A stretch of DNA of 64,000 nucleotides from Kiritimatiellia bacterium (GTDB lineage Bacteria > Verrucomicrobiota > Kiritimatiellia > RFP12 > UBA1067). Shown piece by piece: positions 1-64,000 of this stretch. The stretch is from positions 64,001 through 128,000 of the forward strand of contig JBMNFY010000010.1 in assembly GCA_050949565.1 (NCBI GenBank), read 5' to 3'. Under the pieces are notes generated by a model, which was not told where the DNA came from, did not search any database, and saw only the letters and a list, made by a program, of their open reading frames with translations. Position 1 is the stretch's first letter. Every line of letters starts with the position of its first letter. A program made the translations under genes and the position numbers.

Positions 1-626
1 CATTCCTGCGCTTTGGCTACGCGCATCCGAACAACATCTGGACGTGGCAATTTCCGAAAACGGGTGAGGGGGCCGACAATGCCTTCATCGATCAGACACG
101 CCGCTACGGCGACTGGGACATGGGATACCTCCGCTCCAATTCGGGCGTTTGCCTGATTGTCGGGGACGAGATCCGCTTTTACTACACGGGCTTTGCGGGC
201 GACAAAGCGAAGGCGGATGACGGCCAACAGAACGTCCTCACCAGCGGTATGTATGCGAACGGAGCGATGGGCTTTGCGACGCTGCGCCGCGATGGCTTCT
301 GTTCGCTTCAGGACGGCACCGTTGTTACGCGTCCTCTCTTTTTTACAAAAGGCGACCGGCTCTTTATCAATGCCGATGTAAAAGCCGGCGAACTTGTCAT
401 CCGTGTCGCGCAGGACGGCAAGACCTTCGGGGAGAAGCGCTTGGCCAACGTCGATTCGACGCGGCTGGAGGTCGGCGCGCTGGAACCGCGCAAGCCGTTC
501 ACGCTTACCTTCACGGCATCGGGTGGCGCGAAGCTCTATTCATTCTGGACCTCCGATGAGTCAGGCAAGTCGGGCGGTTATCTCGCAGGTGGCAGTCCCG
601 ATTGCGCGATGCTGCGGGATCTGTAA
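1..626 (+). CDS. 5'-truncated glycoside hydrolase-like protein (beta-propeller GH32/GH43-like C-terminal part)
   Basis: Frame open from the window start (FLRFGYAHP...) into ORF 120..626; EIRFYYTG...GFATLRRDGF and LFINAD motifs. Confidence 0.6.
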   Translation, partial: FLRFGYAHPNNIWTWQFPKTGEGADNAFIDQTRRYGDWDMGYLRSNSGVCLIVGDEIRFYYTGFAGDKAKADDGQQNVLTSGMYANGAMGFATLRRDGFCSLQDGTVVTRPLFFTKGDRLFINADVKAGELVIRVAQDGKTFGEKRLANVDSTRLEVGALEPRKPFTLTFTASGGAKLYSFWTSDESGKSGGYLAGGSPDCAMLRDL

Positions 627-637
627 GAGGCATCGCC

Positions 638-2452
638 ATGAATTCCCGCGTACAGTTTTGTGAAGCATTGTTGACGCGCTTGATGGGTTTGCGCGATGCG
701 GATACCGGCGTGTGGAGCGGCGAGTTGGCATCGAGCGCGCTCTCGACCGCGCTTGCCGCTATCGCGTTGGCAGGTGAGGACGAGGCCCACAACCGTCTGG
801 CGGCCGACGGAGCAGCGTGGCTGGTTGCCCACGCCAATCCGGACGGCGGCTGGGGGGACACGTCGGCGAGCCCCTCCAACCTCAGCACGAGCCTGATCAG
901 CCGTGCCGCCCTGCGTGCGTTGGCGCGGCGCGGTTTGATCAGCGGAAAGGTGTGCGAGGCCGTTATGGCACAGGCCGACGCTTGGCTTGCCGCGCGTCTG
1001 AAAGGAGTCGCGACGCCGGAGCGGATCGCGCAGGCTTTGGGTGAGGTGTACGGCGACGACCGGACCTTCGCCGTGCCGATCTTGGCGTTTCTCGCCATGT
1101 GCGACGACAAGGAGGAGGCGTGGCTGCATGTTCCGCCGCTTCCCTTTGTGCTGGCTTTGTTGCCGCAAGGGCTCTACCGCTTCTTCCGCTTGCAGGTGGT
1201 CAGCTATGCGTTGCCGGCGTTGATCGCGGTGGGCCTGTGCCGTCACATTTGTGTGGCGCGTGTGCGCGGTCGGCGGCCTGGCTGGCGTTGGCTGGCGGGC
1301 GCGTTGCTGCGACGGCTTGAAACGTTGCAGCCGTCGCACGGCGGCTTCCTCGATGCAATCCCGCTGACCGCATTCGTCTGTCTTGCATTGCAGCACGCCG
1401 GTTTTGGCGACTGTGCGGTCGCGCAAAAAGGGTATGCGTTTTTGCGTCAGTCGGTACGGACGGATGGCAGTTGGGCGATCGACTCCAACCTCCGCACATG
1501 GGTGACGTCGCTGGCGACGCGTGGCGTTGTCGCGGCGCGTTCATGGTTGCCGAACGGCGACACGCTGGTGCCACGCGCGGAACTGGAACGGATTGCCGAC
1601 TGGCTGATATCGGTTCAACTCAAGCGCCGTCATCCTTTTACTGGCGCGGCACCGGGGGGGTGGGCATGGACCGATCTGCCGGGCGGCGTTCCCGATGCCG
1701 ATGACACCTCCGGAGCGTTGGTGGCGTTGAAACGCCTGCAACAGGCGGGATGTGTGGCCGAGGTGATTCCCGCCGTTCGCGCCGGTGTGGGCTGGTTGCT
1801 CGGGTTGCAGAACCGTGACGGCGGTCTGCCGACCTTCTGTCGCGGTTGGGGGCATCTGCCGTTCGACCGGAGTTGTCCTGACATCAGCGCGCACGCATTG
1901 GCGGCATGGGCGGCGTGGCGGGATGACGACATCTGGACGCTGGACGAAAAGCGTCGTCTCGATATGGCGATACAGCATGTTGCGGAGTACCTCAAACGCG
2001 AACAGCATGCAACGGGCTGCTGGATAGCGCTCTGGTTCGGCAACCAAGAGGCGGCGCAAGGCAGAAATCCGGTGGTGGGGACGGCGCGGGTGGTGGATGC
2101 GCTGCGTGCCGTGCGGCGATTGCTGACCGAGGCCGGGATGGCGACCGAGGTGGAAGCGATGCTGTCGGCGGGAGAACGCTGGTTGATAGAGGCGCAGCAG
2201 CCAGACGGCGGCTGGAGCGCGGGCACGACCGCCACGGCCGAGGAAACGGCGCTGGCCGTGATTGCGCTGGCTGGCGGCTCGGACGCTTGTGTTGACGCGG
2301 CGCGTCGTGGCCAAGCCTGGCTAGTGGCCGCCGGGCGTGACGAAGGCTACCGGCCGTCACCCATCGGACTTTATTTTTCGTTGCTCTGGTATCACGAAAA
2401 GCTCTATCCGCTGGTGTGGCCGCTGGATGCGTTGTCGTCAGTAATCAGTTGA
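638..2452 (+). CDS. shc: Squalene-hopene cyclase / prenyltransferase-squalene oxidase repeat protein
   Basis: GGWAW...PDADDT (DxDD catalytic motif); QW repeats NPDGGWG, QNRDGG, QQPDGGW; ATG 638 after GAGG. Confidence 0.85.
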   Translation: MNSRVQFCEALLTRLMGLRDADTGVWSGELASSALSTALAAIALAGEDEAHNRLAADGAAWLVAHANPDGGWGDTSASPSNLSTSLISRAALRALARRGLISGKVCEAVMAQADAWLAARLKGVATPERIAQALGEVYGDDRTFAVPILAFLAMCDDKEEAWLHVPPLPFVLALLPQGLYRFFRLQVVSYALPALIAVGLCRHICVARVRGRRPGWRWLAGALLRRLETLQPSHGGFLDAIPLTAFVCLALQHAGFGDCAVAQKGYAFLRQSVRTDGSWAIDSNLRTWVTSLATRGVVAARSWLPNGDTLVPRAELERIADWLISVQLKRRHPFTGAAPGGWAWTDLPGGVPDADDTSGALVALKRLQQAGCVAEVIPAVRAGVGWLLGLQNRDGGLPTFCRGWGHLPFDRSCPDISAHALAAWAAWRDDDIWTLDEKRRLDMAIQHVAEYLKREQHATGCWIALWFGNQEAAQGRNPVVGTARVVDALRAVRRLLTEAGMATEVEAMLSAGERWLIEAQQPDGGWSAGTTATAEETALAVIALAGGSDACVDAARRGQAWLVAAGRDEGYRPSPIGLYFSLLWYHEKLYPLVWPLDALSSVIS

Positions 2453-2848
2453 TGACAGGGATGTGCGGGGATCATGCGCTTCTGGTGAAAAGGGGGATGC
2501 GGTGTTTGGACATGATTATTGTGCACGCGCGGCGCGATGGCGCTAGGCAAGTGCCGGCTTACGAAATCTGCGGTGACAAGAGCCGCGCTGTGCGCGGGTC
2601 GCGGCACCGCTTTTTCTCTGCGTTACGCACGGAAACACTCCCCACTCCTACTCAAAAGCGGCGTCGCGCGGAATACCGCTCGCCGCCGCACTCCAGATCA
2701 TTTCGCCTCGAATCTATCCGGGGAGAGATATGACTTTTTCCACACCTTTTAAGCCGCAATGCCGCACAAAGACTACTTCAGCAGTTTGCATATACCTAGC
2801 GGGCAAGCCCAAAGATTAAGGGTTCGCGGCGGGCAATATAATGTGCGC

Positions 2849-2877
2849 TTGACCGCAGCCGTCAGAACGAATATTGT
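2849..2877 (+). promoter_or_regulatory. sigma70-like promoter upstream of the cassette
   Basis: TTGACC-17 nt-TATTGT. Confidence 0.5.
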
Positions 2878-2959
2878 TTGAGAGGCGATGGGAACTGCCC
2901 GCTCCTTCGCGAGGTAGGCTCAATAACACTGTTCGGCAGAAGAAGGAAAGAGAAGCAAT

Positions 2960-3187
2960 ATGAATAGACTCAAGCGTTACACAGTCAAAGCATCGTTCGG
3001 CGAGTCATACCTGATCGTCGGAGAAGCGGACGCTACCGCATGGCTTGCCGCAGTCATGGCACTCAACAATCGAGGCAAAGCCGTGGCTGAGCTGATTCGC
3101 GGCGATTCCGAGACAGATATCATGGCGAAGTGCCGTGATTGGGTGGCAAAGAATATCGAGAAGGCAGCAGTCATCACGCAACAATAA
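2960..3187 (+). CDS. Hypothetical 75-aa cassette protein
   Basis: ORF with purine-rich RBS (AAGGA) about 22 nt after GTTCGGC. Confidence 0.7.
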   Translation: MNRLKRYTVKASFGESYLIVGEADATAWLAAVMALNNRGKAVAELIRGDSETDIMAKCRDWVAKNIEKAAVITQQ

Positions 3188-3210
3188 GACTAACTAGAAG
3201 GAGAACGACC

Positions 3211-3734
3211 ATGGGACTCGGAGGCGCAACATAGGTGGTGTAATCGGCGGATTCATCGGCAGCATATTTGGACCAGTCGGCACTGGTGTAGGCGCGACAC
3301 TCGGCGCAATGCTGGGTGGCGCGTCAGGCGGAGAAGATAAGACTATAGACCCGATACCGGAAGGGGCAATTCATATCGAACGTGAGTCGCCCATTCTGGG
3401 CGGTGACAAGAAGTTGAGGGAAAAACTGTTTCTTGAGTATGTCGGTGGTGACATCCGCCTGATGATTGACAAAGGCACGGAAACCCCTGTACAGGTCAGT
3501 CACATCTGTTCGACAACGCAAGATAACCAGACGACTTTTTCCTTGCGCGTTCGGCGCGGAAAATCCGCGAGCGAAAACCTCTGCCTTGGCACAATCCAGG
3601 TTCAGGACATCGCTCCGGCACCATCAGGCGGGCCACAGATCAAAGTCACCCTTGCGGTAACACAGGACGCAAACATTCATCTGTACGCCATCGATACAAA
3701 TCCGGCACACGCAATCAAACTCCAAAGATCATAG
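3211..3734 (+). pseudogene. Glycine-zipper + Hsp70/DnaK substrate-binding-domain protein, frameshifted at ~3230 (or intact from ATG 3309)
   Basis: AAGGAG + ATG 3211 MGLGGA, continuing in the 3309 frame as IGGVIGGFIGSIFGPVGTGVGATLGAMLGG; C-terminal IDKGTETP...STTQDNQT...ENLCLG...IAPAPSGGPQIKVT resembles the DnaK SBD. Confidence 0.7.
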
Positions 3735-3738
3735 CAGA

Positions 3739-3781
3739 GCCGAACCAGAGCGTGAACCGAGGGTCACGCTCGACGTTCCCT
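3739..3781 (+). other. attC-like recombination site (43 bp)
   Basis: GCCGAAC-5 nt-CGTGAACC-GAG-GGTCACG-6 nt-GTTCCCT; arms GAGCGTGA(A)CC / GGTCACGCTC with one extrahelical base; begins 4 nt after the stop codon. Confidence 0.7.
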
Positions 3782-3787
3782 CGCCCC

Positions 3788-4066
3788 TCACCTCCTGCCA
3801 TTGTCCCGGTATACCTGCCCCATGCCTGTGTCGCGCCCGTCTTCCGGCCCGACAAACGCCCATTTGAACGTGCCGGGCTTTCTGACCCACAGGCCGTGGT
3901 TGAACCGGAACGACTCGAACTTCTCCGCCATGCGCTCTGAAATCGGGTACGGCACATCCCCCGGCTTCAACAGAACAATGTGCATGCCAGGCATGTTCTT
4001 GACCGGCCAGAATCTGGCCGTTTCGGGATACCCGCCCCTGGGCATGTTGGGGTCTTGCTTCATCAT
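3788..4066 (-). CDS. Hypothetical protein or gene fragment (92 aa)
   Basis: Third positions mostly G/C; upstream part of the track ORF runs into a repeat, so ATG 4066 used. Confidence 0.45.
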   Translation of the reverse strand: MMKQDPNMPRGGYPETARFWPVKNMPGMHIVLLKPGDVPYPISERMAEKFESFRFNHGLWVRKPGTFKWAFVGPEDGRDTGMGQVYRDNGRR

Positions 4067-4230
4067 CGCGGGTGGCGGCGTGACATCAGACGCGTTCCCG
4101 CCGCCTTTTTCAGCGGGCGTGGACGCCCGCGCCTGACTGCGCGCACACAAAACACGCACCCGACTCGCATGCCCCCTGCCACTAACCGACGCCACTAACC
4201 GCGGATTACAAAAATCCAAAAATCACGCGG

Positions 4231-4259
4231 TTGACAGGACCCTCAAGATTCACTACACT
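4231..4259 (+). promoter_or_regulatory. sigma70 promoter of the tRNA
   Basis: TTGACA-17 nt-TACACT. Confidence 0.8.
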
Positions 4260-4273
4260 TCAAACACTTTTTC

Positions 4274-4349
4274 GGCGGGTTAGCTCAGTTGGTAGAGCAT
4301 CGGAATCATAATCCGCAGGTCGGGGGATCGTGACCCTCACCCGCCACCA
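4274..4349 (+). tRNA. tRNA-Met(CAT), probably elongator, CCA encoded
   Basis: Acceptor GGCGGGT/ACCCGCC-ACCA; D arm GCTC/GAGC; anticodon loop ATCATAA; T-loop ATCGTGA. Confidence 0.93.
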
Positions 4350-4354
4350 TTTTC

Positions 4355-4389
4355 AGGGCTTGTTTACGACGGTAGACAAGCCCTTTTTT
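4355..4389 (+). terminator. Rho-independent terminator
   Basis: AGGGCTTGTTTAC-GACG-GTAGACAAGCCCT followed by a T run. Confidence 0.85.
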
Positions 4390-4444
4390 ATTTCAATCAC
4401 ACGGCATTAAGGTACAATGATAAAGCCAAAACGAGGAGAATGAA

Positions 4445-5621
4445 ATGATGCCGTTGTATGTTCATTTTGGTGCGGGGAATATCGGGCGCGCGCTGGCCGG
4501 GCCGATTTTTAGCCGGGCCGGTTATCAGGTGCTTTTTGTGGATGCGGTGCCGGAGATTGTGCGTGCGTTGCACGAGCGGCGCGAGTACCGCGTGGTCATC
4601 AAGGATACGTTGCCGCCCGGGACGCCGGACTCCTTTATGGTGACGGGGGTAGACGGTATCGATGTGCGCGATCAGGAGAGCGGTCAAGGCGGCGGTGGCC
4701 CGCGCCGATTTGATCGGTACGGCGGTGGGTGCGGCGCATCTGCCCAGTGTGCTGAACGCAATCGCGGCGGGGCTTCCGGAACGCGAAGGACGGCCGGTTT
4801 CATTGCTCTTCTGCGAGAACCTGCACGGCCTCGCCCGCATGGCGCGCGAGACGCTGAGCCGCGCATTGCCTGAGGATTTCCCGCTCGACCAGCAGGTCGG
4901 TCTGGTCGAGACCAGCATCGGCAAGATGGTGCCGTTGATGCCGCAAGAAGTGCGGCGCAATGATCCGCTGGAGGTGTGGGGGGAGGCTTACAACGCGATC
5001 ATCGCGGATCGCAACGGGTTTGTCGGGCCGGTGCCTGACGATATCGAGGGGCTATTGCTCAAGCAGTGTTTCCAGGCTTACGTCGATCGCAAGCTCTACA
5101 TCCACAATCTCGGGCACGCCACCTGCGCTTATCACGGTTACTTGCGCGGCCACGCGCTGATAGACGATGCGATGTGCGATCCCGCCGTGTTGGCCGAGAC
5201 GGAGGCGGTGATGCAGGAGTCGGCGCGTGCGTTGGCGCGGCGCTATCCGCAGGAGTTGGACGCCGCTGGATTGGCGGAGCATGTGGCGGACCTGTTGCGG
5301 CGCTTCGGTAATCAAGCGTTGGGCGACACCGTCTTCCGCGTCGGACGCGACCTGCGGCGCAAGCTGGCGCCGGGGGATCGGATGATCGGCGGACTGCGTT
5401 TGGTGCAATCCGAGCAGGGGGACATCGCGCCGGTCTGTCGCGCGATCGCCGCAGCGTTGCAGTTTGCGGCGACTGACGAAACGGGCCAGCCCTTCGCGCC
5501 TGATGTCGCCTTCCGTGTGCGTCTCGCAGAGGAGGGGGCGGAGGCGGTGCTGTGCGCGCACAGCGGTCTGGATCCCATGCGCGATGCCGCAGCGTTGCGA
5601 TTGATTGCTGCGGGAGGTTGA
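4445..5621 (+). pseudogene. mtlD: Mannitol-1-phosphate 5-dehydrogenase family, frameshifted at ~4679
   Basis: HFGAGNIGR in ORF 4445; TAVG, CEN, RKLYIHNLGHA, RVGRD..RKL in ORF 4662; frames switch at GAGAG. Confidence 0.85.
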
Positions 5622-5689
5622 CAAGCGGCGGGGGATTTGGGACGCTAATGCTACAGTCTGGTTTTTGAGACATACACAAGGAGACAATT

Positions 5690-6730
5690 ATGGCAAAGAA
5701 GGGTGAGATTCGCGTTGGAATCGTTGGATTCGGATTCATGGGGCGCATGCACTACGGTAACTGGAAAAAGATGAAGGGGGCGCGGGTGGTTGCGCTGTGC
5801 GACCAAAATCTGGCTCAATTCACTGCGCCTACCGCCGGCGGCAACATCGCCGGTGCGGATACGACGACCGATTACGGTGATGCGGTGATCTATGACGACT
5901 TCGACAAGATGTTGGCCGAAGCCGATCTGGACGCCATCTCGCTGACCCTGCCGACGCCGCTGCATGTGCCGCTGACCATCAAGGCGCTGCAGGCCGGTGT
6001 CAGTGTGCTATGCGAGAAGCCGATGGCCCTGAATGCCGCAGAGTGCGACAAGATGCTCAAGGCCGCGAATCGTGCACCTGAGGGCACAAAGCTGATGGTG
6101 GCACATTGCCTGCGTTTCTGGCCGTCATACGTCTATCTCAAGAAGTTGGTCGATAGCAAGAAGTACGGCAAGGTGATTGCGGCGTCGTTCCGTCGTTTCA
6201 GTGCGCCCCCCGGATGGCAGAAGGGCACGAACTGGTTCGCGGACGAGAGCAAGAGCGGCGGCATGGCGCTCGACCTGCACATTCATGACACCGATATGGT
6301 GAATTTCCTCTTTGGCATGCCCAAGGCGGTCACCAGTAGCGCGGCTTACGATAAGAATGGCGCGATGCAGTACATCTCCACGCTGTATGACGTGGGCGGT
6401 CCTGCGGTAACGGCGGAGGGGAGCTGGTGCATGACGCCCACGATGGGGTTCGAGGCCAGCTATGTCGTGACCTTCGAGAAGGCGGTGGTGATCCTTGATG
6501 GCAAGCGCGAGAAGCCGCTCTGCGTTTATCCCGCCAAAGGCGAGGCGTTTGTGCCGGCGCTGCAGGAAGGCGAGGGTTACGAGTATGAGATCAAGTGGTT
6601 CCTCGACTCGCTGAAGGGCAAGAAGGTGCCGCCCGTTATCACGGCGGAAGAGTCGCGCGATTCGGTGCGGATCGTGGATGCTGAGAAACGGTCGGCCAAG
6701 AGCGGCAAGACCGTGCGGCTGGCACCGTAA
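5690..6730 (+). CDS. Gfo/Idh/MocA family oxidoreductase
   Basis: GFGFMG, CEKP, DLHIHD; AAGGAG RBS. Confidence 0.92.
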   Translation: MAKKGEIRVGIVGFGFMGRMHYGNWKKMKGARVVALCDQNLAQFTAPTAGGNIAGADTTTDYGDAVIYDDFDKMLAEADLDAISLTLPTPLHVPLTIKALQAGVSVLCEKPMALNAAECDKMLKAANRAPEGTKLMVAHCLRFWPSYVYLKKLVDSKKYGKVIAASFRRFSAPPGWQKGTNWFADESKSGGMALDLHIHDTDMVNFLFGMPKAVTSSAAYDKNGAMQYISTLYDVGGPAVTAEGSWCMTPTMGFEASYVVTFEKAVVILDGKREKPLCVYPAKGEAFVPALQEGEGYEYEIKWFLDSLKGKKVPPVITAEESRDSVRIVDAEKRSAKSGKTVRLAP

Positions 6731-6892
6731 CGTTAGTGCCTTACCGGCCGATAGGGCCAATAAAAACGAGTTGTTTCTCACACGAAGGGGAATGGGTTGT
6801 CATGGAAAAACCTTTGTGTCCTTTGTGCCTTTGTGTGAGATTAGATTAGGTTGCGGGCTTCGCCCGCGCTAGAAGAACGAAAGGGAAATGCA

Positions 6893-7711
6893 ATGAAGCT
6901 GTGCGGAAACAAGTGGCCGATCGGCGTGTGTAGCTGGTCGTTTCAAAAGGGTATCGACGAGATCGGGACCGCGATGACGGCGATGGGGATCAATCACATC
7001 AATCTGGCCATCGCTCCGGCACTGGGGCCCGATGGCGACGCCTATCTGGAAGCGGTGAAGCGTCAGGGCTGGGTGATTACGGCCGGCATGATGAACTACG
7101 ACTACGAGGACTACTCCACGCTGGATACGATCAAGGTCACCGGCGGTATCGCGCCCGACGAGCATTGGCCGGCGAGCGGCGAAGCCTTCGCCAAGGCCGC
7201 CAAGATCACCGCCCAACTCGGTTCATCCGCCATTCAGATGCACGTGGGCTTCTTGGATCACTCTGAGGAGGCTTACGCCAAGAAGTTTTATGACCGCGTG
7301 CGTTACCTCGGCGATGCCGCAGGCGAAGCCGGTGTGATGCTTCTTATGGAGACCGGCCAAGAGTCGGCTGAGGAACTCCAGCGGTTCGTCGAGACGCTCA
7401 ACCATCCGAACGTCATGCTGAACTTCGATCCGGCCAATCTCATCCTCTATAACAAGGATGAGCCGCTGTCGGCCTTCCGCCGTCTGGCACCGTGGGTGCG
7501 CCACGTCCACATCAAGGACGCGATCCGCACGACGAAGCCTGGGACTTGGGGCAGCGAAGTGGTGTGGGGCTCGGGTCAGGTCAACAGCTTTGCCTTCCTC
7601 GACACACTGGCTGAGTGCGGGTTCGAGGGCGCAGTCGCGATCGAGCGTGAGGCCGGCAACCAGCGCGTCAAGGACATCGCGACGGCGGTGCGCCGCCTGA
7701 TGGCGTACTAG
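6893..7711 (+). CDS. Sugar phosphate isomerase/epimerase (TIM barrel)
   Basis: ETGQE, NFDPAN, HVHIKD, IERE. Confidence 0.9.
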   Translation: MKLCGNKWPIGVCSWSFQKGIDEIGTAMTAMGINHINLAIAPALGPDGDAYLEAVKRQGWVITAGMMNYDYEDYSTLDTIKVTGGIAPDEHWPASGEAFAKAAKITAQLGSSAIQMHVGFLDHSEEAYAKKFYDRVRYLGDAAGEAGVMLLMETGQESAEELQRFVETLNHPNVMLNFDPANLILYNKDEPLSAFRRLAPWVRHVHIKDAIRTTKPGTWGSEVVWGSGQVNSFAFLDTLAECGFEGAVAIEREAGNQRVKDIATAVRRLMAY

Positions 7712-7725
7712 CGCCCTTCGGTTTT

Positions 7726-7910
7726 TTTAACGCAGAGGCGCAGAGACGCAGAGGTGTGGCACGGGCATCTTGCCCGTGTTTCATGGGCGGGACGCCCATG
7801 CCACGAGGGTTTTTGCAAGAGCCTCTGTCTTGCGGAGCGCCGGGAGGGACGAGCGCCTGCTCGTCCGGGCGGCGTTCCACGCCGCCACACGGGCAAGATG
7901 CCCGTGCCAC
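7726..7910. repeat. Composite intergenic repeat: AACGCAGAGGCGCAGAGACGCAGAG triad, REP-A (7756-7804), half REP-C, half REP-A
   Basis: Each module recurs elsewhere in the window; lies between convergent genes. Confidence 0.9.
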
Positions 7911-7986
7911 ACAGCTCGGCGCCAGCCTTGCGCCCGGCTCGCTTCCGGCGGTTCGGGACGTCCCGCCGTACTGTGTTGCGCGCCGG

Positions 7987-9027
7987 TCATTCACCTGTCT
8001 CGCGGAACGCGAGCGCCATGGCACCGGTGGGACAGGCGGCGGCGCAGGCCGCGAGGATGTCCGGCGGTATTTCGTCCCAAGTGCGCCCGAGCGGCGGCGC
8101 GATACGCATGGTAAAACCGCGTCCCTGAAAGGTGGGCGCGATTGATGCTTGCCGTTGCTGTGCCGTGCGTACGCAGATGCCGCACAGCACACAGCGCGCG
8201 GCATCGAAGCGAAACGTGCCCGAGCGGTCGCGCGCCATTGTGCTGTGCTCTCCGGCAAAGGCGGATTGGCGTGCGCCGGTTTCCGTGCACAGATCGCGCA
8301 GACGGCACGCATCCGGCTTGCGGCAGCCGCATTGCAGGCAGCGCGCCGCTTCGTAGGCCGCGTCATCATGTGTGAGGTCGGTCGTGGCCGCGTCCGAAAT
8401 GCGTCGGGGACCGGATTCGGCGCACAGTGTCTGCATCGTCGCCTCGTCGGGACGCGGCATGCGCGAACGGAAACGCGCGGGGGTGGTGGCCGACGGGCGC
8501 GGCCGGTCCGTTGTGGCGGCCGGCGGCGCATCGCCGGCCAGCCAGCGGTGCAGGGCGCAGATTGCCACCGCGCCGCCCAACGGTCGACGGCGGCACGCCT
8601 TTTCGCAAGGCGCGGCGTCGCCGCACGTCACGGGATGCTGATGGGCCAGACGCGATGCTTCCTGCCAGCGCCCTTCGGTGATCGCTTCAAGCATCTGCGG
8701 CACGGGCAGGCCGGACGGACACGCCAACTGGCAGGGTGCCTCGCAATCGGCAGGATGGTTACTGAGCAAGAGTTCCAGTGCGTCGCGACGTGCCTGCAAT
8801 GCAGCCGGTGAAGCGGTGAGGATCGCCATTGTCTCACAGGGCGGCGTTGAGCAGGCCGGCAGAAGGCACCCGGAGGTTGTGTCCTCAACCGTGCACACGC
8901 CACAGCCGCCAACGGGATGCAACCCTTCGCGATGACAGAGAACCGGTATCTGGATGCCCGCGCGAGCGGCTACGTCGTACACGGTAGGCGCGTCAAGGAG
9001 GGGGACGGCTATACCGTCGATAGTCAT
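7987..9027 (-). CDS. Multi Fe-S protein (2Fe-2S NuoG/FdhA-like N-terminus, GltD-like Cys cluster, C-terminal 2x4Fe-4S)
   Basis: IPVLC...GGCGVC...PAC; DCEAPCQLACP; CEKACRR; CVLCGICVR; CAAACPTGA; ATGA overlap with rnk stop. Confidence 0.85.
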   Translation of the reverse strand: MTIDGIAVPLLDAPTVYDVAARAGIQIPVLCHREGLHPVGGCGVCTVEDTTSGCLLPACSTPPCETMAILTASPAALQARRDALELLLSNHPADCEAPCQLACPSGLPVPQMLEAITEGRWQEASRLAHQHPVTCGDAAPCEKACRRRPLGGAVAICALHRWLAGDAPPAATTDRPRPSATTPARFRSRMPRPDEATMQTLCAESGPRRISDAATTDLTHDDAAYEAARCLQCGCRKPDACRLRDLCTETGARQSAFAGEHSTMARDRSGTFRFDAARCVLCGICVRTAQQRQASIAPTFQGRGFTMRIAPPLGRTWDEIPPDILAACAAACPTGAMALAFRETGE

Positions 9028-9446
9028 CGCTGCGGGTGACGGTTTCCGTCGGCTTCGGGTTGAAAAAGGATCTTTTCGATCCGTAATCGCCGCTTGCCGG
9101 CCGGCACGCTCCACTCGATCGTGTCGCCTTCGGCATAGCCTAGCACGGCGGTGCCGACGGGCGAGATCACGGAGACCTTGCCGGTGTCAACATCGGCATA
9201 CTGCGGGAAGACCACCGTCATCTCAAAGGACTTACGGGCATCCAGATCCATCAGCCGCAGGCGCGTGTTCATGGTCACCACCTTTGCCGGAATCGCATCA
9301 GGCCCCACGATCGTGGCCTGCTTCACCTCCTCTGCCAGCACGGAAAGATCTTTACGGTCGCGGTCGTGCACGGCACCACCGCCCTCCAACAGCTCTTGGA
9401 GTTGCGTGAGATCGCGTTGCGTGATGTAAAGTTCGCGCTTTTTCAT
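9024..9446 (-). CDS. rnk: Nucleoside diphosphate kinase regulator (GreA/GreB-like)
   Basis: VVTMNT...VFP...SVISPVGTAVLGY.EGD.IEW...ILFQPEA; GGAGG RBS. Confidence 0.9.
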   Translation of the reverse strand: MKKRELYITQRDLTQLQELLEGGGAVHDRDRKDLSVLAEEVKQATIVGPDAIPAKVVTMNTRLRLMDLDARKSFEMTVVFPQYADVDTGKVSVISPVGTAVLGYAEGDTIEWSVPAGKRRLRIEKILFQPEADGNRHPQR

Positions 9447-9752
9447 AAAACCCTCCTTACGCCAATCGTGTAAGACGGTGAGAGTATATCATGCCGGAGC
9501 AAACGTTTCAAGCCGCGCACAACACAAGATGTCTCCGTTTTTCGAAGTTTCATGCGGTTACGCATACAATCGATTTGATCGGGAACAAGGTAGGCCCCTT
9601 CAGATAGTCATTGCGATCCGTGAGTGCTGTCTTGATTTCAACATCTGCGCGTCTGCGCAGTTTGCATAAAACGGGGGTGTGATATTCGGCGGAAAATGGT
9701 AAAGTGGTGACATTGTGCTGGTGGACGCTTATTGCCAAAGGAGAAAAGAGAC

Positions 9753-12700
9753 GTGAAAAGACATGCTAAACGGATGGTGTGGTGTGGTTGTGCGTTCATC
9801 GCCGTATGCGCGTTTTCGGCGCGGGCGGTGACCGGCGTCTGGACGAATGTCTCGGGGGGCTACTGGGCCGACGACGCGAACTGGCAGGGCGGCGTGGTGC
9901 CGTCTTCGTCGGGCGCGGAACCCGGCGCGGGGGATGTCGCGGACTTCACCGCGTTGCCCGTCGGTGAGACGGTGACGTTGACCAACTACACCGCCATCGG
10001 CAGCCTCTGGTTCTCGGGCTCGGCCGATGATCTCTGGACGGTGACCGGCGGCGGCCTGGGTCTCGCCAACGCGTCGGACTTTCTGGTGGAACGTTACGGT
10101 GAAATTCGGGTGAACGGGGGCACGCTGAATTTGGAGTCGCCGATCACCTCGTCCGGTGGTTACGGCGTGGCCAAGACCGGGGATGGCACGCTTCGGCTTT
10201 CGTCGAGGCACACCTACGGTGGGGCTATGCGCTTGAAAGCGGGGTGTCTGATGTTGACCAATGGCGCGGATCTGGCAGGCGCGGTGTTTGTGGAGGCTCC
10301 TGACGCCACGCTGCGACTTGAGGGCGACGCGCAGATCGGCGGTATCGAATCGCGGTGTATACCGCAGACGACGGTGGATCTGGGCGGGCATACGTTGTCG
10401 GTCGGGGGCGAGGCGAGCGTGAGAGTGTTTGACGGGTGTTTCACTAACGGTACGTTGCGTTTCACGCGCGGCAACGCGCTGGTCGTGACGGACGCGCAGC
10501 GTGTGTCATCAGTCAGGCTGGAGAATGGCAGTCTAGTGTGCGGGAACAGGGTGGATATCACCGGCTGGTGGCGCTTCGACGATGCGGCGCAGGTCGGCAG
10601 GGACTCCGGCCCGCGCGCCAACCATCTGACCACGCACGGCACGCAGGCGCAGTGGCTCGCCGACGATCCGGAGCGCGGCAGTGTGCTCGCGCTGGACGGT
10701 GCGGGAGCATGGCTCGTCGGTCCGAACGGCGGACAGATCGACGGCCTGCCGGTCTCTAACATGTCCTTTACGGTGGCCCTCTGGGTGAAGCCGGACGCGA
10801 GCGCAGCATCCTCAGCCGGGATATATGAGTGGGGGGTGGCAGGTTCTGCCCGGTAGTACAACATGCTCCGGCTCAACACGCCCTCCTCGGACAAGCCGCT
10901 GATGCACACCAACTGGGGCAACAACCATGAGATCCGTTACGCGCCGGGTCTGATGGATGGCGCGTGGCACCATGTGGCTGTCGTCTATCGCGACGGCTTC
11001 TTCCTCTACTATATCGACGGGGAGCCGATAGACAGCCGCTATGACGCTGCGCCGTTGCAAGTCGTGAACGGTAACTTCAAGGTGGGCAAAGGGTATTCTA
11101 ACGACAGTTTCAAAGGGTTGATCGATGATGTGTTTGTTGCGCGGGGCGCACTGTCTCACGGGCAGATCAGTGCATTGCGGCTGAGCGGGACATCGCCCGT
11201 CGAGAAAACGCTCGCCAATCTGCTGCTGGAGACGGCGGACGTCGAGATCGCATACAACGGAACCCTGAGCTTGACGGGCGACCAGGCGCTGAACACGTTG
11301 AGCGGCGCCGGCGCGGTGGGCGGTGTCGCGCTGCAAGACGGTGCGACACTGACCGTGACCGGAAGCGGCAGGCTGGACGGCGTGGTGACCGGTGACGGCC
11401 GGCTGGTCAAACGCGGCACAGAGTCGACACTCACGCTGGGCGGGCGGGTGGATGCCACCGGCACCGTCGAGATCGCCGAAGGTACGCTGGCGCTGGCTAA
11501 TCGTTATCCCGACGGTCTTCAGGCTCACTACCGTTTCGATGACGAGTCGAACCTCGGCAAGGACAGTAGCGGCAATGGTTATGACCTGACTGCGAGTAGC
11601 GCACCGGCCTTTGCGCCGGGGCTCTTCGGCGGCGCGGCCTCATTCACGGCGGCAGACAAGACCTATTTTTACGCGCAGACCTTCCCGGCCACGTTGCCGA
11701 CGGGGAACTCCTCCTACACGGTCGCGGCTTGGTGCAACCTCAAGGCGGGCGGCAACATACGCGGTATGCCGGTATATTGGGGTCGCGGTAACAATACCGA
11801 CAACGGCTCCGTGCTCTTCCGGTTCAACTCGACCACCGAGATCATGACCGCGAACATGGGGAACAACTGGACGGTGAAGGCAGGGTACGATTTGGCAAGC
11901 GATACGCCGGATGGTGGCTGGCATCATATCGTCTGTACCTACGATGCTGCGACGCACGAGCAGCGCGTTTACTTCAATGGAACTCGGGCTGCTCAACGGA
12001 CGATATGGGCAGACCTGACTGTAGGCGATAATACGTTCTGGCTGGGTGGCGCGCCGTACGGCACGACCAATTATTATGACGGTCTGCTTGATGAGGTGAT
12101 GATCTTCAACCGTGCGCTGGACGATGCCGAAGTCGCTGATGTGGCGACCGGCCTTTTCGCTGCGCCACGGGGATCGCGCCTGGCTGATCGCGTGGTGGCG
12201 CGTTATGATTTTGAAGACGCCGCGCAACTTGGAAAGGATTCCGGCCCCTACGGGTATCACCTCGAGCCGCAAGGCAGTGTCGCTGCCGCGGCCGGCAAGG
12301 TCGGGCAGGCGCTCTCGTTCAATACCAAGAATCAAGGGTACTTGACGTGGACCAACAGCGTCTTCCCGGAGGCGTTGCCGACCGGCAACGCGCCGGTCAC
12401 GATCACGGCGTGGATAAACCCGGTCGACAATCCTAACCCAAACGGCAGCGTTGTGTTTTGGGGAACGACGATTGACAACCGCAAGGGATGCCACATGCTG
12501 CGTCTGGCAGGGAACGCGGAAGGGCGGACCGTTTTCCGGTATGTAGATGGCGTGGCTTGGATCAGCGACGAGTCGTTGGTCTCCTTTGAGCGTGGCGACC
12601 GTGATGAGGGGTGGCATCACTTGGCGGCGGTGGTCGGGCCGGGCGGGCTGCGCTCGCTTTACGTCGACGGGGCGCTTGCTGCAAGGGGCCGCGTGAGCGG

Positions 12701-13487
12701 ACAGACCGTGGATCCCGGTAGCTTCTCGATCGGCTACAAACCTAATACATCATGGGCCTGGTTCCAAGGGATGATCGACGATGTGACGATCTATGATTGC
12801 GCCCTGTCGCGCGCCGAGATTCTGGAGACATTGCGTGGACGGCGCGACATTCTGCCGCCGGAGCGTACGGTCGAGGTGGCGGCCGGGGCGGCCCTTGATG
12901 TCGGCACGGCCGCGCAGCAGGTGAGCGGGCTCGGCGGCGCGGGCGAGGTGCGCATCGCGACGGACGGTGAACTGACGGTTGTCGGCGGCAGTACGACGTT
13001 CAGCGGTGTACTGGTCGGCACGGGTACGTTCGCGGTGCGCGATGGCGCGGAACAGACGCTGGCGGGCGATGGCACGTTTAGCGGCGCAATCACCGTTTCA
13101 AACGCCGCACTGCTGGTGGAGAGTGCGGCCACTGCGGCGGGTTGTGCGACGGTGGTGCAGGCTGGCGGGCGCATCGGCGGACGCGGCACGCTGGGCGGAA
13201 ATCTCTCAATTGAAAACGGCGGCGGGATCATGGCCGGGACGGCACCGGGTACGCTGACCGTGAACGGTGCGGTCACACTCGGCGCGGCAGGCATGGTGAC
13301 GCTGCCACCGGATTTCGAGGGCGGGCGGTTGACGCTGCTGGATGCTACGTCCGTCATCGCGCCGGACGGCGTGGCGGGATGGCAGGTCGAGCCGGCACAG
13401 CCGTCGACAGCCGTCGTGTTCCGCGCCAGCGAAACAACTTTCAGCGTGAGCGTGTTCCAGCAGGGCACGGTCTTCACAATACAATAA
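9753..13487 (+). pseudogene. Secreted protein with autotransporter-associated beta-strand repeats and 3 LamG-like domains; single in-frame TAG at 10854-10856
   Basis: ORFs 9732..10856 and 10863..13487 share a frame (GSAR*YNMLRL); signal peptide; KTGDGTLRLS; WHHVAVV/IDDV motifs; ends GTVFTIQ*. Confidence 0.8.
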
Positions 13488-13508
13488 CAAGGACGTAAGG
13501 AAAACAGG

Positions 13509-14894
13509 ATGATCAAAAAAATCGGAATGATGGTACTGGCGGCGGGGACGCTGCTTGCGAATGAGACGGATGTGATGAGCGCGGCTTACCGTGCGCAGTG
13601 GAACGCGCCCGAGGTGAAGACGCGCATCGAGCGCGGTATCCGCGAAAACCGTATGGCCGAGGCCGCGGTGCGTCTGCCGTCGGTCAAGCCGGGCACGGAG
13701 GTGAAGGTCGAACAACTCGACCACGCCTTTCTGTTCGGTGCCCACATCTTTAACTTCGACCAGTTGGGTGCTGACGACCTGAACCGCAAGTATAAGGAGA
13801 TGTTCGGCACCCTCTTCAATTCGGCGACGATCGCGTTCTACTGGAAGGCGTTTGAGCCGGAACCGGGCAAGCCGCGCTACCTGGCATCGGAACAGGACAC
13901 GGCGGCATACTGGAACGCGCTCAAGGAACCTTGGAAGGAGTTCCACTGGCGGCGGCCGTCGCCGGAAAAAATCATCGAGTTCTGCGAGTCCAAGGGTCTC
14001 GCGATGCACGGGCATCCGTTGATCTGGGGCAACACCGGCTGGAACCATCCCTCGTGGGTTTCGAAAGATCCGGACAAGCGGGAGGAGATGGAGCGCCTGT
14101 TTGAAAAGCGCGTCCGTGAAATCTGCGGCTACTACAAGGGGCGCATCCCGAGTTGGGACATCGTCAACGAGAGCGTCGATCCTGTGCCCGGTAAGCCGCG
14201 TTACGGTGTGATGCCGGAAGACTACACCTTCAAGGTGTTCAAATGGGCCGAGGAAGGCTTTCCCGCATCGGTCCGCTTCAATATCAACGACTCGTGGCGC
14301 GGGGTCTATCCGCCCTTTATCCGCGACCTGATCGCGCGCGGTGCGAAGATCGACGTCGTGGGGCTTCAGATGCACCTGTTCGGTTCACAGCCGGTGCTGG
14401 ACCTCGCGGCGGGCAAAAAGATCAACCACAACAACACCTCCTGGGCACCGGCGGATGTGATCCGCTATCTGGAGGAGTTGGACACGCTCGGACGGCCGAT
14501 CCATCTGAGCGAAATCACAATCCCCGCGCCCGGCGAGGACGCGCGCGCCAACGCGATGCAGGCCGAACTGACGCGCGACATGTACCGGCTATGGTTCTCG
14601 TGGCCCAGCATCTACAGGATTACTTGGTGGAATACGGTGGATGATTGTGGCGCCAGAGGCGAGCCGCTGAAATCCGGGATCTTCACGCGGCAGATGGAGC
14701 CCAAACCGGTGTTCCATACTTTGAACGGACTGATCAACGGCGAGTGGAAGACGCGCCTGACCGCGAAGCCCGATGCGGAGGGCCGCGTGACGTTCCGCGG
14801 CTTCAAGGGGCGTTACCGTCTGTCGTACACCGACGACGCGGGAACTGCGAAGAGCGTGACATTCAACTTGCTGAAAGATGGCGATGGTTTATGA
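13509..14894 (+). CDS. GH10-like (endo-1,4-beta-xylanase family) secreted protein
   Basis: HGHPLIW, WDIVNE, GLQMH, IHLSE; signal peptide. Confidence 0.88.
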   Translation: MIKKIGMMVLAAGTLLANETDVMSAAYRAQWNAPEVKTRIERGIRENRMAEAAVRLPSVKPGTEVKVEQLDHAFLFGAHIFNFDQLGADDLNRKYKEMFGTLFNSATIAFYWKAFEPEPGKPRYLASEQDTAAYWNALKEPWKEFHWRRPSPEKIIEFCESKGLAMHGHPLIWGNTGWNHPSWVSKDPDKREEMERLFEKRVREICGYYKGRIPSWDIVNESVDPVPGKPRYGVMPEDYTFKVFKWAEEGFPASVRFNINDSWRGVYPPFIRDLIARGAKIDVVGLQMHLFGSQPVLDLAAGKKINHNNTSWAPADVIRYLEELDTLGRPIHLSEITIPAPGEDARANAMQAELTRDMYRLWFSWPSIYRITWWNTVDDCGARGEPLKSGIFTRQMEPKPVFHTLNGLINGEWKTRLTAKPDAEGRVTFRGFKGRYRLSYTDDAGTAKSVTFNLLKDGDGL

Positions 14895-14902
14895 GAGAAA
14901 CA

Positions 14903-14991
14903 CTTGCAAAACCCTTTGCCTACAGGCGTGGCACGGGCATCTTGCCCGTGTTTCATGGGCGGGACGCCCATGCCACGAAGGGTTTTGCAAG
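14903..14991. repeat. REP-A (14928-14976) enclosed by outer inverted repeats CTTGCAAAACCCT/AGGGTTTTGCAAG
   Basis: GTGGCACGGGCATCTTGCCCGTGTTTCATGGGCGGGACGCCCATGCCAC. Confidence 0.92.
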
Positions 14992-15016
14992 AACCTCGAA
15001 AGGAAGGATGAGAGTG

Positions 15017-17611
15017 ATGAAAAAAAGTAGCGTGATGAGTGGGGTAGTGGGGCTGGCGGCTTTGGCGGTCTGTGCGGCAGAAGCGCCGCCGCTGTTTCCG
15101 TTTCTGATTTCGTATGACGCGCCGGACAACGCGGTCAACATGTCGCATCTGCTTGACGCGCCGGCCGGCCGACACGGCTTCGTGCGGGTGCAGGACGGAC
15201 GTTTCGTCACGGACAAGGGGCCGATCCGCTTTCATGCGACCAACCTGACCGGACCGGCGAACTTTCCGACACACGCGCAGGCCGATGAATTAGCCGACCG
15301 GCTCGCGCGGTTCGGCATCAACTGCGTGCGGATGCACTACTTCGACGCCGAATACGGCAACTTCATGACCCCCGCAGAGACCGGCATCTTCGGCAAGGGC
15401 GGTGGACTGCCCGGCGCGTTCAGCGCGGATCCGACCAAGCCCTTCCAGTTGAATCCCGACGCCATCGATCGGCAGGATTACCTGATCGCGGCATTGAAGA
15501 AACGCGGCATCTACGTCAACATGAACCTGCACGTCGCGCGTTTTCCCAAAGGACTGAGCTTTGTCGATCCGCTGATGATCGCTTCCGAGAAGGCGTATGC
15601 CAAGGCGCTGTTGACTCGCGTCAATCCTTACACCAAGCTAGCGTATACCGATGATCCGTGTATTGCGATGATCGAGATCAATAACGAGAACGCGCTCTTC
15701 AACAACTACAACGGCGGTGTGATCGACCGCGCGTCGGCGCGCGTCACCGAGGCGTTGCGGGGCCAATGGAACGCTTGGCTCAAGAAGAAATACGGTTCGA
15801 CCGAGGCGATGACCGCCGCGTGGAAATGGGTGTCGATGCCGCTGAGTGATGAGCAGGTGACCGAGGGTGCCTTTGATGCGCCGGTGACGTTTGACGGCCG
15901 GCGTTGGATCCTTGCCAAAGGATCTGCGGCAGTAACGGCAGCAGTCGAGGGCGGTGCGCTGCAAGTGACCGTCACGCGTGGCGGTGAGGAGTACTTTCCC
16001 AAAATTTTCCGTCGGGTCACCGTACAAAAAGACAAGCCCTACACCGTCTCTTTCAAGGTCCGCCGTACCCAAGGTGAGGGGAATGCCACGCTGGGCTTTG
16101 CGGTCGCGGACACCGAGGGTGGTTGGCGCTCGCTGGGCGTGCTCGATAAACTCACGGTCGGTAAGGCGTGGAAGCGTCACAGCTTTGTCTTCATTGCGGC
16201 GGACTCCAGTGACAAAGCTGAGATTCAGCTCACCCGCTTCCCGGTGGGCGTCTACGAGATTGACGACCTTTCGTTGCAGAGCGGCGCGGTCACGTCATTC
16301 GATGAGAAGTCTCGCATCGAGACCGCCAGTGTGCCGCTCCTGAAGAGCCGGGAGTTCGCGCCCCCGCAGGCGCGCGCCGACTTCACGCGTTTCCTCTGGG
16401 AGACGGAACGCGCCTATTGGACCGGCATTGCCTCCTACGTGAAAGACGAGCTTAAGGCGAAGGCACCGATTTCTGGTACGCAACTCGGCTACAGTCCGCC
16501 GCAACTTCAGGCGGAACTGGATTATGTGGATAACCATGCGTACTGGTGCCATCCGAGCGTAAACACGAAATGGGAGATCCGCAACACGTCCATGGTAAAT
16601 TCACTCGGCTGCATCCTCGGTTTGGCAGCGCAGCGCGTGCAGGGCAAGCCCTACACCATCAGCGAGTACAACCATCCGTTCCCGAATCAATACGGTGCCG
16701 AGGGCCAGCCGATGCTGCGCGCGTACGGTGCGCTTCAGGGATGGGACGGTGTCTTTGAGTACACCTACAACCACAGCCCGGACTTCAATCCGAAGCGCAA
16801 CACCTATTTCTTCAGCATCATCGCCCGCACGGATGTGCTCGCGCATTTCCCGGCCTGCGCGGCGATGTATCTGCGCGGCGACGTACGCGAGGCGCAGGGG
16901 AGTGTGGTTGGTCGGATGGATGATGTGACGTACTTCGAGCGGTTGGTCAAGCAGCGCGCCATTTCCGCCGGTATTGGAGCAAGCGGTATCGACAGTCGTT
17001 ATGCACTGGTCCACAAGGTGGCGATGGCGTTCCCAGAAGCGCTGGCGACGGATGGCCCGCAGCCCGCCACGCCTACGTGGGGTTCGGTCATCGTGAGCGA
17101 CACCGGCGAGTTGACCTGGAACCGCGAGCGCCCCGGCAAAGCCTACTGGACCGTCGATACGCCCAACACCAAATTGTTCAGCGGGTTCCCGGAGGGACGC
17201 GAAGTCACGTTGAACGGTGTCAAGCTGGCGATCGGTCCGACACGCCTGGGCTGGGCGACGGTGTCGTTGACTTCGCGGCATGCGACTGGTTTCGGCGCGG
17301 ATGGCGCGTCGGCCACAATCCTGCTGACCGCCACCGGCGTGGCGGAGAACGAGGGCACGCAGTTTGAAGTGCTCTCTGAGACCACGGCGGCGCTGCGCGA
17401 CCGCATGCACTGGGGTGAGGGAACGGTGCTGGTCGAGGGCATACCTGCTGTCGTGACGCTGCCCTCCGCCGCAGTGAAAACACGCTGCTATGCGCTCGAC
17501 GAGCGCGGTGCGCGCAAAGGTGATGTCCCGGTCGAAAGCGTGGCGGGCGGTTGCCGCATCACCATCGGACCGCAGTACAAAACCGTGTGGTACGAACTGG
17601 ATATCCGTTGA
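15017..17611 (+). CDS. Secreted clan GH-A (GH5-like) hydrolase with inserted CBM4/9-like domain
   Basis: GINCVRMH, MIEINNENA, DNHAYW, ISEYNHP, LQGWDG; signal peptide. Confidence 0.8.
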   Translation: MKKSSVMSGVVGLAALAVCAAEAPPLFPFLISYDAPDNAVNMSHLLDAPAGRHGFVRVQDGRFVTDKGPIRFHATNLTGPANFPTHAQADELADRLARFGINCVRMHYFDAEYGNFMTPAETGIFGKGGGLPGAFSADPTKPFQLNPDAIDRQDYLIAALKKRGIYVNMNLHVARFPKGLSFVDPLMIASEKAYAKALLTRVNPYTKLAYTDDPCIAMIEINNENALFNNYNGGVIDRASARVTEALRGQWNAWLKKKYGSTEAMTAAWKWVSMPLSDEQVTEGAFDAPVTFDGRRWILAKGSAAVTAAVEGGALQVTVTRGGEEYFPKIFRRVTVQKDKPYTVSFKVRRTQGEGNATLGFAVADTEGGWRSLGVLDKLTVGKAWKRHSFVFIAADSSDKAEIQLTRFPVGVYEIDDLSLQSGAVTSFDEKSRIETASVPLLKSREFAPPQARADFTRFLWETERAYWTGIASYVKDELKAKAPISGTQLGYSPPQLQAELDYVDNHAYWCHPSVNTKWEIRNTSMVNSLGCILGLAAQRVQGKPYTISEYNHPFPNQYGAEGQPMLRAYGALQGWDGVFEYTYNHSPDFNPKRNTYFFSIIARTDVLAHFPACAAMYLRGDVREAQGSVVGRMDDVTYFERLVKQRAISAGIGASGIDSRYALVHKVAMAFPEALATDGPQPATPTWGSVIVSDTGELTWNRERPGKAYWTVDTPNTKLFSGFPEGREVTLNGVKLAIGPTRLGWATVSLTSRHATGFGADGASATILLTATGVAENEGTQFEVLSETTAALRDRMHWGEGTVLVEGIPAVVTLPSAAVKTRCYALDERGARKGDVPVESVAGGCRITIGPQYKTVWYELDIR

Positions 17612-17683
17612 GTATGTTGCGGCGCATGTCGCGTGTCGAAAAATTTTTCCGCAGTGACGCGGAGCAAACATGGAGGGAAAACG

Positions 17684-19063
17684 ATGAAGAGAGAACTTGG
17701 ATGGTTGGCAGGGGTACTAGTCGTGACCGCTGCAACACTTGCGGTCGCGCAGACACCGCTTAACCAGCAGCAGGCGCGTCCGTCGCCGGCGTGGCTGACA
17801 GGCGGTGTGATCTATCAGATCCAGCCGCGCGCCTTCACGCCGGAAGGCACGCTCAAGGCCGCGCAGGCGCGTCTGCCGCGCTTGGCGGAGTTGGGGGTGA
17901 CGATTGCTTATCTGTGTCCGATCTTTGTTTCTGACGACGATATGGACCAAGCTTTTTGGAGCCCGCGTCAGAAGAAGTCGGGGATGAACAATCCGCGCAA
18001 TCCTTACCGCATGAAGGATTTTTACCATGTCGATCCCGAGTACGGCACGGACCAGGACCTCAAGGATTTCGTGGCGGCCGCGCATGCGCTCAAGCTGCGC
18101 GTGATGCTCGATATGGTCTACCTGCACTGCGGGCCCAAGGCGGTCTTCATCGAATCGAATCCCGACTTCGTGAAGCGGAGTGACGACGGTAAGATCAAAA
18201 ATGCGGGCTGGAGTTTTCCCGGCCTGAACTTCGCGAGCCCCGCGCTGCGCGAATACCTCTGGAAAAACATGGAGATGTGGGTGCGTGATTTCGACGTGGA
18301 TGGTTTCCGCTGTGATGTGGCGGATCAGATTCCGCTCGATTTCTGGGTGGAGGGGCGCGCGCGTCTCGAACGCATCAAGCCGGATGTCGGCATGTTGGCG
18401 GAGGGCATGCGCAAGGAGGATCAGCTCAAGGCGTTTGATCTGGATTATGGGTGGGGCCGCGCGTTTAGCCAGTTAGAGGACGGTGCGGCGATCCGCAAGC
18501 TGTGGACCACGAGGCGCGACGAGCGTCCGCGCGGCGGCGCGAAGTTCGCGCGCTTTATCGACAACCACGACATCGCCAACGATGACTACAACAATCGGTT
18601 GGAGAAACGCTGGGGCACGGCGCGCGTCGATGCCGCACTGGTCTGGTTGTTCACGATGGACGGCGTGCCCTTCCTCTACAACGGGCAGGAGGTGGCAGAC
18701 ACCGCCCGGCACAGCATCTTCGGGCGTGCGCCGATCGATTGGGCCAGCGGCGAGACCGAGACCGGCAAGGCGCGCTTCGCCTTCGTGCAGTCGCTTTGCG
18801 CACTACGCAAGTCAGAGCCCGCGCTCACGCAGGGCGACCTCGTCTGGCTGGATCACGACCAGCCGAAGGCCGTGAGCGCCTTTGTGCGCACGGTGGATGG
18901 CGCGCGTGTTGTATCGATCATCAACCTGACAGGCGAGCCGGTGAAGGTGAACGTGAAAGGGGCCGAGGGCGCTTGGAAGCCGTTGTTGTCGAAGGGTGCG
19001 GTCACTGATGGAGCTTGCAATTTTGAACTGGCCGGGCGCGGCTACTTTGTAGGGAAACAGTAG
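17684..19063 (+). CDS. GH13 alpha-amylase family protein, secreted
   Basis: DMVYLH, DGFRCDVA, LAEG, IDNHD, YNGQE. Confidence 0.92.
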   Translation: MKRELGWLAGVLVVTAATLAVAQTPLNQQQARPSPAWLTGGVIYQIQPRAFTPEGTLKAAQARLPRLAELGVTIAYLCPIFVSDDDMDQAFWSPRQKKSGMNNPRNPYRMKDFYHVDPEYGTDQDLKDFVAAAHALKLRVMLDMVYLHCGPKAVFIESNPDFVKRSDDGKIKNAGWSFPGLNFASPALREYLWKNMEMWVRDFDVDGFRCDVADQIPLDFWVEGRARLERIKPDVGMLAEGMRKEDQLKAFDLDYGWGRAFSQLEDGAAIRKLWTTRRDERPRGGAKFARFIDNHDIANDDYNNRLEKRWGTARVDAALVWLFTMDGVPFLYNGQEVADTARHSIFGRAPIDWASGETETGKARFAFVQSLCALRKSEPALTQGDLVWLDHDQPKAVSAFVRTVDGARVVSIINLTGEPVKVNVKGAEGAWKPLLSKGAVTDGACNFELAGRGYFVGKQ

Positions 19064-19064
19064 C

Positions 19065-20354
19065 ATGAAACGAATCGGATTGATGGGTTTTGCACTACTG
19101 GTGCAGATGGCGCAGGGCGCGGAGGTGATGAGCGAGGCCTACCTGAAATTCTGGGGGCCCGAGGTTCAGAAGCGCATCGACAACGATATCGAGCGCCACC
19201 GCAAGGCGGACGGCGCGTTCAAGTTGGAAGGGGCGAAGGCGGGCTGCGAGGTCAAGGTCGAGCAGATTTCGCATACGTTCATCTTTGGCGGCAACATCTT
19301 TCTGTTTGGCGACCTCAAAACGCCCGAAAAGAACAAGCGTTATGAGGACACCTTCGGTACGCTCTTTAACGCCGCGACCGTGCCGTTTTACTGGAAGACA
19401 CTGGAGCCGGAGCGGGGCAAGCCGCGCTACACGGCGGACAGCCCGTACGAATACCGCCGCCCGCCACCTGATCCGGTGGTAGCCTTCTGCGAGTCCAAAG
19501 GCATCAATATGAATGGACACGCGATCATCTACGGTATACGTGTCTGGGGACATCCGGAGTGGATGCCGAACGACCGTAAGGCGATGGAGCCGATCTTTGA
19601 AGCGCATATCAAGGAGCTGGCGCAGCGTTATGGCGCGCGCATTCAGCGCTGGGATGTGGTGAACGAGTCGATCGACCAAGCCAACCGCGGGCTTATGCCG
19701 GATGACTACACCTTCAAGACCTTCGCTTGGGCCGATAAGTACTTTCCGTCTTCAGCGCTTTTCAGCATCAACGATTGCGACATGCACTGGGGGCCGTCGC
19801 GACGTTACGTTGAAATTGCGCGCGACCTGATCGATCGCGGTGCACGCGTGGACATAGTCGGTGTGCAGATGCACATCTTCAACCCTAAAGAATCGCGGCA
19901 AATCGCCAACGGCGCGGACATCCTCACGCCGAAAAAGCTCTACGCCGTGCTGGACTGCCTTCAGGGTGCGGAACGTCCGATCCATATCAGTGAGGTGACG
20001 GTCAGCGCGCCGGATGACACGCCGGAAGGTCGTGCCGTGCAGGCTGCGATCGTCCGCAACCTCTACCGCCTTTGGTTCAGCTATCCCACCGCCATGGGTA
20101 TCACCTGGTGGAACGTTGTCGACGGTGGGGCGGCGCCTGGCGAACCCTCGTTCTCCGGTATCTACGACAAAGAGATGAATCCAAAGCCGGTGTATCAAAC
20201 GCTCGACGGTTTGATCAACGGCGAATGGAAGACTCGGTTGACGCTCAATGCCGGCGCCGACGGCAGTGTGAAGTTCCGCGGCTTCAAGGGACGCTACCGC
20301 ATCACTTACACTGATACCGACGGTAACGTGAAAACGACTGAAATCCTGTTGTAA
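19065..20354 (+). CDS. GH10-like protein, paralog of 13509..14894
   Basis: NGHAIIY, WDVVNE, GVQMH, IHISE; same C-terminus LINGEWKT...FRGFKGRY. Confidence 0.88.
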   Translation: MKRIGLMGFALLVQMAQGAEVMSEAYLKFWGPEVQKRIDNDIERHRKADGAFKLEGAKAGCEVKVEQISHTFIFGGNIFLFGDLKTPEKNKRYEDTFGTLFNAATVPFYWKTLEPERGKPRYTADSPYEYRRPPPDPVVAFCESKGINMNGHAIIYGIRVWGHPEWMPNDRKAMEPIFEAHIKELAQRYGARIQRWDVVNESIDQANRGLMPDDYTFKTFAWADKYFPSSALFSINDCDMHWGPSRRYVEIARDLIDRGARVDIVGVQMHIFNPKESRQIANGADILTPKKLYAVLDCLQGAERPIHISEVTVSAPDDTPEGRAVQAAIVRNLYRLWFSYPTAMGITWWNVVDGGAAPGEPSFSGIYDKEMNPKPVYQTLDGLINGEWKTRLTLNAGADGSVKFRGFKGRYRITYTDTDGNVKTTEILL

Positions 20355-20412
20355 CGCTCAACGTTCAACCTCACGCCAAGGCTTTGTAGGCGCGAAATTT
20401 TATTTTTGACAT

Positions 20413-20540
20413 GAGGCTCTTGCCCCCCGTGGCATGGGCGTCTCGTCCATGGGATAAACACGGGCAAGATGCCCGTGCCACACCCCGCGTGGCATGGGCG
20501 TCCCGCCCATGAAAAAGCAGCAAGGTTTTGCAAGAGCCTC
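20413..20540. repeat. MITE-like element: 11-bp terminal inverted repeats GAGGCTCTTGC/GCAAGAGCCTC enclosing REP-A palindromes
   Basis: Perfect terminal inverted repeat; internal reverse-oriented REP-A units. Confidence 0.75.
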
Positions 20541-20648
20541 GGCATGATTAGCATGATACTGATTTCAGGCTCGAAATGCGGGGGGTGATCGTGTAATGTA
20601 ACACTTGTTTTCGTTATGTGAAGGCCCTGTGCTTAAGGAGATTTTCCG

Positions 20649-21686
20649 ATGCGTCAGATGTGCAATGCGTTTGTTTTTTTAGGTGTCATGGGTGTGGTCG
20701 TGCTTTGCGGTTGCGGGCGTGATGAGGCGTCTCGCGATGTGCTGAAAACGCCGGCTCCGCCGGCCGAGATGTCGCCGGACTATGTGGTCGCCATGGTGAA
20801 CGGTACGCCGCTCTCGTGGGCCGACATGGAGAAGCGCGCGATGGGGTACCTTAAGGACGATGTGGAGGTGAACCATCTGATCATCCCGACCAACCGGATG
20901 GAGGAGGCCAAGGAGCATTTCCGGCGGCGCTCGATCAATGCGTTCGTCTTTAAGACAGTGATGATGGAGGAGGCCGCCAAGGAGAAGATCCAGTTGTCCG
21001 AGGCGGATCGGCAGGAGGGCCTACGCTCGCTTGCGGTATCACTCAAGTCGCGGAATTGGACAACCAACGACTTTTTCTTGAAAGGCCCGATGGGCGAGGC
21101 GATGATGCGTCGCGAGTTTGAGGATGGCTTGGTCATTGATAAACTGCTGAAGCAGAAAGTGCGAGACAAACTGCGGGTCACCGACAAAGAGATCTCGGAA
21201 ACCGTCGCCCTGCTGGAAGCCACCAATCAGGCGACACGCGTCAAGCTGGAGGGAATCCGCAAGCAGCTTCTGGATGGCGCGGATTTTGAGGATACCGCAC
21301 GCACGGTTTCCCAGTGCCCCAGCAGCGCAAAGAAGGGCGGCGATCTCGGCGAATTCAAGCGCGGTACCTTGCACAGAGGGTTGGAACAGGCGGCGTTCAC
21401 GCAGGAAGTCGGCGCGATCGGTCCGGTGATTGAGACGCGCCTCGGGTATCACATCCTGAAGGTTACGGCGCGAACGCCCGCAACGAAGGCGACCGAAACC
21501 TCGCCGGCTGTCCCGGAGACGGTGCGCGTATCGCACATCTTGCTCAAGAGCGTGCCGATCGATCACAAACGCATGACCGACAGCATCGTGCGGACGAAGT
21601 ACAAAAATGGTGTTGATGCTTATTTCCGCGACCTCAAGGCCAAGTCAAAAATCGAGTGCTTTATCTATCCCGAAATGACGTTCTGA
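20649..21686 (+). CDS. PpiC/SurA-type peptidyl-prolyl isomerase lipoprotein
   Basis: Lipobox LCGC; ARTVSQCPS..KGGDLG, GYHILKV, VSHILLK. Confidence 0.88.
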   Translation: MRQMCNAFVFLGVMGVVVLCGCGRDEASRDVLKTPAPPAEMSPDYVVAMVNGTPLSWADMEKRAMGYLKDDVEVNHLIIPTNRMEEAKEHFRRRSINAFVFKTVMMEEAAKEKIQLSEADRQEGLRSLAVSLKSRNWTTNDFFLKGPMGEAMMRREFEDGLVIDKLLKQKVRDKLRVTDKEISETVALLEATNQATRVKLEGIRKQLLDGADFEDTARTVSQCPSSAKKGGDLGEFKRGTLHRGLEQAAFTQEVGAIGPVIETRLGYHILKVTARTPATKATETSPAVPETVRVSHILLKSVPIDHKRMTDSIVRTKYKNGVDAYFRDLKAKSKIECFIYPEMTF

Positions 21687-21720
21687 GCGCGGTGTCGAGT
21701 TGGGCGCTGCTCGGGTTTTT

Positions 21721-22087
21721 TATCCACAGATGGGCACAGATTTTTGGGGGCATTGCTCGGGTTTATTTAACGCAGAGGCGCAGAGACGCAGAGGTTCTTT
21801 GGGGGCATTATTGCGACCACACAGTGGTCGCAATGATGAGTGTAAAAAAAACGGGCGGGAGGACGGGCACCGGGCGCGCACAGGCCATGCAATGGGGGGG
21901 GCGCGGGAAGACAGCCCAGAAAAGCGCTAAATCCTTCCGCTGTGCGGAAGGATGGTTTCAGGTTTCATTGCGGAGCGCCGGGAGGGGCAAGCGTCTGCTT
22001 GCCCGCAGACGAGCAGACGCTCGTCCCTCCCCAGCGGCGCATGCGCCGTTCACGCCCGCAGTACCGGCAGTGCCCGCAGTAACCGAT
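21721..22087. repeat. Composite intergenic repeat: 9-bp triads, TTGCGACCAC palindrome, CCTTCCGCTGTGCGGAAGG, REP-C (21980-22031)
   Basis: Modules shared with 33660-34010, 35526 and 49955-50370. Confidence 0.85.
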
Positions 22088-22097
22088 TACGTTCCCC

Positions 22098-25000
22098 TCA
22101 ACGCGCGTTCGTGCTGAAGCGATAGCAGCCGGAGCCGACACGGAAGGCCATGCGGTCGCGGTCTGACTGGATAGGGGGCACGTCAGCGGTCACGTTCTTC
22201 GCGTCGGGTTTGACCGGCAGATAGATGGTCGCTTCGGTATTGGCCGGGACCTCGACCTCCAGCGTGAACACGCCGTTTTCCCGCCGCCATTCACTGCGGA
22301 TGAGACCGTAGGGTGAGTCGTGCTCGGCCTTGACCCAGTCCAGGCCCGCCACCGGTTCCGGCGCGATGATGAAACGCTTGAAGGCTACCGCCTGCGGATC
22401 ATCGGTCACGGCGATGGTGGAGACGCTGTCGGCCAGACGGATGCCGCCGAGATATTGGTAAGACCAGGCGGAGAGGTCGCCGAACATGATGTGGTTGCGC
22501 GAGGAGCCTTCGTTCCAGTCTTCCCAGAAGGTGGTGGCGCCGCGCTTGATCCAGTTGCCGAAAGAGGGGTGCTCTTCTTGTGTGGCCATGGTGAAGGCGA
22601 GGTCGGTGCGGCCAGCTTTGCTCAGTGCACGAAACACATACTTCGAGCCAAGAATACCGAAATCCGGGAAGACGCGGGTCTTTTGCACGGCCTCGACCAG
22701 CCGCGCTTCGACGGCGGCGCGTTCAGCGTCCGGGACCAATCCTTGGTGCAGCGCGCAACTCTGCGCAGTCTGGCTGCCGATCGAGTAAACACCGTTGCCC
22801 TTGTAGAGGTGGCGCGTGTAAGCCTCGCGGATCGAACGCGCAAGTGCGGCGTATTTCTGGGCGTCGTCATGTTTGCCGAGCCGTTCGGCGACACGCGCCA
22901 CGATCTGCGCGTCGAGATAGTAGTAGCCTGTGGAGGTCACCTCGGTCGGCGTTTTGGTCTTGACCGGGATCCAGTCGCCGAGGCCGTGCGAGACGATTCC
23001 ATCCTTGGCACGGGAGGTCATGTAATCGACATACTTCGCCATGGCCGGATAGGCGGTTTCCAGTATACGGGTGTCGCCTTGGTAGACGTACAGCATCCAC
23101 GGAATAATAACGAGTGCGCTGTCCCAAGCCGGGCCGTTGCCCCAGTGGTAGCCCCAGCCACTGGTCGGCACGATGCCCGGCAGGTTGCCATCGGGGCGTT
23201 GCTCATCGATCAAGTCCTGAATCCATTTTTCATAGGCCGCCGTGTTCTGGAAGTTATACATCGCGAGTTCCGATGCCAGCGATGCATCGCCGGTCCAGCC
23301 ATTTTTTTCGCGGTGCGGGCAGTCGGTGGGGTACCCATTGACGAAGTTGCCGCGATAGGCCCAGAGAATGGCGTGCTGGAGCTTGTTCAACAACTCGTTC
23401 GAGCTGATGAAACGTCCGGCGTCTTTGAAATCGGTGTGAACTACACAGGCCTCGATATTCGAGGCATCTGGCGGCTGTGCCACTCCGGTGATCTGCACAT
23501 ATTGGAAACCATTATAGGTGAAGCGCGGCTCATACACCTGAGTACGGCTGCCGTCACACACGAAGCGGTCTGTCTGGAACCAGCCGTCCGGCAGCGTGCT
23601 GAACGACGCAGGATAACGGAAGTGTGCGTCGGTGCCTTTCAAACTGAGGCTGCCGTCTTCTTTGAGTTTTTCGCCGTACTTGATCGTGACCACGTCACCA
23701 GCGCGCTGTCCGGCGAGTTTGAGTTTGACCCAGCCTGCGGTATTCTGACCGAAGTCGACCAGCCACGTGCCGGGCGTGATCGCGCGTACAGCGACCGGCT
23801 TCAGGCGTTGCGTCACTACGCTCGGCGGCAGCGCGGAGGCGGTGAGACGTCCGGCGGGTGCGGGCACCACGTCAGCCCTTACGACCTGCTTTTCAAGGTT
23901 GGGCGCGCCTTTCGGTGCCTTGCCGATCACCTCGCCTTCGCGGATGCAGTCAAAGCCGATCGGGCTGGCGACCTGACGCCAGGTGTCATCGCTCACGACC
24001 ATCGTGCGCGTACCGTCGTCGTACGTAATTTCGAGTTGGGCCAGCATGCGCGGAAAATCGCGCCAGGGGGCATTGTCGAAGTTCCAGACGGCGACGCTGC
24101 GCACGTCGTACCAGCCGTGTCCCAGTAGCACATGCAGTCGGTTTTCGCCGCGCGCGAGCATCTCGGTCATGTCATAAGTGGAGTAGAGCACGCGCCGGTC
24201 GTAGCGGGTGGGGGCGGGGTCCAGCACCTTGCGGCCGATACGCTGCCCATTGAGACTCGCCTCGTAAAAGCCGAGGCCGGTGATGTGCAGCGTAGCCTCG
24301 CGCACCGGGCGAGTCACCGTGAAGCGTTTTTCAAAGGCGGGCGAGACAAGCTCTCTGCGCCGTTCGATCTTGCCCCAAGGCGCACCGTCCACCGGGCCGG
24401 CTATCACAGCGGCTTTCCATGCGTCATGCGCGAAACCATCGATCTTTTCTTTCCAGCCGTCCACTGCTTGCGCTGATGTGCTCCAGGTGGTGTCGGTCGG
24501 CACGGCCTTGCCGTCGGCGAATTTCAGTACGGCGAGCAGGGCGGTAGGCCCCGGCTCCTTGTTTTTGACGGTGACGGCGATCAGGTTGCGACCGGGCTTG
24601 ATCAAGTCTGCGACATCATGAAAGCGCATCCAGCGCCAATCGTTGAAGTGGCCCCAGGTTTTCGCGGCGATCTTGCCGTTGATGAACACCTCGTACTCGT
24701 CATCCGCCGTGAGCACCAGCTCTACCGGTGCGTCCTGCGCGCCGCGCGGTGCGTCGAACACCTTGCGGAAATGGCGGACGCCCTGTGCCGCTTGTCCCAG
24801 CGAAGGGGCGTCTCCGGTCCAGATCCATTGCGCACCGACCAGATCGCAATCCGGACGCGTGGCGGCGTTCGCACCGATCCAGCGTGCCTGCCAATCTGCA
24901 GGACGCATCACGCCCATGATCCAGCGTGCCTGCGCACTCCAGGCGGAGGGTGTATCACTCTGGTTATCCCACGCGCGCACTTTCCAGTAGCAGCGTTGCG

Positions 25001-25337
25001 AGGTCGTGAGCGGCTTGCCGGCATACACCACGTTCAGCGATTGGTCAGAAGCCACGCGTCCGCTGTCCCAGAGATCGCCTTGATTGTCGCGTAGCCGCTC
25101 CGGCGAGGAGGCCACCAGAATCTGGTAGGCGGTTTGGCGCAGGCCGCGCGCCGAGCGGCGTGCGGCGGTCAATTTCCAACTCAGGCGCGGGGCCGGGTGG
25201 TCGAGCCCCACGGGGTCCTGCAGGTAGTCGACCGTCAACGCCTGCGGAGCGGCGAGTGCGCCGCGCTGACCCCACGGTCTCTGTGCACAACCTGCGACGA
25301 GCACCAAACCCGCCAACATCCATGAAATCTGTTTCAT
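22098..25337 (-). CDS. GH78 alpha-L-rhamnosidase family lipoprotein
   Basis: Lipobox VAGC; PRLSW, GLGFYE, DFGQN.AGW, PTDCPHREKNGWTGD, GATTFWEDW, SRNHIMFG. Confidence 0.93.
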   Translation of the reverse strand: MKQISWMLAGLVLVAGCAQRPWGQRGALAAPQALTVDYLQDPVGLDHPAPRLSWKLTAARRSARGLRQTAYQILVASSPERLRDNQGDLWDSGRVASDQSLNVVYAGKPLTTSQRCYWKVRAWDNQSDTPSAWSAQARWIMGVMRPADWQARWIGANAATRPDCDLVGAQWIWTGDAPSLGQAAQGVRHFRKVFDAPRGAQDAPVELVLTADDEYEVFINGKIAAKTWGHFNDWRWMRFHDVADLIKPGRNLIAVTVKNKEPGPTALLAVLKFADGKAVPTDTTWSTSAQAVDGWKEKIDGFAHDAWKAAVIAGPVDGAPWGKIERRRELVSPAFEKRFTVTRPVREATLHITGLGFYEASLNGQRIGRKVLDPAPTRYDRRVLYSTYDMTEMLARGENRLHVLLGHGWYDVRSVAVWNFDNAPWRDFPRMLAQLEITYDDGTRTMVVSDDTWRQVASPIGFDCIREGEVIGKAPKGAPNLEKQVVRADVVPAPAGRLTASALPPSVVTQRLKPVAVRAITPGTWLVDFGQNTAGWVKLKLAGQRAGDVVTIKYGEKLKEDGSLSLKGTDAHFRYPASFSTLPDGWFQTDRFVCDGSRTQVYEPRFTYNGFQYVQITGVAQPPDASNIEACVVHTDFKDAGRFISSNELLNKLQHAILWAYRGNFVNGYPTDCPHREKNGWTGDASLASELAMYNFQNTAAYEKWIQDLIDEQRPDGNLPGIVPTSGWGYHWGNGPAWDSALVIIPWMLYVYQGDTRILETAYPAMAKYVDYMTSRAKDGIVSHGLGDWIPVKTKTPTEVTSTGYYYLDAQIVARVAERLGKHDDAQKYAALARSIREAYTRHLYKGNGVYSIGSQTAQSCALHQGLVPDAERAAVEARLVEAVQKTRVFPDFGILGSKYVFRALSKAGRTDLAFTMATQEEHPSFGNWIKRGATTFWEDWNEGSSRNHIMFGDLSAWSYQYLGGIRLADSVSTIAVTDDPQAVAFKRFIIAPEPVAGLDWVKAEHDSPYGLIRSEWRRENGVFTLEVEVPANTEATIYLPVKPDAKNVTADVPPIQSDRDRMAFRVGSGCYRFSTNAR

Positions 25338-25348
25338 CTTTTCTCCCC

Positions 25349-28300
25349 TCATTTCAACAGCAGGACGGTGCCGCCTTGCGAGGTGAGCCAAAGTTGGGTG
25401 CCGTTGTTGGCGACAATCAACTTGTATTTGGAGGGGAAGCCCGACAGCGTAGGTTTGGTGTTGATCGCGCCGGTCGCGATAATATACATCGGGGCGGTTG
25501 GCTCTGCGGAGGCGGCGTCCGCCGGCATGACGGTGAGGTTCGTGAGGTCCACCCCGTTGAAGGTGACGCAGGAGGAGGTCTCGCCGTCGATCTTCACGCG
25601 ATAGACACTGTCGGCCGCGAACGAGCCGTTCGCGACGGTGCCGTCGCCGGTGAGGGTGCCGATGGCGCACTCGCCGCCGCCGAGATCGAGCGTCGCGCCG
25701 GACGCCAAGTCGAAGGAATCGTCGGAATAATCGGCGGGCATGGATGTTGTCAGCAGCGAGCCGTCGCCGGGATCTGCCAGCATCGCGTAATCCTGCCAGG
25801 TCGTGGAGGCCGCGCCCACCTTGATGCCGATGGCCCAGGGGATCACGCCGCTCCACGGGCCGTCGCCGCCGCCGTTCTCGGTGAAGCGCAGCTCGATGGC
25901 GTGGGGACCGGGCGGGAGCGTCACCGTGCCGGTCATAGTTTTACACGAATCAGGCGGCAAAGATGACCACGTTGGTCCGGTCGATGACCAGCCGTCCGGC
26001 GTCATCATAATCCATCATGAACGACCAGGTCACATCTTGGCCGGTGCGGTTCCAGATGGCGCCGGTGTAGACGAGGGTGAAGGTGCTCGCCGTGCCCGGG
26101 GCTGCCGTACACGTTGGCCACGGAGGTGGCGAGGTCCACGGTGGTCGTGGCGGGCATGTCGACCCAGTTCTGTGTAGCCGCTCCACCTCGCCGAACAGGA
26201 GACCGGGCGTGAGAGTCGGAGCGGAGGGCGAGGGTCCCCGCCTCGACCTCCACGGCGGAGGAGGGCGTCTCGACGTAGCCGTTGAGCGTCGTGGTGAAGA
26301 AGGGCTCGGCCTCGGTGTAGATCTCCGGCATGCCGTTGCCGTAGGCGTAGGGGATGGCGAAGTTGGCGACCTCCGTGGAGTGGCGGCCCTGCAGGTCGAT
26401 GCCGAAGCCGCTGCCGGGAATGACGCTTCCGCCTGCGGCACCGGTATGCTGGCCGAAGCGCAGCTCAAAGGCGTGCGGGCCGGGCGTGACGGGTACGGTG
26501 ACGATGCGGGTGGCCGTGTCGTTGAGGCGGCCCGAGAGGACCGTCTGCCCGTCGATGACGATCAGACAGGAGTCGTCGAGGTTCTGGATGAAGGTCCAGT
26601 TCTTGGGTTTCGCCCGAACGGTTCCAGACGTAGCCGGAGTAGACGGCGGAGGAGTAGTTCCACCAGACATAGCCGTTCGGAAGAGTGGCGGACTGGTCGT
26701 TGCCGTCCGGGACGTTAATAAAGCCGTTGGCGGCGCGGGGGGTGAGTTGGACACCGCCGTCGCAGGGGTTGGGTTCTACGGAGTTGCCGCAACCGCCGAC
26801 CGTGCCCTCGAAGAGGCCGGGTTGGCCGGGCTGGGCGTTGCGGGCGGCTTCGGCGGCGTCCCAGTTGACGGATGAGGTGGTGAGGATCGAGCCGTCGCCG
26901 GGATCGGAAACAACGCGCCAGCCCATGCCGTCGCCGGGATCCCAGTTGAGGCCGCTGTTCAGCATGCCGCTGACATTGCAGCCGACGTTGCCCCAGCCGT
27001 CACCGAAGCGCGCATCGAAGTAGTGCGGGCCGGGGGTGGCAGTGAAGGAGCCGGGGGTGGCGGTGTTGCCGTTACGGTAAAGAACCAACGAACGGTCGAT
27101 GACCAGATAAACGTAATCATCGAACGCGCCGCGGAAGTTCCAGACCTGATTGGTGGCGGTGCGGTTCCAGATGCAACCGGCGTAGGCGTAGGTGTGATTG
27201 TTGCCGGCCCACATGCCGCCCGAGTTACTCGTGTTGACGGAGTTGCCATTGTTGGCGGCATAGGTGGTGAGGCGGACATTCTGCTTGGGCACATAGCGGA
27301 ACGGATCGTTGGCCGTGCGCGAAGTGAGCCCCTCCCAGAGGCCCGGCGTGAGCGCGTCAAGGGCCGGGGCGGACGGTTCGGGACGACGGGCGTGGCCGCG
27401 AGCGTGGCCGTGGAGGCACCTGTCTTGATGATCGATGCGGCACTGAGCGTGCCGTTGATGACCGCGCCGCCATCGCCGATTGTCAGGGAGGCGACCTGAA
27501 TGTCGCGACCGCAGAGGTCGAGGCATGCGGGTGCGCCGGTGCCCCCGACCGTGACGGCGGTTGCGGTAGAGAGGGCGTCGTCGTGCCCCAGGGCCAACGT
27601 GCCTTCGCGCACGACGGTCGGCCCGGTATAGGTGTTGGCGGCGTTAAAGGTGACACTCCCGCCGCCGGTTTTGGTAAAGCCGCCGGAGACGGCCGGCTTG
27701 ACGGACAGGGTCACATCGACATCGGCGCGGCCGGCCTGGCGCAGGGTCGCGACCGGTTGCGGGCTCATGCCGCTGCCGGGCGCATGGAACTTGAGACCGG
27801 TGACGGCACCAGAAGGACGGTCAAAGAGTGCCTCCGCAACGTAGCCGTTGTGGCCGTCCGGGCCGTTGTATTTATTGATGACGATCGGCGGAGCGATGTA
27901 GTCGGTGTAGGGCGTGGCGAACGTCATGTCGGCGGCGATCAGCCCGGTCGGAGCGCGCAGGGGGACATCGACAGTCTTACTGATGGAAGCCGGGATTTCC
28001 AACGTGAAGCCGCCTTCGTGGATGACGACGTTGTGGCCGGCAAGCGTCCCGTCGAAGACTTGGAATTCGGAGTTCGTGCAGACGAGGGTGCCGCCGTTGA
28101 AGCTGACGCCTTTCCTGCCGGGATTGTCGGCGGCATGGATGCGGTTCGCCGTGAGACGCCCGTTGCCGGCGAGCACGAGGTCGGAAAGGCGGTTTCGGGC
28201 ATTGGCATCACTGTAGCGCCGCCCGAGGTCAATGGGCCCGTTGACCGTGGCGTCCGCCTCGCCGGCGACGACGAGCGCGCCGGAGCCGGTGTTGGAGCCG

Positions 28301-31300
28301 CTGTTGCCGTCACCGCCGACGCCCAGGGTGGTACCGTGGTAAAACGTGCCGCCGAGCAGGAAGGCGAAGCCGTAAGCCGCCGCGGGTGAGGGTGACGGTG
28401 CCAGCCGTAATAGTCGCCGACGGCGCCACTAGCGGGCGCGCCGCCGCCGGGCATGGTGAAGGACCCGCCGGTCTGGCGTAAAATGCCCTGCGAGTATTGG
28501 GCTTGGGCGACCTGCCAATAGCCTTTGGTGTGATTGAAGCCCGATTCAAGGCCGTAATAGCCGTAAGCGCCTGAGGCGGTGCCGAGGCCGCCGTCGTTGG
28601 CCGCGCCGGTGGTGTTGGTGACGACGCTGTTGCCGGACTGGTAGATGGCGCCGGCGGCGGTGCTGCTGCGCCCGGCATACAGGGTGGCCGAGAGCAGGGC
28701 GTCATCGGTGATGTCCAGGGTGGCGCGTCCGTTCTGGCCGACGATGAAGTATTGTTGACGGACGTTGTATCCGATGTCCGGCATCGAGACGGAAGCCGTG
28801 CCGCCGATGCGGTTGGAGAGAGAGGTGTCGCCTGAGCGGTCACCGAGATACAGATTGCCTTCTGTGGTGAACGGAAGGGTGGGTTTCGCAACCGTGACGA
28901 CGGCGTTGTTGGTGATGAGGAGGGTGCCGGCATAGGTGCGCGTGTAGTTGAGGGTGTGCGGACCGGGATGACGGATATCGGCGAGGCCGCCGTCGATGTT
29001 GAAGAACCATGCGTCGATCGGTGCGTCGATAAAGAGCGAGCCCGGACCCTGTTTGCGTAGGCCGTACGCAATGGGCTCTGTCATCGTGATGTCAGGGGCG
29101 TCCAGAAGCGTTGTGTCAAACGCGATGCCGGCGTCTGAGGGAATCTGGGTGTCGATCAGCGAGAAGAGGTTGGCGAGCGGACCAGCCTTCGTCTGGCGAG
29201 TCGCCCATGCCGATGCCGAAGATGCCGCCCGCGTGAACATGAAGTTTGCCGCTGTCCCAGCCGGGGATTGTGGAAGGATAAGCGGCGAAAAGGGTGTGGC
29301 GGTTGCTGGTGACGGTCGTTTCCCCCTGGTAAGTGTTATTCGAGGCGAGCAAAAAGACTGTGGACTCTGCGCCGCCGTAGCTTGTGATGCCGGCGGGGCC
29401 GGAAATCGGGCCGGTCAATGTCAGGGAAAGTGAATTGGCGGTGTCGGTCAGGATGAGGTCGCCGCTGCCGGAGGTTTCGACCGGTCCGGAGAGGACGTTA
29501 CGCGTGTCGCGGTTGAAGCCGGAGCGGGTTCGCAGGGCGCTGCCGGCCTCGGCTTGAATGCGCCAGGGGACCGGAGCCGCGAGATTGTAGACGTCGAACA
29601 CGCCGCCTGCCGACACGCTGACGAGCGTGTTGGTGTCGCCGGCCAGCGTGCTGCTGGATTCGATCGTGAACACGGCGCCGGGTGCGATCGCGAACGTGCC
29701 GTGCTGACCGGGAGCGGCGGGATCAGCCACGAGGATGTCGGCACTGGTGATGGCGAAGATGGAGTTGGTGGACGATGTGGCGGCGCGCAGATCGGGCGCG
29801 AGCTTCGCGTCACCCTTTACGGTCAGGGTGTAACCGTTGAGTTCGAAACGGGGCTGGATGGTGCCCGCGACATCCGGGTTGCGGCGGACGTCAAGGCGCG
29901 AAACGCCGCCGATCGAGGCGTCTGCGTCGAGGGCGATCAGGGGTTGCGTGTAGTATTGTGTGAAAGGTCCGTTGTTGACCAGCGCGCCGTTACCGTCCGG
30001 GCCGTCGCCCGCCAGACGGAGTTGGTACACATAGGTGCAATTGTTCACGGAGGGAAGGAGGCCCATGTCGAGCGCCCCGCCGTCTGTGACCGTGACCACG
30101 CGCGTCCTGTCGTCATAGCCGAGCGCCGATGCGGCCGCCGGTAGCAGGGTGCCCTGCGCGACGGTGATGTCGCCTAAGAAATTGTTGTTGGCATTGGTCA
30201 GTGCGAGCCAGCCGGGGCCGGTTTTGATCAATGTGCCGCTGCCGGAAAGGACGGGGAGGCTGTTGGTCGTGTCTGCGGCGACCGCAAGCGCGAGTGCGCC
30301 ATCGGTTATGACGGCGGTTGAGAGCCCGTCCGCAGGGACCGTCGCAGTGCCCGCGCCGGATTTGGTGATACCGGTGCCGGGTGCGATGGCGGTGTCGAGC
30401 GTGACCGGTCCGGTGACATTCAAGGTGCCGGCGGGCGTAGCGACGATGCCGTTTGTAAGGGTCAGCGTAGCGGTGGCGGAGAGCTGGCCGACCGTGAGCG
30501 TGTGTCCGCCGAGTTCGATGACGGCGGGCGTGGCGGAGGGGTTGCGGATCAGGGCGACGGCGGTATCGGCCGTGAGGGTGAGGGCCGGGCCGGTGCCGCC
30601 ATCGGTCAGTGTGATGACCGCGCCGGGATACGCCGCGAGGTCGCCGGGGCCGAGCGCGGGCAGCTCGAACTCCTGAACGGCCGGGTCCGCCGTGATGCCG
30701 TCAGTCGCGCTGTAGACGGCGGGCAGACCATTGACGGTGATTCCGGCGAGCGGGCCCGCCGCGACGCCGGTTGCGAAGACCTTGCCTTCCGCCGGGACGA
30801 TATCGAGTGTGCCGCCCGCGAGCAGGGTGAGGGCGGGCAACTGGACGTCCGAGCTTCCGGTGGCCAGCGAGAGCGTGGCTGGACCGTTGATGGAGAACGG
30901 GGAGGCCGTGAAGGTGCCGTCTGGGTTGAGCGCTTCGGTCGTCACGCGCAGCGTGCCACCGGCAAGCGCCACGCCTGAAGCGGCCTTCAAGGACGCGGGA
31001 TTGGCCGTGATAAGAGTGCCTTGCAGGAGGGTAATTGCGGTCAGGTCGTTGGCGCCGGAGAGTTGCCATTCACTCTGTCCCTGTTTGATGAGCGAGAGAG
31101 GGCCTTGCGACGTCTTAGTGATCGCGCCGGCATAAGTCTTTATACCCGTGCCGTTCCCGCCGAGGCGCAGAACCTTTGCGCCGGTCTCGGTCGATGAGGA
31201 GGCGGTGCCTGTGAAGGTCATGTCGCCGTTGCCTACGATATCGAGCAGGAGTTCGGACGGTGTGGTGCTTTGGAAACTAAAGGGACGGTCTGTTGTGAAC

Positions 31301-31948
31301 GGGGAGTCGCCGGTGATGCGCAGTGTACCGCCGCGAGACGAGCAGACGGATTGCATTGTAGTCGCCTGTACCGAGACAAGAGGCGCTTCCGATGAGACCG
31401 AGCGAGGGAACCGAGACGACCGAGCCCCAGAGGATACGAACAGCGTTCGGGAAGTCGTTGTCCGGATTGTTGAAAACGTAGGAGCCGGTCATGAAATTCC
31501 CGGTGGTCCATGTTTCAATGCCGGAGCTAGCGCCGGTGAGTTTGGCGTTTACCGTCCAAGTGGCGTCGCTTCGGACAAAGAGGTCGAGGAGGTCGGTTGT
31601 GGAGGTGCCGTTGCGGGAAAAGTCCAAGGTGGACGGCCCGTTGATCACCAGATCAGCGCGGATGTCGGTGCCTTGCAGCCCTACATTGGCGATGTGCAGC
31701 GGGCTGTTGAGGTTGAGCGTGGCGGGCGCGTAGACGCGGATCATTTTGATGGTTGTATCGGCATCCACCGAAACGACGGCGCCGGGCGTGTTGAAAGTGA
31801 CCGCCTCAGTCGCGGCGGGCACGGTGCCGCCGGACCAATTGGCGCTGTTGTTCCATGATCCTGATACGCCTCCGATCCAGGTCTGATCGGCGGTTGCCGA
31901 GAATGCGGCAGCCAGCACTAAGGCGAGTAGCCGGTGTACGAGCCGCAT
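25349..31948 (-). pseudogene. Giant (~2200 aa) secreted beta-helix/autotransporter-repeat protein with 3 PA14-like repeats; about 10 frameshifts
   Basis: Signal peptide MRLVHRLLALVLAAAFSATA; coding sense jumps across ORFs 31277, 29116, 27939, 28310, 26959, 26465, 26005, 25950, 25349; KTGPGWLAL, NTYTGPTVVREGTL; repeats LTPGL..G/IWNRT/PGPH.(F/I)ELRF; ends GGTVLLLK*. Confidence 0.8.
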
Positions 31949-32170
31949 CTTCGTGTGTTGGGTTGCTATCGGTTGTGAAACCCAGAAACGAGAGTCGGGG
32001 TTCTCGATGTGCGACATGTAGTTTGACATTTTTCTACTCCTCGATTGTATGATGCTGAGGCTCCAACTTGGTCCACGTAAACCTTTACACGACCATAGCC
32101 CCATGATACGAGGGGATGTGCCATTAGGGCAAGCGCAATTATTGTAAAATTACCCGCCGTAACTCCCCGC

Positions 32171-32199
32171 TTGTCTCGCGGGAGGCGGGAGGGTACACT
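32171..32199 (+). promoter_or_regulatory. sigma70-like promoter for gltX
   Basis: TTGTCT-17 nt-TACACT. Confidence 0.55.
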
Positions 32200-32244
32200 G
32201 ACACTGCTTAAATGGTGAGAGGTTCGTGCCCCTCGCTTGCAGGT

Positions 32245-32293
32245 GTGGCACGGGCATCTTGCCCGTGTTTCATGGGCGGGACGCCCATGCCAC
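32245..32293. repeat. REP-A copy in the gltX leader
   Basis: Same 49-bp double palindrome as 7756 and 14928. Confidence 0.92.
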
Positions 32294-32330
32294 GAGGTTT
32301 TTTGCGAGAGATTTCAAAGGAGTTTTTAAG

Positions 32331-33662
32331 ATGTCTGTCAGAGTCCGTTTTGCGCCGAGTCCCACCGGCAACGTCCATATCGGTAACATCCGTGCGGCTA
32401 TCTTCAACTGGCTGTTCGCACGCCATGCCGGCGGCAAGTTTCTGCTGCGGGTGGAGGATACGGACCGCGAACGCTCGACACAGGCGGCGATTGATACGCT
32501 GCTCGATTGCATGCGCTGGCTGGGATTGGACTATGACGAGCCGGAGGTTTATCAGAGCCAGCAGATCGCACGGCATCTGGCGGTGGCGGAGGATCTGGTC
32601 AACCGCGGACTGGCCTACAAGGATAACAAGGGCGGCGGCGGTGAGTGTGTGATTTTCCGTATGCCCAAGACGGGATGCCTCGCGTATACCGACTTGGTCA
32701 AGGGTACGATCAAAAAGAAGGCGGAGGATACGCAGGATTTCGTGATTGTGCGCTCGGACGGCACGCCGGTGTTCCACCTCTCGAATGTGGTCGACGACAT
32801 CGACATGGGCATCACGCATGTGATTCGCGGTGACGATCATGTGGAGAACACCTTCAAGCATATTGAGTTGTTCAAGGCGATGGGGGCAGCGGTGCCGCAG
32901 TACGCGCACCTGCCGATGATCGTCAACAACCAAGGGAAGCCCTATTCCAAGCGTGATGGAGCGGCCTTTGTGGGCGAGTTCAGGGAGCAGGGCTATCTGC
33001 CTGAGGCGCTTTTCAATTTCCTGTTGCTGCTGGGATGGGCACCGGGCGATGACCGCGAGGTGTTGACGCGTGATGAGATGATCGAACTGTTCACGCTCGA
33101 ACGCTGCAAATCGAGCGCGGCGCGTTTCGACCTCAAAAAGCTGATATGGATGAACGGCGAGTATATCCGTCGGCAGCCGCGCGAGGTGTACGCGGCGGAG
33201 TTCACGGCGCGCGTTGAGGCGGCCGGACTGTCGGTCGAAGGGCGGGATCTGGACGGCATTCTGGATCAGATGCAGGTGCGTACCAAGTTCTACTCCGAGA
33301 TACCGGGGTCATGTTCCTACTTCTTTACGGAGGAGTATCCGTTCGATGAAAAGGGCGTGGCGAAGCGGCTGAAGGTCGATGGCGTGCCTGAACTGCTGGA
33401 CGAAGTGGCACAACGGTATGAGGCGTTGCCGAGCTTCGATGTGCAGAGTACACACGAGGTGCTGATTGCGATGGGCGAGGAGCGCGGCGTCGGTCTGGGC
33501 GCGTTGGTGCATCCGGTGCGTGTCGCGGTTTCGGGGATGACCGAAGGTCCGGGGCTCTTCGAGATGCTGGTGCTGATCGGTCGCGATTCGGTCTGCGCAC
33601 GGCTGCGCCGCGTGGCACAGCGGTTGCGTGACGACACGCTCCCCGACGAGGGAAAGCAGTGA
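32331..33662 (+). CDS. gltX: Glutamate--tRNA ligase
   Basis: RFAPSPTG.VHIGN, RVEDTD, HVIRGDDH, KPYSKR; AAGGAG RBS. Confidence 0.96.
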   Translation: MSVRVRFAPSPTGNVHIGNIRAAIFNWLFARHAGGKFLLRVEDTDRERSTQAAIDTLLDCMRWLGLDYDEPEVYQSQQIARHLAVAEDLVNRGLAYKDNKGGGGECVIFRMPKTGCLAYTDLVKGTIKKKAEDTQDFVIVRSDGTPVFHLSNVVDDIDMGITHVIRGDDHVENTFKHIELFKAMGAAVPQYAHLPMIVNNQGKPYSKRDGAAFVGEFREQGYLPEALFNFLLLLGWAPGDDREVLTRDEMIELFTLERCKSSAARFDLKKLIWMNGEYIRRQPREVYAAEFTARVEAAGLSVEGRDLDGILDQMQVRTKFYSEIPGSCSYFFTEEYPFDEKGVAKRLKVDGVPELLDEVAQRYEALPSFDVQSTHEVLIAMGEERGVGLGALVHPVRVAVSGMTEGPGLFEMLVLIGRDSVCARLRRVAQRLRDDTLPDEGKQ

Positions 33663-34010
33663 GTCGGGGGCGTCCTCGCCCGAAACAACGTGTCTTGCGT
33701 AAGACTGGTGCGCACACAGGCTCGGTTTCAGGTTTCTTTTTTTGACATGATTGACATGATTAACATGATTTGGAGAGCGAGTGTCCCCACGAGCCGCCGG
33801 GGCGCGGCAATGGAGGGCGAGTGTCCTCACGAGCCGCCTTCCGCTGTGCGGAAGGATGATGGACTCAAACCCCATTGCGGAGCACTGGGAGGGGCAAGCG
33901 TCTGCTTGCCCGCGGACGAGCAGACGCTCGTCCCTCCCGCCCAGCGGCGGTCACACCGCTGCCCCAAAAAACTCTGCGTCTCTGCGCCTCTGCGTTAAAA
34001 AAACGCTCAG
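33660..34010. repeat. ~350-bp composite repeat, copy 1
   Basis: Colinear with 49955-50250. Confidence 0.9.
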
Positions 34011-34033
34011 TAACGGGAGAGGAAGGGAAAACG

Positions 34034-35143
34034 ATGACGATATCTAGGCGAAACTTTTTGGTGCGGGGCGGCGCGGCGGCTTGCGTCGGCGGTGGAGTTC
34101 TCTTAGGTATGCGCGACCGCTCGGTGGCGCATACTCCGGTGCGTTTGGGACTGGTCGGGGTAGGGGGGATCGGCCGGATCAACCTGGAACGTTTTCTCGA
34201 CATGGACGATGTTGCGGTGCGCGTGATTTGTGAGACGCATGCCGGTCGGGCGGCTGCCGCGCGGGAGTGCGTGGCCAGTCGGACTGGCGGGCGCGGCCGT
34301 TGCGAGGTGACGGACGATTACCGCGAAGTGTGCGCGCGTACGGACGTTGATGCGGTGGTGGTCGCCGTGCCCGACAGCCTGCACGCGGAGGTCGCGCTGG
34401 CGGCGGTCGCCGCAGGCAAGGCGGTGTATGGCGAGCCGCCGTTCGCGCATACGCTGGGGCAGGGGCGCGCGCTGTTGCGTGCGCTGGCGCAAGGCGGCAA
34501 CGTCTGGCAGACCGGCGCGCATCTGCGGGGCGAACCGGCGTTTCGACGCGCGGTGGCGGCGGTGCGCGGCGGACGCATCGGGCGCGTGACGCGGATTGAG
34601 GTGGGGCTGGCGGGCGGCGGACGCGGGCCGGCGGGATGGAGCGGCGACACGGACGGCGGCGCGTATCACTGGCGCTGGATCAGCGCACTGGGCGGTGGCA
34701 GCTTGGCGGAAGGGATCGTGCATTACGGCGACATTGCGCTGTGGGGCGCGGGCAAGGAGACGGAAATGCCGATGTCGGTCGTCGGGCAGGGCGAGTTCCC
34801 GCGCGACGGGGTTTTCGACACTGCGACCTCGTTCCGCTTCCTGTGTACCTACCGCGACGGCCTTGAGTTGGAAGTAGCGGATGGCGGTCGGCTCGAAAAG
34901 GGCATCGGCGTGCGGTGGATCGGTGCGGACGGCGCGTGGATCTGGGTGACGCGCGGTGCGATCGCGGCGTCGGCCGACGGGCTGTTGGCAGGGCTGCCGC
35001 CCGCCGCGCTGCGTCCGGTCGATCTCCGGCGCGATTTTATCGAGGCGGTTAGGGATCGGCGACCGGCGTGCGTGCCGCCGGTGGCGGCGTTCCACGCGGC
35101 GGCGCTGGGACAGCTAGGCGACCGCGCCATGCGGGGTGCCTGA
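34034..35143 (+). CDS. Tat-exported Gfo/Idh/MocA oxidoreductase, divergent
   Basis: SRRNFL; GVGGIG; VPDSLH; YGEPP instead of EKP. Confidence 0.85.
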   Translation: MTISRRNFLVRGGAAACVGGGVLLGMRDRSVAHTPVRLGLVGVGGIGRINLERFLDMDDVAVRVICETHAGRAAAARECVASRTGGRGRCEVTDDYREVCARTDVDAVVVAVPDSLHAEVALAAVAAGKAVYGEPPFAHTLGQGRALLRALAQGGNVWQTGAHLRGEPAFRRAVAAVRGGRIGRVTRIEVGLAGGGRGPAGWSGDTDGGAYHWRWISALGGGSLAEGIVHYGDIALWGAGKETEMPMSVVGQGEFPRDGVFDTATSFRFLCTYRDGLELEVADGGRLEKGIGVRWIGADGAWIWVTRGAIAASADGLLAGLPPAALRPVDLRRDFIEAVRDRRPACVPPVAAFHAAALGQLGDRAMRGA

Positions 35144-35167
35144 ACAGGAATGTGTGGGAGACGACGT

Positions 35168-35464
35168 ATGAAGATGGTGATGGCGGTCTATAACATCGGT
35201 GTGGACGGAGAGGTCATGGCCGCGATGGACGAGTTGGGCGTGAGTTGTTTCACCAAGATCCCGCGCGTGGTGGGCAAAGGCAAGACCACTGGGCCGCGGC
35301 TGGATGATGCGGTGTGGCCCGGTGCCAACACGATCGCACTTTTTGTGCTGCCCGATGAGCAGGCAAAGGTTGTGATGGGGGCTTTTGCGCATCTGCGCGC
35401 GACCATCGGCAAGAAAGCCGGCGTCAAAGCCTTCCTGCTGGGGATCGAGGGGATGACCGCGTGA
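35168..35464 (+). CDS. PII-like small protein (PG0541-like)
   Basis: FTK...VVGKG...GPRL..AVWPG.N. Confidence 0.8.
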   Translation: MKMVMAVYNIGVDGEVMAAMDELGVSCFTKIPRVVGKGKTTGPRLDDAVWPGANTIALFVLPDEQAKVVMGAFAHLRATIGKKAGVKAFLLGIEGMTA

Positions 35465-35494
35465 GATTCAACGGCGTTGAATCTCATGCGAAGG

Positions 35495-35645
35495 AGGATT
35501 TAGGAGGGAGGATTTAGGAGTTTTGTTGCGACCACGCAGTGGTTCGCAACGGCGAGAGTAGAAGCATTGCTCTGTATTTGGACATTGTGGACGTCGTTGA
35601 CCTTATGGACAGGACTCAACTCCTAAATCCTAACTCCTAAATCCT
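35495..35645. repeat. Inverted pairs of 14-bp units AGGATTTAGGAG(TT)/AACTCCTAAATCCT flanking a palindrome and a 9-bp-period array
   Basis: Units at 35495, 35509 and, inverted, 35618, 35632. Confidence 0.8.
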
Positions 35646-35652
35646 AAATTCT

Positions 35653-35690
35653 AAACCTCCCCGCGCGATTTGTCGCGCGGGGGAGGTTTT
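35653..35690 (+). terminator. Hairpin, probable terminator
   Basis: AAACCTCCCCGCGCGA-TTTG-TCGCGCGGGGGAGGTTTT. Confidence 0.7.
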
Positions 35691-35806
35691 GCATCGACTT
35701 TGACCGTAAAATCCTCAATGATATGCAACTTAACCACGGGTAACCTGTGCGCCGCTGACTGTTCGGCGGAGTACGAGCAGGGAATGTCTTGATTGGGTGA
35801 ACGATC

Positions 35807-37021
35807 ATGAAACAGTTCGAGTATGTAGAGGGCGGCGTGACCGCAGCGCAGGGCTTCCGCGCGTGCGGTGTGGCGGCAGGCATCAAGCATAAGGACCGCA
35901 AGGACTTAGCGCTGGTGGTGGCAGATGCGCCGACGGCGGTTGCGGCGGTCTACACCACGAACAAGGTGGCTGCGGCACCGGTGCAGATCGACCGCGAGCG
36001 CACCCGTTCGGGACAGGCTCAGGCGGTGGTGGTGAACAGCGGCTGCGCGAACGCCTGCACTGGCGAGACCGGATTGCAGGACGCGCGCGAAATGGCCCGC
36101 CTGACCGGTGAGGCGCTGGGCATCGACGAGCAACTCGTACTGGTCTGCTCGACCGGTGTGATCGGTGCGCTTCTGCCGATGGAACGCATTGCGGCGGGCA
36201 TCAAGGAGGCAGCCGGTGCCTTGAGCCCGACGGGCGGCAGTGATGCCGCGCACGCGATCATGACGACCGATACCGTGGACAAGCAGGTGGCGGTGGAGTT
36301 GGAGATCGACGGCAAGACGGTGATGATCGGCGGCATGTGCAAGGGTTCCGGCATGATTGAGCCGAACATGGCGACGATGCTGGGGTTCATCACGACCGAC
36401 GCGGCGGTACACCACAAGGCGCTCGACCAGGCTTTGCGTGAGGCGGTGGAGGTGAGTTTTAACCGTGTTGTGGTGGATGGCGACCGCAGTACCAACGATA
36501 CGGTGATCCTGATGGCCAGCGGTGTGGCAGGAAACGAGACGTTGACGCCCTATCATTCGCAGTGGCAGTATTTTGTGGACGCGCTGAAGACGGTTTGTCT
36601 CGAACTCGGCAAGAAGATGGTCATGGATGGCGAGGGCGCGACCAAATTTGTGACGGTGCGTGTGCGCGGTGCAAGGACGGTACAGGACGCGCAGGTAGCG
36701 GCGCGCGCTATAGCCAAATCTGCATTGGTCAAAACCTCGTGGTTCGGGCTCGATCCCAACTGGGGGCGCGTGATCGCGGCGGTCGGCTATTCCGGCGCGG
36801 AGGTCGATGACCAGAAGGCACAGATTTATTACGGCGACATCTGCGCGTATGACCAAGGGCGCGTGGCGGACAAGGCGCTGCTCACGGCTATGCAGGATGT
36901 GATGCGCAAACGGGCTTTTGAGGTGACAGTGGATCTGCACCTCGGCGAGGGCGAGGATACGATTTACACGTGTGATCTCTCGTACGATTACGTGAAGATC
37001 AACGCCGAATACACGACGTGA
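35807..37021 (+). CDS. argJ: Ornithine acetyltransferase / N-acetylglutamate synthase
   Basis: NSGCANACTG, STGVIG, IMTTD, KGSGMIEPNMATML, DGEGATK, YVKINAEY. Confidence 0.97.
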   Translation: MKQFEYVEGGVTAAQGFRACGVAAGIKHKDRKDLALVVADAPTAVAAVYTTNKVAAAPVQIDRERTRSGQAQAVVVNSGCANACTGETGLQDAREMARLTGEALGIDEQLVLVCSTGVIGALLPMERIAAGIKEAAGALSPTGGSDAAHAIMTTDTVDKQVAVELEIDGKTVMIGGMCKGSGMIEPNMATMLGFITTDAAVHHKALDQALREAVEVSFNRVVVDGDRSTNDTVILMASGVAGNETLTPYHSQWQYFVDALKTVCLELGKKMVMDGEGATKFVTVRVRGARTVQDAQVAARAIAKSALVKTSWFGLDPNWGRVIAAVGYSGAEVDDQKAQIYYGDICAYDQGRVADKALLTAMQDVMRKRAFEVTVDLHLGEGEDTIYTCDLSYDYVKINAEYTT

Positions 37022-37042
37022 GTTGAGTGGCGGAAGAGCGGC

Positions 37043-37582
37043 ATGACGCAGAAGGCATTTTACGATTGGCAGACAGCGGGCGGAGGTGGGGACGTGATGC
37101 GTCTCGTCTCCGTGCTCGAACGGCTGGATGTGCCTTGGTGCGTGATCGGCGGTATCGCGGTCAACCACTGGGCGGAAGAGCCGATGGTGACGGCTGATGT
37201 CGATCTGGTGATTGCTCTGGATCGCGTCGAGGAGGCGGTCAGCGCGTTGGAGAAAGAGGGATTTAAAGCGGAGCGTTTCCCTGGGTCGATCAATTTGAAG
37301 GGCAGCTCGAAGGTCAGTGTCCAGATTTCCACCGAAGAGCGCTATCGGCAGTTTCCGGCGCGCGCCGTGGCTGCGGATGTGTGGGGCATGCTGATGCGCG
37401 TGGCTTCGCTGGAAGATACGCTGGCGGGTAAGCTAGCCGCGTATGTCGATGAAAGTCGGCGGCCCAGTAAGCGGCAGAAGGATTGGCTGGATATCCTGCG
37501 CTTGGTCGAGAGCCATCCGGAACTTGCGGATAGGTTGCCGGACGAGGTCAGAACAAAACTGAAGGAGGTTGGGCCATGTTAA
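37043..37582 (+). CDS. Nucleotidyltransferase (Pol-beta fold, AbiEii/MNT-like)
   Basis: VIGGIAVNHW...TADVDLV; LEDTLAGKL...RPSKRQKDWLDI. Confidence 0.8.
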   Translation: MTQKAFYDWQTAGGGGDVMRLVSVLERLDVPWCVIGGIAVNHWAEEPMVTADVDLVIALDRVEEAVSALEKEGFKAERFPGSINLKGSSKVSVQISTEERYRQFPARAVAADVWGMLMRVASLEDTLAGKLAAYVDESRRPSKRQKDWLDILRLVESHPELADRLPDEVRTKLKEVGPC

Positions 37583-38358
37583 AAAACGCTCAACGTTCAA
37601 CGTTCAACGCTCAACGCTCACTGAGTAGCGGGCGGGGACGCCCGCGCTCCCGAACTTGGCACAGCGTAAAACACGCGCTCAACGGGTTGGCGGTTGCCGT
37701 CTGTCTGTTGTTTATCTCCGCATGTCGTACGTCCACGCCGGAGGCGGGGCGGTATCAGTGGTTTTTTGTGCCTAGGGACGCGGACAGAACAGATCGCATA
37801 CTTGTAGCCGATACGGTTACAGGAGAGGTGGCCGAATGGAATGGGGTTTCCTGGTCGTTCTCCGATATGGCACCGCGTTCGACGCCCGATTGGGAGGCCC
37901 TCCGTGCTGTACGAGAAAGCCTGATCAAACAGCGCGAAGAGCGAGAAAAACAGGCTAAAGAAGCCCGTGAGAAACGTGTTGCTCTTGCCAAGCAATACGC
38001 GCAGATGCCGCTTGAAAAACAGGTGGCTTGGGCAGAGATGATTAGCGTTGTAAAAGTCAGCATTAGCAAGAGGCTACACAGTTATCCTGGGATTAAAATT
38101 GAGCCCTTGGAGTCCTTAAAGCGCGAGGGTGGCTTGGATCCGCCTTGCAGGCGGCAATCCTACAAGGCCACCGATGAGGGGCTTGCTGTGCGGTTTAATG
38201 GGATGGTGGACGGCGAACCGATCATGTTCTGTCTGTCACCCACGCCTACCAACATTGAGAATGTTTTCGCCGCGCCGTCGACGATCATTGACGACGTGAA
38301 AGCGGAGATCAAGCGGCAAGAGGAAAAGCAGAAAGATGTGCATGAAGCAGTTTATTGA
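37576..38358 (+). CDS. Hypothetical lipoprotein; start uncertain because the N-terminus is repeat-derived
   Basis: Hydrophobic stretch + lipobox ISAC; charged coiled-coil region; more AT-rich; overlaps argB start. Confidence 0.65.
   Translation: MLKNAQRSTFNAQRSLSSGRGRPRSRTWHSVKHALNGLAVAVCLLFISACRTSTPEAGRYQWFFVPRDADRTDRILVADTVTGEVAEWNGVSWSFSDMAPRSTPDWEALRAVRESLIKQREEREKQAKEAREKRVALAKQYAQMPLEKQVAWAEMISVVKVSISKRLHSYPGIKIEPLESLKREGGLDPPCRRQSYKATDEGLAVRFNGMVDGEPIMFCLSPTPTNIENVFAAPSTIIDDVKAEIKRQEEKQKDVHEAVY
37578..37683. repeat. (G/T)CTCAAC-type heptamer array plus GCGGGCGGGGACGCCCGC palindrome
   Basis: Matches 50236-50340. Confidence 0.85.
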
Positions 38359-39220
38359 AAAGGCGGCGGTGTTGACCGAGGCACTGCCGTACATTCAGGA
38401 TTTCAAAGGCTCGGTCGTGCTGGTGAAGGTCGGCGGCAGTGTCATGGAGGTTGAGGAGAACCTCGATCGGCTGCTGACAGACATCGCGTTCATGAACGCG
38501 GTAGGCATGAAGACGGTGCTGGTGCATGGCGGCGGCAAGGCGATCTCGCGCGGCATGGAGGCTGCGGGCGTCACGCCGCAGTTCGTGCAGGGTCTGCGCG
38601 TCACCACCGAGGAGGCCATGCGGGTCGTCGAGCGGGTGATCAAGGATGAGGTGAACGCCAAGGTGGTGCGGATGTTGCAGCGGCACTTTGCGAACGCGCG
38701 CCCGTTGCACGGCGATTGGATTTTCGGCGTCGTGAAGAAGACCGGGACTGATCCGGTCAGCGGAGCGGAGTTGGATTGGGGATTTGTAGGCGAGCCGGTG
38801 TCGGTCGACACCCGGCCGGTCGCGGAGATGCTGGATGCGGGCATTGTGCCGGTGGTGACGCCGCTGGGTACGGGGCCGGACGGCAAGGTGTATAACGTCA
38901 ACGCGGATACGGCGGCGGCGGCTTTGGCCAAAGCCATGAAGGTGCGCAAGTTGGCGTTTGTCTCGGATGTGCCGGGGCTATTGATGGACATGAATGACCC
39001 CACGTCGTTGCTGGCTACACTGCGGATCGGCAGTGTGCGCAAGCTGAAGGAGACCGGCGTTGTGGGCGGCGGCATGTTGCCGAAGCTGGACAGTTGCGTG
39101 GAGGCGATCCAGGCCGGTGTGGGCAAGGTCCACTTGGTCGATGGCCGCATGCCGCATTCACTGTTGTTGGAGATTTTTACGAAAAAAGGTGTAGGAACGG
39201 AGATTATTGCAGATGAGTAA
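38342..39220 (+). CDS. argB: Acetylglutamate kinase
   Basis: EALPYI, KVGGS, VHGGG, YNVNAD, GGMLPK, DGRMPHSLLLEIFT. Confidence 0.97.
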   Translation: MKQFIEKAAVLTEALPYIQDFKGSVVLVKVGGSVMEVEENLDRLLTDIAFMNAVGMKTVLVHGGGKAISRGMEAAGVTPQFVQGLRVTTEEAMRVVERVIKDEVNAKVVRMLQRHFANARPLHGDWIFGVVKKTGTDPVSGAELDWGFVGEPVSVDTRPVAEMLDAGIVPVVTPLGTGPDGKVYNVNADTAAAALAKAMKVRKLAFVSDVPGLLMDMNDPTSLLATLRIGSVRKLKETGVVGGGMLPKLDSCVEAIQAGVGKVHLVDGRMPHSLLLEIFTKKGVGTEIIADE

Positions 39221-40412
39221 GAGTAAAGACATTGCCGCTTTGTTTAACCAGTATGTGATGCAGACCTATGCGCCGACCGCGACGATAACCAGCGGTAGCG
39301 GTTGCAAGGTGCGTGATCCGGATGGCAAGACCTATCTCGACTTCACGTCGGGCATTGCCGTACACAACGTCGGGCATTGCCATTCGACGGTGGTCAAAGC
39401 GGTTCAAGATCAGGTCGCCACGTTGGGGCACTGCTCCAATCTTTTTTACAACGCGAGTCAAGCGCTGCTGGCGCAGCGGCTCTCTAAACTTTCGCTGAAC
39501 GGCAAGTGCTTCTTCTGCAACTCCGGCGCGGAGGCTAACGAGGCGATGATCAAGCTCGCGCGCCTGTGGGGACACGAGAAGGGCAAGTTCGAGATCATCA
39601 CCATGCAGAACTCCTTCCACGGACGCACGCTCGCGACGATCGCCGCTACAGCGCAGACCAAGGTTCAGAAAGGCTTCGACCCGTTGCCGATCGGCTTCGC
39701 CTATGCGGAGTTCAACAATCTGGAGTCGGTCGCGGCAGCCGTCAACGAACGTACGGTCGGTGTGATGCTGGAGGCGGTTCAGGGCGAGGGAGGCGTGATC
39801 CCTGCCACTGAAGAGTTTATGGTCGGCGTGCGCAAGTTGTGCGATGAGAAGGGCCTGCTGATGCTGTGCGATGAGGTGCAGTGCGGTATGGGGCGCACCG
39901 GCAAGTGGTTCGGCTGGCAGAACTATTCGGTCACGCCGGATGCCTTCACGCTTGCCAAGTCGTTGGCCGACGGCATTCCGATGGGGGCGTTGATCGCTTC
40001 GCCCGCGCTGTCCGACGTCTTCACGCCGGGCACTCACGCCTCGACCTTCGGCGGTAATCCGGTGTCGAGCGCGGCAGCGATGGCGGTGCTGGATGTGATA
40101 GAGGAGGAGGAGTTGCTCAAGCGTGCCGAAGAGACCGGCGCGTTGTTTGCCGAAGGGCTGAGTCTCTTTGTCGATAAGCACAAGCAGGTGCTCGAAATCC
40201 GCGGCAAGGGCCTGATGCTCGGCATGGTGGTCGAGGGCTCCGCCAAGGAGGTCGTGGACATGTGCCGCGACATGGGGCTACTCTGCTGCGTGGCCGGTGA
40301 GCATGTGGTGCGCTTCCTGCCACCGCTGAACATCAAGGACACGGACCTTGAAGAGGCGCTGGAGATGATCGGCGATGCACTGGACGAGTTGTACGGCGAA
40401 GAAGAGAATTAG
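39213..40412 (+). CDS. argD: Acetylornithine aminotransferase
   Basis: NSGAEANE, SFHGRT, EAVQGEGG, DEVQCGMGRTG, LAKSL, HASTFGGNP. Confidence 0.96.
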   Translation: MSKSKDIAALFNQYVMQTYAPTATITSGSGCKVRDPDGKTYLDFTSGIAVHNVGHCHSTVVKAVQDQVATLGHCSNLFYNASQALLAQRLSKLSLNGKCFFCNSGAEANEAMIKLARLWGHEKGKFEIITMQNSFHGRTLATIAATAQTKVQKGFDPLPIGFAYAEFNNLESVAAAVNERTVGVMLEAVQGEGGVIPATEEFMVGVRKLCDEKGLLMLCDEVQCGMGRTGKWFGWQNYSVTPDAFTLAKSLADGIPMGALIASPALSDVFTPGTHASTFGGNPVSSAAAMAVLDVIEEEELLKRAEETGALFAEGLSLFVDKHKQVLEIRGKGLMLGMVVEGSAKEVVDMCRDMGLLCCVAGEHVVRFLPPLNIKDTDLEEALEMIGDALDELYGEEEN

Positions 40413-40417
40413 GATTT

Positions 40418-41707
40418 ATGCGGGACAATACACGTAGGGGATTCTTGAAGGCAATGCTGGCGGCCTCGACTGCGCCGGCTTGGATTCCGTCTGCGGCGTT
40501 TGGCGCGAATGAGCGGCTTGCGCTGGCGGTGGTGGGCACGGGTGGCCGCGGTCGGCATCTGGCGCGGCAGTTCGCTAAGCTCGACGAGGCCCGCGTGGTG
40601 GCGGCCTGCGATGTGGACGCGCGCGCGCTGACGACGTGCGTCACGGAAATGCACAAGGCCTATGGTGACGCTGCCTGCGCCGGATATGCCGACTTCCGCG
40701 AGATGCTCGTGCGTCCGGGCATTGACGGCGTGATCATCGCGACCCCTGACCATTGGCATGCGCTGGTCGGCATTGCAGCGGCGAGAGCAGGCAAGCACAT
40801 CTTCTGTGAAAAGCCGCTGGCTAATTCGATCGGCGAGAGCCGCGCGTTGCGTGATGCCGTGCGCCGCGCTGGTGTGGTATTGCAGACTGGGTCGTGCGAA
40901 CGCTCCCGCGATTCGGCGCGTTATTGCTGCGAGGTGGTCCGCAACGGCTACATCGGACAACTGCATACGATGTTCATCCACCTGCCGACGGATCAGGGAC
41001 ACCATGATCAGGTGCGCCGCCACACCGTGCTACCGGCTGCCGAGACGCCGCCGATTGAACTGAACTATGACATGTGGCTCGGCCACACGCCGAAAATCCC
41101 CTACTATCCAGGATTGCATCCCGGAAGTTGGCGCTTTAATTTGAGCTTCGGTTGTGGCGAAATGTCTGACCGCGGCGCGCACGTGATTGATTTGGCGCAA
41201 CTCGGCAATAATAGCGACGGTAGCGGTCCAGTCAAGGTCTCAGCGCGCGGTTGGGATGACCAGCACGGCCTCTACAACACGCCGATGGCCTTTGAGTTTG
41301 AGAACATCTACGCCAACGGCGTCAAGATGATCGGCGGCACCACACGCAGTCCGCGCGGCGTACGTTTTGAGGGTGATGAAGGCTGGATCTTCCTGCGTAT
41401 CCACGAGGGGACGTTGGAGGCCTCTGACGAGAAACTACTGAAGCTCGATCCGGCGACCTTCAAGGTGCAACTCGGCCGTACGCGCAGCCACGAACAGAAT
41501 TTCATCGATGCGGTGAAGCGCGGCGTGCGCCCCTTCGCCGATGTGGAGATCGGGCACCGCAGTTGCACGGCTTGTCTGGTCAACATGATCTCGATGCGGC
41601 TGGGGCGTCCGCTGACCTGGGACCCGCTCAAGGAACGGTTTGTCAACGATGCCGAAGCCAATCGTTTGATGACGCCGAAGATGCGCGCGCCGTGGTCGTT
41701 GTCGTAA
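40418..41707 (+). CDS. Tat-exported Gfo/Idh/MocA oxidoreductase
   Basis: TRRGFL; GTGGRG; TPDHWH; CEKP; YDMWLG. Confidence 0.92.
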   Translation: MRDNTRRGFLKAMLAASTAPAWIPSAAFGANERLALAVVGTGGRGRHLARQFAKLDEARVVAACDVDARALTTCVTEMHKAYGDAACAGYADFREMLVRPGIDGVIIATPDHWHALVGIAAARAGKHIFCEKPLANSIGESRALRDAVRRAGVVLQTGSCERSRDSARYCCEVVRNGYIGQLHTMFIHLPTDQGHHDQVRRHTVLPAAETPPIELNYDMWLGHTPKIPYYPGLHPGSWRFNLSFGCGEMSDRGAHVIDLAQLGNNSDGSGPVKVSARGWDDQHGLYNTPMAFEFENIYANGVKMIGGTTRSPRGVRFEGDEGWIFLRIHEGTLEASDEKLLKLDPATFKVQLGRTRSHEQNFIDAVKRGVRPFADVEIGHRSCTACLVNMISMRLGRPLTWDPLKERFVNDAEANRLMTPKMRAPWSLS

Positions 41708-41740
41708 GCCGATGACTTTGATGGCAGGGGTTGAACCGTT

Positions 41741-42337
41741 ATGACCGAGCCTGAGGATAGGGCGAATGAAGCGGAGCGAACAGCGCAGGCGCGTGTTCGG
41801 CTCCGCCAAATTTTCGTGAGTTTCGCCAAAATCGGTGCCGTGTTGTTTGGCGGCGGGTACGCCATGCTGCCGCTGCTGGAGCGCGAAGTGGTCGATCGGC
41901 GTAAGTGGTGCCGACTTGAAGAAATGACGGATTACTACGCCATGGCGCAACTGGTGCCCGGCGTGGTGGCGGTGAATACGGCCATGCTGATCGGCCATCG
42001 TTTGCGTGGATTTTGGGGAACCGTCGCGGCGACATTGGGCGTTGTGTTGGCACCGTTCTTGGTGATTCTGGCCTACGCGATAGCCTTCGATCAAATGCGT
42101 GACTCAACTTTGCTGGCCAATGCAATGTCGGGCTTGCGTCCGGCAGTGGCGGGCTTGATGTTGGGCGTGGCGTACACAATGTTCATGCGCAGTTGCAAGA
42201 CGCGGCTGGGTACCGGCGTATCGTTAGCTGTTGCATTTTTAACGCTCGTGTGCGGTGTCAGCGCGGTGACCGTGATCCTGCTGGGCGTGGCGGTCGGCAT
42301 CGGTTGGTTCGTATTGGAGGCACGGCGGCGGCCATGA
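41741..42337 (+). CDS. chrA: Chromate transporter, short-chain subunit 1
   Basis: FAKIGAVLFGGGYAM, AQLVPG. Confidence 0.9.
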   Translation: MTEPEDRANEAERTAQARVRLRQIFVSFAKIGAVLFGGGYAMLPLLEREVVDRRKWCRLEEMTDYYAMAQLVPGVVAVNTAMLIGHRLRGFWGTVAATLGVVLAPFLVILAYAIAFDQMRDSTLLANAMSGLRPAVAGLMLGVAYTMFMRSCKTRLGTGVSLAVAFLTLVCGVSAVTVILLGVAVGIGWFVLEARRRP

Positions 42338-42924
42338 ATCTTTTTGTCAAACTGGCCTATGTGTTTTTCAAGATAGGTCTGCTGACGGTCGGCGGCGGCC
42401 TGGCGATGATTCCCATCATCCAGTATGAGATGGTGCGGCGCGGGTGGCTGGACAATCAGCAGTTTTTGGATATCCTCGGGATCGCGGAGATGACGCCGGG
42501 GCCGATTTCAGTCAACACAGCGACGTTCGTCGGGTACCGGGTGATTGCCGATGCGTACACGGGGGCGCTGGCGCTGGCGGTGCTTGGGGCGCTGGTGGGA
42601 ACGGTGGCGGTATGTACGCCCTCGTTGCTTTGCGTCAATCTGTTCGGCGCATTTTGGAGCCGGAACCGCAACCATCCCTGCATGTCGCGCGTCTTTAGCA
42701 TTATGAGGCCGTTGGTGACCGGACTGATTATCACAGCGGCAGTGTCGCTGGTCTTGCATGCGCTATGGGGCGAGTCTCTCAAAGGCATGACAGAGCGCCT
42801 GCCTGATTTGCGCATGGCGGCGATTGCGGCGGCGGCCTTTGCGCTTACGGCCTTTGGCAAGGTCTCGCCGGTCGTTGTCTTGCTCGGCGGCGCCTGCGCC
42901 GGAGTTGTGCTAGGGTGGATGTAG
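42334..42924 (+). CDS. chrA: Chromate transporter, short-chain subunit 2
   Basis: FFKIGLLTVGGG, AEMTPGPISVNTATFVG; ATGA coupling. Confidence 0.9.
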   Translation: MNLFVKLAYVFFKIGLLTVGGGLAMIPIIQYEMVRRGWLDNQQFLDILGIAEMTPGPISVNTATFVGYRVIADAYTGALALAVLGALVGTVAVCTPSLLCVNLFGAFWSRNRNHPCMSRVFSIMRPLVTGLIITAAVSLVLHALWGESLKGMTERLPDLRMAAIAAAAFALTAFGKVSPVVVLLGGACAGVVLGWM

Positions 42925-42932
42925 GAGACGTC

Positions 42933-44306
42933 ATGATCGTCTGTTTCAAGAGATGCGACGAGGCGATGTTGCGCGCGGCGCGCGCGGTGGCGGAGCGTTT
43001 GGTCGCGGCCGGTCATGAGGCGCTGTTTGCCGGCGGGTGCGTCCGCGATGCCTGGCTGGGACGTCCCTTTAAAGACATCGACATCGCGACATCCGCCACT
43101 CCCGATCAGGTCGAGGCGATTTTTGCAGGGCATACGGTGGCGGTCGGCAAAGCGTTCGGTGTGGTGCTGGTGTTGCGCGACGGTTATACATTCGACGTTG
43201 CGACGTTCCGCACCGATGGCGACTACGCGGACGGCCGACATCCTGACGACGTGCATTTCGGGACGCCTGAAGACGATGCTTTGCGTCGGGACTTCACCGT
43301 GAACGGCCTGTTTTGTGAGCCTGCCAGCGGGGTGATCCGCGACTATGTGGGCGGCGTGCCGGATCTGAAGGCACGTGTGATCCGGGCCATCGGCGATCCT
43401 GTCGCCCGCTTTCGTGAGGATCACCTGCGCATGTTGCGCGCCGCGCGCTTTGCGTCAGTGCTCGATTTTACGCTTGATCCGGCGACACAGGCGGCGATGA
43501 TGGCGCATGCAACGTGGATCAAGTGGGTCAGCGCGGAACGTATCGCGTCGGAAATGACCCGCCTGCTGTGTGAGTCGCCGCGTCCCTCCGTGGGGCTTCG
43601 TCTGCTTCGCGTGACCGGCCTGTTGCGGGAGTTCCTGCCGGAGGTCGAGGCACTGTACGGTACGGAACAACCGCCGCGCTACCACCCCGAAGGCGATGTC
43701 TGGACGCACACCTGCCTCATGCTTGATGACGTTCCGGCACCGCGTGACCCCGTGCTGGCGTGGTCGCTGCTGCTGCATGACATTGGTAAGCCCGTCACAT
43801 TCTGCCGGAAAGACGATGCGGAAGACGATGGAAACCAAATCCGTTTCCCCAGCCACGCGCCGGTGGGGGCGGCAATGGCCGAAGTCATTTTGAAGCGGTT
43901 GAAGCAACCGACCGCACTGATCGAGCAGGTCAAGGCGGTGGTAGCGGATCACATGCGAGGGGCCGACGCTGAAAAGATGCGTCCCGCAACCTTGCGGCGC
44001 TTTATGGGGAGTCCCGTTTTCCCTGTCCTGCTGGAGGTCATGCGCCTGGACATCAAGCACAGCAACAAGCAGTCCGCGCCGTGGCTCTTTTTGAAAGAGG
44101 CGTTTGAGGCGTTCCGCGCCGAACCGGTTCTGCCGCCGCCGTTGGTCAGGGGACGGGATCTGGTGGCGTGGGGAATCGCACCGGGGCCACGCGTGGGGGC
44201 GATGTTGCGCGAGTTGTATGACGCCCAACTAGAGGGGCGGCTGACAACCCGCGAAGAAGCACAGGCGTATGTCGCGAGCTTGGACGGCACGCCTCTTCAT
44301 CAATAG
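42933..44306 (+). CDS. cca: CCA tRNA nucleotidyltransferase / poly(A) polymerase family with HD domain
   Basis: GGCVRD, DIDIAT, RRDFTVN, EDHLRMLRAARF, HPEGDVWTH, LLHDIGK. Confidence 0.92.
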   Translation: MIVCFKRCDEAMLRAARAVAERLVAAGHEALFAGGCVRDAWLGRPFKDIDIATSATPDQVEAIFAGHTVAVGKAFGVVLVLRDGYTFDVATFRTDGDYADGRHPDDVHFGTPEDDALRRDFTVNGLFCEPASGVIRDYVGGVPDLKARVIRAIGDPVARFREDHLRMLRAARFASVLDFTLDPATQAAMMAHATWIKWVSAERIASEMTRLLCESPRPSVGLRLLRVTGLLREFLPEVEALYGTEQPPRYHPEGDVWTHTCLMLDDVPAPRDPVLAWSLLLHDIGKPVTFCRKDDAEDDGNQIRFPSHAPVGAAMAEVILKRLKQPTALIEQVKAVVADHMRGADAEKMRPATLRRFMGSPVFPVLLEVMRLDIKHSNKQSAPWLFLKEAFEAFRAEPVLPPPLVRGRDLVAWGIAPGPRVGAMLRELYDAQLEGRLTTREEAQAYVASLDGTPLHQ

Positions 44307-44362
44307 CCGCTAAGAGCGCAAGGCAAAACCTTCGCTCACGCGAGAATAATGCGCGGTCTGAC

Positions 44363-44391
44363 TTGACAGGAACAAGTGGGTGGCGTATAAG
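44363..44391 (+). promoter_or_regulatory. sigma70 promoter
   Basis: TTGACA-17 nt-TATAAG. Confidence 0.7.
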
Positions 44392-44441
44392 GGGGTATGG
44401 TGTGGACCGGGCAATAACGTGCAGCAACGCAGAGGAGACGA

Positions 44442-47400
44442 ATGATGATACCAATTAGACGAAATGCATGGTGCGGAGTGGTTGCGATTTTCGTGTGCGC
44501 GGTAGCGTGGGCAGCGCGGGCGTAACTGCCCTCGGTGGGACACGGCAGAACCGTGGAAACACTGGTGACCGGTGTTGTGGCCGAGGCGGATGCGGTGGTG
44601 GTAGCGGGGACGTTGCGTAAGCTTGGCGAGGGGCGTCTGGCTGTGACGGCGTCGCACTTCACCGGCGGCACGATTGAAGTCGATCAGGGCACGCTGGCGC
44701 TGGATGCCAGTAGCTCGCTCTCGGTCCCCGTGCTGCCACCGCATATTCTCTCCAACAATCTGTTGCTGTGGGTCGATGCCACAACCAATGTGGTCATGGA
44801 CGGTGGGTCGCCTGCCCAGGTGCAGCGTTGGTGCGATGTGCGCGAGACCGACACGGCGGCGCCGACCCTGATGTATGCCGGACGTTACGGGGAGCATCCG
44901 GGGCCTACATTGGCGAGCCATGACTGGCTGGGTGCGAAACAGTATCTCGAGTTTGGCACAATGAAAAGCAACGGCTGCTGGCTCGCGCTGATGCAGCCCG
45001 GCGCGGGCGGGACGGTCACCAGCAACAAGACGCTGACCGGCAAGAGCTTTTTCGCGGTGCGCGGCACGCAGGGCGGCAACGGGTATCACGGGTTCTTCTT
45101 CGGCAGTTGGAGCGGTAGCGGCAACGGCGGAGACAAGCATTTCCACACCGGGTCTTCCGGCGCAACGCAAACGCCGTTGTTCGCCGAAGAGGCGGCGGAC
45201 AGCCTGCGCAACGGCTGGGTGTCGCTGGACGGTCGCCGCATCAACGGGTTCATGCAGTATCCGCACGACTGGTACGAGCTGGTCGGCGTTCACCTGCCCG
45301 CCGGCACGGCGAACTTTTCGAATTTTTTCAACGACCGCAACTATGCCTACGCGCCGACTACCACCACGAATTTCCGTCAGGGCGGCGGTCAATTGGCCGA
45401 GGTGCTGGTGTTCGAAAATGCGCTGAGCGAGAACGACCGGCTGGCCGTGGAGGCGTATCTGCAGAGCAAATGGTTCAACCGAGCCCAGCAGGGTGTGGTG
45501 GCGGTGCGCGCCGGGGCTGCGGCCGAGTTCCAGGTTGAGCCGGGCGAGACCCTCACGCTGGGCGGGCTGGACGGCGACGGCCTGCTCGTCAAGCGCGGCG
45601 GCGGCGCGCTGCACCTGCGGCGGCAGGCCGGGCTGCCGAAGAGCGCGCTGTACGTGGCGGAGGGCGGTGTAACGGTTGGTCCGCTGGTGAAGCGCGACGA
45701 TGTCGACGTGACGGTCACGACCAACGGCGCGGCGGATTTCGCGACGGGCGGGCGGCGTGTCACGGTGGCCGATGGCAGCATCGGCGTGCAGACGCTGGCC
45801 GAGGCGGGCGTGTTAGCCAAGGCCGGGGCCGGCGTGTGGTCCACGGCGGAGATTCCTCAGGGTGTGAAGACGGTGCGCGTGGAGGCGGGCACGCTCCGTC
45901 TCGCGCCGCCGATCGTGCCGCGCGTCGCCGCTTGTGATCGGCAGCGTGCCGAACGCGGACTTTGAGAAGACAAGTGGTTCGATGGGCGCTGGCGCCTGGG
46001 GGTACGGTTCTTCTAACGCAGAGTGGACTTTCATGCCGCAACGAAGATCACGGAGATCGGCGCTACCAATCAGGTCGACAAGGGTGCGGGCCTGGCCACG
46101 CCCGGCTCGCCCTGGCTCGCGGCATGGGTCCCGCTACTCTGGGGCGGGCGTGTGGTCGCCTTTGTGCAGCGTTCCGGTACCATGGAGGGGACGGTCACGT
46201 TACCGCAGGCGGGCGTGTACCGGCTGACCTTCGCGCATGCGCGGCGCACATCACACGTCCTGCCGCATCTGCTGGAGGTGGTGTTTGACGGCGTGGCGGT
46301 GGGCAAGGTCGAGGCGAATAGTGATTTATTCACGCGCCGCGACATCCGTCTGCCGTACCGTGAGGCGGGTAGCTACAGTCTCATGTTCCGTGGTGTACAC
46401 ATCGAAGCGGGCGACCGCACGTCGCTGATCGACGACATCCGGCTGGAGCGAGTGGAGGAAGATGGCAATTTGGTGCAGGACGGCTCCTTCGAGGAGACCG
46501 GCGATCTCACGCTGCGGCTCAATAGTCAGACACGCTACGAGATCGGCTCGGTGTTGAACGGTCGCGGCTGGACCTTCTCCCCGACGCGGTGACCAACCTC
46601 CTTAGCGGTGGTGTCACCGGCACGAATATCGCGGCGGCGGGCGTGGCCGAGGATCTGGGCGGCTGGATGGTGAGCCCGGTGCAGGACGGCTCCTTCGAGG
46701 AGACCGGCGATCTTACGTTGCGGCTCAACAGCCAGGCGCGCTACGAAATCGGCTCGGTGTTGAACGGCCGCGGGTGGACCTTCTCCGACGCGGTGACCAA
46801 CTTGAACCTCAGCGGCGGTGTCACCGGCACGAATATAGCGGCGGCGGGCGTGGCCGAGGATCTGGGCGGCTGGATGGTGAGCCCTGTGGCCGGCGGGCGC
46901 ACGGCTTTCCTGTTCGGCGACGGCAAACTGCGTACGACGGTGACCTTTCCATCCGGCGGCGTCTACCTTTACCGGGTTTCGTTCTTGGGCGCGGGCGGTG
47001 CTGGCGGATCACCGTTCACGCGGGCGGCTGCGTATACGAGCGTGAATGCCCGGCACACGCTGGACGTGACGTTCGATGGTACTAAAATTGCGCCGATCAG
47101 CCTTGGGCCGCCGGGGTTCCAACCATTTGAAGTGACGCTGCCGGCGGTGACGCAGGGCCAGACCGCCGTGATCGGCTTTGAGGGCAGCAGCGGCACGAAC
47201 GGTCATATGCGCATCGGCTTGATTGATGACGTGCGCGTGACTTATGTGGGGCCGTCCGTGGTACAGGAGGGCGGATTCGAAAACCCGGTCACGTGGGGCT
47301 CCACGGTTGCTCCCGGCGGAGCGGCGTGGTCGTTCACGTCGACCGCCGATAGCGGTGATCCCGACACCAAGAGCGGAATCTGCGTGGAGCGCCAGCCCTT

Positions 47401-47965
47401 TGCGTTCGCTGTGCCGATGGGACGGCAGGTGGGGTGGATACAAAGGACCGCCTCGATCCGGCAGTCGGTGACCTTCCCGGAGGACGGGTACTACGCGGTC
47501 TCGTTCATGGCGGCCGCGCGTACAGAGGGGAATTACTCGCATACGGGCCATGACCTTGCGCTAATGCTCAACGACGTGGCGGTGGGCACGGTGACCACGA
47601 CCGATTATCTGTACGAGCGCTACACGTTCCGCCTGCCGTACGTCAAGGCCGGCGTGTCGTATCTGCTTGCATTCCAGGGGCTCAACTCAGCCGGGGGCGA
47701 CCGGTCGTCGGCCATCGATGATGTGCGCGTAACGCGGCTGGCGGTGGCCGAGGAGTATGTGCCCTTCCCGGAGGGATTGACAATCGAACTGGCCGAGGGC
47801 GCGAAACTGACGCTGGATTTTGCGGGCACGCAGCCGTTGCACGCCCTGCGCATCAATGGCCGTCATGTGAGCGGCACCGTTTCGGCGGCGACGCACCCTG
47901 CGGCCATCACCGGCACCGGTACGTTGCAATTGCCGAACCTCGGATCATTGCTGTTTTTACGTTAA
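44442..47965 (+). pseudogene. Large secreted beta-strand-repeat / carbohydrate-binding-like protein; in-frame TAA at 44523, frameshifts at ~45935, ~46035, ~46581, internal duplication
   Basis: GAGGAG + ATG 44442, signal peptide ...AWAARA*LPSVG in frame with ORF 44535; KLGEGRL; repeated (N/D/E)xxFE...IDD(V/I)R domains; ends GSLLFLR*. Confidence 0.8.
46472..46887 (+). repeat. Intragenic tandem duplication, ~206-bp unit
   Basis: 46472-46677 and 46678-~46884 both encode VQDGSFEETGDLTLRLNSQ...GWMVSP. Confidence 0.95.
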
Positions 47966-48009
47966 AAATCCGCTACTCAAAGCGGCGCGGCTTTGCTAAA
48001 CTTCCGACC

Positions 48010-48246
48010 ATGAAATTGAAACTGAAGAAAGAACCCGATGCTGTCACAGCGATTCCGGAAGAGCCCAAGGCGTCCGGCGGAGCCTTTATCTCGGCGCGTC
48101 ACCGCAACCCGGCCGATGAACTGGCTACGCAGGGAACGGGAGCGGGCGACAAGATCGGCGGCATCTGCGCGATCATCGCCACCATCTTTCTGGCGATCAT
48201 CACCTTCCTGATGTACGCGAACTGGGATCTGATTAAGTCCGCCTGA
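48010..48246 (+). CDS. Small membrane protein
   Basis: 78-aa ORF with one C-terminal hydrophobic helix. Confidence 0.75.
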   Translation: MKLKLKKEPDAVTAIPEEPKASGGAFISARHRNPADELATQGTGAGDKIGGICAIIATIFLAIITFLMYANWDLIKSA

Positions 48247-48274
48247 ACCGGAGACGGAGGCAGATTTGATCACG

Positions 48275-49015
48275 ATGCTACGCAGATGGCTGTGGCGTCT
48301 GCGAAGTTTATTTTCGAGGGCACCTGCCGCGATGACGCTCGCGGCAGTGTGTCTTTTTGTTTTTTTGATGCAGCAGACGGCGGCACGGACCGAGTTTGTC
48401 TATGGTTACAGCTATGGTCATGTGCTACTCTCTTGTTTCGGTCTGAACGGTGCGCTATTGAGCCGGGGCTTCTTCTGGCAGCCGCTGACCTATATGTTTC
48501 TGCACGCCAGTTGGATGCATCTGGGGCTGAACATGCTGACGGTGCTGCTTTTCGGCTCGGGGCTTGAGTCGGAGATCGGCGGACGTCAGTTCTGGCAGGT
48601 CTTTCTGTGGGGCGGCGTGCTGGGCGGACTGGGCTGGTTGGCCGTGACGGCGGTGCTGCCCATGTTGCCGCCGCTGTCGGCGTTGACGCAGTGGATGCCG
48701 TCTGCTCTGCGCGCCTGGATCGGTACGGCGGACGCGGCGGGGCGCTCGCTGGATACGGCACTGTGTATCGGTGCGTCCGGCGGGGTGTTCGCCCTGATCG
48801 GGGCGTATGCCGCACTCTTCCCGCAACGCGAGGTGTATGTGCTGGTGTTGGTTTTTCCGGTACGCATGAAGGCACGCACGTTGGCGTGGTTGCTGGGCGT
48901 GGTCACCGTGATTGAAGCGGTGCTGGTGCAGTCGCAGGTGGCGTACGCGGCCCATTTGGCCGGTGGCCTGAGTGGGTATCTGTGTGGACGTCGGATAAGA
49001 GGAGGCGGGCGATGA
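48275..49015 (+). CDS. Rhomboid family intramembrane serine protease
   Basis: WQPLTYMFLH...HLGLNM, IGASG, AHLAG. Confidence 0.92.
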   Translation: MLRRWLWRLRSLFSRAPAAMTLAAVCLFVFLMQQTAARTEFVYGYSYGHVLLSCFGLNGALLSRGFFWQPLTYMFLHASWMHLGLNMLTVLLFGSGLESEIGGRQFWQVFLWGGVLGGLGWLAVTAVLPMLPPLSALTQWMPSALRAWIGTADAAGRSLDTALCIGASGGVFALIGAYAALFPQREVYVLVLVFPVRMKARTLAWLLGVVTVIEAVLVQSQVAYAAHLAGGLSGYLCGRRIRGGGR

Positions 49016-49893
49016 CGACGGTGTGTGATGTGATGGATGATCTGCGGGCGATGGCCGCAGTCAAAGCAGCGTTGGCCGAGGACGTGGGCGAAGGCGACGC
49101 GACGACGCTTGCGCTGGTGGATCCCGCCGCGCGTGCGACCGGCGAGATTCTGGCGCGCGAGGCGTGCCGCGTGGCGGGGGTGACGGTGGCGCGTGCGGTG
49201 CTGACTTGTGTCGATCCTGCGTTGCGCGTGGCGGTCATCGTGCCGGATGGCGAGACGGTTGAGCCCGGCGACACGATTCTGACGATCGAAGGCAAGGCGA
49301 CCTCGATTCTGACGGCGGAGCGCACAGCGCTCAATTTCATGCAGCGGATGTGCGGCATCGCCACGTTGACCGCGCGTTTCGTGAAGGCGGTCGAGGCGTA
49401 TGGGACGATGATTCTCGACACACGAAAAACCACGCCCAATCTGCGTCTTTTCGAGAAGTACGCTGTGACGTGCGGCGGCGGCACGAACCATCGCTTCGGC
49501 CTCTACGACCGCGTGCTGGTCAAGGATAACCACCGCCGCCTTTGGCAAGGGGGGGACCCCGACCGGCTGGACTTAGCGGTGGCGGCGGCGCGTGAAGCCT
49601 TTCCGCTGCTGGAGGTCGAGATCGAGGTCGAGAGCGTGGCCGAATGCCAAAGTGCGTTGCGTGGTCGGCCAGAGTGGATCATGCTCGACAACATGTCATG
49701 TGAGATGATGCGCACATGCGTGGCGCTGTGCCGTGGCGTGTCGAAGACCGAAGCTTCGGGCGGCATCACGCTGGCGCGGGCGCAAGAGGTTGCTGCGACC
49801 GGTGTCGATGCGATTTCGCTGGGTTGTCTGACACATTCCGCGCCTTCGGTGGATCTGGCGCTGGAGTGGCGTGCAGAGGTAGGTAATAGGTAG
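49012..49893 (+). CDS. nadC: Nicotinate-nucleotide diphosphorylase (carboxylating)
   Basis: ERTALNF, DTRKTTP, NHRFGL, KDNH, IMLDN, EASGGI. Confidence 0.97.
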   Translation: MTTVCDVMDDLRAMAAVKAALAEDVGEGDATTLALVDPAARATGEILAREACRVAGVTVARAVLTCVDPALRVAVIVPDGETVEPGDTILTIEGKATSILTAERTALNFMQRMCGIATLTARFVKAVEAYGTMILDTRKTTPNLRLFEKYAVTCGGGTNHRFGLYDRVLVKDNHRRLWQGGDPDRLDLAVAAAREAFPLLEVEIEVESVAECQSALRGRPEWIMLDNMSCEMMRTCVALCRGVSKTEASGGITLARAQEVAATGVDAISLGCLTHSAPSVDLALEWRAEVGNR

Positions 49894-49954
49894 TAGGTAA
49901 TAGGTGAGGTAATCAGTGTGCGAAGATCATGCGTTTATGGTGAAAAGGGGAGCG

Positions 49955-50370
49955 GTGAGTCGGGAGCGCGGGCGTCCTCGCCCGCAACAACGTGTCGTGC
50001 AAAAGACTGATGCGCATACGCGCTCCGTTTTTAATTTTGACATGATTAACATGATTTGGAGGGCGAGTGTCCCCACGAGCCGCCTTCCGCTGTGCGGAAG
50101 GATGATTTCAAGGTTTGTTGCGGAGCACCGGGAGGGACGAGCGTCTGCTCGTCCGCGGGCAAGCAGACGCTTGCCCCTCCCAGCGGCGGTCACGCCGCCG
50201 CCCCGTAAAAGGTCTCAGCGTCTCCGCGTCTCTGCGTTAAAAAAACGTTCAACGCTCAACGCTCAACTTCCAACGCTCAACTTTCTGCGGGCGGGGACGC
50301 CCGCGCTCCCGGCTGTGTGCACACAAAACACGCGCTCGACTCGCATGCCCCCCCTGGCACCAACCGATTA
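49955..50370. repeat. Composite repeat, copy 2, with heptamer array extension
   Basis: Colinear with 33660-34010; tail matches 37578-37683 and 4140-4195. Confidence 0.9.
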
Positions 50371-50379
50371 CGAGAAGGA

Positions 50380-51147
50380 ATGACTGTGATGCGAATGGTG
50401 GTGGTGGATGTCGGGAATACGTCGACGAGCATCGGGCTGTATGAAAACGGCCGGGTGTCCCGCGTCAGCCGTGTGAAGGGCGGCATCAAGGAGGAGCCGG
50501 AGCGTTGCGCCAAAGCGTTGCGCGAAGCCGCGCACGGCGGGGCTGTATGCGGCGCGGTGCTCGGGTCGGTCGTACCGAACGTGAACGCGGACTGGATACA
50601 GCTTGTGCAACGTGAACAGGGGGGCTGCCGCTTGCTGACGGTGGATGCTACATTGCCGATGGATGTGACGGTCGACTATCCCGATCCCTCGAGCATCGGC
50701 GCGGACCGTCTGGCGGGGGCGTGCGGCGGGGTGCGGCGCTACGGTGCGCCATTGATCGTGGCGGATTTCGGTACCGCGCTGACCTTCGATGTCGTGACGC
50801 CCGACCGGCGCTATGTCGGCGGGGCGATCACGCCGGGGCTGCCGCTGATGACCGACTACCTCTACGAACGCACGGCGCTGTTGCCGCGCGTAGTGTTGGA
50901 AGGGCCGTGTCCGGAACTGGGGCGCAGCACGCAGCAGGCGATGCGTATCGGCGCACAGATCGGTTACCGCGGGATCGTGCGCGAGATTGTGACGTATCTG
51001 AGCGCGTCGCAGGACTGTACGTTCACGCTTGTGGCGACCGGCGGCTATGCCGACTGGGCGCTCAAGGATAGCGGTATGGCATTCACGTTCGATCCCGATC
51101 TGACACTTTTTGGACTGGGATGCATAGGAGAAAAGTCATGGGCATGA
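50380..51147 (+). CDS. coaX: Type III pantothenate kinase
   Basis: DVGNT, SVVP, IGADR, DFGTALTFD, GGAITPG, ATGG. Confidence 0.95.
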   Translation: MTVMRMVVVDVGNTSTSIGLYENGRVSRVSRVKGGIKEEPERCAKALREAAHGGAVCGAVLGSVVPNVNADWIQLVQREQGGCRLLTVDATLPMDVTVDYPDPSSIGADRLAGACGGVRRYGAPLIVADFGTALTFDVVTPDRRYVGGAITPGLPLMTDYLYERTALLPRVVLEGPCPELGRSTQQAMRIGAQIGYRGIVREIVTYLSASQDCTFTLVATGGYADWALKDSGMAFTFDPDLTLFGLGCIGEKSWA

Positions 51148-52055
51148 AACCGACAGTTGTGATTTTGGCGGCGGGTATGGGCAGCCGCTACGGCGGACTT
51201 AAACAGGTTGATCCGGTGGGGCCGTCGGGCGAGACGATCATGGATTACTCAGTCTACGACGCTCTGCGTGCGGGCTTCGGACGTATCGTGTTCGTGATCC
51301 GGCGCGATTTTGACGAGATATTTCGCACCACGATCGGCGCGCGATACGCGAGGGCGGTGGAGGTCGCGTACGCTTATCAGTCGCTCGATGACCTGCCGGA
51401 GGGGATGAGCGTGCCTGCCGAGCGCACCAAGCCGTGGGGCACGGCGCATGCGATCCGCGCCGCGCGTGAGGTGGTCGACACGCCTTTCGCTGCGATCAAC
51501 GCCGACGATTTTTACGGACGTGACGCTTTCCAGCAGCTCGCCTCCTTCCTGAACACGACTGCGGCGGGTGATGCCGCGAAACCGCGCTTCGCGATGGTGG
51601 GGTACCGGCTTGACCAGACGCTCTCCGGACATGGCAGCGTGGCGCGTGGCATCTGCGATGTGGGGCCGGACGGTCTGCTGGTATCTGTAACCGAGATGAC
51701 GCAACTCGTGCGTGTGCCGGGCGGTGTGGAGAACCGCGATGATCCGGAGCGTCCGGTCGCGTTGACCGGTGCCGAGCGGGTCTCGATGAACCTCTGGGGC
51801 TTCACGCCGGCGCTGTTCGACGCATTGGAGTGCCGTTTCCCGGCTTGGCTGGTGGCGCACGCGGACAATCCCAAAGCGGAGTGGTACATTCCGTTTGTGG
51901 TGGATGAAATGATCCACGACGGCGCGGCCGAGGTGACGATGCTGCCGACTGAGAGCGCTTGGTTCGGCGTGACCTACCGCGAAGACAAGCCGCGCGTGGT
52001 CGAAGCGGTACGGCAGCTCGTCGCGGCAGGGGAGTATCCAGAGAAGCTCTGGTAG
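51144..52055 (+). CDS. Sugar-phosphate nucleotidyltransferase family
   Basis: ILAAGMGSRYGGLKQ, KPWGTAHA, INADDFYG, WFGVTY.ED. Confidence 0.92.
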   Translation: MKPTVVILAAGMGSRYGGLKQVDPVGPSGETIMDYSVYDALRAGFGRIVFVIRRDFDEIFRTTIGARYARAVEVAYAYQSLDDLPEGMSVPAERTKPWGTAHAIRAAREVVDTPFAAINADDFYGRDAFQQLASFLNTTAAGDAAKPRFAMVGYRLDQTLSGHGSVARGICDVGPDGLLVSVTEMTQLVRVPGGVENRDDPERPVALTGAERVSMNLWGFTPALFDALECRFPAWLVAHADNPKAEWYIPFVVDEMIHDGAAEVTMLPTESAWFGVTYREDKPRVVEAVRQLVAAGEYPEKLW

Positions 52056-52066
52056 CGCGGCGACGG

Positions 52067-52801
52067 ATGCGCGGTCTGACCACATTCATGACGAAAGTGA
52101 TCGACGGGGTTTACCCGCGCGTCTGTCCGGGGTACGGCTGCGGTCGGCTGTCGGAACGGACCGGACGTCACCTTTGTAATGATTGCCGCGCCAAGATCGA
52201 ACTCTACAGCACGAGTCTATGCAAGCTGTGCGGTCGCGAAATCGAGGGGCGGGTACGGCATGACTTCGTGTGCAGCGTCTGCCGCGCGGCACCGCCGCAT
52301 TACGACCGTGCGCGTGCGGCCGGACACTTCTCCGGCGTGCTGCGCGACATGGTGCACGCCTTCAAGTATAACAGTGCCCTCTGGTTGTGCGCCGATCTCA
52401 CGGATTTACTGCAAGGCTGCTTGATGGCGCATTTCGATGCCAATGCGGTGGACGTCGTGCTGCCGGTGCCGTTGCATCCGGTGCGGCAGCGCGAACGTTC
52501 CTACAACCAGTCGGTGTTACTGGCACGCGAGTTGGCGCGACGCATCGACCGTCGTTGCGACACGCGCGCCTTGGAACGCGTGCGCGTCACGGAGACGCAG
52601 ACGCACCTCAACGCAGCGCGCCGACGCATGAACATGCTGGGCGCGTTTCATGTGGCGCGTCCCGACTGGGTGCGGCAGCGGTGCGTGTTGCTGGTGGATG
52701 ACGTGATGACCACCGGCGCGACGCTCAACGAATGCGCGCGCATGCTGAAGAAAGCAGGCACCCGCACGGTCTGGGCCGTGACCGCAGGGCGCGGGGTGTA
52801 A
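52067..52801 (+). CDS. comF: ComF family protein (zinc ribbon + PRTase)
   Basis: CxxC pairs; PVPLH..RQRERSYNQ; LLVDDVMTTGAT. Confidence 0.93.
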   Translation: MRGLTTFMTKVIDGVYPRVCPGYGCGRLSERTGRHLCNDCRAKIELYSTSLCKLCGREIEGRVRHDFVCSVCRAAPPHYDRARAAGHFSGVLRDMVHAFKYNSALWLCADLTDLLQGCLMAHFDANAVDVVLPVPLHPVRQRERSYNQSVLLARELARRIDRRCDTRALERVRVTETQTHLNAARRRMNMLGAFHVARPDWVRQRCVLLVDDVMTTGATLNECARMLKKAGTRTVWAVTAGRGV

Positions 52802-52804
52802 AGG

Positions 52805-53080
52805 TTACTTTTTATTCCAACTATCGATCATCTCGCGGGCGCGGTCTTTGCCGCCGAGGTCGAAAGCGAGGCCCACGGCGATCGCGCCGCCGCCAAAGAG
52901 CGCGGCTACCGCGATCGTGACGATCTCTTTGCCCACACCGAGTTACTCAAGGGCCATGCCGGCTCCGAGCAGGAGCACCGCGTAGCGGGTCACGCCGGAC
53001 AGCAGCGCCGCGTTCTGATGAACCTCCTGCGCCTTGGCCACGAGCAAGGCCGATAAAAAATAAGTTTTTTGAACCAACAT
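52805..53080 (-). pseudogene. C-terminal remnant of a small-conductance mechanosensitive channel / CmpX-like membrane protein with internal TAA (52943-52945)
   Basis: Manual translation: ...LLSGVTRYAVLLLGAGMALE*LGVGKEIVTIAVAALFGGGAIAVGLAFDLGGKDRAREMID; absent from ORF track. Confidence 0.75.
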
Positions 53081-53211
53081 TTTTTCTTTCTTCAAAAACT
53101 CAAAACTCTTGCTTCGTTCTTCCCCTCCAGCTTATTATATACCCGTAACCATGATTTGGGTCATGGTGGATGATGTTCGTGTCCCCTTCCTAAAAAGAAA
53201 GGTCGACGATC

Positions 53212-54453
53212 GTGAACAAGCACGATTGGAGCAGATTCCTCGCTGCGGTTGCGGCGACATTCGCGGCGGTTGCCGCGAGCGCCATCCCTGTCGGGGTGAC
53301 GGTGAACGGCACCCCGCTCGACTCCGGCGGCCCGTCGTACGGCGCAGGTTGGTTGTACGATCCAGGTTCTTCCACCCTTTTCCTCTTTGGCACGGGCCCC
53401 TTCACGCTTTCGGGTATCAATGTGATTGGCGGCGTGCGCGTCGTCATCTCCGAGAGTGTGACGAGCATGGTTGCGTTTTCGAACCTAACGCTCCGGGCAA
53501 CGGGCGATAACCGGTGTGCTTTCGCGCTGGAGACGAACGCCTGCGTCTCGCTCTTCCTTGCAGGGGAGAACACGCTCATGTCGGGTGAGAACCGTGCGGG
53601 TATCGAGGTCGCGGCGGGGCGGACCCTCTCCGTCACCCATGCATCCGATGACGCGATGGGTTCACTGACGGCGATGGGCGGCGATTACGGCGCGGGCATC
53701 GGCGGCGGCGACCAAGGCGCGGGCGGTACGGTGACCATCAACGGCGGCATGGTTGTCGCAAACGGCGGCCTTAGCAGCGCCGGCATCGGCGGCGGATGGA
53801 GCGGTGCTGGTGGCACAGTGACCGTCAGTGGCGGCACGGTCTTCGCGCAGAGCGGTGCTGGCGGCACGGACATCGGATCCGGCTACAACGGCGCGATCTC
53901 TGGCGCGAACCTCTTTACCGGCGGCTCGATCCGTCTCGCGAACGACACCATCACCCCCGCGCCCAGCAACGGCACAGCGCGTGTCTGGTGCGTGACGGTG
54001 CCGGGGCTCACGCCAGGTGCGGCGGTCGAAATAGCCCTGCCTGCGGAGAACCTCCCGGCCTACTTCGGCGTGAATGGCCTTTTCGCCGACGCTGTCGGTT
54101 GCATCTACCTGTGGCTCCCAGACGGCGACTACGCTTTCACGGCGAACAACATCGACTACACAGCCACCGTGGATGGTGCGGCGGTCACGGCCTCCGTCAG
54201 CGTTGACGCGCCGCTCTTCGCCACGGACGGCACGGCGCTCGTCTTCGACGGCGTGTTGCTCTCCATCAAAATCACCAACGCTCAGAACGGCGTCATGTAC
54301 ACGCTCTACGCGACGGACACGTTGGGCGGCTCTTGGATACTGGAGCAGGTCGTCCAAGCTCAGGCAGACGGCGATCTTGTCTTCGAGAACATCAGCGCGT
54401 CGCCGACAAAACGCTTCTTCAAGGTGAGGGCCAGCGCCAGTTCACCCCAGTAA
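53212..54453 (+). CDS. Secreted Gly-rich beta-helix protein with C-terminal YTLY...W...RFFKV domain
   Basis: Signal peptide; GAGIGGG...GGTVTINGG repeats; TTGCTT...TATTAT promoter-like site at ~53109. Confidence 0.85.
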   Translation: MNKHDWSRFLAAVAATFAAVAASAIPVGVTVNGTPLDSGGPSYGAGWLYDPGSSTLFLFGTGPFTLSGINVIGGVRVVISESVTSMVAFSNLTLRATGDNRCAFALETNACVSLFLAGENTLMSGENRAGIEVAAGRTLSVTHASDDAMGSLTAMGGDYGAGIGGGDQGAGGTVTINGGMVVANGGLSSAGIGGGWSGAGGTVTVSGGTVFAQSGAGGTDIGSGYNGAISGANLFTGGSIRLANDTITPAPSNGTARVWCVTVPGLTPGAAVEIALPAENLPAYFGVNGLFADAVGCIYLWLPDGDYAFTANNIDYTATVDGAAVTASVSVDAPLFATDGTALVFDGVLLSIKITNAQNGVMYTLYATDTLGGSWILEQVVQAQADGDLVFENISASPTKRFFKVRASASSPQ

Positions 54454-54479
54454 CAGGGACGAGGAATGCAGGACGCGAA

Positions 54480-54750
54480 TCGAGTGCGTGTTTTGTGTGT
54501 GCACAATCGGGAGTGCGGGCGTCTCCGCCCGCTCTGTGAAAGGCCGGTTGGGATTCCGATGCGCGGTTTGGTTCCCAAGGGAGCAAAAACCCCGTAACAT
54601 GGGCGTCCCGCCCATGAAACACGGGCAAGATGCCCGTGCCACACCCTTTTGCAAGACACGTTGTTGCGGGCGAGGACGCCCGCGCCCCCGACTCTCTGCC
54701 TTCCTCTCACCAGAAACGCATGATCTTCGCCCCCTGTCGCTAACCGATTA
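54480..54750. repeat. Composite repeat with reverse REP-A (54594-54642) and reversed modules of the 49955 element
   Basis: ACACGTTGTTGCGGGCGAGGACGCCCGCGC is the reverse complement of 49966-49995. Confidence 0.85.
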
Positions 54751-54772
54751 CCCAAAAATCTCAAAAAAGCTC

Positions 54773-54801
54773 TTGCTTTGCTCCTCTCCTCGTTTTATCA
54801 T
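54773..54801 (+). promoter_or_regulatory. sigma70-like promoter, similar to the one at ~53109
   Basis: TTGCTT-17 nt-TATCAT. Confidence 0.6.
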
Positions 54802-54899
54802 ACGCTCGCTTCATGGCGGGAATCATGTTTGTGTTTCCTCCAATTCTAATTTTCGCGTCTCTTGTCTCTCTTCACCTCTAAACCGGAAGGAACAGACCG

Positions 54900-55256
54900 A
54901 TGGATAAACCGAACTGGATCAGACTTCTCGCTGTGGTCGCGGCGACATTCACGGCGGTTACCGCAATCGCTGCCCCTGTCGGGGTGACGGTGAACGGCAT
55001 CCTGCTCGACTCCGACGGCTCGGACGGTGAGGGCTGGATGTACGCCTCGTTCACGCTCACGCTTACGAACACGGGCCCCTTCACGCTTTCGGGCACGAAC
55101 ACGGCCGGCGCGGTGCGCGTCGTCGTCTCGGACGGCATCGCCAACACGGTGGCCCTCTCGAACCTGACCCTCCGGGCGACCGGATGCGTCCAGTGCCTTC
55201 CTGAGGGTCTTGGCACAATAAATCGGAAAGAAAACGCAAACAGGTTGAAGATATAG
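54900..55256 (+). pseudogene. Truncated tandem paralog of 53212..54453
   Basis: PVGVTVNG..LDS...TGPFTLSG.N..G.VRVV...SNLTLRATG, then similarity is lost at ~55185. Confidence 0.85.
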
Positions 55257-55352
55257 CTACCATTGCCAACCGACCGGACATCTGGCATGGTATTGGTATC
55301 CGGCGCTTCGACAAACGCTCGCCGGGCTGATACTGATCAAGGAGTTTTACAC

Positions 55353-56315
55353 ATGCACACAGATGTTTCACGTCGCGGTTTCATGTCTGCCGCTACAGCG
55401 GCATGCGGAATGTTGTCTGCCTCTGGTGTCCGCGCCGCGGCTCCGGCACCGGTGGCGACGGGGAGTACCTTCCGTTACGCGCTCAATGCCGCTACCCTCC
55501 GTGGCTACAAATTGTCGCTCTCGGAACAAATCGTTCTGACGGCCCAAGCCGGTTACACCGGCATTGAGCCGTGGGTTGACGACATCGCCAAGGCTGCGGC
55601 CGGTGGTACCCCGCTCAGTACACTCAAACGGCAATGCGCCGACGCCGGACTCTCGGTGGTCAGCGCAATCAGTTTTGCGGCGTGGGCTGTTGATGACGAC
55701 ACCGCACGCGCCAAGGGCATGGAGCAGATGAAGCGGGATATGGATCTCGTCGCACAGATTGGCGGCACCCATATCGCGGCGTCGCCCGCCGGTGTCTACG
55801 GGGCCAACGTTAAGCTCGACCTCGACCGCGCCGCTGAGCGCTACCGCGCCGTGCTGGAACTGGGACGTAGCATGAGCGTGATTCCCCAAATTGAGTTCTG
55901 GGGTTCCTCCGCGAATCTCTCGCGCCTCGACCAGTGTATCTACGTCGCCGCACGCGCCGCGCATCCTGATGCCTGCGTGCTGGCGGACGCTTACCACATG
56001 TACCGCGGCGGCAGTGAGGCGGCATCGCTGCGGCTGCTCAGCCGCAGTGCGACGCACTGCTTCCACATGAATGACTATCCGGCCCAGCCGGCACGCGAAG
56101 CCCTCAAGGATAGTGATCGCGTCTGGCCGGGAGACGGCATTGCTCCGCTCACGGAGATACTCGCGATATTCCGGCAGAACCACGCGTCCGTCTGGCTCTC
56201 GGTCGAGCTTTTCAACGCCACCTACTGGAAACAGCCCGCGCCCGAGACCGCGCGCACTGGCCTTGCAAAGATGCAGGCCGTGGTCGCCGCGCTCGATGCC
56301 GCTTCCAAGCGCTGA
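55353..56315 (+). CDS. Tat-exported sugar phosphate isomerase/epimerase (TIM barrel)
   Basis: SRRGFM; GYTGIEPW; DAYHMYRG; HMNDYP; SVELFN. Confidence 0.9.
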   Translation: MHTDVSRRGFMSAATAACGMLSASGVRAAAPAPVATGSTFRYALNAATLRGYKLSLSEQIVLTAQAGYTGIEPWVDDIAKAAAGGTPLSTLKRQCADAGLSVVSAISFAAWAVDDDTARAKGMEQMKRDMDLVAQIGGTHIAASPAGVYGANVKLDLDRAAERYRAVLELGRSMSVIPQIEFWGSSANLSRLDQCIYVAARAAHPDACVLADAYHMYRGGSEAASLRLLSRSATHCFHMNDYPAQPAREALKDSDRVWPGDGIAPLTEILAIFRQNHASVWLSVELFNATYWKQPAPETARTGLAKMQAVVAALDAASKR

Positions 56316-56389
56316 GAAATGCAAGCAGGCATTGATTTTGGCGGGGTATTGGCCTAAACTTGGCACCCTATTCAGAAAGTGAAGGGTTT

Positions 56390-57427
56390 ATGACACTTGC
56401 GGAATTAGATTCACAACAGGCGGCTTCGTTGGCCGAGGTCACAGCGGCGGCGGATGCGGCCGCACTGGAACAGGTGCGTATCAAATATCTGGGACGTAAC
56501 GGTTTGCTGCCGGCGATCATCAAGCAGATGAAGGAAGTGCCGGCCGCGGATCGGCCGGAGTTCGGCAAGCGCGTCCAGGCGTGGCGTGCCGCACTGGAGA
56601 GCGCGCTGGCGGAACGTGTGGCAGACGCCGCTACGGGCAAGAAGGAGCGGGCGGCCTTTGACTGCACGCTGCCGGGACGCTGGTTCGCGCCGGGCGCCAA
56701 GCATCCGGTGTCGCGCGTGATCGAAGAGACGGCCGCGATCTTCGGACGACTGGGTTTTACGGTCGCGGACGGGCCGGACATCGAGACGCGCTTCAATAAC
56801 TTCACGGCGCTGAACACGCCCGCGCACCATCCTTCGATGGATGCTTCCGACACCTTCTGGCTGACGGACGACCGGCTGCTGCGTACCCAGACTTCGCCGG
56901 TGCAGATCCGTGTCATGACCAGCCATACGCCGCCGGTGCGGATCATCACGCCGGGGCGCACCTACCGCCGCGATACGACCGACGCCACGCACAGTGCGAA
57001 TTTCCATCAGATCGAGGGCCTCTACGTGGATACGAAGCCGGTGTCGCTCGCGGACCTCAAGTCGACGTTGGCGTACTATGCGCGGGAGATGATGGGGGCC
57101 GAAGCCGGCGTGCGTTTCCGGCCGCACTTTTTCCCGTTCACCGAGCCGAGCGTCGAGGTGGACTTCTCCTGTCACGTCTGCGGCGGCAAGGGTTGCCGCG
57201 TCTGCAAGATGAGCGGCTGGATCGAGATCGCCGGCGCGGGCATGGTGGATCCGCGCGTGTACGAGCACGTCAATCAGGCACGCGGCGATCACGCATACGA
57301 TCCGGCGACGGTTTACGGCTATGCCTTCGGTTTTGGTGTCGAGCGTATCGCGATGGTCAAGTACGGCATCCCTGACATCCGTTGGTTGTACGAGAATGAC
57401 GTCCGCTTCCTGAGCCAGTTGGCGTGA
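56390..57427 (+). CDS. pheS: Phenylalanine--tRNA ligase alpha subunit
   Basis: LLRTQTSPVQ, DATHSANFHQIEGL, FFPFTEPS, AFGFGVER. Confidence 0.98.
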   Translation: MTLAELDSQQAASLAEVTAAADAAALEQVRIKYLGRNGLLPAIIKQMKEVPAADRPEFGKRVQAWRAALESALAERVADAATGKKERAAFDCTLPGRWFAPGAKHPVSRVIEETAAIFGRLGFTVADGPDIETRFNNFTALNTPAHHPSMDASDTFWLTDDRLLRTQTSPVQIRVMTSHTPPVRIITPGRTYRRDTTDATHSANFHQIEGLYVDTKPVSLADLKSTLAYYAREMMGAEAGVRFRPHFFPFTEPSVEVDFSCHVCGGKGCRVCKMSGWIEIAGAGMVDPRVYEHVNQARGDHAYDPATVYGYAFGFGVERIAMVKYGIPDIRWLYENDVRFLSQLA

Positions 57428-57481
57428 GGCGGAGGGTATGGCGCAGAGTGCCGTGGTGAGCGAAAGAAGGAATTTTCGGAA

Positions 57482-59896
57482 ATGAAAGTACCGATCAGTT
57501 GGTTGAATGAGTTTGTGGATGTGTCGGATCTGTCGGTCAAGGAACTGGCCGACAAGCTGACGTTTTCTGGCGTAGAAGTGGAGGCGATCGACGAGGTTGG
57601 CGTGACGCTCGATGACGCCTTTGTGGTGGGGGAGGTGCTGACCTGCGAGGCGCATGCAAACTCGGATCACCTGCATGTCTGCACGGTGTCGGATGGCGAG
57701 AAGACGTGGCAGGTGGTGTGCGGAGCGCCGAATGCGCGCGCCGGCCTGACCGTCGCCTTTGCGCGTATCGGGGCGGTGATTCCCGAGGGCGGGTTCACGA
57801 TCAAGAAAGCCAAGCTGCGCGGCGTGGAGTCGTTCGGCATGCTCTGCTCGGCGCGTGAACTGAAGCTCTCTGACGATCACTCAGGCATCATGGAGTTGGA
57901 TCCGGCGTTGAAGCCGGGGACGCCGTTGCGCGATGTGCTGCCGCCGCCCGAGACGGTGCTGGATCTGGAGATCACATGGAACCGTCCCGACTGTCTCTCG
58001 ATCATCGGCATCGCGCGTGAATTCGCCGCGCTGCTGAAGCGGCCGCTGCGTCTACCCTCGATAGACTTTACCGAGACCGAAGAACCGGTGGAGCGCTTCG
58101 CGCAGGTGCGCGTGGATGATCCGGTCAAATGTCCGCGCTATACGGCGCGTGTGATGACCGGCGTGCAGGATGGGATAGCACCAGACTGGATGCGGCGTCG
58201 GCTGGAGTTGTGCGGCGTGCGATCGATCAGTCTGACGGTGGACGTGACCAACTACGTGATGTTGGAGTGCGGCCAGCCGCTGCATGCGTTTGACTACCGC
58301 ATGCTGGCGGATCATACGGTGGTGGTGCGGTGCGCTACGCCGGGCGAGACAATCACAACGCTGGACGGTGTGAAGCGTACGCTCGATCCCAGCATGCTGG
58401 TGATCGCGGATGCCAAGGTGCCAAGCGCGGTGGCGGGCGTGATGGGCGGCGCGGGTAGCGAGATCGCGGCAGACTCCGCGCATGTGTTGCTGGAGAGTGC
58501 GCTCTTTGATCCGGCCTCAACCAAATTCACCGCCACACGGCTGGGACTCAGCTCCGAATCATCGCGCCGCTTTGAGCGCGGGGTCGATCCGGATCTTGCG
58601 GATTGGGCAAGCCGCAGGGCGGTGGCCTTGCTGGTCGAGCATGGACAAGCGCGCGTGGCGCGTGGCGTAATCGACGTTGATAACCGCACTTGGAAAGCGG
58701 GCGAGGTGACGTTGCGTTTTGCGCAAGCGCAGGCGTTGATCGGCGTGGCGTTGCCGCCCGATGAGATGGTCGGGCTGCTGACATCGCTAGGGCTTGAAGT
58801 GATCGCGCGTGATGCGCAGAGCGCGACCTTCCGCATTCCCTCGTGGCGGCTGGACTTGACGCTGGAAGCGGATCTGATCGAAGAGATTGCGCGTCTGCAC
58901 GGACTGGATGAAATTCCAGACCGCATGCCGGACGCGACGGCGGTCTCGACACTTGACGACCGGCCGTTCCATGCACGGGTGCGCTGCCGTAGCATCTTGT
59001 TGGGCATGGGCTTCAGCGAGGCGATGCACTACAGTTTTCTTTCCGCGCAAGAACTGGATGCGTTTGACACGCGCCGGACGGCGTCGCGGGCGGTGCTGCC
59101 GAATCCGGTGAGCGCCGATTACGGCGTCCTGCGCGATTCGCTACTGCCGCAACTTGCGGGTTCACTCGGGCGCAATGCATCGCGTCAGGTCGAAAGCGCG
59201 GCACTCTTTGAGATGGGGCGCGTCTTTTTCAAGGATGCAGATGGCGCGTGCGGCGAGGAGGAGCGCGTGTCCTTGGGGATGATGGGGCCGTTCGGACGTT
59301 CCGCGGTGGACCGTCGGCGTGCGGTCACCAACGAGGAGGCGATGCTCTGGCTCAAAGGCGCGGTGGAGAATCTGGCGGCTGCCATGCATGCCGGAGAATT
59401 GGCATTCGAGCGAGGCGAGCATCCGGCGATGGAAGAGGGGTGGGCGGTTGACATCCTGCTCAATGGCGAACGCATCGGATGCATGGGGCTGATATCAGCC
59501 GCGCTGCGTCACCAGTGGCGCATGACAACGCCGATGCCGCTGGCTGAACTAAAGCTGACACCACTGCTGGCCGGCAAGGGTGCCACATCCGGTGTCAAGC
59601 CGGTACCGCAATATCCGGCGGTGCGCCGCGACATCGCGTTTGTGGCGGACGCAGCAGTGACGCATCGTGACATTGTGGAGACAGTGCGTCAGGCCGCCCC
59701 AAGGGAATTGACTAAAGTCAGGCTTTTTGATACATTTGAATCAAAAGAAATCGGGAAGGGGAAGCGTAGCATGGCGTTCACTTTGGAGTTCCGATCGCCC
59801 GACCGGACGCTGACAGATCCCGAAGTAAATGCGGCGTTTGCCAAGATCGTCCAAGCGCTTAAGAGTGGATTGGACGTCGAGGTACGCGAAGGTTGA
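57482..59896 (+). CDS. pheT: Phenylalanine--tRNA ligase beta subunit
   Basis: VVCGAPN, LRGVES.GMLCS, NRPDCLS, GQPLHAFD, RFERGVD, RTLTD.EVN. Confidence 0.98.
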   Translation: MKVPISWLNEFVDVSDLSVKELADKLTFSGVEVEAIDEVGVTLDDAFVVGEVLTCEAHANSDHLHVCTVSDGEKTWQVVCGAPNARAGLTVAFARIGAVIPEGGFTIKKAKLRGVESFGMLCSARELKLSDDHSGIMELDPALKPGTPLRDVLPPPETVLDLEITWNRPDCLSIIGIAREFAALLKRPLRLPSIDFTETEEPVERFAQVRVDDPVKCPRYTARVMTGVQDGIAPDWMRRRLELCGVRSISLTVDVTNYVMLECGQPLHAFDYRMLADHTVVVRCATPGETITTLDGVKRTLDPSMLVIADAKVPSAVAGVMGGAGSEIAADSAHVLLESALFDPASTKFTATRLGLSSESSRRFERGVDPDLADWASRRAVALLVEHGQARVARGVIDVDNRTWKAGEVTLRFAQAQALIGVALPPDEMVGLLTSLGLEVIARDAQSATFRIPSWRLDLTLEADLIEEIARLHGLDEIPDRMPDATAVSTLDDRPFHARVRCRSILLGMGFSEAMHYSFLSAQELDAFDTRRTASRAVLPNPVSADYGVLRDSLLPQLAGSLGRNASRQVESAALFEMGRVFFKDADGACGEEERVSLGMMGPFGRSAVDRRRAVTNEEAMLWLKGAVENLAAAMHAGELAFERGEHPAMEEGWAVDILLNGERIGCMGLISAALRHQWRMTTPMPLAELKLTPLLAGKGATSGVKPVPQYPAVRRDIAFVADAAVTHRDIVETVRQAAPRELTKVRLFDTFESKEIGKGKRSMAFTLEFRSPDRTLTDPEVNAAFAKIVQALKSGLDVEVREG

Positions 59897-59957
59897 CAAT
59901 TTTTGTTCTTTGAGAGGTGCCGGGGATGGTGAATGACCCCGGCGAGTGAAAAGAAGT

Positions 59958-60131
59958 GGGCCCTGCTTTGTGCGCGGATACGCAGTATTTCTCTGACCTT
60001 CAAGTTGTATCGGGAGTTCGAATGTGGCGCAGCAAGGATACCTGCCTCGAGCAGATCCGGATGGCGTCACCTAGGACACCCACCTCATGAGTGAGGTTTC
60101 AGAGATCCTGCAATACGGCAAAGTGGGGCTT
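59958..60131 (+). ncRNA. ssrS: 6S RNA
   Basis: Long rod: GCCCTGCTTTG/CAAAGTGGGGC and TCTCTGA/TCAGAGA stems, central bubble, GGGAG...CACCCACCT; ~175 nt; T run after; located just after pheT. Confidence 0.75.
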
Positions 60132-60151
60132 TTTTTCGGGAATTAGCTATC

Positions 60152-60994
60152 ATGCATAAATTAGGGATCGTCATGGGGACGGGGCTTGCGGTTGTCGTTG
60201 CCACGTTCGTGGCACGTGCGCAGCTTCCGGAGGTCACGGAAACGGCTCTTGCCGAGCTGGGGACCACGCTCGGACAGCCGTCCATGAGCGGTTTTGTGTT
60301 CATTGAGGGGCGCTACATCAAACCGCCCTATACAGTGACGCGGCGCGGTAACGCGATTTTTATCAACCGCATTCAAATCGAGCAGCCTGTAGCATGGCCG
60401 CGTAATGTGGCTCCTGCTCCGGCGGCTGCGCGCGCGATCGACGCGGACGGTGATTTTGAGCCGATCACGCCGGATGCGGCGCAACCTGAATCTCCGCAAC
60501 CCGTTGCGGCGGACGCGCAGGCGAAAGTTGTGCAGAGTATCGATGACCTTTTCGCAGACGACGATGACGATCCGGCGCCTGCGCCGCAACCCGCCGCCCC
60601 TGCGCCAGCGCAAGCGACCACATCTCCGGAAGAGCGCGAGCGTGAAAAGGCGCTTGTGATTGAAAGTCTCGAACGTATCCGTTCCGGCTACGAACAGGCG
60701 TTGGCGCGCGGCGAAATCTTTTTCTTCGGGCAACGGCATAACCGCGTGAACGGCACCTACGGTACCGCAAGAACGCTGATAGAGGTTTTGCCGAGCGCAC
60801 TGCGGTATGCGGAGTCACCGCTTGATTTGCAGAACAAACTCAGACAGGGCGGTGTCTATTTTCTCGATATCGGGATTTGCGGCGAAGTCTTCCGGCACAA
60901 AAACACGTTCCCGTTGCTGGAAGAGAGACTGCGCAGAATCAAGGCAGACGAGGCGCTCGAAGCAGCAAGGAAAAAAGCTGCGCGCCCTTGGTGA
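60152..60994 (+). CDS. Hypothetical secreted protein with Pro/Ala/Asp-rich linker
   Basis: Signal peptide ...VARA-Q; genome-typical codon usage. Confidence 0.8.
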   Translation: MHKLGIVMGTGLAVVVATFVARAQLPEVTETALAELGTTLGQPSMSGFVFIEGRYIKPPYTVTRRGNAIFINRIQIEQPVAWPRNVAPAPAAARAIDADGDFEPITPDAAQPESPQPVAADAQAKVVQSIDDLFADDDDDPAPAPQPAAPAPAQATTSPEEREREKALVIESLERIRSGYEQALARGEIFFFGQRHNRVNGTYGTARTLIEVLPSALRYAESPLDLQNKLRQGGVYFLDIGICGEVFRHKNTFPLLEERLRRIKADEALEAARKKAARPW

Positions 60995-61020
60995 CCGTGC
61001 AAGAAGAAAGGTTGTCAACG

Positions 61021-61371
61021 ATGCGGACGAAACACACAGTGAATGAGCCTGTTTTTAAACGCGTGGCCAGTATTCTGGCATCGATCGACTCACCCAAGGA
61101 GATGTGCACGTTCCTGGAAGAATTACTGACGCCTGCCGAGGTACGCGACATCACCTTGCGCTGGCAGTTGCTGGAGCGGCTCGCGGAAGGTGTCACGCAA
61201 CGCAAGATCGCCGAAGAACTGCGGATCAGCCTGTGCAAGATCACGCGCGGCTCAAAAATTTTGAAACAACAGGGCGCCGTGACGGCGCGTCTGCTCGGAA
61301 CAGGGAAGTCTGCCGGGCGGACGAAGGCGAAGGCTCATCGTGTGTGTTCACAGAAAAAAACGGCAGAATGA
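61021..61371 (+). CDS. TrpR-like (YerC/YecD) repressor
   Basis: FLEELLTPAE...LRW...GVTQRKIA.EL.ISLCKITRGS. Confidence 0.9.
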   Translation: MRTKHTVNEPVFKRVASILASIDSPKEMCTFLEELLTPAEVRDITLRWQLLERLAEGVTQRKIAEELRISLCKITRGSKILKQQGAVTARLLGTGKSAGRTKAKAHRVCSQKKTAE

Positions 61372-61390
61372 TAGAGGCTCTTCAGGGTGT

Positions 61391-61495
61391 GTGGCACGGG
61401 CATCTTGCCCGTGCTTCATGGGCGGGACGCCCATGCCACGCGGGGTGTGACACGGGCATCTTGCCCGTGTTTCATGGGCGGGACGCCCATGCCAC
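61391..61495. repeat. Tandem REP-A doublet
   Basis: Copies at 61391-61439 and 61447-61495. Confidence 0.92.
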
Positions 61496-61513
61496 GAAAG
61501 GTAGGTCAATGAG

Positions 61514-62713
61514 ATGCAGTTAATTTCAAGCGAGATTCAAAGCCAGATGGCGGGCTCTTCATGGATCCGCCGCATGTTTGAAAAAGGCATTGAGCTGAAA
61601 AAACAGTTCGGCGCAGAGAATGTCTTCGATTTCAGTCTTGGCAACCCAGACATCCCGCCGCCGTCCTGTGCGGCCGACGCATTGCACGGGCTGGCCGAGC
61701 GCGTGGCACGTCCATTTGGTATGGGGTACTGCCCCAACTCTGGCCTGCCGGAGTTCCGCGAAGCATTGGCGGCATATCTGAGCGTGCAGCAACAGGTGAC
61801 GGTGCAGGCCGCGCAGGTGGTGGTCACTTGCGGTGCAGCCGGTGCGCTGACCTCCTTTTTCCGCGCGGTGTTGGAGCCGGGCGACGAAGTGCTCTGTCCC
61901 GCGCCCTATTTTGTCGAGTACGGCTCCTACTGCGGACACTTCGGCGGTGTGCTCAAGGCCATACCGTCGTTGCCGCCCGATTTCCAGCCGGATATCGCGG
62001 CGATCGAAGCGGCGGTGACCGAGCGCACGCGCGTGTTGCTGATCAATTCGCCGAACAACCCGACTGGGTGCGTCTACTCGCAGCGGACGCTGACCGCGTT
62101 GGCTGAGTTGGTCAACCGCGTCAACGCTACACGCAAGCGGCCGCTGTATCTGTTGAGCGACGAGCCCTACCGCTTTTTAGCGTATGACGGTGCGGTGGTG
62201 CCGCCGATTCTGCCGCTGTCGCCATTCGCGCTGGTGTTGGGCTCTTTCTCGAAAAACCTCTCGATGGCCGGTGAGCGTGTGGGGTATCTGGTCGCTAGTC
62301 CCGCTATGCCGGATGTGGCGACGCTCATCAATGCGGTCACCCTGACCAACCGTACGCTGGGTTTCGTGAACGCGCCGGTGCTGGGGCAGCGCCTGGCGAT
62401 GGCGTTACTCAACGAGAGCGTCGATATCTCCGTGTATGCGCGCCGGCGTGAGGCCATGGCGCAGGTATTGCGCGCGGCCGGCATCCGCTTCACGTTGCCG
62501 CAGGGCGCCTTCTACTTTTTCCCGGAAGCACCGGGCGGGGACGACCAGGCCTTTATTCAGGCGCTTCTCGCGCAGAATGTGCTGGCCGTGCCGGGCAGTG
62601 GATTCGGCCTCGGCGGATATTTCCGGTTGAGTTTCAGCGTGGAAGATGCGGTGATCGAGCGTTCGGCGGCTGGTTTCAAAGCCGCTGTCGCTGCTGTGTC
62701 GAGCGCACGCTGA
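61514..62713 (+). CDS. PLP-dependent aminotransferase class I/II (aspartate aminotransferase-like)
   Basis: FSLGNP, INSPNNPTG, SDEPY, SFSKNLSMAGERVGY. Confidence 0.95.
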   Translation: MQLISSEIQSQMAGSSWIRRMFEKGIELKKQFGAENVFDFSLGNPDIPPPSCAADALHGLAERVARPFGMGYCPNSGLPEFREALAAYLSVQQQVTVQAAQVVVTCGAAGALTSFFRAVLEPGDEVLCPAPYFVEYGSYCGHFGGVLKAIPSLPPDFQPDIAAIEAAVTERTRVLLINSPNNPTGCVYSQRTLTALAELVNRVNATRKRPLYLLSDEPYRFLAYDGAVVPPILPLSPFALVLGSFSKNLSMAGERVGYLVASPAMPDVATLINAVTLTNRTLGFVNAPVLGQRLAMALLNESVDISVYARRREAMAQVLRAAGIRFTLPQGAFYFFPEAPGGDDQAFIQALLAQNVLAVPGSGFGLGGYFRLSFSVEDAVIERSAAGFKAAVAAVSSAR

Positions 62714-62753
62714 GCGCGGTAGGATTGTCTTCTTCAAGATGCGGAGGTGCGGG

Positions 62754-64000
62754 ATGATGCGAGTCAAGATCGGTGTCGTCGGAATGTTGGTAGCGTGCGG
62801 CGTTTGGCACTCGGCAGCGAAAGACTTCACAGGGCCGGATGAGTGGCACACGGTCCACACCAACGCGGTAAAGGCTTGGCAAACCGCCCAGTCCAAAGCT
62901 CTGCCCGCCGACACCGTGTGGCGCGGGGTCGTTGCGGACCGGCAGCGGCGCGAGGTGCGCTTGCTGGCCGAGGCGGTCGGACACCGGGTCGGGATTACGG
63001 CGGAGTTTCTGTTGGTGGGGCCGCTGAGCGACCGCGCCTACGAGGCGGTGGCCGTGACGGTCGCGATGCCTGGCGACATCGTGCGCGCCGTTGAAAGTTT
63101 GGGGCTCGCGCGGGGCGGGTGTATCGGCAGCCGTCCGTTTCGCTTCTGGCCCTGCGGTGAACGTATCACGGCTACGGTGCGCCGCCTTGATGTACCGGAT
63201 GCGCCGGCCCGTCCGCTACAGGTTCTAATCAATGACGCAGAGAAAGAGAATCCGCTGGTGGGCGAGGGCGGCCTGGTTTTCACGGGCGCGCGCTGGGAGG
63301 GTGGGGGATGTTCGGCGGACACCAATATGCCGTCTTCTATCATCTCACTGTACAATGCGCCCGACACGGTTTTCGATGTGCCTTTTCGGGTCAGTCAAGG
63401 CGAGGTCTACGGCAGATTGTCGTTGGCGGAGGCTCTGCCGTACGGAGCACCGCTTGAGATCGTACTGCGTCCGCTGATGCCCGCCGATGGGCGCCCGCGT
63501 GTGCTGCCGCTGACAGTTTCGGCCACATGGAATGGCGAACGGGTGACGCTCACCTGCACCCATGCCGACGGAAGCAAGACCAAAGAGGGGGATATGGCCG
63601 AGGTTCTGACTTGGTTGCACGCGCAGTCCGAAGCCGGTCGCGAACCGTATCTGACTATACATTTTGACGATGCGATGCCGCTACGCCGCGCGGTGGGTGT
63701 GGCGCACGTCTTCGACATTGTGGACGGCAAGGGCATCAAACTGGACGGTAAGGCCGACGACGGGCTCTATCCCAGAGCCTTCCTGCCGCAGGAGAAGTGG
63801 CGCGAACACAAGGACCGCCACCCGCAACCGTTCGAGTTGCATGTGACGCAAGCGGAGGGCGGTACGTTGAGTAAGAAACTGGTCTTCATCGAAGAGGATT
63901 GGACGGTCGAGGGACTCGACCCCAAACTCACGCCGCGCGACTATCCGTTCACGGAGTGGGAAGAGTTCCCCAAACTCGTGATAAAGGCCGGCGGAACTGA
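62754..64000 (+). CDS. 3'-truncated secreted YdjY-like domain protein
   Basis: Manual translation MMRVKIGVVGMLVACG...EFLLVGPLSDRAYEAV...LGLARG...FWPCGE...LVFTG; frame stays open to the window end. Confidence 0.7.
   Translation, partial: MMRVKIGVVGMLVACGVWHSAAKDFTGPDEWHTVHTNAVKAWQTAQSKALPADTVWRGVVADRQRREVRLLAEAVGHRVGITAEFLLVGPLSDRAYEAVAVTVAMPGDIVRAVESLGLARGGCIGSRPFRFWPCGERITATVRRLDVPDAPARPLQVLINDAEKENPLVGEGGLVFTGARWEGGGCSADTNMPSSIISLYNAPDTVFDVPFRVSQGEVYGRLSLAEALPYGAPLEIVLRPLMPADGRPRVLPLTVSATWNGERVTLTCTHADGSKTKEGDMAEVLTWLHAQSEAGREPYLTIHFDDAMPLRRAVGVAHVFDIVDGKGIKLDGKADDGLYPRAFLPQEKWREHKDRHPQPFELHVTQAEGGTLSKKLVFIEEDWTVEGLDPKLTPRDYPFTEWEEFPKLVIKAGGT

Follow-up and report, generated by a model that had tools for sequence, protein, structure and literature searches.

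A single-cassette integron remnant that retains its attI region without an adjacent integrase gene in a Kiritimatiellia bacterium

The window, a stretch of 64,000 nt from contig JBMNFY010000010.1 of a Kiritimatiellia bacterium (GCA_050949565.1; the genome is referred to as G000), contains a segment with a G/TT triplet at both borders (G/TTCGGC at 2931/2932 and G/TTCCCT at 3775/3776; the slash marks the crossover point), and this arrangement raises the question of what the segment is and what kind of site received it. An initial annotation had proposed a solitary cassette, placed by a trans-acting IntI-like recombinase in a hairpin-type site other than attI. The segment is a genuine integron gene cassette (cassette A), and its docking site is a second copy of the genome's own attI minus the integrase gene, not a novel hairpin-type target. 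The stretch 2708-3790 is thus read, with considerable confidence, as a relic integron platform made up of an attI, a promoter-like site, and a single cassette, from which the adjacent intI has been deleted (Table 1).

Table 1. Coordinates in the window of the features of the integron remnant and its distal neighbor.
Feature	Position	Strand	Description
intI remnant, 35 nt	2708..2742	-	from the N-terminal extension of the C17 IntI open frame (about codons 69-80)
attI region, orphan copy	2743..2933	+	crossover site and promoter region; ends at crossover G2931/T2932
Pc-like promoter, TTGACC-17-TATTGT (predicted)	2849..2877	+	points into cassette; 9/12 consensus positions
Hypervariable attI patch	2851..2900	.	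contains the left arm (2879-2895) of the proposed hairpin
Cassette A, 844 nt	2932..3775	+	G/TT at both borders
ORF-A, 75 aa	2960..3187	+	open reading frame, no assigned function
ORF-B	3211..3734	+	glycine-zipper N-terminus and Hsp70 substrate-binding beta-like domain; frameshifted
attC of cassette A	3739..3781	+	R'' GCCGAAC 3739-3745, spacer CA, L'' 3748-3755, loop 3756-3763; 3' half: L' 3764-3771, spacer GAC 3772-3774, crossover G3775/T3776
Distal flank	3776..3790	.	with G3775, right arm of the proposed hairpin; includes orfX stop codon 3788-3790 (minus strand)
orfX, 93 aa	3788..4069	-	no assigned function; marks distal end of cassette arrays

Cassette A, its attC site, and its genes

Cassette A could have been placed, and would be removable, by ordinary integron recombination, in which IntI would bind the double-stranded attI and a folded single strand of attC and exchange strands between G and TT. 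Recombination of this kind would be the reason why the cassette starts with TTCGGC and its attC has the complement GCCGAA at the base. The pairing predicted for the excised circle was confirmed: GCCGAAC at 3739-3745 is the exact complement of GTTCGGC at 2931-2937, and the R'' box is thereby a 7/7 complement of the cassette's own start. The attC contains an 8-bp hairpin (3748-3755 with 3764-3771), and its DNA fold of -11.1 kcal/mol (z -2.51) was matched by 2 of 200 shuffles. The window attC and 12 attCs of related arrays have in common a layout of AAC, 2 or 3 nt, stem, returning stem, 3 or 4 nt, and C-GTT, the closest relative being a 55-nt site (L022:717-771); the spacers in the window site are 2 nt and 3 nt long, respectively, as in the related arrays. 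The window attC is very short (43 nt in its circular form versus 55-87 nt in the 12 relatives), and its L stem has no internal bulged base. Of the 14 cassettes in this attI family, 13 have the exact 7/7 match between R'' and the cassette start; several of these junctions had been picked by that very criterion, and the exception, with two mismatches, is cassette B of the sister genome G004 described below.

A genome-wide scan with a loose motif (AAC, spacer, stem of at least 5 bp, spacer, CGTT) was unspecific because it returned 50 matches in the genome and 40 in the reversed genome; the only matches judged by eye to be family-like were the window site, two sites on contig C17, and C20:120620-120676. 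In the neighborhood of the locus, 3739-3781 is the sole attC-like site with the family layout. RNAalifold gave no pairs on the MAFFT alignments of the family attCs (A1 and A2), which put the stems out of register, and, apart from the tRNA, an Rfam scan of 2300-4500 gave a single chance match, to an lncRNA (E 0.92), and nothing for attI or attC. The cassette also differs in composition from shc (GC 0.51-0.575 versus 0.60-0.71). Its borders exceed chance, coinciding with independent homology breakpoints in both the sister genome and an alignment of seven attI copies. The initial assignment of the segment as an integron-type cassette recombined at G/TT is supported.

ORF-A is intact, is present in a single copy in the genome, and matched no Pfam or NCBIfam family. 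ORF-B matched PF00012 (E 2.1e-12) with residues 67-159, which correspond to profile positions 395-489, and is frameshifted: the frame that begins with ATG ends at a TAG codon (3232-3234), and the remainder lies in the frame 3231-3734. A homologue, P0002, starts MGLGGATVGGVIGG and joins both window frames. The frameshift site is spanned without an indel by contigs from runs X3 (2905-4238, one difference) and X9 (2906-4238, no differences), and it is also covered without an indel by contigs from X14 (2904-3515) and X17 (3082-3342). Among the genome contigs searched, the only match to ORF-B was a DnaK-like one in a Peptococcus record, which provided no context for cassette A.

The docking site and its integrase

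The left flank of cassette A is 79.9% identical over 199 columns to C17:749936-749742 (the match extends over 2743-2940 of the window), a stretch of another contig of the same genome that directly adjoins an intI in divergent orientation, and the same attI element lies beside a full-length intI in three further genomes (G001, G009, and G018). When seven attI copies were aligned with MAFFT, the homology stopped at CACTG/TT in all seven, after which the next bases all differ, so that the window site ends at the same crossover as the six other copies. A 28-nt 3' block of the element was present in eight stretches among the genome contigs searched, and the last 37 nt are conserved (35/37 in G004, with a 32-nt exact match to C17). 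A weak third match of the 195-nt element within the genome was located at C7:75219-75303 (73.9% over 88 nt).

In spite of this homology to an intI-adjacent attI, the intI beside the window site is only a 35-nt remnant, which is 94% identical (blastn) to C17:750138-750172 within the 494-aa IntI open frame. The locus lacks 201 nt that are present on C17 (C17:749937-750137), together with all of intI further in, and the interval between shc and attI is occupied by dispersed repeats in place of intI, with no IS element observed there. Four of the 11 distinct attI copies examined have no neighboring intI (the window, G004:C3, G005:C202, and L071), and these copies differ in their upstream breakpoints and conserve the 3' crossover block.

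The rejected target model held that an IntI supplied in trans had inserted the cassette into a pre-existing non-attI hairpin, an attG-like or secondary site that was split by the insertion. The two arms (2879-2895 and 3775-3790) do exist, with 15 of 16 positions matching and one bulge, and their complementarity is nominally unusual: 2, 13, and 54 of 2000 dinucleotide shuffles attained the local inverted-repeat score of 23 when the flanks were 60, 100, and 150 nt long, respectively, and the empty site postulated by the model has a fold of -13.7 kcal/mol (z -2.36), which 9 of 500 shuffles equaled. The insertion of cassettes outside att sites has also been documented (bioRxiv 10.1101/2022.09.11.507474). 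On the other hand, the same score was reached by 39 and 157 of 6000 flank pairs sampled from the genome at the same spacing (0.65-2.6%), and the hairpin is statistically marginal as well as specific to this genome. The left arm lies in a hypervariable patch that varies among attI copies (the nearest patch type occurs in L071 and L037), and it is not conserved in any other aligned attI copy or in G004, which has an identical right arm and also carries a cassette there. The left junction coincides with the crossover point conserved among the attI homologues, the intI remnant lies alongside, and no significant fold was found in the 3' part of the window attI (z +0.48). The hairpin model is accordingly considered very improbable, and the long-range complementarity most likely arose by chance in the hypervariable attI patch.

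The TTGACC-17-TATTGT element noted upstream of the cassette is present, but it is not a promoter that happened to reside there. The TTGACC box is conserved in all seven aligned attI copies, each with a -10-like hexamer 17 nt downstream, and the element is best described as the conserved -35 box and -10-like hexamer of attI, that is, a predicted promoter of the Pc type. As judged from these motifs, this promoter-like site may be active and would transcribe cassette A from within attI.

No integron integrase was found in the window with TIGR02249, as initially annotated, and the C10 matches, at 321 kb, were below the cut-off. In the whole genome, one of five matches exceeded the cut-off (358.6 versus 265 bits; C17:750483-751412); a 448-aa part of this IntI scored 287.9 bits and carries PF13495 and PF00589. 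The sister genome has its own IntI on a separate contig, C108. Because the cassette between these junctions is a different one in G004, whose IntI is encoded on another contig, an integrase acting in trans on the orphan attI is likely, which is in keeping with the agent originally suggested. In the window's own genome, the integron on C17, the sole complete one and the carrier of the 80% identical attI, could supply that integrase, and its IntI may act on the orphan attI in the window.

Cassette exchange and decay at the locus

The closest comparison is provided by G004:C3, the flanks of which are 98-100% identical to those of the window and enclose an unrelated 613-nt cassette (cassette B) between the same two junctions. 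A search of 41 genomes located cassette A in G000 only and cassette B in G004 only; variable cassette content at a fixed site, an integron trait, is thus seen between these two genomes. Since the 35-nt remnant and its upstream repeats are identical in both genomes, the intI deletion is common to them and the cassettes are different. The cassette difference may have arisen by IntI-mediated exchange or by differential excision after the loss of intI.

The alternative is a decayed integron that has had no contact with an integrase since intI was lost, in which the difference between G000 and G004 would be due to homologous recombination with a whole-locus allele of another strain or would predate the spread of the deletion. 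In its favor, the sequence starts to differ from that of G004 within attI (near 2820), some 110 nt ahead of the crossover, as expected of an allelic replacement tract; by bin, identity is 32 of 51 columns in the patch 2851-2900, 45-50 of 50 in the neighboring left flank, and 50 of 50 to the right of the cassette. A simple IntI-mediated swap leaves this starting point unexplained because it is not at the crossover. The frameshift of ORF-B in independent assemblies is also consistent with decay, as is the distribution of cassette A, at least half of the sampled words of which were present in 19 runs from 15 studies. Neither a joint of 2931 to 3776 nor a circle joint was seen in the contigs of four runs, a type of assembly from which rare forms are dropped. 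Cassette A looks fixed and one of its genes is frameshifted; therefore, the platform may be inactive at present. Against complete isolation from an integrase, the right boundary is exact at the G/TT of attC, with 100% identity to G004 from 3775 onward (50 of 50 from the first base beyond), the deletion scar is shared by both genomes, both retain an intact IntI elsewhere, and the terminal 37 nt of attI have been conserved. This alternative is regarded as rather unlikely, and a relic platform still accessible to an integrase in trans is preferred.

A chimeric assembly, in which the short identical block of the attI copies would have joined two loci at the junction of the shc-side attI and cassette A, was also considered. 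All four runs show a break of the Logan unitigs at 2904-2933, and the intI contig C108 of G004 ends exactly before the shared block, as such an artefact would predict. However, the exact shared block is merely 32 nt, below ordinary read length, and the G004 contig independently reads shc, attI, cassette, orfX, and tRNA. The stretch 2905-4238 is covered in four runs from four studies (contigs from X3 and X9 span all of it, X14 covers it in two pieces, and X17 leaves gaps), and contigs of 2589-2933 across the patch, present in X3 and X17, overlap the cassette contigs that begin at 2904-2906 (X3, X9, and X14) by about 29 nt. The assembly of the locus is sound, and an artefact is hardly credible.

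On the distal side, orfX is present in a single copy in G000 and matched no family, and homologues with 83-90% nucleotide identity close the cassette arrays of two other genera. A CACG/TTGC junction directly precedes the orfX homologue in both G009:C222 and G014:C53. The possibility that orfX is itself a cassette in reverse orientation was dismissed on inspection, as the GTTCCC at 4091 has no R'' (AGGGAAC) upstream of it. No empty attI junction was found in relatives, and in one of them (G005:C302) all 1.8 kb between shc and tRNA-Met are missing. Separately, a joint of 2436 to 4209, in which 36 other nucleotides intervene and each side is only 30-37 nt long, was observed in all four runs; it probably derives from co-occurring relatives and is uninformative on cassette excision.

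Relation to known integron-derived elements

The locus resembles a sedentary chromosomal integron in its attI with an outward-facing promoter-like site, its G/TT-bounded cassette, its attC with R'', L'', L', and R' boxes, the complementarity of R'' to the first bases of the cassette, and the presence of an integron-specific IntI in the same genome. In contrast to such integrons, intI is not adjacent here, being reduced to the 35-nt remnant, there is one cassette, and the attC is short. Clinical class 1 integrons with a truncated intI1 keep attI1 and their cassettes. The window locus is comparable to these in that the integrase gene has been deleted while attI, the promoter, and the cassette remain, but it belongs to another integron lineage, that of Kiritimatiellia-type MAGs, is chromosomal, and has dispersed repeats in place of intI.

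Single or clustered attC sites without a neighboring integron integrase are termed SALIN and CALIN, respectively (IntegronFinder 2, PMC9024848; bioRxiv 10.1101/2022.09.11.507474). With a single attC cassette, no IntI within several kilobases, and a complete integron elsewhere in the genome, the locus is an integrase-less integron remnant of the SALIN kind, although it differs from other SALINs and CALINs in retaining a recognizable attI and promoter-like site, and its origin by integrase loss can therefore be shown. As reported by Cury et al., only 15 of 279 CALINs had an intI pseudogene nearby, and most integrons have no known attI, so that the site cannot be searched for (PMC4889954). Because attI is known in only a few integron classes, orphan copies of this site are invisible to standard tools (PMC4889954). 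The phrase "orphan attI" was not found in the literature searched, and a search combining "Kiritimatiell" with "integron" gave no title or abstract dealing with such integrons.

IntI-mediated insertion of cassettes into the genome outside att sites has been described for attG sites, which differ in sequence and structure from both attI and attC (bioRxiv 10.1101/2022.09.11.507474). The window locus is similar to these in having a lone cassette, for which an upstream promoter could provide expression, and an integrase that would act from elsewhere. An attG-type insertion was nonetheless rejected because the target is an attI homologue that ends at the family crossover. The locus is thus an ordinary integron relic with a minor twist, and it represents neither a new recombination target nor a new type of mobile element.

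The remnant nevertheless offers a concrete route to an isolated cassette, through loss of the integrase gene from a platform that retains attI and the promoter-like site ahead of the cassette. A platform of this kind may still swap cassettes through an integrase encoded elsewhere. A more far-reaching and rather doubtful extension is that the integrons of Kiritimatiellia-type bacteria are distributed systems in which one IntI serves scattered satellite platforms of attI and promoter. Each platform would express a single cassette or a small number of them, the cassettes would turn over between near-identical genomes, and orphan attI sites would be maintained expression docks and not decay products. 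This reading draws on the four attI copies without a neighboring intI, with their dissimilar upstream breakpoints and conserved 3' crossover block. The present analysis also documents this integron family in Kiritimatiellia-type bacteria of digesters and wastewater. The cassettes of the neighboring arrays encode RelB with YafQ, a bPH_2 membrane protein, and a DPPY methyltransferase, contents that are typical of integrons.

Cassette boundaries and the attI target

The 844-bp segment that the initial annotation described as a cassette (cassette A) is real, as its junctions coincide with homology breakpoints against G004, a genome of the same genus with a completeness of 78%. G004 matches the window colinearly on either side (45-50/50 positions identical per bin on the left, 50/50 from 3775 on the right), and between the equivalents of about 2935 and 3774 it carries unrelated sequence, a 613-nt cassette B. 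The right breakpoint is exactly the proposed G|TTCCCT and the left one is ...CACTG|TT; all sequence features named in that annotation exist at the coordinates it gave. The cassette start GTTCGGC (2931-2937) is the exact complement of GCCGAAC (3739-3745); the latter borders a hairpin of 8 bp, after which come GAC and the crossover G. The attC site alone folds as DNA at -11.1 kcal/mol (z -2.51; matched by 2/200 shuffles). In a search of 41 genomes, cassette A was found in the genome of the window (G000) alone, and G004 was the only one with cassette B. Nineteen metagenome runs from 15 studies of wastewater, digesters, bioreactors, landfill and pig gut carry half or more of the sampled words; 5 of these runs are flagged as possible sources and not independent.

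Arrays of G000:C17, G001, G009, G005, L068 and G004 yielded thirteen further junctions. With the window's counted in, the first 7 bases exactly complement the cassette's own R'' box in 13/14 cassettes, cassette B (2 mismatches) being the exception; this count is not independent, several junctions having been picked by R'' complementarity. The window's own junctions were fixed by homology breakpoints instead. AAC...C-GTT is common to all 13 aligned attC sites, and in most sites of the family the 3' spacer exceeds the 5' spacer by one base, as in the window (3 nt vs 2 nt). The window site is the shortest (43 nt), followed by one of 55 nt with nearly the same ends (L022:717-771). Elsewhere in G000 (C20:120339-120676), a small low-G+C gene is followed by an attC-like site with the layout of the family and G|TTGGGC at its end; the pair adjoins a transposase-like gene (about 119100-120070; IS30-type by eye) and may represent a further integrase-less cassette cluster.

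The 195 nt just 5' of the cassette (window 2743-2940) have one other copy in the genome, C17:749936-749742 (79.9% over 199 columns), which directly adjoins, in divergent orientation, the one true integron integrase encoded in G000 (358.6 bits with TIGR02249, whose cut-off of 265 is passed by 1/5 genome matches; PF13495 and PF00589 present). This attI is followed by low-G+C cassettes whose attC sites obey the R'' rule, and the element also adjoins full-length intI in G001, G009 and G018. When seven copies are aligned, homology stops in 7/7 at ...GGCTCAATA[A/G]CACTGTT, and the bases that follow differ in 7/7 (TTCGGC, TTGGGG, TTCGAT, TTCGAC, TTAGCC, TTATGC, TTGAAG); at the level of sequence, such divergence right after a shared CACTGTT is the picture of attI crossovers with different first cassettes. 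The initial annotation had proposed that an IntI-like recombinase acting in trans used a non-attI, hairpin-type target; on the homology to the C17 copy and the crossover common to seven copies, the site is instead an attI homologue. The TTGACC box is conserved in 7/7 copies, in each of which a -10-like hexamer follows after 17 nt, and it is by this conservation that the putative promoter can be called Pc-like in position and direction. The 3' part of attI shows no significant fold (z +0.48), which fits attI because attI is recombined as duplex, as described in 10.1101/2022.09.11.507474. A weak third match to the element lies at G000:C7:75219-75303 (73.9% over 88 nt).

Loss of intI and integrase-less attI copies

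Immediately 5' of the window attI, 35 nt (2708-2742) are 94% identical to C17:750138-750172 within the IntI open frame, and beyond this remnant lie dispersed repeats. The remnant is identical in G004, and the intI deletion is therefore older than the split of the two genomes, both of which retain IntI elsewhere (on C17 in G000; on C108, 359 bits, in G004). Contig C108 breaks off in its own attI, immediately ahead of the conserved block, and since its patch differs from that of the G004 contig colinear with the window (G004:C3), a chimera of two attI loci was ruled out for the latter.

The divergence between the window and G004 begins about 110 nt before the crossover (45/50, 32/51 and 28/36 identical in the last three bins), while the last 37 nt are identical at 35/37 positions; either the attI patch changes very rapidly or the cassette was replaced along with a tract that takes in some of attI. 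That the locus is a dead relic changed by allelic replacement is rather unlikely, and it is this divergence within attI that keeps the explanation alive, because it may reflect such a replaced tract. The locus is real and belongs to a known kind of element, its mechanism differing from that first proposed: it shares with integrons an IntI in the same genome, a G|TT-bounded cassette with complementary R'' and a cassette content that differs between G000 and G004, without intI adjacency; it would work like an integron, and by definition fits a SALIN (single attC without integron integrase). Insertion at an attG, a genomic site outside att, was ruled out because the target is attI. The further idea that orphan attI platforms work as satellites, supplied with integrase in trans, is speculative and quite improbable.

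Integrase loss is the classical proposal for the origin of CALINs (clustered attC sites without integron integrase), and class 1 integrons with a truncated integrase yet a retained attI1 are familiar in clinical isolates. The phrase "orphan attI" was not found in the literature searched. Cury et al. (PMC4889954) report intI pseudogenes near only 15/279 CALINs and attI as unknown for most integrons.

IntI relatives sharing the same long N-terminal extension occur at 34 loci labelled as Kiritimatiellia, Verrucomicrobia or Lentisphaerae MAGs, a few carrying other labels, and the species collection contains 8 stretches with the 28-nt attI block. When L069 is counted as the same copy as G000:C17 (99.8% IntI identity, same first cassette), 11 distinct attI copies result. 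In 7/11 intI adjoins attI (C17, G004:C108, G001:C123, G009:C66, G018:C329, L037, L068), and no adjoining intI was found for the window, G004:C3 (20 kb searched), G005:C202 (4 kb upstream) and L071 (6.7 kb upstream), four copies whose upstream breakpoints differ. The extension is conserved over about 180 aa (C17 IntI residues 1-183, L014:1693-2240) without a Pfam match, and the attI region borders the start of its reading frame; G009:C66 lacks residues 69-160.

Long-range complementarity across the cassette

The pairing of 2879-2895 with 3775-3790, from which a split hairpin had been proposed, exists at these positions but does not define the target. Its score of 23 was reached by 2/2000, 13/2000 and 54/2000 shuffles (60-, 100- and 150-nt flanks) and by 39/6000 and 157/6000 genome-sampled flank pairs of equal spacing; for the hypothetical empty site the fold energy is -13.7 kcal/mol (z -2.36), a value that 9/500 shuffles match. 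The left arm sits in the attI patch that varies among copies; its ATGGGAAC is shared with the L071 attI, the remainder is not. G004 has an identical right arm and a cassette but no matching left arm, and its equivalent empty-site construct does not form the closing stem. We regard the complementarity as fortuitous or, at most, as a peculiarity of this locus.

Cassette genes and neighbourhood

Features of the interval between shc and tRNA-Met
Feature	Position	Strand	Remarks
Squalene-hopene cyclase gene (shc)	602-2452		left neighbour of interval; Pfam SQHop_cyclase_C/N
Dispersed repeats	about 2441-2708		first element after shc
attI without adjoining intI	2743-2933
Cassette A	2932-3775
ORF-B	3211-3734
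attC of cassette A	3739-3781
orfX, 93 aa	4069-3788	minus	between cassette region and repeat 4107-4189
Dispersed repeat	about 4107-4189		beyond orfX
tRNA-Met	4274-4349		right neighbour of interval

G+C is 0.505-0.575 over 2701-3800 vs 0.60-0.71 within shc. ORF-A (75 aa) has no family match, and in ORF-B an N-terminal glycine zipper is joined to a domain resembling the Hsp70 substrate-binding beta domain (PF00012, E 2.1e-12; DnaK models match). The family is very rare, with 3 matching clusters among about 5.8 billion, one being the window's own truncated product; its members are small proteins, and the glycine zipper is a membrane segment. The start of the homologue P0002, MGLGGATVGGVIGG, links the ATG frame of the window (3211-3231) with the frame of 3231-3734, so ORF-B is frameshifted at codon 8. 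Contigs from runs of different studies span the cassette and right flank (X3, 2905-4238, 1 difference; X9, 2906-4238, 0 differences; X14, the same span in two pieces, 0 and 1 differences; X17, in parts), and none of them has an indel there; the frameshift is therefore not an assembly error of G000.

OrfX has no family match. In G009:C222, where a RelB+YafQ cassette precedes it, and in G014:C53, a homologue directly follows a final ...CACG|TTGC... junction, so that this unannotated gene (also L004, L003) comes immediately after the cassettes in three genera, with nucleotide identities of 83-90%; the G014 homologue looks about 200 aa long, and the window copy may be 5'-truncated by a dispersed repeat. 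The short intergenic repeats, perhaps REP- or MITE-like, form three modules (2441-2517, 2569-2708, 4107-4189) with well over 100 own-genome matches, tandem copies on C15:27130-29117 and no Rfam match. Genomes from other families of the order share a core of about 40 nt (2654-2697) at 93-98% identity. Colinearity with G004 is lost just past tRNA-Met (from window ~4375-4395, against L025/L002), where identity drops from about 100% to about 40%, so the tRNA probably doubles as the integration site of an island. X3, X9, X14 and X17 also contain a joint from 2436 to 4209 (shc end to upstream of tRNA-Met) with 36 other letters between and without the 1.77-kb interval, and the arrangement in G005 is similarly compact (L024).
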